64,000 nucleotides of DNA from Podarcis filfolensis (Eukaryota), in the NCBI GenBank assembly GCA_964270895.1, contig OZ185435.1; one strand, given 5' to 3'. The notes beneath the pieces were generated by a model. It saw only the letters and a list, made by a program, of their open reading frames with translations, ran no database searches and was not told the origin of the DNA. Shown piece after piece: positions 1-64,000 of this stretch (positions are counted from its first letter, which is position 1; the number at the start of each line of letters is the position of its first letter). The position numbers and the translations under genes are program-made.

Positions 1-471
1 GAAAAATAGTAAAAACATTTAACTTCTTTTTTCAGTAATCTCTCTAGATAAATTAGAAGCTATCTCAAAGCTATGTAAAGATGTAATCCTGACTCCATTT
101 AAATAAATGGACTTTCACTAAACACAGGAAGCATGGTGTGATGAAAAAGTATGCAAAATTTGTTTGCTGCTTGAGATTATCTCCTGCCTGAAATAACTCT
201 TCCAAGTTGAAGCAGTCTTGAAATGGAAACATCTCCTTGGGTGTCTTCCAAGTACAGGAATTCTAATGGCTTTTAATTCTTCTGGTGTTGGATGAAAGGT
301 ACTTGAACTGTAAATCATAGTAGGTAAATGCCATCAGACTAAACGTAATTATACTTAAAAACCTGATACGATATTGATTCAATTCAACCAAACATAGCAC
401 TTAGTAAGAACTGATGAAAAGAACGATACCTATGTAACATTTGAAAAATATTCAAACCATCATTACAACAG

Positions 472-645
472 CTGTTGCCTCCAGTGATAATGGCAAGCAG
501 GAAGACACCACACAAAAACCACATGCAATGCATCCTGGGTGGGAAAGTGAAGATGAAGATACCACAAACACAACTATGGATAATATCCCACCTATAATTA
601 TTCTTTCAAGTGAAGGGAAGCATGAAAAGGAAACACATCATACAG
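472..645 (+). CDS. CD44: CD44 stem/variable-type exon A (174 nt, phase 1-1)
   Basis: acaacAG|CTGTTGCC...CATACAG|GTacc; open frame AVASSDNGKQEDTTQKPHAMHPGWESEDEDTTNTTMDNIPPIIILSSEGKHEKETHHT; homologous to five neighbouring exons and upstream of unambiguous CD44 TM/tail exons. Confidence 0.8.
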
Positions 646-1275
646 GTACCTCCCAGGAAATAGAACTTTAATAAATTTGCATTCTTTGTATTATTTTTCA
701 AATGTACCACATTGTCACCATACTCCATTTGAAGAGCTATCCCAACTACTCTCATTCTCTCTGCCAGTTGATAATAAAGTTCCATTCATTTGCAACAAAA
801 CAATGGTATTCATAACCCACTTAAAAGTAGAGTCAGTAATTACAGGAGACGACTCTCCATACTTAGCCTTCAAACCCAGGTGTGTGTTTTTTATGAGTCA
901 CTGTTAGAAGGTGGGTGTATAAATGCAGAAAGTACAGAAATAAATTGCCATAACTGCGACTTTCAGGGATGACAGTGACCACTGACTTAGCATCAGTCAG
1001 ATGAATGGAGTAATTTAGTGGTGGAGTAGTAAGGACAGGTAAAATACAAATAAATCTAGGGCTGAAGACCTATTTGGCATTACGCCTCCAAGTTACAAAA
1101 ACAAAACAAAATGTACATGAATAGTCTTGTAGAGATACAAATGTGTTTTTGTTAAACAAATCTGTTTCATTGAAATATTTTGAAGGAAATTCTGCCATCA
1201 ACATGCCCTTTAGAGATGCTGATGGGCTAACGTATGCATTATTCAGAAAGAGTCAGAAGCCTCCCAATACATAAC

Positions 1276-1513
1276 CATAGAATTATAGAGTTGGAGGGGA
1301 CCCCCAAAGGCCATCTGGTCCAAGCCCCTGCAATGCAGGAATCTCAACAAAAGTTTCCACAACAGTTGACCATCTAATCTCTGCTTAAAAACATCCAGTG
1401 AAGGAGAGTCCCTCACCTACTAAGGGAGTCCATTCCACTGTTAGGCTACTCCTATTGTCAGAAGGTTCTTCCTAATGTTTAGCTGGAATCTCCTTTCTTG
1501 TAACTTGAATCCA
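1276..1513 (-). mobile_element. CR1-type LINE 3' fragment
   Basis: catagaattatagagttggaggggaccc...ggccatctggtccaagcccctgcaatgcagg is the reverse complement of the CR1 3' end/(ATTCTRTG)-like tail. Confidence 0.65.
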
Positions 1514-1621
1514 TGTGCAGTAGAAGGCCAGGTAATGTGCCTCTCAGTAAACAATTTCGTAATAGATTACATAAACATTGTAATAAATGAATGAATGAAT
1601 GCTCTAACTATATTGTGACAG

Positions 1622-1786
1622 CTGTGGTCTCTGATGGTGGTAGTGACCATGAAGATTCTACTCAAGAAGCACATCCTGGCCAGAACAATGAACACAGGCA
1701 TCCTTCAAACACGTCAACAGATTATTTTGTACCTGGAATTATTTCTTCAGTTGAATACGTGCATGGAAATGAAACTTCACATATAG
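1622..1786 (+). CDS. CD44: CD44 stem/variable-type exon B (165 nt, phase 1-1)
   Basis: gtgacAG|CTGTGG...CATATAG|GTac; AVVSDGGSDHEDSTQEAHPGQNNEHRHPSNTSTDYFVPGIISSVEYVHGNETSHI. Confidence 0.8.
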   Translation: MWSLMVVVTMKILLKKHILARTMNTGILQTRQQIILYLELFLQLNTCMEMKLHI

Positions 1787-1900
1787 GTACAAGCAAGAAG
1801 AAGAAAATTCAGATATTCTCTTTGTTACGTTCTAGATGAATTAGGCTGCTGTATTGAGCTAGATAACAGGTTGCAATTTTAATCTTACTGAAATCAATTA

Positions 1901-2101
1901 CAGTGGTACCTCGGGTTACGAACTTAATTTGTTCCGGAGGTCTGTTCTTAACCTGAAACCTTTCTTAACCTGAGGTACCACCTTAGCTAATGGAGCCTGC
2001 TGCACTGCTTGTGCGCAATTTCTGTTCTCATCCTGGGGCAAAGTTCTTAACCCGAGGTACTACTTCCAGGTTAGCGGAGTCTGTAACCCGAAGTACCACT
2101 G
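1901..2101 (+). mobile_element. TcMar-Tigger-like MITE copy 1
   Basis: TIRs CAGTGGTACCTCGGGTTAC / GTAACCCGAAGTACCACTG, flanked by TA on both sides (1899-1900, 2102-2103); three more copies in window; strand is arbitrary reference orientation. Confidence 0.85.
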
Positions 2102-2251
2102 TATAGAAATTCATTGACATTAAACAAAACAAGGAAGGTGCTCGTGTCATGATAGGGTACAATGGTCTGTAATTGATATGAGAACTGGCCATGCAATCAT
2201 AATATTTGAACTTGATTCCAGCATCATTGGAATAGCAGTGGTCTATAGTTA

Positions 2252-2608
2252 AGGTGGGACGTGGGTGGCGCTGTGGGTTAAACCACAGAGCCTAGGGCTT
2301 GCCGATCAGAAGGTTGGTAGTTTGAATCCCCGCGATGGGGTGAGCTCCCGTTGCTCGGTCCCTGCTCCTGCCAACCTAGCAGTTCGAAAGCACATCAAAG
2401 TGCAAGTAGATAAATTGGTACCGCTCTGGCGGGAAGGTAAATGGCGTTTCCGTGCGCTGCTCTGGTTCGCCAGAAGTGGTTTAGTCATGCTGGCCACATG
2501 ACCCGGAAGCTGTACGCCGGCTCCCTCGGCCGATAAAGCGAGATGAGCGCTGCAACCCCAGAGTCGGCCACAACTAGACCTAATGGTCAGGGGTCCCTTT
2601 ACCTTTAC
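2252..2608 (+). mobile_element. Sauria SINE, full length
   Basis: tRNA-derived head GGGACGTGGGTGGCGCTGTGGGTTAAACC, body, (ACCTTT)n tail; target-site duplication CTATAGTTA at 2243-2251 and 2609-2617. Confidence 0.9.
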
Positions 2609-3018
2609 CTATAGTTATGGTATAAGCCTTGAACATCCATTTTTCATTCATGCACACAGTAAAGCTTTTAAGTAACAATAAAATACACTGCAAATATCTA
2701 GAGATAACTTGCTACTTAGTAGTATTCCTCTATCAGAAAGTTAGAATAAAAAGAAAACATTTCATGTAACTATAAAGAGGAAGTGTGTATTTTTGTTTTT
2801 TCATTCTGTTGATATATTCCAAATGAATTATATTCCTTTTGTGTCCTGGGTTTGTAAGGAAACTAAATTTGCATTGAGATCCACTAAAATGTGGTAATGG
2901 ATATCCATTAGCAATACTAATTTTAAAAAATTAAATGCGATGCTAAGCAAATCATGTGGGATGTAGTTCTGCAAATGTTACAGAACACTTAACATTAACC
3001 CAACCATCATTATCATAG

Positions 3019-3198
3019 CTGTGGATTCCAGTGATGATATCAAACATGAAGTTGCTACTCGTGATCCAACAGTACATGATATACATCATGAATCAGGTAG
3101 AGAAGATGATTATTCTACAAACAGCACGAAGGATGAAGTACCCATAGAAGTTATTCCTCCAGCTGGAAACAATAACATAGATAATTTCTATCATACAG
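3019..3198 (+). CDS. CD44: CD44 stem/variable-type exon C (180 nt, phase 1-1)
   Basis: atcatAG|CTGTGG...CATACAG|GTag; AVDSSDDIKHEVATRDPTVHDIHHESGREDDYSTNSTKDEVPIEVIPPAGNNNIDNFYHT. Confidence 0.8.
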
Positions 3199-3458
3199 GT
3201 AGTTGTGGCAGATCCATTCTTAATTATGTGGTGATTGGTGATGGTGTGGGGAATCACATTGCTCACAACTGGATTCTTATTTTCAGTCAGTAAATATAGT
3301 TGAACATGTAAGGTGCACAAGAAATGTAATTGCATGTAAATATGAGTAAAGCTGAGAAAATTGCGCAGTGAGTTATTGGGAGGGGAGTGGCTTGCAAAAG
3401 CCATCATTTTGTATTTTAACACCTCCAAACCTAAGTTCATCATTGATTCACCAAACAG

Positions 3459-3611
3459 CTGTCATACACAACGATCATGAAGACTCAACTCAACAACCAT
3501 TACCTCCCATTCATCAGCCAGGCTGGGATGCTGAAGAAATATATCCCACAAATACTTCTAGAGATGGTATACCGATGGGAGTTGATTCAGATAGTGAAAG
3601 CAAACAAACAG
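3459..3611 (+). CDS. CD44: CD44 stem/variable-type exon D (153 nt, phase 1-1)
   Basis: caaacAG|CTGTC...AAACAG|GTat; AVIHNDHEDSTQQPLPPIHQPGWDAEEIYPTNTSRDGIPMGVDSDSESKQT. Confidence 0.8.
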
Positions 3612-4937
3612 GTATTGCGCTGAATAATCTATTCATTTCATCACAATGTATGAAATGAAGCACTGTTTTTGAAACAAAGCATTTGTCGTTCTTTAAATCT
3701 GTACCCCGCCTTTCCACCAAATGGAAATGTTGATTAATGTCTAGATTTTAAGGTTGGAATTCTAACCTAAGAATATTATTTGTTCCTTTTAACATAAGGT
3801 TGCTGTTTTCGGGCAATTTGAGAGGGACTGATTCTTTGGGATCGATGTCTCATGCTCTAGGAAATCCTCTGATTTTAACTTTTGAATGTTAGATCTAGCC
3901 TCTGGGAGTTGAAAGTGCCCTATGGGGATATTTTTAGGCAATGATACATGACAAGGACAAGTGATTTGTTCAAAATAGGGATTAGGGCATAAATTATACT
4001 GAGGCATAGCCTTCTGAAAATTAGAATTAAAAGTTCTCTCACTAGAGGCAAGCTTGCTATTCCTTAATAATAATAAGGAACAACTCCTGTTCTAAGAGTT
4101 GATTTTATGCAAACCCCATTTAAAGGAGATGTTCCTCCCATCAAGTTTATATAGCAGGCTCCAGAAAAAACAGGCCTGGCAATATAGACAATAGCATTCA
4201 TTCCACGACACAAGAACTTGATAGTACCTTACCAGATATTTCTATGCTGATGTTTTGTTTTGTTCTCAAGCTAGTCTGTAGGGCATAATGTCCTTTGGTT
4301 TAAATTTCTGATCATGTGTAGAGCTTGTAGAACATAAACAAACAAGATATACAAATATGGTTCTGAAACTAAGTCTTACATTTTAATTCTTTATATCTCA
4401 TTCATTATGATTATTATTTGCATATGCCAATCACCCAGAGTCAAATAATGATGTTTGCTGTGATGATCATTTAATTATGACATGATTTATAATAAAATTA
4501 GCCCAAGTTAAAACCTGTAGAAGAGTTGAAATGAGTGTGTGAGAAAGGGAGTGGTGAGTAGAGAGCAGAAGGTTGAAGAACGTGGGCTCTCATCCACAAC
4601 TGACAAGTACTTGGCTGTAGCTCATGAATAGTTTTCTCTTCCATCAAAAGTATATAACACAAATGTCATTGTCAAGTTGATGAAATTTTCTGCATGCCTA
4701 ATCAACTGTCAGTGTCAGCTGGTGATGTCAGATGTTGGGTCAGAAAATAAAACCAAGGGGGAAGCCAGATCACTGTCAAAGTCTTTTGGAATTTCTGATT
4801 GTAGCAAATCTGGCATCCCAGCATGTTGTTTGGATAGAAATATTCTGCTGGTAGAGTAAGAAGTCAGTGGATCAGAGTGAAAAGCAGCTAATAGTTTTGC
4901 TATTTTTACAATCTCAATTCATTTACCATTGCCATAG

Positions 4938-5084
4938 ATGTGGCCAAAGAAGATTCAACCCCAGAACCAGTGAGGCAATGGGGTCATGAAGACAAATACA
5001 CGACGAAATCAACAGCAGATGTCTTAGTTCCTGGAATTGTTCCTCGAAGAGGAATAAGTCAAAAAAATAATACTGATCATACAG
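4938..5084 (+). CDS. CD44: CD44 stem/variable-type exon E (147 nt, phase 1-1); not in ORF track
   Basis: gccatAG|ATGTGG...CATACAG|GTat; DVAKEDSTPEPVRQWGHEDKYTTKSTADVLVPGIVPRRGISQKNNTDHT. Confidence 0.78.
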
Positions 5085-6557
5085 GTATTCAGTAGAATGG
5101 TGGTGGGATTCCTTTTAACCCTGTCTATCTTAGGTGAGATAATCTCATGTTGTTAATTTTCGTGTCTATTTTAAAACAGACACAGAAAATTAAATTGCAT
5201 GTAACCTGAACTTATATAAGGTTGAGGAACAGAAACTAAATTGTTACCTTGGCCAGGACCTTATTGGTAAAACGAATGTGTTGAAGTTGCTACTTGGGGA
5301 CTGTCCCATGTGAAGATCACCTCATAAAATAATGTCATAAAATCATTTGTAAGCAGTTGCAGCCTAATGACATTTCCATATCTTTGAACTTCAGTTTTGA
5401 AATTTCCCTGTCAAAATTCCTTGCTTAATATTCTTTAATTGTGGCTAAGGGAGCACATGTGATTGTGATAGCCATGGCCATTTTGATAGCCACCAAGATT
5501 GTGAGAAGTACTTGTCTGTTTGCCAGGCACTGCAGGTTTATACAACATAAATTTGTTGAAGGAGTATTGCATTTTGAGTTGTGATCAAATTGACTGTTTC
5601 CCAACTATTCCTGTTACATATGTTATTTTTTTGCGGGGGGGGGGGGAGTGTATGATATGTACAGGGGAATAATTTTCTAAAACAATTTAGGTCATGATTT
5701 CTCTATTCCGTTCTGCAAATATTTGCATTTATTGTTTCAATTATGTCATTTTGCTATCATGTGAAGCTAATGATCCTTCACAAAATGTATCTATTATACT
5801 GTCTGTTGTTACATCTCCTACTTGAGAGCCTAGTGATGTCTTTAAATACTGTATTTATGTCAGTATTAGTGCCAAGATATAAGATTTTGCAGGATGCTTG
5901 CTTAAAGATGGCAATGTGTTGAAGTTTTTGGCGTACTTTAGAGACTCGTTTCCTTCCTAGTTTCAGTGGCTAGTGTTTCTTTTTAGGTAGACAATTAGAG
6001 CATCTTTTAATATCTGTAGTAAGAACTGATATATTGATTATTCATTTCACTTTGTTGTTCCTGGCATATTCTTGGGCTTTCCAAACTGCTGGTGTGCTTT
6101 ACATTTCTTGAATATTTATCTCTGCAGAGATAAAAATCGGACTGAATTTGAGCCAGTGGGTTTGTTTAAGTTTTGAAAAAGGGAAGGAAATGACAACACC
6201 TTACTTCCCAAGCGTGGTGTGGGTTAATGGGCTTGTTAGCAGGAGCCATGCATGAATTTTATTATTAGACAATATTTCCATGTATATGCACACTCTAATG
6301 TGGCATCTTTTGCCAAATGGTCCTTGGATCCAATGTTACTTTGATCTGAGCTGCTTCTGGCTGTTGATCACTTGAGTCTCTGTCCATTACTACTGGAAGT
6401 TTTCAAGAGCAGATCAGAAACATTGCAACCTTCCCTATTTTGTTCTTTTTAAACTTTCAGTATAGTAGGAATTTTGTAAAACAAAAAAACGGTTTTAATT
6501 CTGCAAATTTCAAGGTTAATTGATAGTTAATAGTTGATTCAACCATCATTACAACAG

Positions 6558-6743
6558 CAGTAGTCTCAAAGGATGGAACCAAAACTGAAGAATCAACACA
6601 AGATCCACAGTTACATGGATTGCGTCCTGAATGGAGCACTGAAGATGAGCCTGTTGTAAATGGCACTCAAGATTATGTATTACCTGGAGTTTTTCCTGAA
6701 ATTGACAGTGGTTCTGACAGACATCCATCATCGCCTACTGCCA
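6558..6743 (+). CDS. CD44: CD44 stem exon F (186 nt, phase 1-1; last variable or first constant stem exon)
   Basis: acaacAG|CAGTAG...ACTGCCA|GTaag; AVVSKDGTKTEESTQDPQLHGLRPEWSTEDEPVVNGTQDYVLPGVFPEIDSGSDRHPSSPTA. Confidence 0.8.
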
Positions 6744-7643
6744 GTAAGAGTTATAAATTCCAGGAACTTCAGCTAACCTTTACTTTTCCATACATCAAAA
6801 TCCTGGGGAAATGTGGTGTGGAAACAAATAGCTATTAGATGGAAATCTTACTGTGATTACATTCTGTTTATTTCATGGCTTCTTGCAAAGATGCATGATC
6901 AAACTCTGATTTTAATGAATGCGTTTGCACTAGTCGAAGGAAGGTGTGTGATCGTTTCTCAACAATCTTTCTGTCACTCCAGTTTCGGGTATTAGTTGAT
7001 TTTTCTCCCTTTTCTCACTTATGGGAACTATTTTCAAATTAGTAACAGATTAATACATATTTCTATAAGTGTCACTACAAACAATTACACATAGCAATAT
7101 TAGCTAACGTCTGCGGCGTTTGCATGCATTTGATAAGTGTATGTGGTGTTATGGAAAGGCAGTTTCACCCTGATTGCTACAAGGATACACTTCATAGAAC
7201 TCAAAATACAGGGCTAAAGAATAAAAAAAAAATACCACTAGCTGGAAATTTAAAAGAAGAAAGCATTTTATCATGGTTTGGAAAACTGATTTTAATTTTC
7301 ATAGAGTAATGGATCCCTCTTTTCCCTTTCCTTAGCATAGCCTGCCAGTATTTTACAAAAGAAGGCTTTTTGAAATGGTTGGCAAACAAGGTGTGATATT
7401 GAGAAACCCAAATGAAAGCTCTGAGGAAACTGTGGTTTATATGGAGCTTAAGCACTGCTGTATCCTTGTACTTTACCATTCCAATGTCAAGGAATAGGGC
7501 CTTGTTATGAAACTCAACACACCTGTGTTTCCTTTGACAATATCATGTATTTTTTTTGTCTGTGAAAACTCAAGGGCTCCAGATTTATATAACACAGCTC
7601 TAATGTTTTGTGAGTAATGCATGTTTGTTTGTTTTTTATCTAG

Positions 7644-7742
7644 GTGTTAACCCAAATGACCCGAAGGGGTCTGGAAGAGGGACACACATTGACCAGACAG
7701 GGGAATCGCCAAAAAGCGAGCCACGAATGGCTATCATACCAG
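7644..7742 (+). CDS. CD44: CD44 membrane-proximal stem exon (99 nt)
   Basis: Strong U-tract ttttatctAG| and CCAG|GTtgg; ...VNPNDPKGSGRGTHIDQTGESPKSEPRMAIIP, joining in frame to D-WLIVV, like human TPQIP-E-WLII. Confidence 0.85.
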
Positions 7743-7842
7743 GTTGGTGTCTTTACTTTTACCATTTTTGTCTATTATAAAGTCCTATTGGTTTGTGATT
7801 GCTCCTCTCACTGCCACCACTAGAAGTGGTGAGCCTCTAGGT

Positions 7843-8045
7843 CAGTGGTTCCCAATCTTTTTAAGGCCATGCCCCACCTCAGCATCTCTAAAATCCTGAT
7901 TCCCCACCCCGGTGACATATAATTCTTATTATTTAAGAAGTGAACTCCTATTCACGTGGAGGAAGCCTAAAAGGCCATTAACTGTTAATAACTCGTTCTC
8001 AAATTGCCCCCGTGTGGGGCGTGCGCCCCACTTTGGGAACCACAG
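7843..8045. mobile_element. hAT-Charlie-like MITE
   Basis: TIRs CAGTGGTTCCCAA / TTGGGAACCACAG; 8-bp TSD CTCTAGGT / CTCTAGAT (7/8), matching the NTCTAGAN target preference of Charlie elements. Confidence 0.8.
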
Positions 8046-8936
8046 CTCTAGATGCTTTGCATGTAGAACTTCTTAGGTTAAATCACTGAGAAATTAAGTT
8101 AAAGGTTCAGTCCAGGCAAGACCGTCACCTTACATTTCAGGATCTTCTGCCAGGCAGACAAGGAAAACACTTGGTTACATAGGCCACTAGATTCATTATA
8201 AAGTGGCTTCATTTTTGTCATGTATTTGCAAGGTCAGTGTAGCAGGAAACAGAAGGAAAAGTCTCAGGAACTTAGTTATCAGTTCTTGGGGAGCCCAGGG
8301 GCAAGTCACTCTCACTGGTCTCCCTCAGTGTCATTGTTGCTAGTTGCCACTGCCAGACAGAGCCCGTGAGGAAGCAAGAGGCAGCAGCTACTACTGTTTC
8401 TTTTCAGCACCATTGTTGTTTGCTAGCTCATCCTATCTGGGTCAGAGATGGGGAGTCCAGGGGCGGGGGCAGGCACCTTTAAAAATAATATTGCAGCACC
8501 ATGCTAGTTCCTTGCAAGTATTTCCTTCATGGAGCCATGTATGTGGATACAGACTTTTGGAGAAATCTTAGCGTAACGAAGGAAGAACCTGGAAACAACC
8601 AGCAGCCATTTTCTTAGTCACAGCAGTGCTGTGTACCAGCTGTTATGATCAGGTTTCTGTATGCTTCCCACTTCTCACAAAAGAGTCTCCATACAGTTAT
8701 TTTTGCCATTTATATGGGCATGCAGGGGAGGAAAGAATATTTGTGAGCCAGACCTGAGAGGAAACCTCACTCTGTTGCTTCATACTTTGAAAGAAAACAA
8801 TAAGCATGGGTCCTTTAAGGAAGTAAAGTGGGGTTATTAATGATACTATGTCAACTACTGTGTCAACTCTCTATCCAGATGACTAGCCAGTAAAAGTTTC
8901 CATGTTTTTCCCCCCCCCTCGAACTTCCACCCACAG

Positions 8937-9015
8937 ATTGGCTTATTGTAGTTGCTTCTCTCTTGGCACTGGCATTGATACTTGGTGTTTGCATTGCTGT
9001 GAACAGTCGAAGGAG
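8937..9015 (+). CDS. CD44: CD44 transmembrane exon (79 nt)
   Basis: ccacAG|ATTGG...AGGAG|GTaag; [25 protein letters not shown], near-identical to human [25 protein letters not shown]. Confidence 0.97.
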
Positions 9016-9449
9016 GTAAGGAATGGCTTTTGTAAATTTCCACTGGTTAGTGCCAGAACTTTCTTTTAGTCTTGTTGCTGGGAAATTCCAAGATCTGACA
9101 TCTTTAAATAATACAAAGGAGAAAGCAGCTCCTTCTTTCAAGAGATGTCCATTGAAAAGCACACGTCAAGGCACACAATAGTGCATTTATACAAAAGTGT
9201 GGCTGGTAAATATTTAAATAAGTAAGCAATGAAGGAACTTCTTTATGCATCTGAATGTCTTTTAACCTTGCAACTGTAATAGTAAGCTGGTAATCAGTAA
9301 GTTTAAATTTTTCTTGTTTTTATAGTGGGTGTGTGGATGGATAGATAGATGAGAGGGAGAGAGAAGTTGTCAACTATGTATTTTTAATGTGTGTTTTTTT
9401 CCTTTGACATGAAATTGCACTATACAAGTATTTTCATAAAGGATGCTCA

Positions 9450-9501
9450 GTCCTGCGTGTGGGCATCCCATAGGCATCTAGTTGGCCACTGTGAGAGCAG
9501 G
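9450..9501 (+). mobile_element. short CR1-like 3' remnant
   Basis: gggcatcccataggcatctagttggccactgtgagagcagg; similar to 10198-10261 and reverse of 39347-39460. Confidence 0.45.
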
Positions 9502-10197
9502 CAGGCAAGTGAGCAGGTTGGCATAGGAGGGATGGAGCTCTCCTTTCATCCTATGCAACCAGCATAGAAGCCAAGTAGGCTGCCAAAGGAAGGAAACCCT
9601 GTCTTCTGGGCCCGGTATAGAAATGCAGTAGGTTAGAGGAGAGATGGAGCTCCTCGTCCTCCTCCTTCCAGCTGTCAGCACAATAGTAAAAATTGCAGGC
9701 TTGTAACTTTTGTGGGCTTCTTTGCCACGCAGCAAAGCACCCACCTGCCTGTAACTGTAGATGATCCTATACTGCTAACCCATTTTGAGTCATGAGCAGA
9801 CAGCTCTCCACTGACTCTGGGCTGAGAATCACTACCTTGGCTGCAATCTGCATTCCAATCCTATCAAAGTCACGTTACTTCATTGTTGTTGTTTTTATCT
9901 TATCTACCACACAGAAGGTACTTTTCAGAAGTATTTCCTGCTAGTTTGTAAGTTGATGCATGGATCTAAGTGTGGACATAAACGTTTACTAATTAATGAT
10001 AGTCTCTGACCTTTCATAGCTGCTGTTTTCTTCCTTTGTCTTGAAAGAAGCAGACAAGCACAGACCAACCATGATCAAATGCAGATAACATTTCCTTTAA
10101 AATGGTTCAGTCTGGAAGCTATAAATCAAAATGGCATCCTAACTGAAAACATAGTTTTTCTTCGAATATCACAAGATAAAATACTACATGCATACTT

Positions 10198-10261
10198 GCA
10201 GGTTTCCCATGGGCATCTTGTTGGCCAAAGTGAGGACAGGATGCTGGACTTTTCTTATGTT
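10198..10261 (+). mobile_element. short CR1-like 3' remnant
   Basis: ggtttcccatgggcatcttgttggccaaagtgaggacaggatgctggac...ttcttatgtt. Confidence 0.45.
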
Positions 10262-10359
10262 TTAAAGCTTTGATTAACCCAGATAGAATTGGTGAGTTTT
10301 ACTTCACTTTTGTATGTGATTGTGTGCTTTGACATCCTATGTTTTCCCCTTTCCATTAG

Positions 10360-10567
10360 ATGTGGGCAGAAGCAAAAACTTATTATCAACAATGGCAAAG
10401 GAGGCATAAATGAGAAAAACAAGGGTGGTTTGAATGGAGAAGCCAGTAGATCTCGGGAAATGGTTCATTTGGTGCATGATGAGAAGCCAGAAAACCAAAC
10501 AGATGAATTCCAGGCAATTGATGAAACGCAGAACCAACAAGAAGTGGCCTTGAAGAGTGGCGTGTAA
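10360..10567 (+). CDS. CD44: CD44 last coding exon (cytoplasmic tail)
   Basis: cattAG|ATGT; (R)CGQKQKLIINNGKGGINEKNKGGLNGEASRSREMVHLVHDEKPENQTDEFQAIDETQNQQEVALKSGV*, collinear with human CGQKKKLVIN...LNGEASKSQEMVHLV...KIGV. Confidence 0.97.
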
Positions 10568-11173
10568 GAGAGCTGCACCAATCCAATTTCATCAGAGGTG
10601 AAGAAGCAAAAAAACAATGCACGGAACTGGGACTAGAACTCACAAATGCAATGAGCTACTGATGTCTTTGAAGCATAATTAAGCATACATTTTCTTCTTT
10701 CTCTATTTTTAATGGTCAGGTACAAGATAAAAATGTCATGTTTCCTCTGCTCAAGATTGCTTAATTTTGCCCGGTTCAGATGGGCGACCACCAACATCAC
10801 CTGTCTCCCAATTGTGGTCTACTGTTTGATAAGGCAGAATACCAACTTCAACTTATTTCCCCTAACTTGTGCAGCTTTCCCCTCATTATATCATAATGGA
10901 GTCACCAGGATCTCTAGCCAGTACCTTTAAGGCATTAAGGTACTGAGCATAACCTTGAGGCCTAGAACGTCAATATTAATTGCAATGGGAGACTTCAGAA
11001 CAGAAATCTTATTTGTCACTTAGCCCTGAAGGATTTGTCATCTTTTTGAATCTCACTCACTTCTTGATATTTGGAATTGTGTGTTGAAGTAATTGAATAC
11101 AGAAAGACAAATTTGTCCAAAAATTCCAGGAATGTCCAATAACAATTTTTAATAGGGTGGAAAGGCGAGTAAG

Positions 11174-11200
11174 AATAAAATTGATTTTATAGCAAATAAA
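11174..11200 (+). terminator. CD44: candidate proximal CD44 poly(A) signals
   Basis: AATAAA at 11174-11179 and 11195-11200, followed by GU/U-rich tgtgatgttgtttttgcattt at ~11228-11250. Confidence 0.45.
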
Positions 11201-13036
11201 TTTTTATTCTCTATAATCTAAATAATCTGTGATGTTGTTTTTGCATTTCAAAGTTGCATATCTGTTGCATGGTTCATAGTTGGAATATTTGTTAAAAGTA
11301 TTAATTCAGCTCCATTTGACTACACCACATTTAGATATAATGGATGTACAACAGTAGATTTTCTATGGGATCCTTTGTATGTTTCCAATGAATTGGGAGT
11401 CTGAATCAAAACCCACCTTCCTATATGTCTGGGTGTTGTGTCTACTTCAAATAACTCTCTCCTTTTTGGAGTTCCATGCATGGCTGCCAGCCTAATGTCA
11501 GAAACAGCACATGTAACTCCTAGTTAGATGGTTGGGTGGGGTGATGGCACTCACAAGTTGTATCACAGCTGCTTACTAGGAAGAAGGGGAGGCTGGTGCA
11601 GTGCAAACACACTAGCAGAGCTGCCAGATTGGCTCTGCTGGTGCATTTGCACCACACTTAACTCTCCTTCCCTGTAAGCAGCTGCAGTGTGGCTGATCAG
11701 AGGTCAGGTGAGTGCCATTGCTGCAACACACTGTCTGCTACTGGTAGCTCCAAGAACCATTCAGAGGTCCAAGAACCACACATGTGGCTTCAGCATTCCT
11801 TTGCATACACATTTCCCATCCTAGCAAGCCATGTGTGGGTAATAAGTTGCTTTTGTACATAGCAACACTATGGTGGTGGTTGTACTCTACTGAGAATATG
11901 TTCCTTCTTAGAAAACTAGCATGTACACAGTCCATTCATCTCATATTAGCTGTATCATATTTGCAACATGATGTTGGAGAGGGGTTTTAACCTTTTGTTC
12001 AGACACTTCATTTGATTGCACCGGGCACATAAAAATAACCACAGCAGTCTCCATCTGCCACAGAGATGAATAGCAAATGATCGCTTCCTTTCCAGCAGAT
12101 AGCTATAAATGGCCTGTTGGTTACACATGACAAATGCTATGAGAAATACAACTCACCTGTAGGACTAAGAAGAAACTAACATAAAAATCTCTGAGAAAAT
12201 CAAACACAAATATTATGAAGCTGAATAACAGTAAATAGTTGCAAATATATCACCACAGTTCCTTGTTCTTCTTATGTCCAATTTTCTTAAGGGACATATT
12301 TTTTAAAAAACTAAAAACTCCTAATTACTTCCTAATTAACACGCACATTATCATACCAATGCAGAAATGTAGGCCTGTTTGTGGAAGGAGTGTTCCATGC
12401 ATCAATGCTACAGCTCAAGGTAAGCACTGACATCTGTACCACATTGTTAATCTGGATCACACTACACTGTGTAGACGAACATCAGCCCTCCACCCTACTC
12501 TGGCTGCTTAAACATGTTTGCACCTTGTCAGATAATAACACTAAGAGTTGTTTGTCTTATTTTATTCACCATTGCCACTGCAAAATCCTAATTTTCTTTA
12601 CAGAGATGCTATGGATTCCTAGCAGCACACCCTCTTTTTGAACCCACCCTTTTAAAAGCCCCCACTCCTGTGGATTCTTTCCAAGTGGAGAGAACCATTT
12701 TTACTGTTTTAGTGTCATGTGGGAACAATTAGAATGTCATTCATTCACGCCCTTTCCAAGGCACAGTGGTGTCAGCAGACTTCTTTTAGACGTCCTTGAG
12801 TCACTGGCAGAGGATTTTCTTCTAGCCAGCATGTTCAAACAGCTGTGGCTTATTTATTTCATTGCTCTCCCCCCCCCCCCATTTGTATCAGGGACACTGG
12901 TGGTCTCCAAAAGTTATAAACACTTACTGAAGCTTGGCAGTTTTCTTCTACAGAAAATATCTCCATTGTTTTCTAAGTTAAAGCCAGATGATATATCCTT
13001 TAAACAAAAACACCCAATATCCCTGGTCCTGACATG

Positions 13037-13050
13037 AATAAAATAATAAA
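13037..13050 (+). terminator. CD44: candidate distal CD44 poly(A) signals
   Basis: Tandem AATAAA at 13037-13042 and 13045-13050 with downstream U-rich tract (ccctttttttgttc). Confidence 0.35.
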
Positions 13051-13590
13051 AGTAGTTTTCCAGCCCTTTTTTGTTCACCAACTCCCTGACTGAAGCACCA
13101 CTGCTTAGGAGTTTAAAAATTGGTTTTCCACTTCTGTGTTGGACATAATTAACTGCTTAAGAGACAAGTCTGCTACCCAAGTGCAGTGTCCTTCAGCTGC
13201 CATTGCTTCACCTGCTTTGATGTAACAGTCTGTGGTGCATGGACAGCGTTGGCCCAGAAAGCACGTTGCACTGGGACAACTGGAAACCTTTGATTTTAGA
13301 TTATTTATTCTCTGATCAACTATGGCATATCGAAACCACAAAATTTAAGTAACATGGCAAGCTTGGTTGTGTCAGACGTATGGTTTCAGACCTCTTTGCC
13401 AGAAAAGGACAGACTTCCTTAGCTGAGTCATACTCCCCATGTATAAGTAATTTAAAATAGAGATTTACATATACTAAGTAGAAATAGTGTTGGGGAATAA
13501 AATACTTTGCACAAACACATCACATATTCTTTTCAGAGTTGAAAAGTAATAATTGACACTCGCTCTAACCGTTAAAATTATGAATCCACA

Positions 13591-13596
13591 TTTATT
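13591..13596 (-). terminator. SLC1A2: candidate distal SLC1A2 poly(A) signal
   Basis: Minus strand: ...tgtactttttatgtacatatcatcAATAAAtgtgg, upstream UGUA elements, downstream GU-rich tgtgatgtgtttgtg (plus ~13510-13525). Confidence 0.5.
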
Positions 13597-16500
13597 GATG
13601 ATATGTACATAAAAAGTACAACACTTAGTGAAATATTGTCTTCGCTGATTATTTCCAGTATATAAAGAATGTCCAGTTTTGTTTTATACATAAGTTACAG
13701 AAATCAGTTCACACAGTAAGAAAGTATTAAAAGCAAATACTGTAGTTACTAAAGGAGGTATAGATAAAGATTAGGAGAATTAGAACTATAAACTACAAAA
13801 AAATATATATACTCAGTAAATGAGGCATTCCCATTACAATATACAAGAAAGTAACCAGAGTTAATAGAAAGTTTTAGCATCTGCATTCATTAGTCTTTAC
13901 ACAAAATGTGGTACAGGAACTGTACATCATTTCGATTCCCAGATGAACACTTCCAATCAATGTCAAAGACCAGGCTTATGGTTTCTTTTGGATGTATTCT
14001 AAATGGATCACATCACATTTCAAGGGAAGAACTGCAAATTGATCATATACACAATGGCCATGATCTCAAAGGCCCTGAGCGCAATAATTTCCCTAAACAG
14101 CAGAGTCCTATACATATCTACTTGGAAGTAAGTTCCATTGAGTTCAGTGTAACTTACCCCCACATGAATGTGTATAGGATTTTGCCCATAGTTGCATATG
14201 AAAAAGAACACATGCACAGATCTTGAGATTTTGTGGCTTTCCCCTTTTGTTGTCTCACACACTTGCAGTCATCAGGCTCAGAGTGATTTGCCACTTCAGC
14301 AATTGCTAAAGGCAATTCACAATAGGTAAGCCGGAATCAAAAAAAGGAATAGTTATAGAGTACTTTTAAGGCAGATGACAACTAGCTTCCGTATGGGATA
14401 TTTTATCCCATGGACTATGCCACAGTAAAGGTGCTACATTTATTGAGTGAAAGCAACAGTGAATCCTGCCAGCCTTTCCACTAGTAGCTCTTTTTCAGAG
14501 AGCTTCTTTATTATCAAAAACATTCAGATTCTTAATATATAAAAAGTATGATTACTGGTGCATGGAAATTCTGAGATACAACCGCACATAAACACAACAG
14601 GTAAAGCACACCTCAAAAACACAGTTGTTTGTGTGTTTCCAAAACTGACATGAATGGGATTTGTGGTTATAATTTTTCATATGCTTATTTTTGAAAAATG
14701 GAAGCAGTATTTGCCTCTGTGCTTCTGGCTAGCTGGTGTAACACAAATCATAAGAATGATAATGATAGGCTTGCATCCAGCATTAGATAAACCCAATGTA
14801 GATCCATGGAAATTAATGGATTTGGCCAATTTGGGTCCATTAATTTCAGTGTGTCTATTCTGAGTAAAACTTAGCTGGAAACAGCCCAGTGTGTGTTGTT
14901 AACAGGCGTGTCTGTGCCTTGATTTAAAGCAAAATGACAGGCTCAGGTTATGCAGATTCTTCAATGGATACTGTTGTCAGTGAACAAGTGAAAGCAAATG
15001 AACATCAGAGGAATCTTGAAATGTTGTTGGATGACAGCAGAAGGAGTCCATGTTGCAAAGCAGAAACAGACATTGCAATTGCAAACAATAAGCATGGCAT
15101 CCAAAGTAAAGAGTACAGCAAGGTTTGTTTTTACTTCTGACCAATGAGCTAACTGATGCAGCGACTTACTAATAATCATGTCTCTACATTTCCAACATAT
15201 CAGGTATACAGACGAAAATATATTAATATTATAAACTCAGAATAATATGCCTACATTAATTCTTTAATGTAGCAGTGATATTGCATTCACAGTGCAGCAA
15301 AATGAGACGGCCAGTCACATTCACTAAGTGCCAGGGATTTACAAACATACACACACACTCACATGCATGCTGCTGGTTAGATATATAAAAACAAAGACTA
15401 ACATATGTACAATGAGTCGGCTGCAATAAAAGGTTCCAACAATTATTCAGACTTTGACATGCACCAACATGTTTATATTATCAACATATAAAACCAGTTA
15501 TCTGCCTATGAAGATTATTCTGATAAATACCTGGAGATGGAAATACTGACAAGCAGCCAACCCAACCCAAATTCTTTTCGGAACATATTATAAAGTTTCT
15601 ACTCCAGCATAACTGATGTTAAATTAAAAACCAAATGGCAACTATTAATACTGTATACACAATTTTACTGAAATTACACGAAGATAAGCTACATTATCTA
15701 CACAAAGTGCGGAGAGGCACTGTTCTTCATGCGGAAAACAACGCACCAAGACTGGTATTCTTAAGAGTGTCATGCTTTGACAGCTATTATTAGTACTTTT
15801 ATCTTACCACTAGAACACATTTGGCTCTAATTACAAGAGTATTTGAAAACTCTGCTTTTAAAATAGAAGAGGATTACAAAATAAGTTTACATTGACAACA
15901 TTCTAGATCTACTGTACAGTTTGCTCACCCAAACGCAAGGCATGTACAACAGGTTTATCTAGTTAAATATACCTGTTTCATGGATCGTTGATGGTTTCAG
16001 TACATATCCTCTGCTGTGTGTGCTGTGCAGTTGGTGTGCCAAGAGACAACATCTACATTGTATTTAAGCTGTTCCTCAGGTTTTAATAACTCTTATTTGC
16101 TCATTCAATGTGCTTGGGTAATAGCAAGGCCATAGGACTAGAGATACTTTATAATTAAATGCTAAGGAAATAAAAGAAAAACAGATCTCATTCATCCTGG
16201 TGAAAAATATACCGCTTGCTTTCTTATAAATGTCTTAAAAATCAGGAGGTATTTCTATATGTGCAAGTCGATTGACATGGTCCCATAAGAATGTTGTTTG
16301 GTCCTTTTGTACAAAGGCAAAGACATGAAACACAGTTCTGCAGTTCCTTACGTTGTCTGAACTTGTATAAATATCATTTTACATGACAGACCCTGCAACC
16401 CTATGATCACCGAGGTGTTCCACGGCTATAAAACTTATTCAATTTTGCACTATAAGGGCAAAGCTCTGCCCTCCAGAGGAAGATCCAACTTTGTTGATAC

Positions 16501-19500
16501 TCTTCCTGTGGAAACTTTTGTGGTCCTAGCCTAAAATAAATTATTGGTCAGCAAGAAGACAAGGAAAAACAAAAGATCCATTCCAACCTCACTTCTGACT
16601 ACACCAGCAAGAGCTCAGCAGGCCACTGAATGTGGCCATTTGCCTGTCTTCTGTTCCCTTCCCCCTGCATAAGAACCCACATACCCGGGAATAACCCCCC
16701 TTGAATTCAACAGGACTCACTTCTGAGTACACATGGCTAAGTTTGGGCTGTTATTCATTAAATAACTATGACCCCTTATTGGCTTTGCTGCCGCCTCCTT
16801 TCTTGTACAGTATTTGTCGAGCAGCAAAACTTATGATCTGGCTTTGAAGTGAACTGGCAAAGCCAGTTACTTTAGCCAGTCTAGAAAAGACTGTGGAGGA
16901 ACTGCAGGCCTGGTCTCTGAAGGCTTCTGGCCAATCCAGCAAACAACGTCTGTGCACATAAATAAATACAGATGCTCATCTCCTTCCACGTTATGATTCT
17001 CACCCAAGCCACTTTGAACTAGCTGGATGCATCACTTGATGCCAATTATGGGACACCAGTTCTTATGCCTGATGGCCCATGACTGCAGCTGGATCAGGGC
17101 CTTCTTCAGAAGCTGCAATCCTAAAGTACACAGACTTTGTAATCAATTCCATTGGAAACATTGGGGACTACAGGAAAATGCAGTAAGGAGAAGGGTTAGG
17201 GGACAAAATATACTGGTGAATAAATTGTTCTGGATCAGACGCTTTGTATATTGCAGGATGGAGACCCTTCCTAATTCTCCTGGTAAAGACACCAGGTTAA
17301 GGCTGTGATTCTAAACACACTTACTAGGGAGTAAGCACTGTTTAACACAGTGGGTCTTTTGCTGAGTAAACATGCATAGGATTACACTGTAAGTATCAAA
17401 AATAACAGATCAATCATTTGTTCATCTGATCAATCTTAAGATTATTATAACAACATAGTGTTCCATAATGAACTGCAGCATTTAAAGACACCTTTATTTC
17501 CTATTTGTGCTTTGCTTAGAGGTTATAAATAAAGTTTACAGGGTTACGTTAATTTAATATAACACAGATAATTTTTATTAATCTATATATGTTATAAGAA
17601 AATTTTCCATTTCCCCTTTAATATGGATTCCCTGTAAATATTGTAGCTTTCTCTCTCTGTCTTATAAGGTTGTATAACAAAATATTGGTATGTCTGTAAA
17701 CAGTATAAGAAAATATCAGTATGTCTGCAAATTACAGATACTAAATTTGTTAATTCAGTCTACACTGTAGTTTGTGGCTGCTGGACAAAAGGTATGAATA
17801 AATGCCTACATTAGAATTGAAGATGTATTTAGAAGTAGAAATACATATTTTCCTCATGCATTCCATAAATTACAGTTCACACTAGGAAGGACAGGAAAGA
17901 AGGGGATTTTTGTTGTTGCAGTATTCAAAAGGAAGCTTGAAGAAGAAGCTTGGAAGAAGTTAAAAAATGGAATGTTGGAATCTACAGCACTGACTGAAAA
18001 ATATCAACTGGTAATCAAGATTTGCAAATAAGCTTTCAAAGCTGTAGAAAATCAATGAATAAAATCCCTGTGAAGCATTATGTGTTATGTACAAAATACT
18101 GTTAATGTGAAAGACTCACAGTATTAAATTGTGTCCATGTCTTGAATAAATGTGCACAAACCCTGGTTTTAAAGACAATAGTTGGGGGATGTGTGTGCCA
18201 CTGACTGAAAAGGAACTTAATTTCAAATAATCTTCTTGTTCCAGCAATAGATCAGTTTTGAAGGAATAAATCAGATCCCTCCAGTTAATGGAATGGGGAT
18301 CCCTGAATATGTAGAGGTCCTATGTGCACATATTTGCTTTTTGCCTTTTAGGAAATACTGTAATAAACCCAGCAAAGACTGGGTTGGATAATAAATTCAC
18401 TTTATCTGCTGGTTAAGGCTGTTCCAAGACAACTGAGAGAGTGTTGGGTGGCTTAGAGGCTGCTTTCAGTCAGCTGAAATGTAGGTAGGTTGACTTGTGT
18501 TATAACCAAACATCCAAGCAAGTGTGTGATGCCATTCAGTGCATATTAGGCAAACTTGCAGCAACACAAAGCTTGGTCTGGCTAAGAACTTGGCTTAGTC
18601 ACATAATCAGAATGAATGTAATCTGGTGACTAGATAACTACACATGTATTATGCCGAACTCAAGCCATTTTAACCCAAATAGTGACATAAAATGCTACCC
18701 CACTGAAGTTGTGTGGACAATAAATGGAAAACAATATGACTAATTGTGACAAATGTTGACCAGTAACACTGGAGGACTGTCATCATTCCGTTTCATTGCT
18801 TCATACTTCCATTACATATGGAGGACCAGCTCCCTCGTCTTCCTTACCTATCCCATGTATCTCAATGAACCTCTGCCCAGCCCACTGATTTTCAAGCATC
18901 ATAAAGTTCTCTCTCCATGTAGAGAAAAGAAGAGCATTAGAGATAGAGTTACATGGCTAGAGTGGCTGCTTGAAAAAATGTTAGTAGCTGCGAGATAACA
19001 GGTATCACAATGATGAGCAAGAGAAAGATAGAAGGAGCTCCAGGTCCAGGGTCATGTCTGGGCAGGAAAAGAGGGGGGCTTTTTTGTTTGTTTTTTTGTT
19101 TTGAGAAACTCTAGAGAAGTACAGGTGAGACATTTGGTAGAAGAAAAGATTAGAGGAGATACAAACGAGAGGGGAGGAGAGCCAAGGAGCTATGGGAAGA
19201 AAAGGATAAACTCCAGTTTCTTGTGTAGAGGAGGGTTAAAGTAAATAGGAATAGGGCACAAGAGTTTGGATCCTTCCCCACACTCAATAGATTTACTTAT
19301 ACAAGTATGAATTACTGATTGTGTCCTATGGAAATCCACTGAAAGCAGAACATCAATGGAATTGCCAACAGCAAAGACCAAACCTCAGCCTGCTCTTCTT
19401 GAAATCTAAGGAAGATACCCACCCAGGGGTGTATCTAGGGGTTGGTCAGGTTAAGTAGGAGCCCACCTGCTTGTCCACACACTCCCCAGGCTGCTTCTTC

Positions 19501-21616
19501 CCTGCTCAGGAAGACCAGGCGACATGTGCAGGATCCTCTTGCAAGGGTGCAAGATAAGAGGGGGATGTGCAAGGGAGCCTAAGTGAACCCACCCATTAGT
19601 TATAGTCCAAGCAGACCCATGCAAATCAATGTACTCAATTTCAACAGGTCTGCTCTGAGTATGACTCATGCTGGGTGTCACCTTATGCCATTAATTATTT
19701 TCTGAAGTCCTTAAATGGTACTAGCCAAAGAACAAAGCCAAGCCACCCAAGAGCAATACAAAATTACAACCTGGTCACCTTTTTTCAAGTGAATGGGATG
19801 CTAGAGAAGGTCTAATGCAAAGTGCTCAACACCCTTCATTTCCCTTGACGACAATGTGAGGCAGATTATCAGCATTCTGAAAACTTAGATCCCTTTTATA
19901 AAGAATCTACAAAGAGGTAAAAGCAAGGTCCTCTTAATTATGCAGACTAGCAAGCGAGACCTGAGCAAAGAAATCATTTCATCCAAAGTGCTGGTGCAAA
20001 ATTAGTCAAGAGAAGCAAATGAAGTGGAAATTGTTTCTCACCTGCTACTTACTTAAGCATTCACCTGCCCAAGAATGACTGAAACAAAAAGGGAAAGGTT
20101 TTGAGCCTAAGCAGGGAAAGCACTAAAACACACACATGCTCTTACTACACACACTCATGCTGGAAAGAGCTTGAAGTGTTGGTGAAATGTCAGGGTCTTC
20201 CGTATAACTTCCTACAAATGATACTTTTAATTGTTTCCTGTCACTGATTCTGTCTAGATTACTATCACAAGTCTGGGCAGAAGGGACAGTTGGAGATGGG
20301 AGATTAGGTTGCAGAGATGATTACAGTTGATTTTACATGCCCCTTGGTAGAAGCTGCATCCTAATAAGAGAGGAATGGAACATAGTATTGAAAGATGGCA
20401 TGCCTCAGGCTAGTAGGAAAAAGCATAGTGTGCAAATTCATGTTGAAAATATAGAACATTTGCAAGTTGAAAGAAGTGTCTATTAAAAAAAGGAATGTGC
20501 GTTAGTGTTGTGACCACTTACAGGGTTCATTTTTTCCCCTGGTTTAGCAACCTAGATTCATATTGGCTAAGCAAACTATGAAATGGCAGCTAAGGATATT
20601 TAGACTTCATAATTAAATAGAAATACTTGTGGACAGTCAGCTGACCAGTTAGAACAACAGAATTATGTAATAGCATTTATCTAGAAGATAAAATATGCAA
20701 GCCTCCAATATAATAGTTGCTTCCCTCTCCCTGTTTTATATTGTTGGGAAAGGAGTATCGTAAGATTGAAATTCCCTGAGTTATAAAACATACAAAAATC
20801 CCTTCCTCCCCCCCACCAGTTTTGTAAAAGATTTTCTTTCTGTTGATATCCATTCAAAAAATCTTAACTCTGCACACATGCGGAATTTATCCCCATTTTA
20901 ATTTGAGAACGTCTTCCTAGTTTATAAAATAAAATAAAAGCAATGGGGTATTTTTTTATTAGTGTTGCTCAAACCATTACCCTAGACAGGGGTCTGGAAA
21001 TCACATTGCTGGCTCAGTACCTTGTTTGCTCATTCTAACTGTGCACTGAACAGCCGCCAAGTATAAAGTGATGTGGGGAAGAATAGAAATACCTATGTAA
21101 GCAATCCCCATGGTACCTCATTGATGTTAACATGAGCATGTGCACAAAAGATGGGGTAGGGCCTTCAATTCTACAAAATGTATGTATTCCATGAAAAGTA
21201 TAATATCAGAGTATAAAAATCCATGGGTAGATTCCTTCCCTACAAGAGCACACTGCCTTTATGTCAAGGAATCAGCAGAGCTGTTTCTCCTCTCTCCCTT
21301 CAGTGTGTCAAATTAGTTGGGAAATGAAAGATATGAGCACAGCTCTCACACACAGCCTACCCCACCCCATCTCTGGCCACTTAGTTAAATTATATGACCT
21401 CCAGAATTCAAGGTGATCAAGAAGAATGGGTGCGCAGGCTGGTTTAATGGGAGACAAAGCCAGTCCTCCTATGACCCAGCCTGCGAAGTTACGTTCATGT
21501 ATGCAGAGAGAGCAAAAGGGAGAAACATGATTCTGTTGAAACCTATGGGAAATCCTTCATGCCTGTTTGGCAAAGGATAATACTCTGTATAAGTCTGCAG
21601 GAAGGCAAACATGTTC

Positions 21617-21758
21617 AGAGTGGCTCAGTTAGTAGAGCATGAGACACTTTATCTCAATATTTTTGGCTCTAGCACCATGTTGGGCAAAAGATTCCTGCAT
21701 TGCAGATGGTTGGACTAAATGACCCTCACCGACCCTTCCACTCTGCAATTCTATGATC
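21617..21758 (+). mobile_element. tRNA-headed SINE with CR1-type 3' tail
   Basis: gctcagttagtagagcatgagacac (A-box, tRNA-Lys-like)...gttgggcaaaagattcctgcattgcag...ttggactaaatgaccc...ttctatgat. Confidence 0.7.
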
Positions 21759-23211
21759 CATCAACAAGAGATTAAATCTTTCCTGCTCCAACTTGCAGAT
21801 ATTTGCTGTGGCAGTGTGTCCTTTTATGATGGGTTGTCAAGGAATTATTGCAGTTTGGGCATCACAACAATTACTAAATATAATTCTGTTACAATTCTGA
21901 ATGGATATTCTTTACCCAAACCCATTTGTACAAACCAAGATATAACTGACAAGATTATTACCGTATCTTATGTTTCAGTTCTCTGTTCACAAGGACCAAA
22001 CATATAAAACATTTTCGCCAGTGTATAAATAGCTTCCAGCTGTTAAACAATATTAAACTTGCTAAGTTTCTTTTTAGCAAAATGAATGCAAAAGATGTGA
22101 TTTATTTGCAGACATTTCATCCCTAAAGAATAGCACCTTATTCCATCCCAGGTCTCAGCAAAAGGGTGACAAGATATTACTTGCTGCAGATTTTCCTGCT
22201 GAAATACCAGTGATATGCATCTATATGGTACTTTGACGTCGCTGGATTGAGACAGCCACATATTGCAGTCTATGTTTCTCCTTGTATGGATAATCAGAAT
22301 TGTGCTAGTTGCTAGTATGAATAGCATACAATCTGGGGTGGTTTATTAGCTCTGAAAACTACATATTTCACACCTAAATTTATATACTGGGAATACAGTC
22401 CATTGAACTCAATTGGAGAAAAAATCATGGTCAAGCCATGTATACATGCTGCCCAGAGGTTAATTCATTTTGGGGGACCGTGCACAGAGGCATTCACACC
22501 CACCCACCACTATAAACTGCAAATCATTTTTCCTATACCTTCAAGTTTTGGGTGACGAAAATGATATCCCCTGGGTGACTACATAGATCTGGCATGCATG
22601 GGGCTCTGGATGGTTAAAAGAACTGGGATATGACCATCGATGTGAGGATGGCATGAATAATAGGGAATTGAGAATATCATATGCTACGTATTAATAAAGC
22701 ACATATAAAACATTTACAGTGATCATATATTACAGTCCACAGTGCTAACTGTATTTGATATGCACCAAGGTGCTGGTTGACATCTACAGCAGGAGAAGAG
22801 GCATTGCAAAAGACTGCACTGTTTACATTATACTTAATGCTTATTAGCCCAAGTCTCACCAGCCATCGGGGCTTTCTGATCTTTCCTCTTTTGCAGCATC
22901 TACATTCTCTACGTCTTGAGTTGAACAGAGGAAGCCCAGCAAAAATACATCTCTTGAACTGACAGGGTGTCCTTCAGCCACATCCATTCAAATGGTGACA
23001 CAATTGAGAGAGATGGTTATGAATTATTTGGCAAAGATGCTAAAGGAGCAATGACTTTATGAGACTGTTTCTAAGTTTCCATTAAGAGCATTAAATAAGC
23101 GAATAGTTTTTATACTAAAGACAGTGAAAAATCTTCTTGAATCTTGAAACCAGCTTTTACCACAAGACAACTTCTGGGGCTTATTAGAGGTGGACCTGGA
23201 TTGTTCCTTCC

Positions 23212-23286
23212 TTATTTCTCATGTTTCCAAGGTTCTTCTTCAACAGCATTGAAGTCTGCAGATTTGCCATTTGTTGCCAGGGTGAC
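23212..23286 (-). CDS. SLC1A2: SLC1A2 exon 11 (GLT-1a C-terminus)
   Basis: ttacAG|GTCACC; VTLATNGKSADFNAVEEEPWKHEK* vs human [23 protein letters not shown]. Confidence 0.97.
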   Translation of the reverse strand, partial: VTLATNGKSADFNAVEEEPWKHEK

Positions 23287-24635
23287 CTGTAAATAATTGT
23301 CATCAACACCTAACTTAAAGATCAAGGCACTTTTGCGAGAAATGTCAAGAATTAAACAGCAAAACTGAATATTTACAAGATTTACATTAAATCCATGTGT
23401 GAAAATATACATACGTGTTTTTATTTTGTACTGAATCAGTTCTGCCCTTTCAATGTTTCTCAATCTGCAGGAAGAACTCAAAATTACAATAGTGCTCTGT
23501 CCGCAAAGCAGAATGTTGAGAAATCAGGTCTATAGGCCCGATGTGCACAGAGATACACATACCGGTATATGTGAATCATACACACATACATATGCACATA
23601 TGTTACAAAAAGCTAAGTAGCAAACGGCAGAATTGATCCTCCACAAGGACCTGCTGGGAAACATCATTGTTCACTACTGTGTCTGATCGTGTAATGTTGA
23701 AGGTGCACTTACAACTGAGTCAAACCATACTTAACAAGGCTGCATTTTACATACAAAACCACAAACAGCCATATCAGAGTCTCAGTTAAAAGTTCACACT
23801 TCAATGTTAACTTGATAACAATTGTGGAAGACCAAGAATGGTAAATCATTCCATGGGAAATACTGGCTTGTAAGCAACATCTCAGCAGTCAATATTTTTT
23901 CTAAAGGAAAAAAACAACAACCCCACAGCCAGCCATGCGCCATCTTTTTCCCCCAGTGGAGATGTGCTATGCATGGCTAGATAAGCCAAAATGGCCACCG
24001 TGCTTGTTTGACTGGGCAGAAATGAACTGGACCTTTACATAGTAAGGGAGTCTTTCATCTAATTCTAAACAGAACCCCATTATTTCCTAGCTTACCTTTC
24101 ATGTTACTGTCCTCAGCTTCGCATGAAAACTTAAAGACAGGACTGATATTCCACATGATGGACAAACTGGACGCATGGGAGCATTGGGACATGAAATCAT
24201 GACAATGTACCCATGTTTGAAACAAAGCCAGCCTCTTTCTTAGATAATTAAAAGGGAAACACATGCATTATAAAGAACAGAATACACCACATATTTGGAA
24301 CTGAAATTATAGGTTAGTTTGCAAAGGAAGTAATGTGAATTGTGAATTTAAAAAATAATAATACAGAAAAACAGCCCATGCAACAACAATCGACATAGTT
24401 TGCTAATAAAGCATACATTAGCTGTGCAAAGCAATCAAACTAGGAAGCTGTTTAGAATATTAAGTAGAAATGACATGTCATTATATTAATACTTGAGACA
24501 AAGAAACAACAACCACTGACCAGAGTTGCAGCAAACTTTTCTCTTGCAGGGCATTTTCTACAATTTCATTCACATACTTTTCTGCGCTGCTTGTAATTTT
24601 TTTAACTTATCAAGAATAATCCAGACAAATTTAAT

Positions 24636-24749
24636 AGGGTTGCCACGCATCTGGAATTTCCTGTACATAGCTGGCAATCAGCAGTTGGAAACTGAGTCTG
24701 GGCAGGAATCGCTGAAATGTCTGGGGAAATCCGGACATATGGCAACCCC
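24636..24749. mobile_element. hAT (Blackjack-like) MITE
   Basis: Inverted ends AGGGTTGCCA...TGGCAACCC; no clear TSD. Confidence 0.55.
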
Positions 24750-26968
24750 TGTTGGCATTGTCGTTTTCGGCGATGTTTGTTGAGACTTTGCATGCAAAAA
24801 GACTCAAAAAGTTTGGTCAAAACTTAAAATAATAATTTTTAAAAGGCTCAACAACTTTTCTGTCCAGATTTTCAATATGCAGTATTTAAATGAGCATGAC
24901 TGAACTATGTGCTTAACTCAAAGGGGCTCAATTTTTTAACCATGGGATTCTTCTACACTTTATTATTATACATAACTATGTGATCTGAGAAATGTTTAAA
25001 ACAGTAGATGCCTACTTCAGAGAAATAAACTCAGGTCCTAGGCATAATGTCAGAGCAATGGTGCCTTTCTTTAGAACTGGCATATTTATAAAGCCTTTCT
25101 GTCAGATTGTTTTTAGTTACGGGCAAAGCTTTGTTATTTTTAAATTACTTGTGTGATTTTAGAAACCTGATGTTGTACGCAGCCATCAATGGTTTCTCTC
25201 CCCTGTTCTCCCTACTGGGACTTAGAAATATCAGTATCAAGTAAGTGAGCTTGATGACTATCCAGCTGAAACATTAATCAAAATCTGAAATGGCTATGGA
25301 AATCCTTTAATGACAGCACATTAGGGAAAACTGTAGATCTACCTAAAGAAAAACGTTTGTTCAGTTCAATTCTCCAGCCAGGCCCAGTCTCGTCAATGGC
25401 TGCATTCAGACATCATGCTAAACAACAGTGATGCGTCCACAAGGATGAGTTTGGAAGCAAGATGCAAAGCATCCAAATTAGTTTCTCATTCAGCCATGGA
25501 GTTTCCTCAAGTTCATGTAACTCTTGGTCAGGACAATTCTTGTTATAATCTCTTCTTAAACCAAGTAATTTACAAACAGCAATAGACAGAAATCACAAAA
25601 ATGGCATTGGAATGGCCCACAATGAAAATGAAAATAAAACATAAATATTATGGCGAGCACAAGAGCTCTCAGTTTTTGAGGACGAGGTACAGTGAATGTG
25701 TCTCTACAGTGTGTCACGGAAAGCATCGATCCACAAAAGGACAGGCTTTGCATTTATTTGGGTGTCAGGGGAAGCATGAGAATGTGCTTCTTTCTTGAGC
25801 ATATCTTTGCTCCCCCTAACTGTATATAAATAGAAACAGCTTCATATTTTCTCCTCCAGTTTCCTTACAGCCTGATCTTAATTACGTTCACGTGGAAGTA
25901 TCTGCCGTGGATTTCAAAAGAAGCAAGGAAGTGTGCTTCCAATTTCTGCCTTTTTCTACTTGGGAAAATGGCAGGCTCCTGGAACATAACCCACTGAAAC
26001 AAATGACTTTTGTGTTGCTTCTGCTCCTCCCTGTGGGATGCACAAGAAAAATCTCTGGATTTGACTGAACTTCTGTTTCCAAACAGTTAACTATCTTGCG
26101 CTCTGAACTGTCACTTTTAAATATCATTTGAAAGGCCGAAATCACATTTGGTTGGCCTAGGGATGAGAAGAATTGGAGGAAGTGCCATTCCACCCGTGGA
26201 AAGAGAAGCCCTCCAGCAGGATGACACTTACGATGCTGGAGATCCTCTGGTATGGCCTGTCAGTGGTGTTCCACCGGTGGTGTGGTCTGAATCATGGAGT
26301 TCAGGAGGCATGTTGGGGGAGGTCATGGACCTACAGGATTCCAAGTCCCCTCGTTCCCCTGACACACTCCCCCCAAAGGCCCCCAAACTATGTCTCCCCT
26401 GGAATTGGTGTTGTTGATCCATGCGGTCCATGAGAGGGGAGGGAAAGAAACAGAAGATGCCAACAGAGAGGAAAAGCCTCCTGCTCAGGCTATAGCTACT
26501 CAACAGGGTTTTAAATGTGGTAGCTGGTCCATCACGAATTCTCCAAACACACAAAGGCAACAGAATTGCTCTGATCTGGAGGAGAAAATGGTGGAGATTT
26601 TTTGTTTTGTTTTGTTTTTAGGCAGTTTTAACCGTTCTCATTGCCACAACATCAATTCTCCTATTTATCTATAGGCCTTATTAACTGGATTTACAACCTT
26701 TCTTCTCATGGGAAGCTATAAGAATGCTTAACTGGACAATATTCCCCCATTGCATTGCACTGCCTTCCAAAACACCCTGTAGAACACAATGTTATTTGTA
26801 AACATGGCATGCATTAGCAATTTAAATACTCAAAGAAAGCAAACAATATATGTACCCACGTCTTTAAACTGATCAACATAGCATGCAGCATTGTCCCATT
26901 ATTAGTGATACATTTTTTTAAAAAAATACATGCAGGTTAAAAAACAAAGGAAGATGAGGTATGATTGA

Positions 26969-27007
26969 CTAGATGCAAGTCTCAATATCCATAAATGTGA
27001 AAGGTAC
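26969..27007 (-). CDS. SLC1A2: SLC1A2 GLT-1b/EAAT2b alternative C-terminus (exon 10 read-through)
   Basis: [16 protein letters not shown]; rodent/human GLT-1b ends PFPFLDIETCI. Confidence 0.9.
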
Positions 27008-27239
27008 CTTGCACTCATCTATTATGACAGAGTTGTGGGCTGTATAAACACACTGGTTTGAGTTGTTTTCCCTGTGGTTTTTCATGTCATCATAAATGGA
27101 CTGTGTCTTGGTCATTTCAATATCTTCGTGTCCTTTGTGATGGGCATCAATGTTTTCCAACTCTGCCTTGGAGAGGTGATAGACAATGCCAGCTCCAAAG
27201 GAATCTCCCACAACATTGACAGAGGTTCTCATTCGATCT
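27008..27239 (-). CDS. SLC1A2: SLC1A2 exon 10 (232 nt)
   Basis: ttgcAG|AGATCGA...TGCAAG|GTacc; [24 protein letters not shown]...DECK. Confidence 0.98.
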
Positions 27240-29130
27240 CTGCAATAGCAAAGCACCAGCAGGATGTTAAAGTAGACCTGAGTGTCATATCTTACACCTA
27301 AAGTGGTTCCTTTAACCTTTACTAGCTTTATGTTCTTTTGAACATTTGAAAAAGAATTATAGTCAAGAGATCTCGTAATTTGCATCACCCTGATGCTGCA
27401 AAGGAAAAACTGGGTAGTTCCCACAGCCTCTTGGGATTTTTGAGAAGCTGCACATGCTCATTTTGTACAGAGAAATCCAATCATGAAGTGAAAAAAATGT
27501 GGCAACTCTTTTTCTTTTAAAGGTTCATCTATGTAATCAAATAGTGACATGACTGTAGATTTTGTCCTACTGAAAAAAAACAGGTAGATAACCAATGCTG
27601 AACCTTCTATAAACAGGTGCCAAAATAGCGTTCAGCAGCAGGTCAGTTATAAATTTCAGTTGGATTGCATGAAACAATCCACTAGCAGCACCCAATCCTT
27701 ATCATGATGTGTGGATATGAAGTATACATTGTGAAACACTTGCCCCAAACAAGCCTGGCATCTGTAGGTGCGGCGGTTCACTTACTACCAGCCCAGTTTT
27801 AATAGGGGTCAGAGAACCTTTAATTCAACTGCTTCCCATGACGACTGTATCTGTGTATCATGGCAGCCAGTCATTGTGCCAATCAGGTGGTTTTCTTCAA
27901 TCCACAACAATCGTTTTGTAAGTTTGCAGTGAGATGGAGAAACATCCCCCTTCTGTGAGGTGCTGCACTGCATACTGAAACCTTCCTATGTGGAGAAAGC
28001 TACCATAGAGAGTAATTTCAGACAACCTTCATGGTATGTCCATTTCATTTACATAGGCCCTCATTGTTCCTCAATTTATTATTTAGCACCAGGCCTAAGT
28101 ACTAAAAATTAAAATGTGATTCCCCCAGGTGTTTTTCAGCCATAAATCATGGACTTTTTGGCTTGGTTTCACAGAATGCCAAAGGGGAAGAAAAATCAGG
28201 TGTTCACGCTAAATTTGCAGTGGTAGCTCTACATTTCAGCAAGCATTTTAGAAGCTGAACATGAACCATTTACACAAGAAGGCCCTTTTTAATTCTCCAT
28301 TTCTTTGGGCATAGCATCTCTGTGCTGGAGACCTTTCCGTGACATTTGCTAAGCTTGTCAATTTCCCCTTTGGAAACTTGCAGTTCTTGGCTACCACTAA
28401 TGACTCTGGATTAATTCCAGCTGTGGACAAATAACACTGTTCTTTAAAATGCCATTTTTGTTCACTTTGGAGTGGAGGAACAGCAGGAGCTCAGAACACT
28501 TAAAAAAAGATTTCCTTGTGAAGTCTGTATATATCTATACAGAGCAAAAGAAATAAAATCCAGCATATTTTATACAATTTTAAAGATGGAGTTTGCAACC
28601 CAATTTTGAATCAAGATTGACACAGTATAATAAACTGGAAAAGATTTACTCCTGATATATTTTAAGTGAATGACCTGGTTTCTTAATAAATGACCTGGTT
28701 TCTTAATATTTCAGTTTTCATAATGAAGAATGACTACCCTTGTATGTTTTTTTTTTTAATGAAAAGCTATAATGCTCTTCCTTCTTCCCAGATTTCATTC
28801 ATGTCAGTCTATTTAGCTGATACCAAAAGTACTTAAAAAACCCCAGACATATTTTATACCTCAGGACTTGTAAGAAGTTTGCTTGGGTGCTTCTCAACAA
28901 TAAAATAAAATATGTTTCTGATTTATTCAGTAACTGTAACAGACTGACAAGGTGCACTGATATAATTGCTAGATACAATAGTCCTTTGGGAACGTATTTC
29001 AAACTGCTCCACCAGCACCAATAGGAAGATCTACTGGAATCCAGACTATCTGCAATCTAGACATAACATGCATAACTGCAATACTCTTACTGGGGGCATG
29101 TTCTTAATATTTTCTCTCTCTTTTTTCTGT

Positions 29131-29374
29131 TTCGGCGGCCTAATCCGGCCTGCCAGTCGATTTAATCCAGCCCCCGTGGCAGTAAATGCCCTGGGCTAAA
29201 ATCCAAGAAAAAGCTCAACAACTTTGGGGTAAACTTCAATTCTAAAAAAAGCTTAAGAACTTTGGTGTAAAATTGTAAAAAAAAGCTCAGCTTCATTTCA
29301 CAAAAAAGCTCAACAACTTTGGTCAGCCCTCACATCAAATCTGGTCTTCTTTGAAAAAAGTTTGGGCAGCCCTG
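29131..29374. mobile_element. hAT-Charlie-like MITE fragment with internal tandem repeats
   Basis: Right end gaaaaaagtttgggcagccctg followed by atcta; internal aaaaagctcaacaactttgg-like unit repeated 3-4 times; left end not found. Confidence 0.55.
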
Positions 29375-30302
29375 ATCTAAGTAGACTAATTATGGGCCAC
29401 TTCAGGTTTAAAACCGGTGCACAGAAGACCTGTCTCAGAAGAATTCTTTTAGGGTGAAATAGCCTTTACAAGAAAAAGAAGAGCGGAAGGTCTGTATATT
29501 ACACGACCATACTATAAAGCTGCAATTATTTCTAACAGTATTTTATTGAGTATTTTGTACAGTGCACTCTTAACTCACACAAATGCACAGTAAAGTGAAA
29601 CTAATTTGAAAAAAGGCCCAGGGAAGATTGTGTGAATCAGTGTGAAATCTCTCAATTATTTCTCAGAAGATGCCTAGGATTGTGCTGTGAAAAGCCCAGA
29701 TACTCCCATCTACTCTATGGCATCAATTCCTCTATGGAAAGTTTGAGCTCCTTTTCCTTTGCGCTGCCATGATATTGTCTTGCTCAATCTGACCTTTTCT
29801 AAAGAAGCAAATGTCAGCAGCACAATTCGCCACAGGGCTTACTTCAGGGGAGAGGGATTTTTTACCACACGAGAATGATCAGAAACACAATGGTAAGCCC
29901 TTAGCCCTACCCCCTCGCTAACACCTTGCCTCTGCAGCTGAATTATGGCTTTGTCCATTCAGGAGGCAGGACTTCTCCATCAAGTGAAATGTTTTTACTT
30001 CAATGACATTTCCTTGAAACAGCAAACAACCACATGCTTTAAGTTAACATCCTCCTCCTGTCTGCAAACAACGCTTGCCGATTTCTGCTCCGCTCCAATT
30101 TCGCTACAGTTGGGTATCAGAAACAATCTGCGTGCATTTCCTTTAAATGCTTTGCTGCATAAACATTGGTCAGCTGCTGCACATGCAGGAGTGCTTCTTG
30201 TAGCAGGCATTATTGATCATGAAGGAGTTGACACCTGAGTGGGTAGTCAAGCCACAACATCACTGTTTGGGGAAAGGTGACAAGTGTCTGTAATGTTACT
30301 TA

Positions 30303-30446
<144 letters not shown>

Positions 30447-31022
30447 TCAAACACATCCACTTGTTTAGTTGGGCCTTCTCTTAGTTAGTGTTTCTCTTAC
30501 AAATCTGGGAACTGCTTGATCACTCCAACTTCTGTAGGAACACATTCCCTGTTATTTCAGTGCAGCCTCTAATATTGTAATTTAGAAGATTTTGACTGAG
30601 TTTAAAGTAGTTTTATTAACACACCAGTCTTTTGATTTTGCAAAAAAAATAAAATTGTTTTCCATAAGCACTCTTATTTAATGATTTTTGATTAAAGTAA
30701 TATGTGATTCATTTAACTCATGCTAACTTGAGTATATTTATTTTCCATTATTTATAATCAAGCACAATGAAAATCTCTACACAACACATTAGCACTGCCT
30801 CTGAAACCAGGTTATAGACAGAAATCAAGGTCTGCTTTCATGTCTTACAAATCCCTACACAGAAATTACTTCATGTAGAAAACTGTGTAATTCCCATGTA
30901 GGCTGCAATACGTGATGCTCTACTTGGGAACTGGGAAAAGCAGCCAAGGCTTTTCACTGTTTATTACAATGGAGGCTCACAACTTTAAACTGCTTTGCAA
31001 TAGCCAAGGTCTGTAATGTTCA

Positions 31023-31292
<270 letters not shown>

Positions 31293-32838
31293 TCAGACTT
31301 CCTGGGACAGATAGCTCTATTGACACTCTGGGGGAGCAACCAGGCATCTTACACACACATTCATCAGGTCTCTGTCTGTCCACAGTTCAACGTCTGCCTC
31401 TTCCGTCCTGGAACTGATGTAAGCATGTAAATTCTATGGTTGTAAAACTGCTTATGCACAGTGTTTTGATCAAAGCTTGTGCATGCCCCTGTAGATGTAT
31501 ATATTTTGACAGTTGTTGAATGAGGGTAAAACCAGATGTGACAACATGTGCCATTAGAAACCAAGGCAGATAATTTATTTAAACAACCCAAAATTGATAG
31601 CAGGCATGATGGAATATTTCTTCTGAAGCATAGCAACCCTTACCTCCTTAGTTACAATTCCAACAAAAACCGTACCTCTCACATATGGCAATGAGCCACA
31701 AAGTAAAATCTCACTTTGGCTCCAATAAGGTCTTTAGTTTTTAAGTTGCAGGACGATTTTTGTTGGGAATGACAATCTTTAGTTGCAGGACAATTTTTTG
31801 TTGGGAATGCAGCTGGGGAGGAAAGAATTAAACCTCACTCCCCCATGTTCAGAAGAAAATCCCTCCCCCAATGCATGCTATTGTACAATATTTTAAAAAA
31901 CTCTGATATGATTTCTAATAACATAACTACTCCTGGTTGTCATAGGGACTAAAGAACTCAGCGAAGAAAAGGTCAGTTGGCAGAAGTGCCTTGGGAAGAG
32001 AGGGAGATGACAGCTTCCTGTTAGCTATAGTGGGGGGTGGGGGCATATGTCTGAAACCTGAGAAGGTTCTGTTGGAAAAGCAGAGAAGATCATGACTAAA
32101 AGTCAAAGTGGAAAGCCTTGCCTGATTGGAGAGAGATCTCAGACTTCTGAAGAGGAAAACTAGAAAAGCCCCAGCAGTTATTGGTGCTAAAGACAAGTCT
32201 AGGACTGGATTTAGGGCAGGTGATCTAGGCCTGGGGTGCTGGGCTTATGGAAGGATTTCTGTCATGAATGATCTCCATTCACCTTTGTAATCTTCTATGA
32301 GATGAATCCCTCATCATACGAATTGTCCATCCAAGTTGTGAATGGACTAACAAGGCATTTAGATGTCATATAGTAAAATGACCAGTGCTATTTTTTCTAG
32401 AAAAAGAGGTGCCAGAACTCACCATGAACACCTCCCTCATTCTCTTAGAGTGGCAATGGCACCACCTGAGGGGTTTCAGAACTCAGTTCAGGGCTGGGGA
32501 AAAAACCCCTGAAAATGATACTTCCAATGCAGCATTATATGGTCTAGGCCAGCCCTGGAGAAGACTTTCACCCAGCCCCCAATTCCTGCAGACAATCCCT
32601 GAGGGAACAGATGTCATCTGAACCAAGTAGCTGGAATCACAGCAGTTAATGCTATGAACCAGGTTTGAGTTTGTGGGCACGTGAAATCCAGTTTACACCT
32701 TTTCTTCATTTTTAGGTTAATTGATCAGCTCACAGGTATTGCTAATCCACACAATAAGTGTTCACACATTCAGCTGAGTAAGTCTTATTAGCAAAGTATT
32801 TATAATGGCCCTGAACGTGTTGCTAACTCTACATTTCA

Positions 32839-33150
<312 letters not shown>

Positions 33151-35298
33151 TCATAAAGGCAGTTGATAAAGCTATACCATGCAGCTTGAAATTACCACCT
33201 TTTGATGGAAAACCTTTCAGCCCCAAACGCCCCCACTATTGAATGATGGGACCAGGGGCTGCATGGCCCTGTGCTGCAGAAACTGACACTATCCTGTTGG
33301 CTGGATTCAGTCCACAATCTTGAGGACAGCTTTGAAAGTGGCTGACTGATAGGGGACCAGATCCACTTTTACCTTTGAAGAAGCAGATGGGGGTGGCTCT
33401 CAGCCACCGGAGCATCTTCAGAGCTCTTCTGCCTGAGGATTGGCACATTTGAAAACTGATCTGTGCCTTCAGAGGTGAAAGTGCAAATAGGCTGGCTTTC
33501 CGTCAGCACAAACTGCCAAATTTTAAAGCCCTTTTGAGACAGGACAGATGCATTTTCCCCTTTGTGTGCAGGGGGTGCTGGTAGCAGTAGATGATTTATT
33601 CTGTGTGTCAAGGGCTCTTGATAGAAGGGGAAAAAATTATCCACCCCTAATAGATAAGCACTGTGAGAGAGGCTACGACAGAAGCAGTACTGTATTATTA
33701 GAGGCCTGATAATTTCTTGGACCAGAGAAAGCCACTCCCTTACAATTCCTAAAAGTCTAGTGGTGGCTTTTGCCAGGCAGTTAGGATGGTTAACTGACTC
33801 AGCTGAGCTTTTCATTGCTTGTGCCAGTACATTGCTTGTGCCCAGACATTAAAATGTTTTGCAGACCAGCCGAAACCTTGCTTGCTGACAAACCTAATAC
33901 ATGCTGATAATATCGTAGAAGCAAGCCTTTTGTTTGGTTGTTTTCTTTCCTATGATCCATCCCTTCCAGCAGTTCATAATGACACCACTTAGTGAATGGG
34001 TGGCTTGCCAGACCTCCCACAAAGAGATTCACTGGCCCTGCCCATACCCAGGACTCAAGCTACTGAGAAGCTTCCAGCTGGGATTCCATGCAGACAGGAA
34101 CAGAGGTGAAGGTTTCAACAATGGCCTTGAAGCAGGAGTGGCTACCCCATGTCCTGTGGGCTATATCCAGGCTCCCAAGCAATTTCTGGTGCCTACCCAC
34201 CAACAAGGGTTACTGTGTCAGAGAGCTTTATTTATTGTTGATGATGATTAATGTTGCTGAGCAGCAGGTGGCTTAAAGGAATCTCCACTCTTATGCTCTA
34301 TATTAACTTACTGAAACTTACTTTTTCATAGAGAGATAGATTTAGGAAGCAAAACTGGAACTGGGCTTTTTTAAAAAAGGAATGTCTGCTCTCCATCTGA
34401 CCTTCTCATGAACCATCCAAGCATTGCCCAGAAGCAGCAAATCAATCAGAAGCTTCTATGAGCTTCGCACAATCCCCATTTTGCACAGTTTTCTCAGGTG
34501 CCAGGCAGTCTGCTTCCTGAAATGGTCACTGAGGATAATCCTTAAATAAGGGTTACGAAACATCCCTAGCAGATGCCCAATTTTGTTTTATGTCATTATG
34601 GTGTTCACAAGAGTTTCATAAATCACCAAAGCTGCTGGAGGGGGTGGATCTTTTCCTAAGAGAGTAGCCATAAATAATAGGAAAGAATGTCCCTTTGGAT
34701 ATGAAATAAAGGAATGTGTCTCCATAGACTAAATGTTCTCTTCTATGCAAATGAACAAGAGTCATGGGTTGAAGGTAAGCCTTCTCTTGATGCATTGAAT
34801 TAGGAATCAGTCCCAGCAGTGATGCAGGGACAGTGGCTGTGCGAAGATCAAGTTCTTCTGAGGCCAATCCAGTGTGTTCTGATAGAAGAAAGCCACGAGC
34901 ATCCGCAGTAAATTAAATATGCAAAAACACAGCAACAGCCTCATTTGATTCTCTGACCAAATGAGGTGTGGTGTGGCACTTCTGAACTTGAACTGACAAG
35001 ACCTCAGCTCAAATCTCTCAGCATCCCATTAACTCCCCAGGTTGAGTTTGGTCCAACCTCACACATTCTGCTCCGGCTGCCTAGCTGTTGGGGGGGGGGA
35101 CCTCCTGTTTATGCCATTCTGAGCTTTGTGGGCTAAGGGCAGGATACAATTGTGAAAAGCAAAAACCATCGAAATAATTGCTGTAGCTTCAGACCAATAT
35201 AGGGAGGTAGGTCATGCAGAAAGTACATAAAAGCTACAAAATGATGTCCAGAATACAACTGGATTTAGTGTGTCTTGGCAGATGATGACTTTGACTCA

Positions 35299-35448
<150 letters not shown>

Positions 35449-36329
35449 TTAAACGCTACTGAGGCTCTGTCAAAATGAAGCACCCACACTCCTGCAATCT
35501 TATTAATTAAAATACAAACAAACAAACAAACCTTACTAAATCAGGCTTCAAGTCAGCTCAGGCTATTTTTGTGTCATGAACATGTTGCAGAATACACCCC
35601 CAGTAAAACACCGGTCTGGATGGGCCCTAAGTGTTCCTCTACTCTCAGGAGAAGCTTTGGGGGGGGCACAAGGAACAGAGTGGGGAAAAGATAATGACAA
35701 ATTTCCCTTGCACAAGTGATGCATGTGATACAACCCACTGCTATTAATATCTTATATGATGACTTGGTGCCCTTCAGGTGTTTGGTCTGTAAGTCCCATC
35801 AGTCCTGCCCTATGCTAGGAAGAACAGTGTTCCTAGGAAAGTTCAAGCATGTACTGTTCTTATTTTATCTCCTAACAAATCTATCATAATATAAAAGATT
35901 GTCACGCTGACCAAATGATATAAACATATGCTGCTTGTAGATGGATAACCATTCATCTGTATATGTGTGTAAATGCTCAATGATTGGCAGTTCTATTTTC
36001 CTGAAGAGATTTGGATTCTCCTGCCACCATACAGATAAACAGAGGAGGATATGCAAAAATGAATATGTAAATGTGAGTATATGTAAAGGATATGTGATAT
36101 GATTTATTGGACTTGAATATTGCTTTACATATATTTTAAATTAAAAAGTCTGAAGGCATATTACAGCATATATAATATGAATGAAATAAAACATTTAATA
36201 ATTTAGTTAGCGTTCTTACCTTAAGGTCCCAGGGTGGGTTACGACAAGATAACAATATATTCAAAACAATGCGCAATATTGATACAATAATAACCGTGAA
36301 GGACACATACAGTAAAAGTGTTTCCATAC

Positions 36330-36492
36330 CTAAGACATTCATGCCATCCTTAAATTCGAGGCCTTTCTTAATGATTAGCTGAGGTTCTGGCGTCACTTCT
36401 GTTTCATTCAACATGTCAAAGATGGAGTCTGTTGCATTGGCTGGTTCATCGATCTCTTGAGGGACAAGCACTTTCTTGGTGACCGTTTGAAT
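36330..36492 (-). CDS. SLC1A2: SLC1A2 exon 5 (163 nt; 2 codons shorter than human)
   Basis: tttcAG|ATTCAA...TTAG|GTatg; [54 protein letters not shown]; both N-glycosylation sequons (NAT, NET) kept. Confidence 0.97.
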
Positions 36493-36631
36493 CTGAAAGA
36501 ATCAAAATACAGGGCTGCAAATTCAGGTGTAAAGTAGCCTGCTACATAAGCAGTGCAAACTCTGAGCCTGAAATCCCCCTTCTAAGCTTCTTCTGGCACC
36601 TGCCCTTGCAAATCACCAGTGCAACTAGGTA

Positions 36632-37128
36632 CCGTATTTTTCGCCCTATAGGACGCACTTTTCCCCCTGCAAAAATGAAGGGGAAATGTGTGTGCGTCTT
36701 ATGGGGCGAATGCAGGCTTTTGCTGAAGCCTGGAGAGCGAGAGGCGTCGGTGCGCACCGACCCCTCTCGCTCTCCAGGCTTCAGGAAGATATCCGCAAGC
36801 CTCGCGCACCCCGCGGGAGGTCCCGCCGGGCGCGCAAGGCTTGGGGTGGCAGCCTGCAGCCCGAAGCATGGGGCGTGCTGCAGGGCACGCCCCGTGCTTC
36901 GGGCAGATGTCCGCAAGCCTTGTGCGCCCAGCGGGAGGTCCCGCCGGGCGTGCAAGGCTTGCAGGCGGCAGCCTGTTCTGGGGGCTGGAGTCGGGGGAAG
37001 CTCGGGCTTCCCCCGCGCCAGCCCCGCGCCTGGGGGAGAAATAATTTTTTTTCCCTTTATTCCCCCCCCCCAAAAAAAATCTAGGTGCGTCCTATGGGGC
37101 GGTGCATCCTATGGGGCGAAAAATATGG
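36632..37128. mobile_element. TcMar-Tc2/Kanga-like non-autonomous element, CpG-rich
   Basis: 27-bp TIRs CCGTATTTTTCGCCCTATAGGACGCAC / GTGCATCCTATGGGGCGAAAAATATGG; TA on both sides; internal ~120-bp tandem duplication. Confidence 0.85.
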
Positions 37129-39346
37129 TAAATTTAGCAACCTTGCACAAACACATTTACATAGCTCTATGTTACTGCAGTACACAATTACACCATTTGC
37201 TTCTTCCCCCATCTCCATTCCATGCTTTACAAGAGCTTTTGTATCCTTGTTATGTTAGAGCAAAAATTAAACAAAAAGCAGTTTGCCAGCCCTAATAAAA
37301 AATAAGTACTTTGGACATGTGCCGTTTCCCATTTTAAAGAACTCATTTAATTAGCATCATCATGACTACAGAAAGAAAATGTACTGTGCTTCAGCTGCCC
37401 TGATGATAAACTCGAGATTCAGCACCATTTTGTTGTAGACAAAGAATAATATATATTTAAAGTAAAAATAACATGAGCATCTGTAACCATGGACATGCTT
37501 GGCTGCTGCCTAACTATAAAAGGATGTTAAATAAAAGAAGGAAAGGATGCTGTGGTGGTGGCGAGTGACAGTCCCAGCATGCCCTTGTTGGCCGAGATGT
37601 TGGTCCCAGAATGATGCAGGGCCTGTCTGCTACTGCCTCCATCACCTGCTGCTCTCTGGGTGGTCATTCAGGGCTCTTGTGGTTTGGGGAGCCCTGGACA
37701 TTGCCAGTTTTGTGTATGTACCTTGCTGCTCTGTGCTAAGGTCTGTGGACTGAGACACAAATCCAACTCTGCCATTAGAAAGTACAACAGCACAAGACAT
37801 CTCTGATCCTTCCTAAAAACCACCCTTGGGGAAACATCACTATAATAAAGCAATAACTCTACCCAAATCAGGAGGGAATTATATGGGAGCAAATCCAAAT
37901 GCAGGTACAAAGACTCCCACAATGTTTACTTTCATCTTTGCATGTACTAATATTTTTATCTATTGTTTCTGTGAGAAGTAGATAAATAGTTTGGGTTGTA
38001 TCAAAGAAAGTAATCCCATTCACACAAGGATACGCACATGTACGATGGTATCTCCCATGCCTGTCATCCCTCTGAGCTCCCCAAAATCTGTTCAGAGTTT
38101 CCCCCCAAGCTTCCAGAGCATATTTAGGGGGGGCACATAGGGAGAGGAGAGGTAGGGAAAGTTTCATTGAGCAAACAGGTGTCTTTGTGCAAACAGGACA
38201 ACTTTATTTTATACAAGCCATAAGCTACGAAGTCCATTCAAAGAATGACTTGAAAGCTCTAGCTGGCAATGGAACAGAGGCAGAATTTCTAAATCTAGTG
38301 TATATTCAAAAATAGGTTACCATTCATTAAAAAATGCTGTGTGCCCTTCTTAATATGCAGTGGGAATGCAAGGCATTCAAGTCTGCAGGAGGTACTTCCT
38401 AAAGCGTCTGGGCAAAGTTGATTTTGTCTTGCTGAAATCACACATGCAGTTTGCTCAATAAAAGGGGAAGAGTTAATTCACCAGACAATTTAGTCAGATA
38501 GCAAAGTTAGCAAAATCAGCCAACAGTTATATTTGTTCTTTCTGCTAAGCTGCCAGTCATAGCGGCATCATGAATGATTAAGGGAACAATGCAGATTACG
38601 CTAACCATTTTACTACATTCACATCTTATTAATAATCTAAAAAAATGTGCTTGAGCACCCTGCGGAAATGTGTGGCTTTGAAATGCAGCGAGCAAAAGCA
38701 GAAGCTCTTAAGCAAGCCAAAATTCCTACATATTTTCATGGAGTTGATTATTATCTTGAGAATTCTGTCATCTTTAAAACATTACAAAGGCTCTGAGAAC
38801 AGCAGAATTTCCTGCAACTGAAGGGTTATTGCTGAAGACCTTATTGGAAACAAAGCAAAATTATGGAGTTTTGGCAGCCTTGGTGAGACCAGGCCTGTCG
38901 TTATCAGGGACTGTCACATCAGGATTTATTCTCATCACTAAGGCACTGTATGCAGCTGTGGGAAAAGCTTTGGTCACACTGACTTCCACCTGTTCTAGTA
39001 CGCGCTGAGTCAGTCATGCATGCCCAGTGCAGGCTGGTTTTAATTCCTGGTATACTGACAGGAACCATAATAAAAATTCAGTGGCTACAAGTGCATACCA
39101 ATGTCCCAGAATGTGCAAAAATGTCTGGGAGTCAACACAAGTTAGGCTTTCCTCCCCTGTAACTACAATACAGGCCCTTGTCTTAAACTTCTCTTAACAA
39201 CACTAAGGCTTTGATACGCAGCTTGAAATTCCATTAATTTGTATTAGATACAGGGCGCTCTAGTTCGTCTCCTCGTCAACCAGTCCCTTCCATTTGATAC
39301 TCTGGACAAAAGTAGACAAAATGTTAAATTACTTATTGGACTCAGT

Positions 39347-39460
39347 AACATACGAAGAGCCCTGCTGGATCAAAACAAGAGTCCTCGGTCCCATGTCCCA
39401 TATCCTGTTCTCACATCAGCCAACCAGATGCCTACAGGAAGCCCACAAACAAGCAGGACA
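39347..39460 (-). mobile_element. CR1-like 3' fragment
   Basis: aacatacgaagagccctgctggatca...catatcctgttctcacatcagccaaccagatgcc...gaagcccaca. Confidence 0.55.
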
Positions 39461-40405
39461 TGGAGATATTTTGATCTTTCTGGAATAAAAAAGCCCAGCC
39501 TCAAATTTCTCTTGCTGTATATTTGGGGATGGGAAATGTATCTCCTGAATTTCTAATTAACTTGCACCTGTTAAAGTCACAGGAAATGGAAGAAAGTGCT
39601 AGTTCAAAGCAAACTAAGGCACTCTGAAAACTCTTGCAAGCTGTGCAGATTTGTTTGTTTGTGGATGAAGATATTTCCTATACTGGAGCTGCTAAATAGT
39701 TCAGCTTCAAGGTCTTGTAGGAAGGTCTAGCAGGACTTTAATTTTCAAGTAGTTAACTGCTAATTACTTAATTATTCCCTTTGTTTGCCAATTAAGCCGG
39801 AGACGCATAGTTTAGAATTAAACACCGTAGTAAGTTGACATTCATTGCTCACCCTTCAAGTATCACAGTTTCTTACTATCTTGACTTTAGGGAGATGACT
39901 TGAATAAAGGCAAAGATTACAAAACCATACCCGCTAGTCTTTTCTCCAATTATCCTGGGGCAAAGGGCCACAGACATCAAGTCCTTAGGAATGAGTCAAA
40001 CTCACCCTGTTGAATTTTCAAAAGCTGATAGGCAGAAGCAGCTGATAAAGTGGCTTACTAGGTAAAACTGCTAGCAGAAATCATGTGGGAAGAGAGGAAA
40101 AGGTAAATTCCTGCCCTTGAACCTGGGACCCTTTGAAGGCAAAGTTCTAACACTCAGCTACAGCCCTTCCCCTAGAGGTGCATTGCCATTTAACTGTTTA
40201 CCCAGTACCTATACTTGGCAGGTGATGAAAATCATTGAGACAAGGGCTTCTATTGAGTTCCCTGTAAGCCTATTTGGAAAACATTTATTCTTGAAATAGA
40301 AGGCTGTATATTATGATTATGGTTATGATTATGATCACTACTACTACTACCACAATGTGTGGGATCCAACAGATGGTGAGTGCAAAGTTTAACTCTTGCA
40401 CAGTA

Positions 40406-40631
40406 CAGTGGTACCTCGGGTTACAAACACCTTGGGTTACAGACTCCGCTATCCCAGAAGTAGTACCTCTGGTTCAGAACTTTACCTCAGAATGAGAACA
40501 GAAATCATGCAGCGGCGGTGTGGCGGCAGCAGGAGGTCCCATTAGCTAAAATGGTACCTCAGGTTAAGAACGGTTTCAGGTTAAGAACGGACCTCCAGAA
40601 CGAATTCAGTTCGTAACCAGAGGTACCAGTG
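40406..40631 (-). mobile_element. TcMar-Tigger-like MITE copy 2 (opposite orientation to copies 1, 3, 4)
   Basis: CAGTGGTACCTCGGGTTAC...GTAACCAGAGGTACCAGTG with TA flanks; internal sequence is the reverse complement of the other copies. Confidence 0.85.
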
Positions 40632-41956
40632 TATAAAATTAAAAGTTGTGCTAGAGCCTTACCATTAGGCACCAGAGGAGGTGGGGAGTCCCACTGTCAG
40701 TCATATGCAAGTGCAGAGTTGAAGAGTGGAGTTACCCCTGCTGATGTCAGCAGCCTGCACTCAAATCTGAGGAATTATCCATTCAGAAATTGCACCATCT
40801 GGCCCTAATATTAGACAGAGTAAATACCTGTCCCTCGTGAAATGGCAACATGTGGTTAGCTATTTCATTTTTTTTATTGTATTTCTGCAGTCAGAAAGGG
40901 ACAGATGCTTGTAGAATATTCAGTCTCACATGTCAAAATATCTTAATAATGGATATTATGTAACCCAGCTTGCCAGGGCATTTTCAGTTCCCTCAGGCAA
41001 CTAAATGTCTAGGGCCCAGACCAATCCCTACCTCCAGTTCCTGGTGCCAAAAGGTGAAAGTGGAAATTCCCTTTCTCCCTCTACTGCTTTGCAACCACCA
41101 GCAATAGTATTCCCCCCCCCAACAAACGACCTCACTGGCTGCCACTGTTGACAGGTATGTCTACCTGCAGGAGGCAAGTACTGTTATTCTTGGATTTTTC
41201 TAAAACCACAATTCTCAACTTTTTGAGCTTCAAGGAGGGTTTCGTGCTGACACAGGATTCTTGGAAGAGTTCAAGGGTGACACTCAGTTCATACAGAATA
41301 CTGAGCCTGTTGTACATCACTGTCCCTGCAGGTGAACTGATAAGGCAAGGAAGTTGTTTTTCTTGTTGAGGGACCCTAGAAAGTACTCCAGGATTCTGCA
41401 GCCACCACTATGAAAACTAATGTAAGAAATGAAAGCTATTGTGTAGACTGGCAGTAAGAGTGCACATGATGGGCCTCTGTTGGCCACCAAGCTGAATCTA
41501 ACATCTTTCCTAGAAAGGATCCAATAAGCCTTTTCCTTACGTACAGGTAAAATTGTATACATGATCAGATAAAACAGGAAACATGGTTGTATAGATTGGC
41601 AAATTCATAGGCCCAGAAGAAAGAAATTTAGCCATTTGGCCTAATGTCTGTCTTAAGAAGGTTCATAAGATGGTACGTACGGCAAGGGATTCTTTTATTT
41701 TAATAAGTAAAATTCTGGAATTAAAAAGGGGTCGAAATGCAAATTTTATTTGTTGGGCTGCCACTTGCTTAGGGCTGCAAACACGCTGACCTGTGAGTAA
41801 ATGCCAATGAAAGCTAACAGCTCAACCCTAACCCTTACCACAGACGCAACCCAATAGAAGGGGCTGTGACAACCATCATATCCAGAGCCCAGCCAAGCAT
41901 GCAGACTGGAGGTGGAGCTGGGGAAACAGGTAGTTGTGCCAGTTTACAGCTGCCGC

Positions 41957-42209
41957 CAGAGGCGGAGCAACCTGCTCTGGTACCCGGATCGGCGCTCGCC
42001 CCAAGGGGCATGGCACGCCACCCGTGGGAGGCATGGTGCATGTCCCAGGGGTGTGGTGAGCTGCCCAGGGGGCGTGGTGCACGCCTGGGGAGTGTGCGGT
42101 GAGCGGCGCATGCCCTGGGAGGTGCCACCAATCAGAGGTCAGCATTTTGTCTCCCCCCCCCTTTGGAATGACACCCGGGGCGTGCTGCCCCCGCCTCAGA
42201 ACGCCCCTG
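41957..42209 (+). mobile_element. hAT-like MITE, GC-rich
   Basis: Ends CAGAGGCGG...ACGCCCCTG; 8-bp flanks GCTGCCGC / GCTGCTAC; related to 50389-50726 in opposite orientation; strand is arbitrary reference orientation. Confidence 0.6.
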
Positions 42210-42383
42210 GCTGCTACAGCAATCACAACCAATGCCACCACATGACAGAACCTGGATCCAAGGCCAAGCCTGTCTTCCCCCACTTCTGTAGATCGTGGCT
42301 GACACACAGTGTGGGCAGGGAGTAGTATTCTGCTAGCTTTTACTCTGAGTAGACCCACTGACATTAATAAACATGTCTAAGTT

Positions 42384-42459
42384 CGGTCCATGACTGTGGT
42401 CTTTTGCCCAACGCGACCTTGAGACTAAGAGTGTCGTGCTTAACCAGCTGAGCTATCCA
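42384..42459 (-). mobile_element. internally deleted tRNA-headed SINE fragment
   Basis: Minus: ggatagctcagctggttaagcacgacactcttagtctcaaggtc-gcgttgggcaaaag; same head as 21617-21758; not a complete cloverleaf. Confidence 0.5.
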
Positions 42460-43974
42460 TCTTAACCTTAACAAATACTTGACCGAAGTGACTGTCGATG
42501 AACAAAGAAAGCTCAAAAAAATAGTGAAGTAATTGAAAGGAGCTGCTTGCCAGAAGACATTAACATTACAGTCACCCAGAGATTTATAAAAGGAGTGAGA
42601 GTGCCAATATAAGAAGTTAGTAGCTTGCTTCCCAGTCAGCCCATTTAGCCAGTCTTTCAGCTTTCTACCAGTCAAGGGGGCGATTCCCACATCCTGTTAA
42701 GTACAATTAAATGGAAAGGGAGAGACCAGCGCAACAGAACACACATTGTTCTACTTTTTGGAACATACTGTCTACCCATGTGACTCTCCTTTTGATGATA
42801 CCGTGAATAAACATGTCTTTCAATATTATAAGCACCGGGAGGGTGATAAAAGGACTGATGGGGCTAATGTAAGTTAGCTACTTGCTCCCCTTACAGCCCA
42901 CTATCCCATTCCTCAGCTTTCTACCCATCGAGGGGCCCAGTTGTCACTTTCAGTAAAATACAATTAGCTGGAAGGGAAGAGTTCATTTCAGCGTTTAATG
43001 CATGCTGTTCTAATTTTGGGAACGTACTGCCTCTATATATTTGACTCTTCTTTTGATGGTATATTGAATAAACATGCCCTTTAAAGCCACTCAGATTTGA
43101 TTACAATTCTAAGCACGTTTACATGGAAGGTAGCCCCACTGTAATCTGTTAATCTTACTTGGTAAACAGAGTTTAGGACCGGACTTTTAGGTGCTCTTGG
43201 GCGCAAGGTAAGAGAGAGGGAAAATGCAGCTAGCTTAGTTCTGCAGGAGTTTGCATCTATCTCCCTATGTGGTCCTGTCCTTCCTCTGCTCCCCACCCAC
43301 ACGGTACAGCCTAGAGCTACGACCTCAGATAACATAGCACTTAAAATCCTTTAAATGGTGCCATTCAGGCATACTTAGCAAAGGTTTGGCAGTGGATCTT
43401 GCTTGGATCATTTAAAAAAAAAAGGCTGTGTAACTGTCAAATAATTTAGCTTCAGGAGAAAGGCTGCTCATACATGTGTGTGGAGCAGAAAGCATGAACA
43501 ACATGGCTAACATTCATACCACCCTTAAAAAAATCATGTTAATATACTTTTCTGATCAAATATGACTACAGCCTGAAATGTTTATCTACTTAGTAAGGGT
43601 AGAATAGGCAACTGCAGGAAAAACTTCCTTCCCTCCCCAGCAATCATCCAGTGACATGCCTCACCACTAAGTAGGTGAATACACCCACCATAGGTCTGCT
43701 CAGTGCCAATAACTTTTGACTGCTTGGGCACTTTTCTTCCAGACATCAAAGTGTTTCCCCACGTGCAACAGTGGCCACGGTGGCAATGTATTCTCTAAGC
43801 AATGTGCTGAAGAACAGAAACAGCCTTCAATGCTTCAGATTTTACAGATATTTCTGTACGAATAATTATAATATATCCCCAGCCCTAAAATAGTTATTTG
43901 CTGGAGATGAAATAAGGATAATGCTTCTTTATGTCTTTACAGTGTTCTATAATTACTAACTTCTGGGAGAAAGT

Positions 43975-44478
43975 GCTGGACTATATAAATACGATTGTAC
44001 GGAAAAAGTTTGAAAAATTTAGAGAATATTCTTATGAATTATATTCCTATTGCATGGAAGCAGAGAATGGGACAACAAAAATGGATTACATGTGCCCTAA
44101 TGCTGGCTAAGAGACTGATAGTGATGAACTGGAAAAATAAAGATATGATCCCTTTTAATCAATGGATTGACAACCTGACAACACTCACAACTTATGAACG
44201 GATTGCTTATAGACACAGACTTTGTCTGGATGAACATATTGACATTTGTTATGAGTTTATACAGAATGCAGTAGGCTATTAATAATCACATATGTATTAA
44301 GACAATAATATTGTTTATATCTATATACCAATATGTGGAAATGTAATCGATTTTACTAATTGTATTACACTGTACTTTCTGCAGTTTTATTTTCCAAACC
44401 CTTCTTTTCTTTTTCTCTTATCACTTTATTTCTTTATAAATGAAATTATTTAAAAAAAATATTAATAAAAATAATAAG
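43975..44478 (+). mobile_element. L1-clade LINE 3' fragment (ORF2 C-terminus plus tail)
   Basis: ORF 43995-44282 WITCALMLAKRLIVMNWKNKDMIPFNQWIDNLTTLTTYERIAYRHR resembles the AK..I..NWK...W...L...E...Y C-terminus of non-mammalian L1 ORF2; then U-rich UTR and A-rich tail. Confidence 0.6.
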
Positions 44479-45204
44479 ACTATACCGTATTCCCAGCCCT
44501 GTTAAGTGAAATACATGAAAAATAAATGTCTATGTGGAGTAAGATATAAAGCATGCTCTGGTCAGATATGTATGGCCCAAGACATTTTGCTGCCCGGGAA
44601 GCAACTGGGCCTGCCCTCCAAGTACCCCAGACCTGTGAAGTTATTTAGTTACCTAAGGCAGGAAAAAAAAACTCTCACAGGCGCTTCACCTCCAGTCTGG
44701 CAATACAAACACAATAATAATAAATTAGATCATTAGCAATATGCTGCCCTTCCACGATGCTCAGAATTGGCTGCCTCACTCTGCCTAGTGATAGGGCAGG
44801 TCTGGATCCAATCAAAGCTAATCATATTAAGCTTAACTGACTTTAATTAAAACCAGGCAAATTAGTTCAGAGCGCATGTCCATTGACGGAAAATCTTTAA
44901 TTGAAAAGCTCGGCAAATGGCATGGAAATCAAAAGTATTTCTGTGCTTCTCCTCTCCTTCCACACAAAAGACAGACTTTTAAAGCTCCAGGGAAATAAAA
45001 ATAAATTCTGAAGGTATATGGAGTAGGAAAGAAAAAAACTGAAGAATGTTTTTATCAAGAATGAAGCACTAAAATAAACTACAATGCAAACTGAACAGTG
45101 CAAAGAATGAAGAACTCAGTAGAAGCACTGCTGTTTGTTATTTTGCACTGATAAGTATAAAACAAGCTAAATTTACAGCTGCAAATCTAGTTTTAGTTTC
45201 TTCA

Positions 45205-45546
<342 letters not shown>

Positions 45547-46229
45547 TTAAAGATGTTGTTCTGCAGTTTGGACACATATGAAAACATCAGGCAGGGAGTG
45601 ATGGGAAGAGGAAAACAACAACAAAGTAGAACAATTAGTCTGGCTATTAAAACCATGAGGTCAGCTTGCACACAGTTCTAAGATGGAGATCACAGGGTGA
45701 GTAAGTCCCACACAGGTACTACATTCCATAAGGTTACACACTGAGGATTCTGGGATAAAGAATCAATGGCTGCTTTCACTCTTCTTGAGAAAATAAATCC
45801 CGACTTATAACCCTGATGTCTAGATGTAACATATTTGTGTAACATCTTGCCTGATGAAGTGTTCTGGCAAACTCAAAATCTTGCCAAAATTTGCAATCCT
45901 TTCAATTGATCTTAATAAAGGTAGTACACAATTGTGGACTTTGGAGTTTTTTCCAACTCTGGAGAGTTGGGAGGAACTTCAGAACAGATTTAGCGAGTGC
46001 ACAGAGTGAGGAGAAGGAGAAAGTCCTGCTGCACAAGCAGAAGTTGTTCCACTTGCACAAGGAGTTACTTAGCGGTGTTTTGGAGACAATTTTCAAGGCT
46101 AATGCTGGTACATTAATATGAAGAACACACACACACTGTTATTAGAGTGTATAAAGCTGTGAACATGACTCTATAGGTCTTAATCTCTCACAAAAGATTA
46201 ACCTTCTAATTGTTTAGAACAGATCTCAC

Positions 46230-46382
46230 CTGTGATTAAGCTTGAGATGATTAAAGGAAGAATCAACATTTTTAGCATCCGCATCAGTATATCTCCTGGG
46301 AAGGCTATCAACATGATGACATCAGGATTAATAGGTGCTGCCATGCGAAGAAGTGCCCCACACAATGCGCCCATGATGACAC
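46230..46382 (-). CDS. SLC1A2: SLC1A2 exon 3 (153 nt)
   Basis: atccAG|GTGTC...ACAG|GTgag; [51 protein letters not shown]. Confidence 0.98.
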
Positions 46383-46739
46383 CTGGATAAGAAAGGGAGG
46401 GCACAGAAGAAAGGATTTGAGTAATTGAGTTTCAATTCACCACATAATAGAATAATCCTGTCAAAACACAGTTTTGAACCAGAGCTAGCTGTGCCAATAA
46501 TGGCCGCTTACCGATCCTCCTCAGTGAGCGGCGGTTGCAGCCTTCCCTCCCTTGCTGCCTGGACATAACGCTCCATTTTGTGTGCAGCACGTCCCCCTTG
46601 GCTGCTGCAAAGGCTCATGGGTCCCCATCAAACCCAGTGATTCAAATGCGCTAATCCGCAGTGGCCTCAAGAGAGCATGGCTTGGCGAGTGGACCTGAGG
46701 GAGGCAGGCTTCACTCAGGTCCGCTCACCAACAATATAT

Positions 46740-46860
46740 CCCAGCTGACCCTGAATGTTGTGGACTCTCACTATCCCTATCCAATGGCCACTTTGGCTGA
46801 GGCTGATGTTGTGTAGTCCAAAACATCTAGAGGGCACACAACTTTGGCTAACCCTGCTTC
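46740..46860. mobile_element. short squamate hairpin-type non-autonomous element
   Basis: ggctgatgttgtgtagtccaaaacatctagagggcac; similar to 57566-57676. Confidence 0.45.
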
Positions 46861-47583
46861 CTCCTCCAGAAATCAGCAGTGAGGAGGATGGGGATAAAAT
46901 TACAATCAGTTGACTGCCTTTTGTTGGCTCTGGCTCCACTTACTATTGGTCTCCCTGCCTTCCATCCTAACAGTCCCAAGGAGTGAAACTAGTCACTTCT
47001 GACCACCTCAGAGAAATCACCTCCAGGTACTTGAGGATAAAGCAATCCTATACACAGCTGGAAAACTGAACACAGTGGAGCTTATTTCTGGGTGTACATA
47101 TAGGATTGCACTGCATGACTGGGTAGGTGTTCAGCCTTCAGTGTCCTCCTAAAATTACCAATTCCATCTTCCTCCTAATAGCTATTTATATTATTCTGTC
47201 CAACCATAATGGCAAGCATTCCAATGTGGCTAAACCAGAAGGTTGTACAGCAACCAGCAGAGCCTATTTATATGAGCTGAGGAAAAAGGGAGCTATCTGA
47301 GATGAAAGGTCACATGAACAGCTTTTTCTTTTCCAGCCAGGGAGACCCACTTACTCCTCAGTGGCCAGGACATAAGTGGGCTTCCTGCTTTCACTTACCT
47401 CTACAGGAAGCTCCCTCTTCAATTACTTCCCCTTGACCCAGGAACTATATACACGGAGGACTTACAGAAAATGTACATTTTCTAGGGATTTTACACAGCA
47501 GTAGGGAAATGACGGTCATAAATAAAGGCAATACCCATTCCTAGGCCATGGTTCCAATGGGAGAGAATGAGAAAATACCAGAT

Positions 47584-47757
47584 GGGAAGAGCCTTAGCTC
47601 AGTGGCAGGGTATCTTTGCATTCAAAAAGTCCCTGCTGTCTCCAGACAGGAACTGGGAGAGACTCCACCTGACATCTTGAAGAGCTGTTGCCTGTCAGTG
47701 TAAACAATATTGTGCTAGATGGGCCAATGGCCTGGCTCATTCACAGCCTCCTGTGTT
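47584..47757 (+). mobile_element. Squam3-like tRNA-derived SINE
   Basis: gggaagagccttagctcagtggcag...ctccagacaggaactgggagagactcc...gtcagtgtaaacaatattgtgctagatgggccaatgg. Confidence 0.6.
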
Positions 47758-47844
47758 GTTGCTTACAGGACACTGAAATGAAGAGGAGATGAGTGGGGGT
47801 GCCATGGCCCCAGAGTCTAGCAGTGACCAGAACATTGAGTTGGA

Positions 47845-47947
47845 GAAAGAATTGTAGCTCAATGGAAGATCATTGTCCCAAGTTCAATCCCTACCATTTC
47901 CAGGTAGGGCTGGGAATGGTGGAGAGCCACTGTCAGCCAGAGTAGAT
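47845..47947 (+). mobile_element. degraded Squam3-like SINE, cut by the Sauria fragment
   Basis: gtagctcaatgg...gttcaatccctaccatttccaggtagggctgggaa...ggagagccactgtcagccagagtaga. Confidence 0.5.
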
Positions 47948-48099
47948 GGTAAAGGGACCCCTGACCATTAGGTCCAGTCATGGCCAACTCTGGGGTTGTG
48001 GCACTCATCTCGCTTTATTGGCTGAGGGAGCCAGTGTACAGCTTCCGGGTCATGTGGCCAGCATGACTAAGACGTTTCTGGCGAATCAGAGCAGCGCAC
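47948..48099 (-). mobile_element. 5'-truncated Sauria SINE
   Basis: Reverse complement of the 3' half of 2252-2608, including the (ACCTTT) tail. Confidence 0.85.
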
Positions 48100-50388
48100 C
48101 CTCAGACAATTTCTGAAAAACTGAATTTTGTGCCTGTGATTTCTATACCCCTCCTTCACAGGCTCAGAATGCAGCAGCCTCTGCAACAGGGCTATCGACC
48201 ATTAGAGTGGTGTGTAGATTTCCCAGGGTGCAGCTTTAGTCTAACCAAAAATAATTGTTGTGGGATCCTGCTGGGAAAGGCTCACAGATATCTCACAACT
48301 ATCAATCTGAGCCAAGAGCTGATGTCAAAATAAATACACCATTTCAAAATCTTTCAGGACAGGAATATATTTAGTTCAGGCTATCTACACAGCCTTCTCT
48401 TCTAACAGCACAGCTGTCCATTCAAGCTGAAGTGAATAAAGGCAGGCTCTGTGAAGGCTATGCATTTGGCTGTTAGGCTCACTGTACTGTAACATTAAAA
48501 GAAAAAAGAAAAAACAATCTAGTAAGCCTGGGCATGAAGCCAGTGAACCACACTAAAATGTCAAACTGCTCCATATTTGGAAGCTGCGATACCCAGAAGG
48601 CAATTGAGAAAACTAGATCACTGTATCACTGGCCTAGTCCCTAGTGCACAGCAAAAGAGCGAGCTAAAAAGTATCAGCAGCTTGTAAGGGGAGGAAAGAC
48701 CAGGGATAAATTTCTTTTCTTCCTCCTTTCTCCTGGCAGGAGAGAGATCTCTCCCTCGCCTCCATCTTCAGCCCTGGTGAAATGAACTAAATTGAATTTC
48801 CTAGAGAACAGAAAAAAATATTTGAATTTTGATGCCCAGCATGGCCTGTTCCACTATAGGATTTCTCTGAAACAAGGACAGGGATTTACATTTCTAATCA
48901 ATGGGCCAAATTCAACTAAGTTGTTGGGCTAGCAAAAGCCAGCACCACGAGTCCCCCTGTGCCCACCCCAAATCTCCTCAGGAGGGTTAGGAGAATGCTG
49001 TGATCAACAAGCAGAGGGAGGAGAGGGCAGATCACTCCACTGGGCAAGTAAACATGCTTGGGCTGATGCTGAATTCCACCTCAGTATTTCCCACAAAATT
49101 GTTCCCAATGAGGCTCACAAGATATCAGATGAACAAATATAACAATTTTTTAAACAGAAATAATTAGAAAACAATGATTCAGGAACTAATAATAAGTAAT
49201 TGTAATAAATAAATAAATCAGTCTTTGCATAAATAATACAAATAAACTACCCTAATTTAACAGCTTAAAACTGAACAGCAGAGAGAATAATACCTAACAC
49301 AGTGATAAAATGGGGTGTAGGGGAGATTGCCATTCAAAAAAAAAAAAGCATCCCACAGAGGTCCATCATAATTGACTTGAATGCAATAGATGGTAACCAA
49401 ACCTCTTGCTTGTGGCAGGCTACCCTCCCAGCAATAATCTGAATCTCCTCTCCATCTCTTACTAACGGAGGTAAAGATTGACATCCTTCTTTCATACCCC
49501 ATATACACTCAGTTTCGATAGTGTTCGTTCTCTCTCCACCAAACATCCCTTCCAGCCATGTCCATGAGGCACTTAGAAACCATGGTCTGGATTCGACTAA
49601 GTTGTTGAGCTAGCAACTCAACAGGTCCTGCTACCACAACAGCACTTTCAGTGGGGATCCTTCTTCAGAGTCTGGCCTTCTGGGCAAAAGCCTGCTAATG
49701 TCACCCTAGTTTTCTGCAGCAGGTAGCTTTGTAACCTCTGAATTTGTGTTTTTTTAATATATTTTTAAGAAAATCTACCAAACTGTGGCAGCAGTGCAAA
49801 ATCTCACCCAGAATGCCTCAGTTCTGAAGAAGGACCTATTCTGTGTCCTTTCGCAAAGTGATGTGAGGCAGGAAGGAGAATATGGAATTGACAGTGGTGA
49901 AGGAGAGCCTTGTCTTGTGTTGCGGGTAATAATGTGGGAAGTAAGCATCCCAGGGAAACCCACCACTGGAGAAAATTGTCTTATTCTGCCTTATGACTGG
50001 AATAGTCCTGATTTTCTACCACAAAATGATGTTTATTCCCAAATAAATGCATCAGAAGTACAGTATACCTCATTTTATTTCATTAGTCGCAATGGTGCTA
50101 AGATTTATGTGAATTAAAAAACTGAAACTGCACACACTCAGAGTATTTCTTTCTTTCTTTTTTACCAGGCTTGCCAACTTTTTTTTTTTGCTCCCTCCCC
50201 CCAATTATTTTTGGCTCTAACGTAACTGCTTCTACGTCTGCTACAAGCATGGACCAGAGGTGTGGGAGCAAAGAGGAAAAGAAAAATGCTAATGGTGTGC
50301 TTCACAACTGAAGTTATACACATAGCCATCTAAAGCTCCCACCCTGAAAGACCATAACATCCAGGGTCCAAAATTAACTAGCTGCCCC

Positions 50389-50726
50389 CAGGGGCAGAGG
50401 AAGGGGGTGCGGTGGAGGCGGTGTGCCCTGGGTGTCACCACTGAGGGGGTGACAAAATGCCAGGTGGCACTCACCGTGGGGCCTGCAGTGTGCCCAAGCC
50501 ATGCATCTCCCCCGGGAGAGACACGGTGGCTTGGGCATGCGCAGGCTCCAACGCTGCTCAAACGGTCCACCCACTGCCTCCCCCTCAGCTGTAGGGCGGC
50601 TGAGTGGGAGGAGGCAGGCAGACTCCAGAGGCCCCGGCTCACCCCACCCCACAGGTAGCTGGCCATGCCCCTGGGAGCAGGATACACGTGCGGCCCCAGA
50701 CGCTCGATTGCCTTGCTCTGCCGCTG
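50389..50726 (-). mobile_element. hAT-like MITE, same family as 41957-42209, opposite orientation
   Basis: Ends CAGGGGCAG...CTGCCGCTG; flanks GCTGCCCC / GCTGCACC (7/8); shared gggtgtca...ggggg.gacaaaatgc subterminal motif. Confidence 0.6.
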
Positions 50727-50761
50727 GCTGCACCACTGTAATGATAACAGAAAGGGAGGTA

Positions 50762-50975
50762 GAGTGGTACCTCTGGTTACGAACTTAATTCATTCCACAG
50801 GTCCGTTCTTAACCTGAGGTACCACTTTAGCTAATGGGGCCTCCCGCTGCTGCCACACGATTTCTGTTCTCATCCTGGGGCAAAGTTCTTAATCTGAGAT
50901 ACTACTTCCGGGTTAGCGGAGTCTGTAACCTGAAGTGTTTGTAACCTGAAGCGTCTGTAACCCGAGGTACCACTG
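50762..50975 (+). mobile_element. TcMar-Tigger-like MITE copy 3
   Basis: (G)AGTGGTACCTCTGGTTAC...GTAACCCGAGGTACCACTG, TA flanks; ~70 nt from the SLC1A2 exon 2 donor. Confidence 0.85.
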
Positions 50976-51047
50976 TATAGGATTATAAGAGGAAACAATC
51001 CAGCTGCAAAAAAGAATTACCTTCATGAACCAGAGAATTCTACTTAC

Positions 51048-51187
51048 CAAATACAGTAAGTGAAAGGAGCAGATTTTTTCTGAGCGAAAGGCAGAGCCGC
51101 ACACATATGTTCTTCTTCCGAACCTCCACTGGACTCAGGTGGCTTTCATGCATTCGCACTTCTACCTGCTTTGGCATGTTGTTGGCA
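51048..51187 (-). CDS. SLC1A2: SLC1A2 exon 2 (140 nt)
   Basis: atttAG|TGCCAAC...TTTG|GTaag; [46 protein letters not shown]; missed by the ORF track. Confidence 0.97.
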
Positions 51188-54100
51188 CTAAATAAAAGAA
51201 GCAGGGGAAATTAAGACACTGTAAGGTTGGAGTATGCAAGACTTTATGTTGTCACAAAGGAGAAATCAACCAGTTTACTATCATGTTGTTCACCATGACT
51301 TCTTAGTGTTACAAAATTATTTGTAGGTTTCCTTCCTTGGAAGCTAAAATATTAAATACAGGAGCTAAAATATTATTACTTATTATATGCCTAACACAAC
51401 TATATTCTGCACAGAAATTTAAAACTAAGGTCTTCTCCATGTGTTTAAAATCTAAACAGGAGTGTTGAACCTCTAAGAAGATGTTCTTAGATTACAACTC
51501 TCATCATTGGCCATTCTGGTTGGAGGGGCTTAGAGGACACTGATATCTGAGGACAGTGGCAGACACCACTTGCCACTGATCTAAAAAAATCAAATACAAG
51601 AAATCGGGGGAAATTTCTTAAAATGAGAGAAATTGGAGGGGGGAAACGAACATGCCTATATAAACACTGACAGAAATCAGTTTGGAAAAGCAAATGGAAA
51701 CATTAGGAGGGACTGAACAAATCGGATCTCCACAGCAAAGCATTTGGGACACAGCAAACAACCAGAGAAAATGTTCACTGAAGAAAAGAAAAAGGAACTA
51801 CTGTTCAGAAAGCCAGAAAGAATCAGAAGAATGCATAGATAGTTGGGCGAGAGCAGTGCTTCTCTTCCGGAGCTCTCCCAATTCCTAAGTCTTTCAATTC
51901 AGCCACTGCATTGAAGCTAAAGACTTCCTGCTTGAGTGATGTGGAGCCAGCTTGGCGTGATTCAAAGTAGCTCTTTAACCACGTTCTTCAGAATCTGAGG
52001 TATAGCCTTCTCTTTTCTTTTTTCTTTTTATGGTGCCATCTGCCTCATCACAGCTGCCAGCCCCAAACGTTAACTTTTTAATGAGATTGAAATATGTACT
52101 TTAATGAGACCAAAAACTTTTAATGAGCCTCAAAATCAAGCATAAGGCTTGCGCTCCCAACAATTCTACTTTATGTGATAACTGAAGTATTTCACGAGTT
52201 GTTTACAGCTCAGGCTCAACTTATTATAGATTGCATCTCTGTGTCTCTGTAGGCCAACACATCTGAACATTGCTGCACCAGAGCTGCTTCACATTAACTG
52301 AGGTAAAACAGAAAACGTGTTGCCTAAATATCAATTCCCAAGGATGAACATGGATGGGAAAGAGATTGCTTCATACTACCCACAAAGACAAGGATTGTGG
52401 TTCCTGACTTTTCCAGCATTCAGCTTCCAGATCTAGAACTATGAAAGAGCGAGAACAACTTTTCTCTAGCCACCTTCTCCACACCATATATAAGAAAACA
52501 AAACACCCTGAATACAAGAAACATCTGCATAAAAGGAAGGAGATGAAGTGTAAGGGGACACCAAAGACAAACTGGTTTTTGTTTGTCTATTCATGTCAAG
52601 GTTGTTATTTTCCATTGTGGAACTCATGAGATAAGAATCACCAGGATTTGAGCAGAAGAGAGGATGGTGATGACTGTCTGCCCTCCATGAAAAGGCTTGA
52701 ACGCGAAGAAAAACATGCTTTCACCAAAAAAAAGTTTGCATTTGGAAAATGTGAAGACTATCTTGTGACTTTATTTCTATGATGTTCAACTCCCTAAAGC
52801 CTAGCAACTTGACCCTTTCTGCAGAAGTTTATTGAGAATCAGAAAATCCATATTCAGATCTCTGTTTTAATTCAAGGGGCACTGAATCACTTCTCCATGA
52901 GTGTCCAGCAACGTGGCTTGGGAAGTTTATCATCATGGAAATAAAGTCACACAGTACACTCTTCACAATTTCCAAATGCATATGTGACAACATTTAGCCT
53001 AAGCAAGCTGTTCTCCCCCCCCCCCCCCGCCACACACAATATGCCTTGTAAAATGTGGGTTCATTTCTGTCAGCACCATCTTCATTTTGTATGTACTGTT
53101 GCACAATTCACACATCATTGTTTTCTGGACATTTGTCTTGTTTTAATTAGCCTGCATTTTGAAAGCAGATTCTTTGATTTTAGAACCATGGTATCAAAAT
53201 TATTTCATTCAGAATCTTGTATTAGTTGCAACTACACTGTGACCTTTTATTATTATTAGGGGTTCAATGTCCAACTCTCCAAATAAACTGTATTAAGTCC
53301 ATGAATTGCATAAAAGATACAGAAACACTGTGGCTGATTTTCTGGGCATTTCAGCTGGACTAATGTGCCCCACAGGGCTAAAAAAAACCCTCTTTCAAGT
53401 AAGTATGCACAATATACGTTTTTTTGGGGGGGGAACCCAGGGTAGAATAGCAGCACTGAAGTGCTCATAATTAAAACAATATTTGGTTTAATAACTTTGT
53501 CAGGGGCAATAAATTCTGGCATCCTTTTCTTTCAAAGAAGAATTTTCTTAATAACCTTTCTAGATGGTTGCTTCTCAGGGACACCAATTGGTTACTAAAT
53601 GGTTGTCTATATTTACCCAGAATCTGATGAAGCATTGAGCTCTAGTTCAGCTGCAACAGGCATGTTTATGAACATTTTGGACATTTTTGTTACATGCGAT
53701 GGATTGCAGGTCAATGGCTGGTTGCTAAAATGCAATTCTAGCCACTGAGGCTACCTGGGCCTCCAGTGACAGAGAAGAATCCAAAACCACTACCAAACTG
53801 CATATCTGCTCCTTCAGGGCAATTGCAACCATGTTCAGGGAACACAACTGACCAACTTCTTGAACATGGGACCCCCTCACCCACCCATCTTACCAGGAGT
53901 CAAGCCCTGCCAATTTCCCCTCATCCATCCCAACATTGCACCCTGCCTCTCCTGATCCAGAAGTTGTGATGAAATAGAGCGGCACCTTGCTTCAAACTCC
54001 TGATGACAATTCTCAGCACCTTCATGCAGATACTAAACAGAATTGGGGGTAGTAACTGCCTGGGGCCCAAAAAGCACTCCCCTAGTGCTACTCTCTGGAC

Positions 54101-56062
54101 ATGGTCCCTTAGATAGGAACAGAACTACTGTAACACAAGGGCCACAATTTCCATTCCATGGAGCCAGGAGGATATCATAGTCAATGGTAACAGAAGCCAC
54201 AGAGATCAAGAAAGAAAAGCAAGGTTGTGTTCCACTATACTGATTTTAATATAAATCAACATGGAAGGAAATAAAGATAAAAATCGTAACTTCTATGAGT
54301 GTACTCATTGCTATTGCCAACAAAAAAGAAGAAATGGTGATTATCCCATCTTAATACTGATGGAAAAACATACATTGGAGACAAGGGTTTCAATCTGCAA
54401 AGCAAATGAACTCTAAGCCTGTTCCTTCTTCATTTCACCACATCTCCTATGCCAGATATGTTTATATCGTAGTTAGAAGAAACTTGTCTGCTGTAAATTG
54501 TCTCCAGTGAAATGGTAAGGTTTCACAAGGAAACTGATACGCTTTGGGTAAAATAGCGGACTTTGAGACCTTGGAGAAGATGAAAAAACTAATGAGAGAC
54601 GATTTTTCATTCCCAAGACTGACCATCATGATCAAGTTCAAGTCTTGATTAGGTTCTTCCACAACCACCTCAAACAAAATCTATATTAACACCCCACTGA
54701 AAAAGTGCAGAACTTGGTGAGGTCCACTGCACACCCGTCATTGAGTATGTGAGCTGTAGCACCAGGTGGCTCAAGTTCTGCTTTGGCCTGCCAAGAAAAA
54801 GACAAATACAGTACAGTATTTGCCCAAATGCGAAACCTTGACTTCTAGCACTCCAGCATTCTGGTGAATCTTAGATCCATGTGTGAACAGTCCAGATCCA
54901 TTAATAAGGACAGCAAAACATAAGAGGAAGGCATCCTTTCCAGGGGTAGCCATTCCTAAGCAGTGACTTGGAGTAAATATGAACTATAAAGTAACGACTG
55001 CTCAAGATCCTTCTCATACATCTGCATTTTATTACATGGGATTTAAGTATGTTTCCACTGTTCTTTCCTTGGCTGCTGTTCTCTGTGCTTCTCATAGATG
55101 CTGCCAGGAGATTCTTAACTGCAGAATAGAAACCTATCCAAATGCTCCCCCCTCTGCTAGCTCAACGAAAGCCAAGATAAATCCTGAGATTATTTGTTTG
55201 GCCCATTTGCTTACTCCGTGAGAGCTTCTGTGTTTCAAATGACATATATGTCTAGTGAAACATGCATAGGTTAAACTACTGGACTTTAGAGGGATCTGCA
55301 CACAAGGTATATATTATTGACTTTCTATCTAATGATTGATTGATTGATTGGATAGAGATCTTATAATACATAGATACATAGCAAGTGGGGAGTGGGGAGA
55401 GAGCCAGGACTTATGAATTCAGGGTGGGTATCAATACTTGCTGGGTACCCAGCACTGGGAAACTGCTAGGACCCCAGTGCTCCAGCAGGGCCTACTGCTG
55501 CCACTTGCCCGGAGCCCCACATAATTTTTTTAAAAAAATAACTTGACGCTCTTTGCAGTGCTGGATGGTTGGATTTCACTGACATATTAATTTCCTACAA
55601 TCTCCCTGATGCAGTATCACTCTGGAGCATTGTGGGAAGTTAAAATGCAGAAAGACTCAGGCACTTGATCCTGCTTCCAGCATTGACCAGAGTGCTGCAG
55701 CCACCAAGCAGGTCTGATAGGGCCGGCCGACTGAGGAGAATCTAGATGCCACTTTGCCTACAGCCTTCTCATCCCTGGGGCTATCCCTGTATGAAATGCC
55801 AGGCTGTGTGGTCCAGACATGGTGGAGAAGATAAAATGATGGCCAGCCTACCAGCATGGTTGTTGTGGTGCTGAATTGCTAGTTGGGATGACTGTGAATC
55901 CAAGGAAATCTAGATTGCCTTTGCTGTGTCAGGCAGTTATTGAACATCGTCCCTTTCATATACATTACTTCCAGTTTTGTATATTAGATTAACATTATAA
56001 GCCTGTGGCCTGATTTTGACTCCTAAGTCCCTCATAGCATCACTGGTTTGGGCTAGGCAGTA

Positions 56063-56304
56063 CAGTGGTACCTTGGGTTAAGTACTTAATTCGTTCTGGA
56101 GGTCTGTTCTTAACCTGAAACTGTTCTTAACCTGAAGCACCACTTTAGCTAATGGGGCCTGCTGCTGCTGCTGCACCACCGGAGCACGATTTCTGTTCTC
56201 ATCCTGAAGCAAAGTTCTTCACCCAAGGTACTATTTCTGGGTTAGTGGAGTCTGTAACCTGAAGCGTATGTAACCTGAAGCGTATGTAACCCAAGGTACT
56301 ACTG
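56063..56304 (+). mobile_element. TcMar-Tigger-like MITE copy 4
   Basis: CAGTGGTACCTTGGGTTAA...GTAACCCAAGGTACTACTG, TA flanks; subterminal gtaacctgaagcgt repeats. Confidence 0.85.
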
Positions 56305-57565
56305 TATTTGTTTACCAAGGTTAATTTGAATGGATTGGCGCTGATACAATTTCTAATTTGGGTTTCTCCAACTCACAATAGTCTACTAGTCTGATCCTTG
56401 ACAGCAATCTTGAACATCTGTGCAATAGTTGCGCTTTTCGCATGGAATACAATGTTGCATTTTTACACATTGGTGCCATTTCAGTGAAATCACTGCTTCA
56501 GGTTTCATAAGGACAAACACATGCCCCCTTTGTGCATCATTTGCATGAAGAGGGGCAAAGCATGTTGTCAAGGACTTCCAGAATATGTCTCCACCCCCAC
56601 CATGATGGCATCCATTTCTTCCCAGCCCCATCACTGTTGTCCCATGAGTTAGCATGCACATTTAAGGGTTCCTCGAAAAAACCTGTTCATTGAGCATTCG
56701 TCCTGATTTGCTTGCACAAAGCTTATGTGGTAGTTAGACTATGTCTAGTCTTTATTGAGCATCTTCTGATTGGTTTACACAGCAGTTATACAATGACCAT
56801 TCATCCTGATTTGCTTGTGGGGTGCTTATACACCTTACCATTAAACATTCATTCACCCCACATGTGTCAGTTCATCTCCTCGTTATGGTCCTAGCTGCCA
56901 TGTGTGCACCTTAAAAAAGCAACTGGATTTGTTGTGTTGGGTGACTGGTTGCTTTAATATACTTTAACTGGGCAAACCTAAATTTCTGGTTTGTGCTTGA
57001 ATTCCTCCTAACAATTCAGAAGCACTCTAAGTCATATGCGTGTTGAACTTTCAGGCCCACCCACTCCCATGTTTCAAGTTTGTGCTGGGCCTAGAGAAAC
57101 TGTGCAAAAGACCAAACAGGCCAACCAATCAGGCAGATTACAGTTTCAGGGAGGGACAAAGAGTAACAGAATATAACTTTGTCCTACCTGCCCTAGTAGA
57201 CCAGACTGTCAGCAGTATCTTCCTGCTTCATTGTAAGGGTTCCTAACTAGGCTAGAAGCAGAGAACTCAGGACAGATCAATTGGCCACAGGTGAGGCTGC
57301 ATTCCAAGGCAGCTGTGGATAAGGAAAACTGATTCCTAATGGAACCGACTGTGCGTTTATCTCAGTTCAGTATTATAATTAAGGCACAGAGGTGAGGTGA
57401 GCTCAAGAGGCAACTGCAGCAATCCCTAGGGAAGTGGTTGCTTGACCCACATTACCTAACTTAGGCTTTTAGTGAAGCATCTTAGCACTGCAGTCCTCCA
57501 CATGTTTACTAAGAACTAAGTCCCACTAAGTTCAGTGGTGCTTTCTCCCAGGGAAGTGGGCATAG

Positions 57566-57676
57566 CAGCCTTCACAACCTGGTTACTTCCAAATGCTTTT
57601 GGACTACAGCTCCCATCAGCCCTAGCCCAGAGTTCTAGTCCAAAACATCTGAAAGGAACCAGGTTTGTGAAGGCTG
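57566..57676. mobile_element. short squamate hairpin-type non-autonomous element
   Basis: Inverted ends CAGCCTTCACAACCTGG / CCAGGTTTGTGAAGGCTG around ttggactacagctcccatc...tagtccaa. Confidence 0.55.
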
Positions 57677-57729
57677 AGGTCCAAGACTGCTGCATTAGGG
57701 CCAGATTCAATGAAACTGTTGTACTAGCG

Positions 57730-58230
57730 CTAGACAGCATCTTAAAAAGCAGAGACATCACCTTGCCAGCAAAGGTCCGTATAGTTAAAGCTATGGTTTT
57801 CCCAGTAGTGATGTATGGAAGTGAGAGCTGGACCATAAAGAAGGCTGATCGCCGAAGAATTGATGCTTTTGAAGTATGGTGCTAGAGGAGACTCTTGAGA
57901 GTCCCATGGACTGCAAGATGATCAAACCCATCCATTCTTAAGGAAATCAGCCAGAGTGCTCACTGGAAGGACAGATCCTGAAGCTGAGGCTCCAATACTT
58001 TGGCCACCTCATGAGAAGAGAAGACTCCCTGGAAAAGACCCTGATGTTGGGAAAGATGGAGGGCACAAGGAGAAGGGGACGACAGAGGATGAGATGGTTG
58101 GACAGTGTTCTCGAAGCTACCAGCATGAGTTTGACCAAACTGCAGGAGGTAGTGGAAGACAGGAGTGCCTGGCATGCTCTGGTCCATGGGGCCACGAAGA
58201 GTCAGGTACGACTAAACGACTAAACAACAA
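57730..58230 (+). mobile_element. RTE-BovB LINE, 5'-truncated 3' fragment
   Basis: LDSILKSRDITLPAKVRIVKAMVFPVVMYGSESWTIKKADRRRIDAFE...EKTLMLGKMEGTRRRGRQRMRWLD...; BovB tail actaaacgactaaacaacaa; premature stop and frameshift; possible degenerate TSD gtactagcg/gcactagtg. Confidence 0.92.
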
Positions 58231-59274
58231 AAGCACTAGTGAGAGCTACTGCAATGAGCCTTGCTAGTGCAACAGTAGTTTTCTTTCCCCCCTGTGCACC
58301 CCTACCCCAAATTGGCCTGGGGTGTGAGTGTGTCCAGGAGAACCCCAGAACAGTATACCAGAGGAGGTGAAAGGAGATTATCCCGTCTAGTAAGGAGAAA
58401 TGCTTGCACTAATGGAATGATTGTAATAGTACAATACTGAGTTTCATGCTTAAGCACACTTATCTTCCCTGACCCTACAGTTCCATGTCATTAACGCTTC
58501 TTATTTCCTAAATTATTCTCTTTCTCTCTTTTTGGCCTGCTTCATACTTAATACCTTCCCCTCAAAAAAACCCCCAACAACTCTAATTGGGGTTGTTATC
58601 ATCACTGTGATTTCTTACCAGGCAGCATCTCCCTTACAGAGTCATTAGGCGTAGCCTGCTTTCATTAGTTAGAAGGAGCAATCCCATTAAGAGCCATTTG
58701 GATACTAGACGATGAAACCCCCACCCTAAATCCCTTCATTTTTGAGGATGTGCTACCTTTCTGTGAGATGTTAAAAGGATTACAGAAATCAAGTGTAGCA
58801 TAATAGAATCTCTTGTGACAAATTATTTTAGGTCCTAAAGCTTAGTATGTACAGCTTTATCCTTTTTGACAGCTGTTTCTTGGAGCAAGTATATATGATC
58901 ACAGTGCAGCCTGATTTGATGAGTGCATGCCATCTGGTGGAACTGAAAAGGCTTTTTGCAGAGGGAAGCTTTGAAAAACCGATCCAATTCTTCTCATCTA
59001 GAGCAAAGCATTTTTCCTGGTTCCTTCCATAGTTTAACAGCAACCTTCTTTTTCAGGGTTTCTCTTTACCCCTCCTTCCTTGCCCCCACTCTCAACCCAA
59101 TAGAATCCTATCCTTCACACACTGATAACTGAATGCACTGCTATAAAAAAGATTGAAAGGAAGCCTCAAGGCCCCCTGGTGTGTATGTGAAATGAACCGA
59201 GCGGCAAACTAAATAGGTTACCCAGGTGTGCTATTTTTATACTCAGCCTTTCTCAGATGTGTATGAAATCAGAA

Positions 59275-59299
59275 ATATATATATATATATATATATATA
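59275..59299. repeat. (TA)n microsatellite
   Basis: About 12 TA units. Confidence 0.9.
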
Positions 59300-60534
59300 C
59301 ACTGAACATCAACAACAAGTATATATTTGTCATGTTGTCACTTGGTGGCAATACAAAAGTGACAGTACCCACTCTCTGAAATGCCTTCCCTCATGTATTT
59401 CATGAGCTGGAGACAGTAATGGTCTTTAAACGCCTTTTGAAGACCAATGAGTGTGATTCAACTAATGAGAGCTTGTCAACAGAAGCCCTGGACAAGGAAG
59501 TCACACGTTCCCATTCTCTGGCCCATTGGACATAGAAGGTAACAACCTGGGAGCTTCCAGCTGTTATTTCAACAATGGATGGCTGGGGATATGTTTTTGC
59601 CCAACTTTTACAGAATCTTGATCAGGACTGGAATATGGAGAGAGGCATTTCTGGGGACATTAATTGTCCCCTATCTCTAGTTGCTGCCAACACTTTTGTC
59701 CCAATGGGAGATTCTTTCAATATAACCAAAGAGAAATGAACACAGAAGAGTTCAAGGCCCTGTTCCAGTCAACATTCATTTGTTCTCCCTGATTCCCACG
59801 CCCAGCCAAGTATGTTTAAAAATTTAGAAGTCTTGTGTTTACACTGAACAGCGCTTAACAGTGTTGTTGTAGATTGAAGAGTAAATTCTTTGCCCCGATG
59901 TTTAGCTGGAATTATCCTCAGTCATCTCAAAAATGACAAATTGCATAATATTCTCAACTTCAGAAATGTTCTCTGTGACTGCGTGTTTTCTCTTGCAGAT
60001 TCTAAAGTGCATTATATAAACATAATCTAGGATGAAATGGAGAGTCACAAGGCAGAACTTAAAGGCAATGGCTAAAAGGCAGCATAGCGTGATTAAAGAA
60101 CTCATGTGTTTACACAGTAGGCTTTAATTCCAATGCTAATTTTTCACAGGAACCCATCTACAATTATTATTATTTATTTGATTTATTACCCATCCTTCAC
60201 CATAAGGCATTGCTCATGGACTTCTGCCTCACCTTGCCTTTGGATCATGAACAGGATATCTCCCCACCTCCTGGACTTGAGAACTTGGAAGACATAACAT
60301 CTCTCCCTTTTCAAGATTCCACCTCAGTTTATTGGCTCACATCTAGTCTGTCACTGTCTCCAAGCACCTCAGCTGTAATGTATTTCAATGTATTTATTTC
60401 TCTTTCCTCTTAGTTTTAATGTATCTGTGTGAAGTTTGTTATCTGGTTGGTTGGTTGGTTGGTTTTAAGTCACTTTAGGTTGTTGTGGGCAAGATAAAGT
60501 GACTGACAAATTTAATAATAAATAAATAAGTACT

Positions 60535-60870
60535 GCCTCTCCTGACTCAGATGGAGTAAAGCTGGGTGTCATCTGTATATCGATGACAGCTCACTCCATA
60601 TCTCCTGATGACAGCTCCCTTGGTGCTCAGCAGTGCACCCTCCGAATAACTACTCTCTGGAAACTATTATTAAGGTAGTTACGGAACAACTGAAGAACAA
60701 TGCCCCTGACCCTCATCTCCCTGTCACATTCCACAAGTATTGAGTGGTATTGAAAGCCACTCAAGGAGAAAGTCAATGGTACTGGAAGCCACTCATTCAA
60801 GGAGAATGAGCAAGGTTGCAGACCCCACATCTCTTGCCTAAGAAATGATCTCTCCCCCAACAAATGTCAT
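60535..60870 (-). mobile_element. degraded L2/CR1-clade reverse-transcriptase fragment
   Basis: Minus-strand HSIL...MRVRGIVLQLFRNYLNNSFQRVV (cf. GTVLQWFRSYL..RFQ.V) and CHRYTDDTQLY (YADD motif). Confidence 0.65.
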
Positions 60871-63049
60871 TTACCAAGGTGACCAAGGTGGTTTCAGTGC
60901 CAAACTGGCCCTAGAGCCAGACTGGAATTTCTTTCAAGCATTCTTGAAGCTGAACCACCACCCCTTGAATGACTTGAAATTGTATTCAATGCTCCCCTTC
61001 CATTCAGAAGTAATCATTTAATCAATCAGAAAAGAGCTTTCATGAATAGAAAGGAGAGGGGAGCCCTTTTTGCTGATTCCCTGTCCCCCTTACAGTCTGC
61101 TCCCAAGGGTTGGAGTGTGAGAGATGGCTGCCATTTTGGACCAGTTGTAAGGGAAGCCACACAAAGAGTATCGGGCAGTAATCTAGTCTTGAAGTTACCA
61201 AATTTCTCATGTAAGGTAGACATAAAGTGTGTCATCCCAGTTCTCCCTTTAAGAGTTAGGAGCCCACACCTTTTGGGTTGAATTAAGGCTCCTGCAGAGA
61301 TATTTATCTCATTGCAGATCACTTTAAGTTGTGACCATTTGTTAGTCCCATAACAGTCTTGGGTCTTCATCCCAGAGCATGTGAGTAATGTGCTCTAAAA
61401 CGTCTCATCATCATCATCATGATTTTGAAAGAGCATTTAGGAAGCCCTTTTGCTATCTATTTATTTTGTAACACTATTTTAAAATTGCAAGCAAAAGTCT
61501 GAAATCATCATTATGAGCTGCAATTTTAAAAAGTTTTATTAAAAGGGGGTTTCACATGTTTTAGAAAATAATTTGCTTATCATTAGTACTTAACAAAAGG
61601 TGCATTCTTTTCAAAGTCAGCCATGTGTCAGATGTAGTCTATCAAATTCAGAAGACCTTGCATTCATAGTGACTTCATGACAAAAGTTTAAGGAGCAAAA
61701 TGCATCCTATTCAAAACTCTGATTCATGACTAAGGCAGTGATAGACAGATTAAAAATGTGATAATTAGGTTAATTATGCTGTGAGCAAAAAATATCCAGA
61801 AAATATTCAGTTCCACACTGGGAATTCTGCATTTATGCCATAGTGTTTGGGCATCGTCTCATTGAAGTTCCCTGCTTTGAAGTGCCAAATATTTCAGCTG
61901 GGGTGATTTAAATCACATTCTTAACTCCCATTGATATCAATGGCACTGCAAAATGCTTAAGCCCATTGTGTTATACTTGGGAATAAGTCCAATTGAACTA
62001 AATGGGACATACCTTTGAGCAGGCCTGTTTAGGGCTGTACAGTAACCCTGGGCGGATTGTGCCCTGCTTTTCCTGTTATGGTGACTTTCAGTACTAGAGG
62101 CTTTTGAATGGGATAGTGCCCAGAATCTGGGGTTCTCAGAACCCTGCTTTTCTGCCATAAAAAGCAACTTTCTAGAAGACTGATTAGGTCTTAATAATAA
62201 AAATGCCCACGCTCTAAATATTTATTTTTAGAAAATGTCACTTTATGCACAATTTTAACACTTCTTGCCACAGCCACTTAACCTTTAAAAGGATCTAGGA
62301 TGGAACACTTTGTTTCAATTTGCATTACAGAATTTTATAAGATGAAGTCTGGTGTTGTTAATGCTTACTGCTCTCTGAATATTTTAAACACTCCAGCAAT
62401 TGTGTTTTATGACTAAGGCCTTGACGTTGTTAAATCATGTCTTTCCCCTCCGTAGTCATGGAAGAAACAGGGCTAGGTTTAACCATGTTTTCTCAATGCA
62501 ATTGTGGGAGAGAGAGATTTCTGCCTCTCAGTTTTACAAAAGCTTCAGGTAGGGTTTAGGATTTTGTTTGGCATCACACAGGGAACAAAAAATCATGTAG
62601 ATGTTTTGGGACTCTGAGATTGGAGCTCCCCCCTCCCCTTTTAAAAAAAACTACACCAAGGTTCCAGCCATCATAATTGTGAAAAAAAATCCTGAAATTT
62701 ATGCCAGAAACAAGAAATTGCCCAGCGGGTCTTTCAGATGCTTAAACGTCTGTCAGTGCTTGAATTATGTGTGCATCACCAAGAAGAGAACAAAAGAAGC
62801 AAAGATTTGCATTAAGTTTGTACATACGAATATATGTACATACAAATATATGTACTTATATGTAGTGGTGCAAGTTTAGAAATTATCATTACAATTTAAA
62901 TAGACATGCAACATGCACCACCATAGCAGGGAAGACTATGACTTGGTAACCTGTGTGGCTATTCAGTGTGATGTCCAGATGTTTATGGGTAACTCCCTTT
63001 GTATGGTTCTTTATCTTTAAACTAGACTTGAACCAGACAGAATTTTAAA

Positions 63050-63126
63050 AAGAGGACTCCATCAAATAGAGGACAGCCCTTTAACTAGAGGGTTGTCCTC
63101 TGTAGGGTAGGATACATGGCCACTCT
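63050..63126. mobile_element. hAT (Blackjack-like) terminal fragment
   Basis: aagaggac...gaggac...tgtcctct...ggatacatggccactcta resembles a Blackjack-type right end. Confidence 0.35.
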
Positions 63127-64000
63127 AAGCAGATGGAGATGTTATATACATGCCTTATAGTGAGCTGTGGTCCACAACAGCTTATGACATAATAAATTTG
63201 TTTGTTTCTAAGATGCTACAAGACATTGCTATTTTTAGACTTACATCCACTGACACATAAGTCAGAGGCTCTGCCCATTTGCAGCAACAGAGAACAGGGA
63301 ACAGCTTAAGGTATATCCAAATATTTTTAAAACTTGTCATTCAAGAATCCAATTCCTTTTTAAAATAAATGCTAGATCTGTCATCCCATGGCCTTTTTGT
63401 AAATTCATTATCCTTTCAATGAAAGTGGGGACAAGATTTACTTTCTACGGAACAAGTGGATGGAATCCTACCTGCATCCCCCCTCTTTGGCTCCATAAGT
63501 TTATATTCCAGCAAAGCTTTTTCATTCACATAGGTTTGGCTGAGAAAGGAACCTGGCAGCCAGACTAGCAACTGGAGGCTTTTGCAGGTCAAATTAATAG
63601 TGTGCCTGTTCCACTTTGTGATATCGCACTACAGCTGTAGTTGTTGTGCTTAATTTAGGAGTCCGTAATTTCTTTCAGAAATGGGTGGTGTGAGAGGAGT
63701 TGATAACGGCCACCAAAAGTTTTCACTTAGCACAGCAGCTGCTTTTCCCTTATGGATGGCAACTGCATGTCCAAATAATAGCTACCGTACTCACTGATGA
63801 CAATAAAGCTAGGGTTTGCTCATGCATTACTTTCCCCCGAAAGTGCTGAATAAACCCAGAATGTATGGAATTGATGGCAGTATTGCTTCCTCTGCACATG
63901 CACGCAAATACAACTGACCCAACTTCAAGTCAGGCATCTGTATACACTGCGGTACCACAAATGCACATTTCCCTTCATTTGTTATCCTCATGCATAAATA

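Follow-up and report, generated by a model that had tools for sequence, protein, structure and literature searches.

A tandem array of homologous cassette exons in the CD44 stem of a lacertid lizard, and its probable antiquity among sauropsids

The variable exons of CD44 are a textbook example of cassette exons under splicing control, and have large roles in cancer and the epithelial-mesenchymal transition. Titin PEVK-type arrays consist of tandem symmetric-phase exons for short disordered modules, and their differential inclusion sets how long an extended region will be. With CD43, PSGL-1 and the MUC1 VNTR, the repeats are contained in a single exon, and variation is in the length of the alleles. 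In published work the CD44 variable exons are stated to be absent outside mammals or to have arisen within them (PMC2531186, PMC5703972).

The window considered here, the whole 64-kb stretch of DNA that was analysed (a sequence without N), includes the 3′ half of CD44 of a Podarcis-like lacertid lizard, with six cassette exons, E1-E6 (Table 1). As with mammalian v1-v10, they are in the same gene, with the constant stem exons on one side and the membrane-proximal exon on the other, and are tandem symmetric cassettes for Ser/Thr-rich, presumably glycosylated, stalk inserts with many annotated isoforms. The sauropsid cassettes differ from v1-v10 in their greater length (147-186 nt), in their overt homology to one another as one family of 7-12 copies, and in the lack of a mammalian protein match at the sensitivity used. 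With the titin arrays they share duplicated symmetric exons for disordered modules, though the gene, composition and location are different, the CD44 cassettes being extracellular, acidic and N-glycosylatable. Dscam1 and FGFR2 IIIb/IIIc also involve tandem exon duplication with short conserved intronic elements adjoining the copies, whereas the CD44 cassettes co-occur (all 11 in isoform X1) and lengthen a spacer, swapping no binding surface. The likeness to mucin-type stalks (CD43, PSGL-1, MUC1) is that of a repetitive, disordered and probably glycosylated stalk distancing a binding domain from the membrane; the difference is that each CD44 repeat is a separate exon and so can vary by splicing. 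As a system of diversification the array is not new in kind. Its description as undescribed in the initial annotation holds to the extent that no paper describing the repeat array was found in the literature, but the cassette exons are already annotated in RefSeq, under CD44 isoforms X1-X19 and the like.

Assignment to CD44, with the exons in its stem, had been proposed from the window sequence, and is backed by the identity of the cassettes to those of other Podarcis, by the fully matching cytoplasmic tail and by the Xlink domain of the orthologue. Identity of the window cassettes with P. raffonei and P. muralis CD44 is 91.5-100% (E1 100% with P. raffonei X1, E2 98% with Podarcis CD44). The six tandem phase 1-1 exons are followed by a constant exon identical to that of P. 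raffonei CD44 X1, with tblastn mismatches only beyond the donor, which is the layout of a variable block, and the next two exons encode a single-pass transmembrane segment and a conserved basic juxtamembrane and cytoplasmic tail. The Link/Xlink domain lies upstream of the window, and is found in the P. raffonei X1 orthologue (PF00193, E 1.1e-20). With that protein as reference, the window holds cassettes 6-11 of an 11-cassette array, so the further upstream copies that had been anticipated number five. In Sceloporus, the CD44 gene spans 111 kb. The cassettes have no match in Pfam; the PDB yielded none for the cassette profile at E<=10 and none for the tail exon. ARAGORN found no tRNA in the SINE-like stretch of the window.

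Table 1. Positions of CD44 exons and candidate splicing elements in the 64-kb window
Feature	Position	Strand	Details
Cassette exon E1	472-645	+	174 nt, phase 1-1; array position 6 of 11; AG/GT borders and frame
Cassette exon E2	1622-1786	+	165 nt, phase 1-1; array position 7; AG/GT borders and frame
Cassette exon E3	3019-3198	+	180 nt, phase 1-1; array position 8; AG/GT borders and frame
Cassette exon E4	3459-3611	+	153 nt, phase 1-1; array position 9; C-terminal end short
Cassette exon E5	4938-5084	+	147 nt, phase 1-1; array position 10; N-terminal end short
Cassette exon E6	6558-6743	+	186 nt, phase 1-1; array position 11, terminal; carries PGVFPEIDSGSD
Constant membrane-proximal stem exon	7644-7742	+	99 nt, phase 1-1; VNPNDPKG...MAIIP
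Transmembrane exon	8937-9015	+	79 nt; encoded peptide identical to P. raffonei CD44
Cytoplasmic-tail exon	10360-10567	+	stop TAA 10565-10567; 69/69 residues as in P. raffonei CD44
Weak A/C-rich acceptor element of E1	452-471	+	TCAAACCATCATTACAACAG; same element before E3 and E6
Same acceptor element, E3	2999-3018	+	9-mer CCATCATTA
Same acceptor element, E6	6538-6557	+	9-mer CCATCATTA
GGU-rich element	3229-3252	+	31 nt downstream of E3 donor
Second GGU-rich element	5093-5110	+	after E5

The six lengths and phases given in the initial annotation are borne out by the AG/GT splice borders of all six and by the frames, the sole open frame in each exon starting at its third base and every length being a multiple of three. 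Protein alignment of E1-E6 gives the consensus VxSxDxxKHEDSTQxPxxHxxHPGWxxEDxYxTNTTxDxxPPGIIP...HT, in agreement with the motif first noted. The origin of all six by tandem duplication of a single ancestral exon, also suggested at that stage, is backed by leave-one-out HMMs: when 2216 six-frame pieces of the window were scanned with profiles each lacking one cassette, the missing cassette was recovered every time, with E between 5e-16 and 2e-8, and the next match had E>0.4. Smith-Waterman scores of 13 of the 15 cassette pairs are above those of all 300 shuffles; the E4/E6 score is reached by 2 of 300, and E2/E3 is the sole pair at chance level. Pairwise identities are 20-42%, and the homology of neighbouring exons includes flanking splice-site sequence. 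With Tandem Repeats Finder only trivial microsatellites were detected in positions 1-9000, so the array is not a tandem repeat at the DNA level. No seventh cassette was found by the cassette HMM in six frames of the window, including its other 57 kb.

Homology of the repeat unit reaches approximately 17 nt into the intron, and the acceptor element, CCATCATTACAACAG, is part of that unit. Its exact 9-mer occurs three times in the window, solely at the acceptors of E1, E3 and E6, and the element is also present on agamid-like, gecko-like and alligator-like contigs and, in looser form, on a bird contig. Cassette acceptors have a pyrimidine fraction of 0.55-0.65 with longest runs of 3-4, versus 0.75-0.85 and runs of 6-13 at the acceptors of constant exons. 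Such weak A/C-rich acceptors are a likely handle for regulated inclusion. The first GGU-rich element is complementary to the acceptor element, G-U pairs included, and in the minimum-energy fold of 2995-3260 it pairs with the E3 acceptor. Since the z score is only -1.9, and reading of the read-through peptides of gecko-like and agamid-like E3 orthologues revealed no GGU-rich element, this acceptor-GGU stem is an unproven candidate. Enrichment of the ESRP-type UGGUGG was ruled out, with 39 matches to TGGTGG in the window versus 38.7 expected.

The six-cassette profile gave 42 matches among 1.84 billion proteins, with up to 11 repeats each, and the long ones that are named are all sauropsid CD44, one unnamed Salvator protein being the exception. 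Copies of the ~55-aa cassette number 7-12 per CD44 in 13 of 13 squamates examined, and 4-12 in turtles, alligator and birds. Each exon of the window was searched separately, and full-length comparison was by way of public proteins. At the DNA level, comparison with other species was by means of short Logan contigs, none of them human in appearance. An alligator-like contig has a cassette exon of 168 nt, phase 1-1, and agamid-like, gecko-like and bird contigs have cassette exons of 165-186 nt; all of these non-lacertid exons are multiples of three with AG/GT borders and related acceptors. Sequence comparison indicates that the array is old and common to lizards, snakes, turtles, crocodilians and birds, and is not a lizard invention.

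This bears on the proposal, favoured in the initial annotation, of a squamate- or lacertid-specific expansion, or of homogenisation by gene conversion, that would constitute a novel lineage-restricted diversification system. The visible likeness of the six cassettes at the identities given above is in its favour, as is the failure of the cassette profile to match any mammalian protein. However, every one of the six has, in other squamate families, a collinear orthologue by reciprocal best match, with a score some 1.5-3 times that of its best paralogue in the window. In a tree based on 59 columns, with most deep forks lacking resolution, five of the six (E2-E6) are in squamate-wide positional orthogroups with support of 96-99. 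That for E2 (support 97) comprises Rhineura, Hemicordylus, Anolis, Eublepharis and Python; that for E3 (96), which has no counterpart in Zootoca models, comprises Rhineura, Pogona, Varanus and Gekko; and that for E4 (99) has nine squamates. E5 (99) is the most conserved cassette, 76-93% identical to its counterparts in Rhineura, Pogona, Python, Varanus and Anolis, with a basic end, GIVPRRGI.QKN.TDHT. E1 pairs with Rhineura cassette 6 alone (92). The squamate orthogroup of E6 (99) is nested, at 96, with the terminal cassettes of alligator, turtle and goose (Alligator_11, Pelodiscus_08 and Anser_04).

In AU tests a single clade of the six window cassettes was rejected with p 8e-49, and a single clade of all squamate cassettes with p 0.0025 (the latter on a quick tree). 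Given these rejections and the orthogroup support, neither squamate-specific expansion nor homogenisation is supported; in the tree, the AU tests and the reciprocal best matches alike, the cassettes of one lineage are not each other's closest relatives. The 4-12 family copies outside squamates point the same way, as does recent tandem amplification, seen in emu, ostrich, alligator and turtles and in no squamate. To dismiss the non-squamate cassettes as annotation artefacts is countered by the alligator-like and bird contigs. A lineage-restricted origin has accordingly become very hard to credit. Orthology beyond squamates is clear for the terminal cassette only, the first cassette being a weaker case.

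How the sauropsid cassettes relate to the mammalian v-exons is a separate matter. Both may be from one array of the amniote ancestor, of which mammals kept shortened and more diverged copies. Gene, place in the stem and symmetric phase-1 cassette organization are the same, and bird and turtle CD44 hold a partial cassette, SGNGSDDEDSSE...PGWD, which appears to resemble mammalian v3. Mammalian v-exons may carry weak echoes of the cassette, such as an acidic/ST-Q stretch, a Trp and an S/T-rich ...TTG end. On the other side, published statements call the v-exons mammalian novelties, and among the 1.84 billion proteins, which should include mammalian CD44, no mammalian protein was matched by the profile at E<=1e-3, though that negative is a weak test given a threshold set by a library of this size. 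Common descent of the two sets is a serious possibility, if somewhat short of an even chance.

From their composition, the cassettes would be modular stalk spacers. They are 48-61 residues long and Ser/Thr-rich; the 126 compared have no Cys, 7-14 D+E versus 1-7 K+R each, and, in 82 of them, a sequon at one conserved column. AlphaFold2, given the 126-sequence alignment, yielded pLDDT 60.7 and pTM 0.13 with no secondary structure, so that no fold is predicted. The sequon would make the module N-glycosylatable, and both its glycosylation and a functional effect of stalk length are plausible from sequence.

Isoform use was assessed from RefSeq and Ensembl-type models, some of them possibly computational, with 45 protein models from lacertids. 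In the latter E1, E2, E3 and E6 are left out, alone or in combination: E1 in P. raffonei X8, X17 and X19, E2 in X6, X13 and X19, E3 in X10 and X13, and E6 in P. raffonei X11, P. muralis X12 and Zootoca X10. In Anolis, the orthologue of E4 is skipped in X4. As the X1 models of Podarcis, Zootoca, Anolis and Gekko each have all their own cassettes together, use is not mutually exclusive in the manner of Dscam. The free combination of the six into at least 64 forms, as first envisaged, is arithmetically possible; but E4 and E5 are present in 45 of 45 lacertid models and, never being skipped there, may be constitutive.

Extending that to the whole set, the exons could simply be constitutive parts of a long stalk and the isoforms annotation noise, with no regulated diversification. 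The invariable E4 and E5 fit with this, and most models do include 9-11 cassettes. Nevertheless, single whole-cassette skips recur in independent annotations from three lacertids and Anolis (E1, E2 and E6 in both P. raffonei and P. muralis, E1 and E6 in Zootoca, and E3 in both Podarcis). Also contrary are the uniform weakness of the cassette acceptors, versus strong polypyrimidine tracts at the constant exons, and the strict retention over ~280 My of symmetric phase and lengths divisible by three, as cassette use would select. Wholly constitutive inclusion is, then, improbable, and regulated, tissue-specific splicing of the cassettes is what the features of the locus suggest.

The account that is judged highly probable as a whole is that of an ancient 11-cassette CD44 array, transmitted by vertical descent and supplying spliceable stalk modules. 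One ancestral exon of ~170 nt would have been duplicated together with ~17 nt of its own acceptor, all 11 cassettes being its descendants. The paralogues would have diverged, in today's order, before the crown-squamate split, and the terminal cassette at least would be older than the divergence of squamates from the turtle-crocodilian-bird lineage. Later history was probably one of vertical transmission, in which single cassettes were lost or gained now and then and homogenisation played no part. With phase 1-1 and a length divisible by three throughout, the cassettes can be spliced in as any subset. Each one included would add a module to the stalk that separates the membrane from the hyaluronan-binding Link domain, altering stalk length, charge and glycan load and adding cassette-specific short motifs, with the A/C-rich acceptors, kept across paralogues and species, serving regulated inclusion.

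A more tentative extension is that the cassette with its attached acceptor element is the ancestral building block of the whole amniote CD44 variable region, the mammalian v-exons being shortened descendants and the acceptor, possibly with the GGU-rich elements, a shared splicing switch for stalk length that acts on one cassette at a time. If true, the variable region of CD44 would have an age of 320 My or more and would not be the mammalian novelty of published accounts. Reptiles and birds in any case carry a variable block equal to or larger than the mammalian one, and with a much clearer origin, from one exon copied many times. With squamate positional orthologues kept for >200 My and renewed amplification of cassettes in turtles, crocodilians and ratites, there is a natural series for the effects of stalk length, charge and glycan load on CD44 function, as also for the cis-elements of cassette choice and the origin of the mammalian block.

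The six cassette exons, E1 to E6, each encoding one repeat unit of ~55 amino acids, are all a multiple of three nucleotides long with their sole open frame beginning at the third base, and reading and translating positions 1-7500 yielded exactly the lengths given for them by the initial annotation. Their alignment, A1, has the consensus VxSxDxxKHEDSTQxPxxHxxHPGWxxEDxYxTNTTxDxxPPGIIP...HT at pairwise identities of 20-42%. Composition does not account for this homology: a profile built from any five cassettes recovers the sixth at E 5e-16 to 2e-8 among 2216 six-frame pieces of the window, with no other piece below E 0.4, and the Smith-Waterman scores of 13 of the 15 pairs exceed those of all 300 shuffles; for E4/E6, 2 of the 300 reach the observed score, and E2/E3 does no better than chance. 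A seventh copy was not found anywhere in the 64-kb window, the sequence of which is free of N. E4 is shortened by the C-terminal third of a cassette and E5 by the N-terminal part, and the E3-E4 intron (3199-3458) is just 260 nt compared with 900-1473 nt for the remaining introns of the array. The E2-E3 intron carries a SINE-like insertion at 2260-2600, in which ARAGORN found no intact tRNA, and a second repeat-like stretch is at 1900-2100.

Positions of the CD44 exons and associated elements in the window, on Logan contigs and in public bird proteins
Feature	Sequence	Position	Strand	Remarks
E1	window	472-645	+	174 nt; AG before, GT after; phase 1-1
E2	window	1622-1786	+	165 nt; AG before, GT after; phase 1-1
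E3	window	3019-3198	+	180 nt; AG before, GT after; phase 1-1
E4	window	3459-3611	+	153 nt; AG before, GT after; phase 1-1
E5	window	4938-5084	+	147 nt; AG before, GT after; phase 1-1
E6	window	6558-6743	+	186 nt; AG before, GT after; phase 1-1
Constant stem exon	window	7644-7742	+	99 nt; phase 1-1; downstream of cassettes
Transmembrane exon	window	8937-9015	+	downstream of cassettes
Tail exon with stop codon	window	10360-10567	+	69/69 identical to P. raffonei
A/C-rich acceptor element (CCATCATTACAACAG and variants)	window	452-471 (E1), 2999-3018 (E3), 6538-6557 (E6)	+	
Acceptor element	Logan contig L001	489-505		
Acceptor element	Logan contigs L006, L005			at the acceptors
GGU-rich stretches	window	3229-3252, 5093-5110, 1016-1024	+	first two after the E3 and E5 donors
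SGNGSDDEDSSE...PGWD segment	P0016	305-345		
SGNGSDDEDSSE...PGWD segment	P0045	99-140, 182-225		
SGNGSDDEDSSE...PGWD segment	P0008	51-89, 133-176		

A search of 1.84 billion representative proteins with the six-cassette profile matched 42. The named long matches are all sauropsid CD44 (Podarcis raffonei, Gekko, Vipera, Alligator, Pangshura, emu, ostrich, goose and falcon), one further long match is an unnamed Salvator protein, and the short ones are single-cassette ORFs called on raw genomic contigs. With the window exons searched singly and full-length comparisons made with public proteins, the cassettes proved to share 91.5-100% identity with the CD44 isoforms known for P. raffonei, the orthologue of which has an Xlink domain at its N-terminus, and 95-100% with those of P. 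muralis, matching neither in full, which places the genome in a Podarcis-like lacertid.

Additional cassettes upstream, a guess of the initial annotation, are borne out by P. raffonei isoform model X1: an iterated cassette HMM (longest available isoform, 20 species, domain E<=1e-5) counts 11 cassettes there, of which the window holds positions 6-11, so five more lie upstream. Counts are 7-12 in other squamates, 8-10 in turtles, 11 in alligator and 4-10 in birds. Genomic Logan contigs show this exon architecture recurring, also outside lizards, with cassette exons of 168 nt (alligator-like), 180, 186, 180, 171 and 165 nt (agamid-like, all on a single contig of 5.9 kb), 174 and 183 nt (gecko-like) and 180 and 186 nt (bird), all a multiple of three and with AG|GT borders. 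Recent lineage-specific tandem amplification is apparent outside squamates, with five identical two-cassette units in emu (P0007) and ostrich (P0008), which may be assembly or annotation artefacts, and three in alligator (P0002). Among turtles, the green turtle, Chelonia (P0143), has four cassettes that are nearly identical, and the terrapin Malaclemys (P0215) has a four-cassette block in duplicate. Upstream of the array, bird CD44 has a SGNGSDDEDSSE...PGWD segment, repeated in falcon and ostrich, which the HMM scores as a partial cassette and to which partial matches in turtle CD44 are related; we take it to resemble the mammalian v3 glycosaminoglycan site, described as mammal-specific in a 2008 paper.

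The age of the array bears on the proposal of the initial annotation that it is a lineage-specific expansion or homogenization in squamates. Reciprocal best hits are collinear when Podarcis cassettes are compared with 12 other squamates, and orthologues clearly outscore the best paralogue: E5 reaches 82 bits against Python as opposed to 30 for its best paralogue, and for E4 the values are 77 (Varanus) and 35. In a maximum-likelihood tree built on 109 cassettes of 12 taxa (59 columns, 'quick' search), most deep forks are open. The tree gives squamate-wide orthogroups for E2, E3, E4, E5 and E6 (SH-aLRT 97, 96, 99, 99 and 99), pairs E1 with Rhineura cassette 6 (92) and places the E6 group with the last cassette of the array in alligator, soft-shell turtle and goose (96). 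In no case is one window cassette the sister of another, and neither the tree nor the best hits reveal homogenization among squamate cassettes. The AU test, applied to two groupings fixed by the hypothesis and not picked from the tree, rejects a single group made up of the six window cassettes (delta lnL 281, p 8e-49) and, on 'quick' trees, one of the 86 squamate cassettes set against the other 23, from turtle, alligator and goose (p 0.0025, delta lnL 53). As the window cassettes cluster with their sauropsid counterparts and not with their neighbors, lineage specificity is refuted. Orthogroups, collinear hits and AU rejections together indicate that the paralogues already existed, arranged as they are now, ahead of the crown-squamate divergence, and that some of the array is older than the squamate-archelosaur split. 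Single cassettes have been lost or gained within squamates, the E3 counterpart being absent in Zootoca and that of E6 in geckos.

Cassette acceptors are uniformly weak, with a pyrimidine fraction of 0.55-0.65 and longest runs of 3-4 as against 0.75-0.85 and runs of 6-13 for the three constant-exon acceptors. In place of a normal polypyrimidine tract, the A/C-rich CCATCATTACAACAG element is directly 5′ of cassette exons, and since the homology of the repeat unit runs ~17 nt into the intron, the acceptor belongs to that unit. Exact copies of the 9-mer CCATCATTA number three in the 64 kb, all of them at the E1, E3 and E6 acceptors. On Logan contigs the element also precedes agamid-like, gecko-like and alligator-like cassettes (CATCATCATTGTAACAG), with a looser variant, CCATCGTCATGGCAG, before the bird terminal cassette. 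Kept among paralogues and over ~280 My, this intronic stretch is most simply a candidate splicing control element. In mammalian CD44, v4 is subject to A/C-rich enhancers to which YB-1 binds, a lead only. GGU-rich stretches a short way past the E3 and E5 donors show complementarity to the acceptor element when G-U pairs are allowed and could pair with it, or could be ESRP-type enhancers, the statistics being weak (fold z only -1.9, and enrichment of TGGTGG not found in the window). Four of the seven plus-strand matches to TRRTGRTGG in the 64 kb are inside the 7.7-kb cassette region.

P. raffonei isoform models skip whole cassettes, namely 3-8 and 11, including E1 (X8), E2 (X6), E3 (X10), E6 (X11), E2 with E3 (X13) and E1 with E2 (X19). 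P. muralis models have the same skips, as do those of Zootoca except for E3, which has no counterpart there, and E2, present in every Zootoca model. None of the 45 lacertid models of at least 656 aa lacks E4 or E5; in Anolis, X4 omits the E4 orthologue. The two shortened cassettes are the pair never skipped in lacertid models. As these are models and not reads, regulated cassette use is supported, short of proof. The 64 combinations earlier put forward as a minimum amount to no more than an upper bound for the window.

No Pfam family matches the cassettes and no relative was found in the PDB. AlphaFold2, given a 126-sequence cassette alignment (A3), returned a mean pLDDT of 60.7, a pTM of 0.13 and zero secondary structure. 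Cysteine is absent from all 126, at least one N-x-S/T sequon is present in 106, and in 82 one is at a single conserved column. Window cassettes are 17-23% Ser+Thr and only 19-25% hydrophobic, with 7-14 acidic and 1-7 basic residues each; the conserved motifs are short (EDSTQ, PGW, TNTS, PGI). The cassette is thus described as a predicted disordered, acidic, glycosylated spacer, a stalk module of CD44. E5 is exceptional in being charge-neutral with a basic GIVPRRGI.QKN.TDHT end, which is 76-93% identical across most non-gekkotan squamate families compared. In E6, PGVFPEIDSGSD is an acidic Ser-Gly site and could be a putative glycosaminoglycan attachment site.

The sauropsid array and the mammalian CD44 variable-exon block share gene and location and probably work alike, but the sauropsid cassettes are longer and plainly one repeat family; at E<=1e-3, a threshold dictated by the 1.8-billion-sequence library, the cassette profile matched no mammalian protein. 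By Vela et al. and Burguera et al. (PMC2531186, PMC5703972), CD44 variable exons are considered absent outside mammals, or to have arisen within them. Novelty, as initially proposed, holds as far as found for papers, in which literature searches gave no description of the sauropsid array, but not for databases, since RefSeq annotates its exons for dozens of reptiles and birds. The feature itself is genuine, but its reading is revised: the array is an ancient, sauropsid-wide set of homologous CD44 cassette exons, and of the eleven the window carries the final six.
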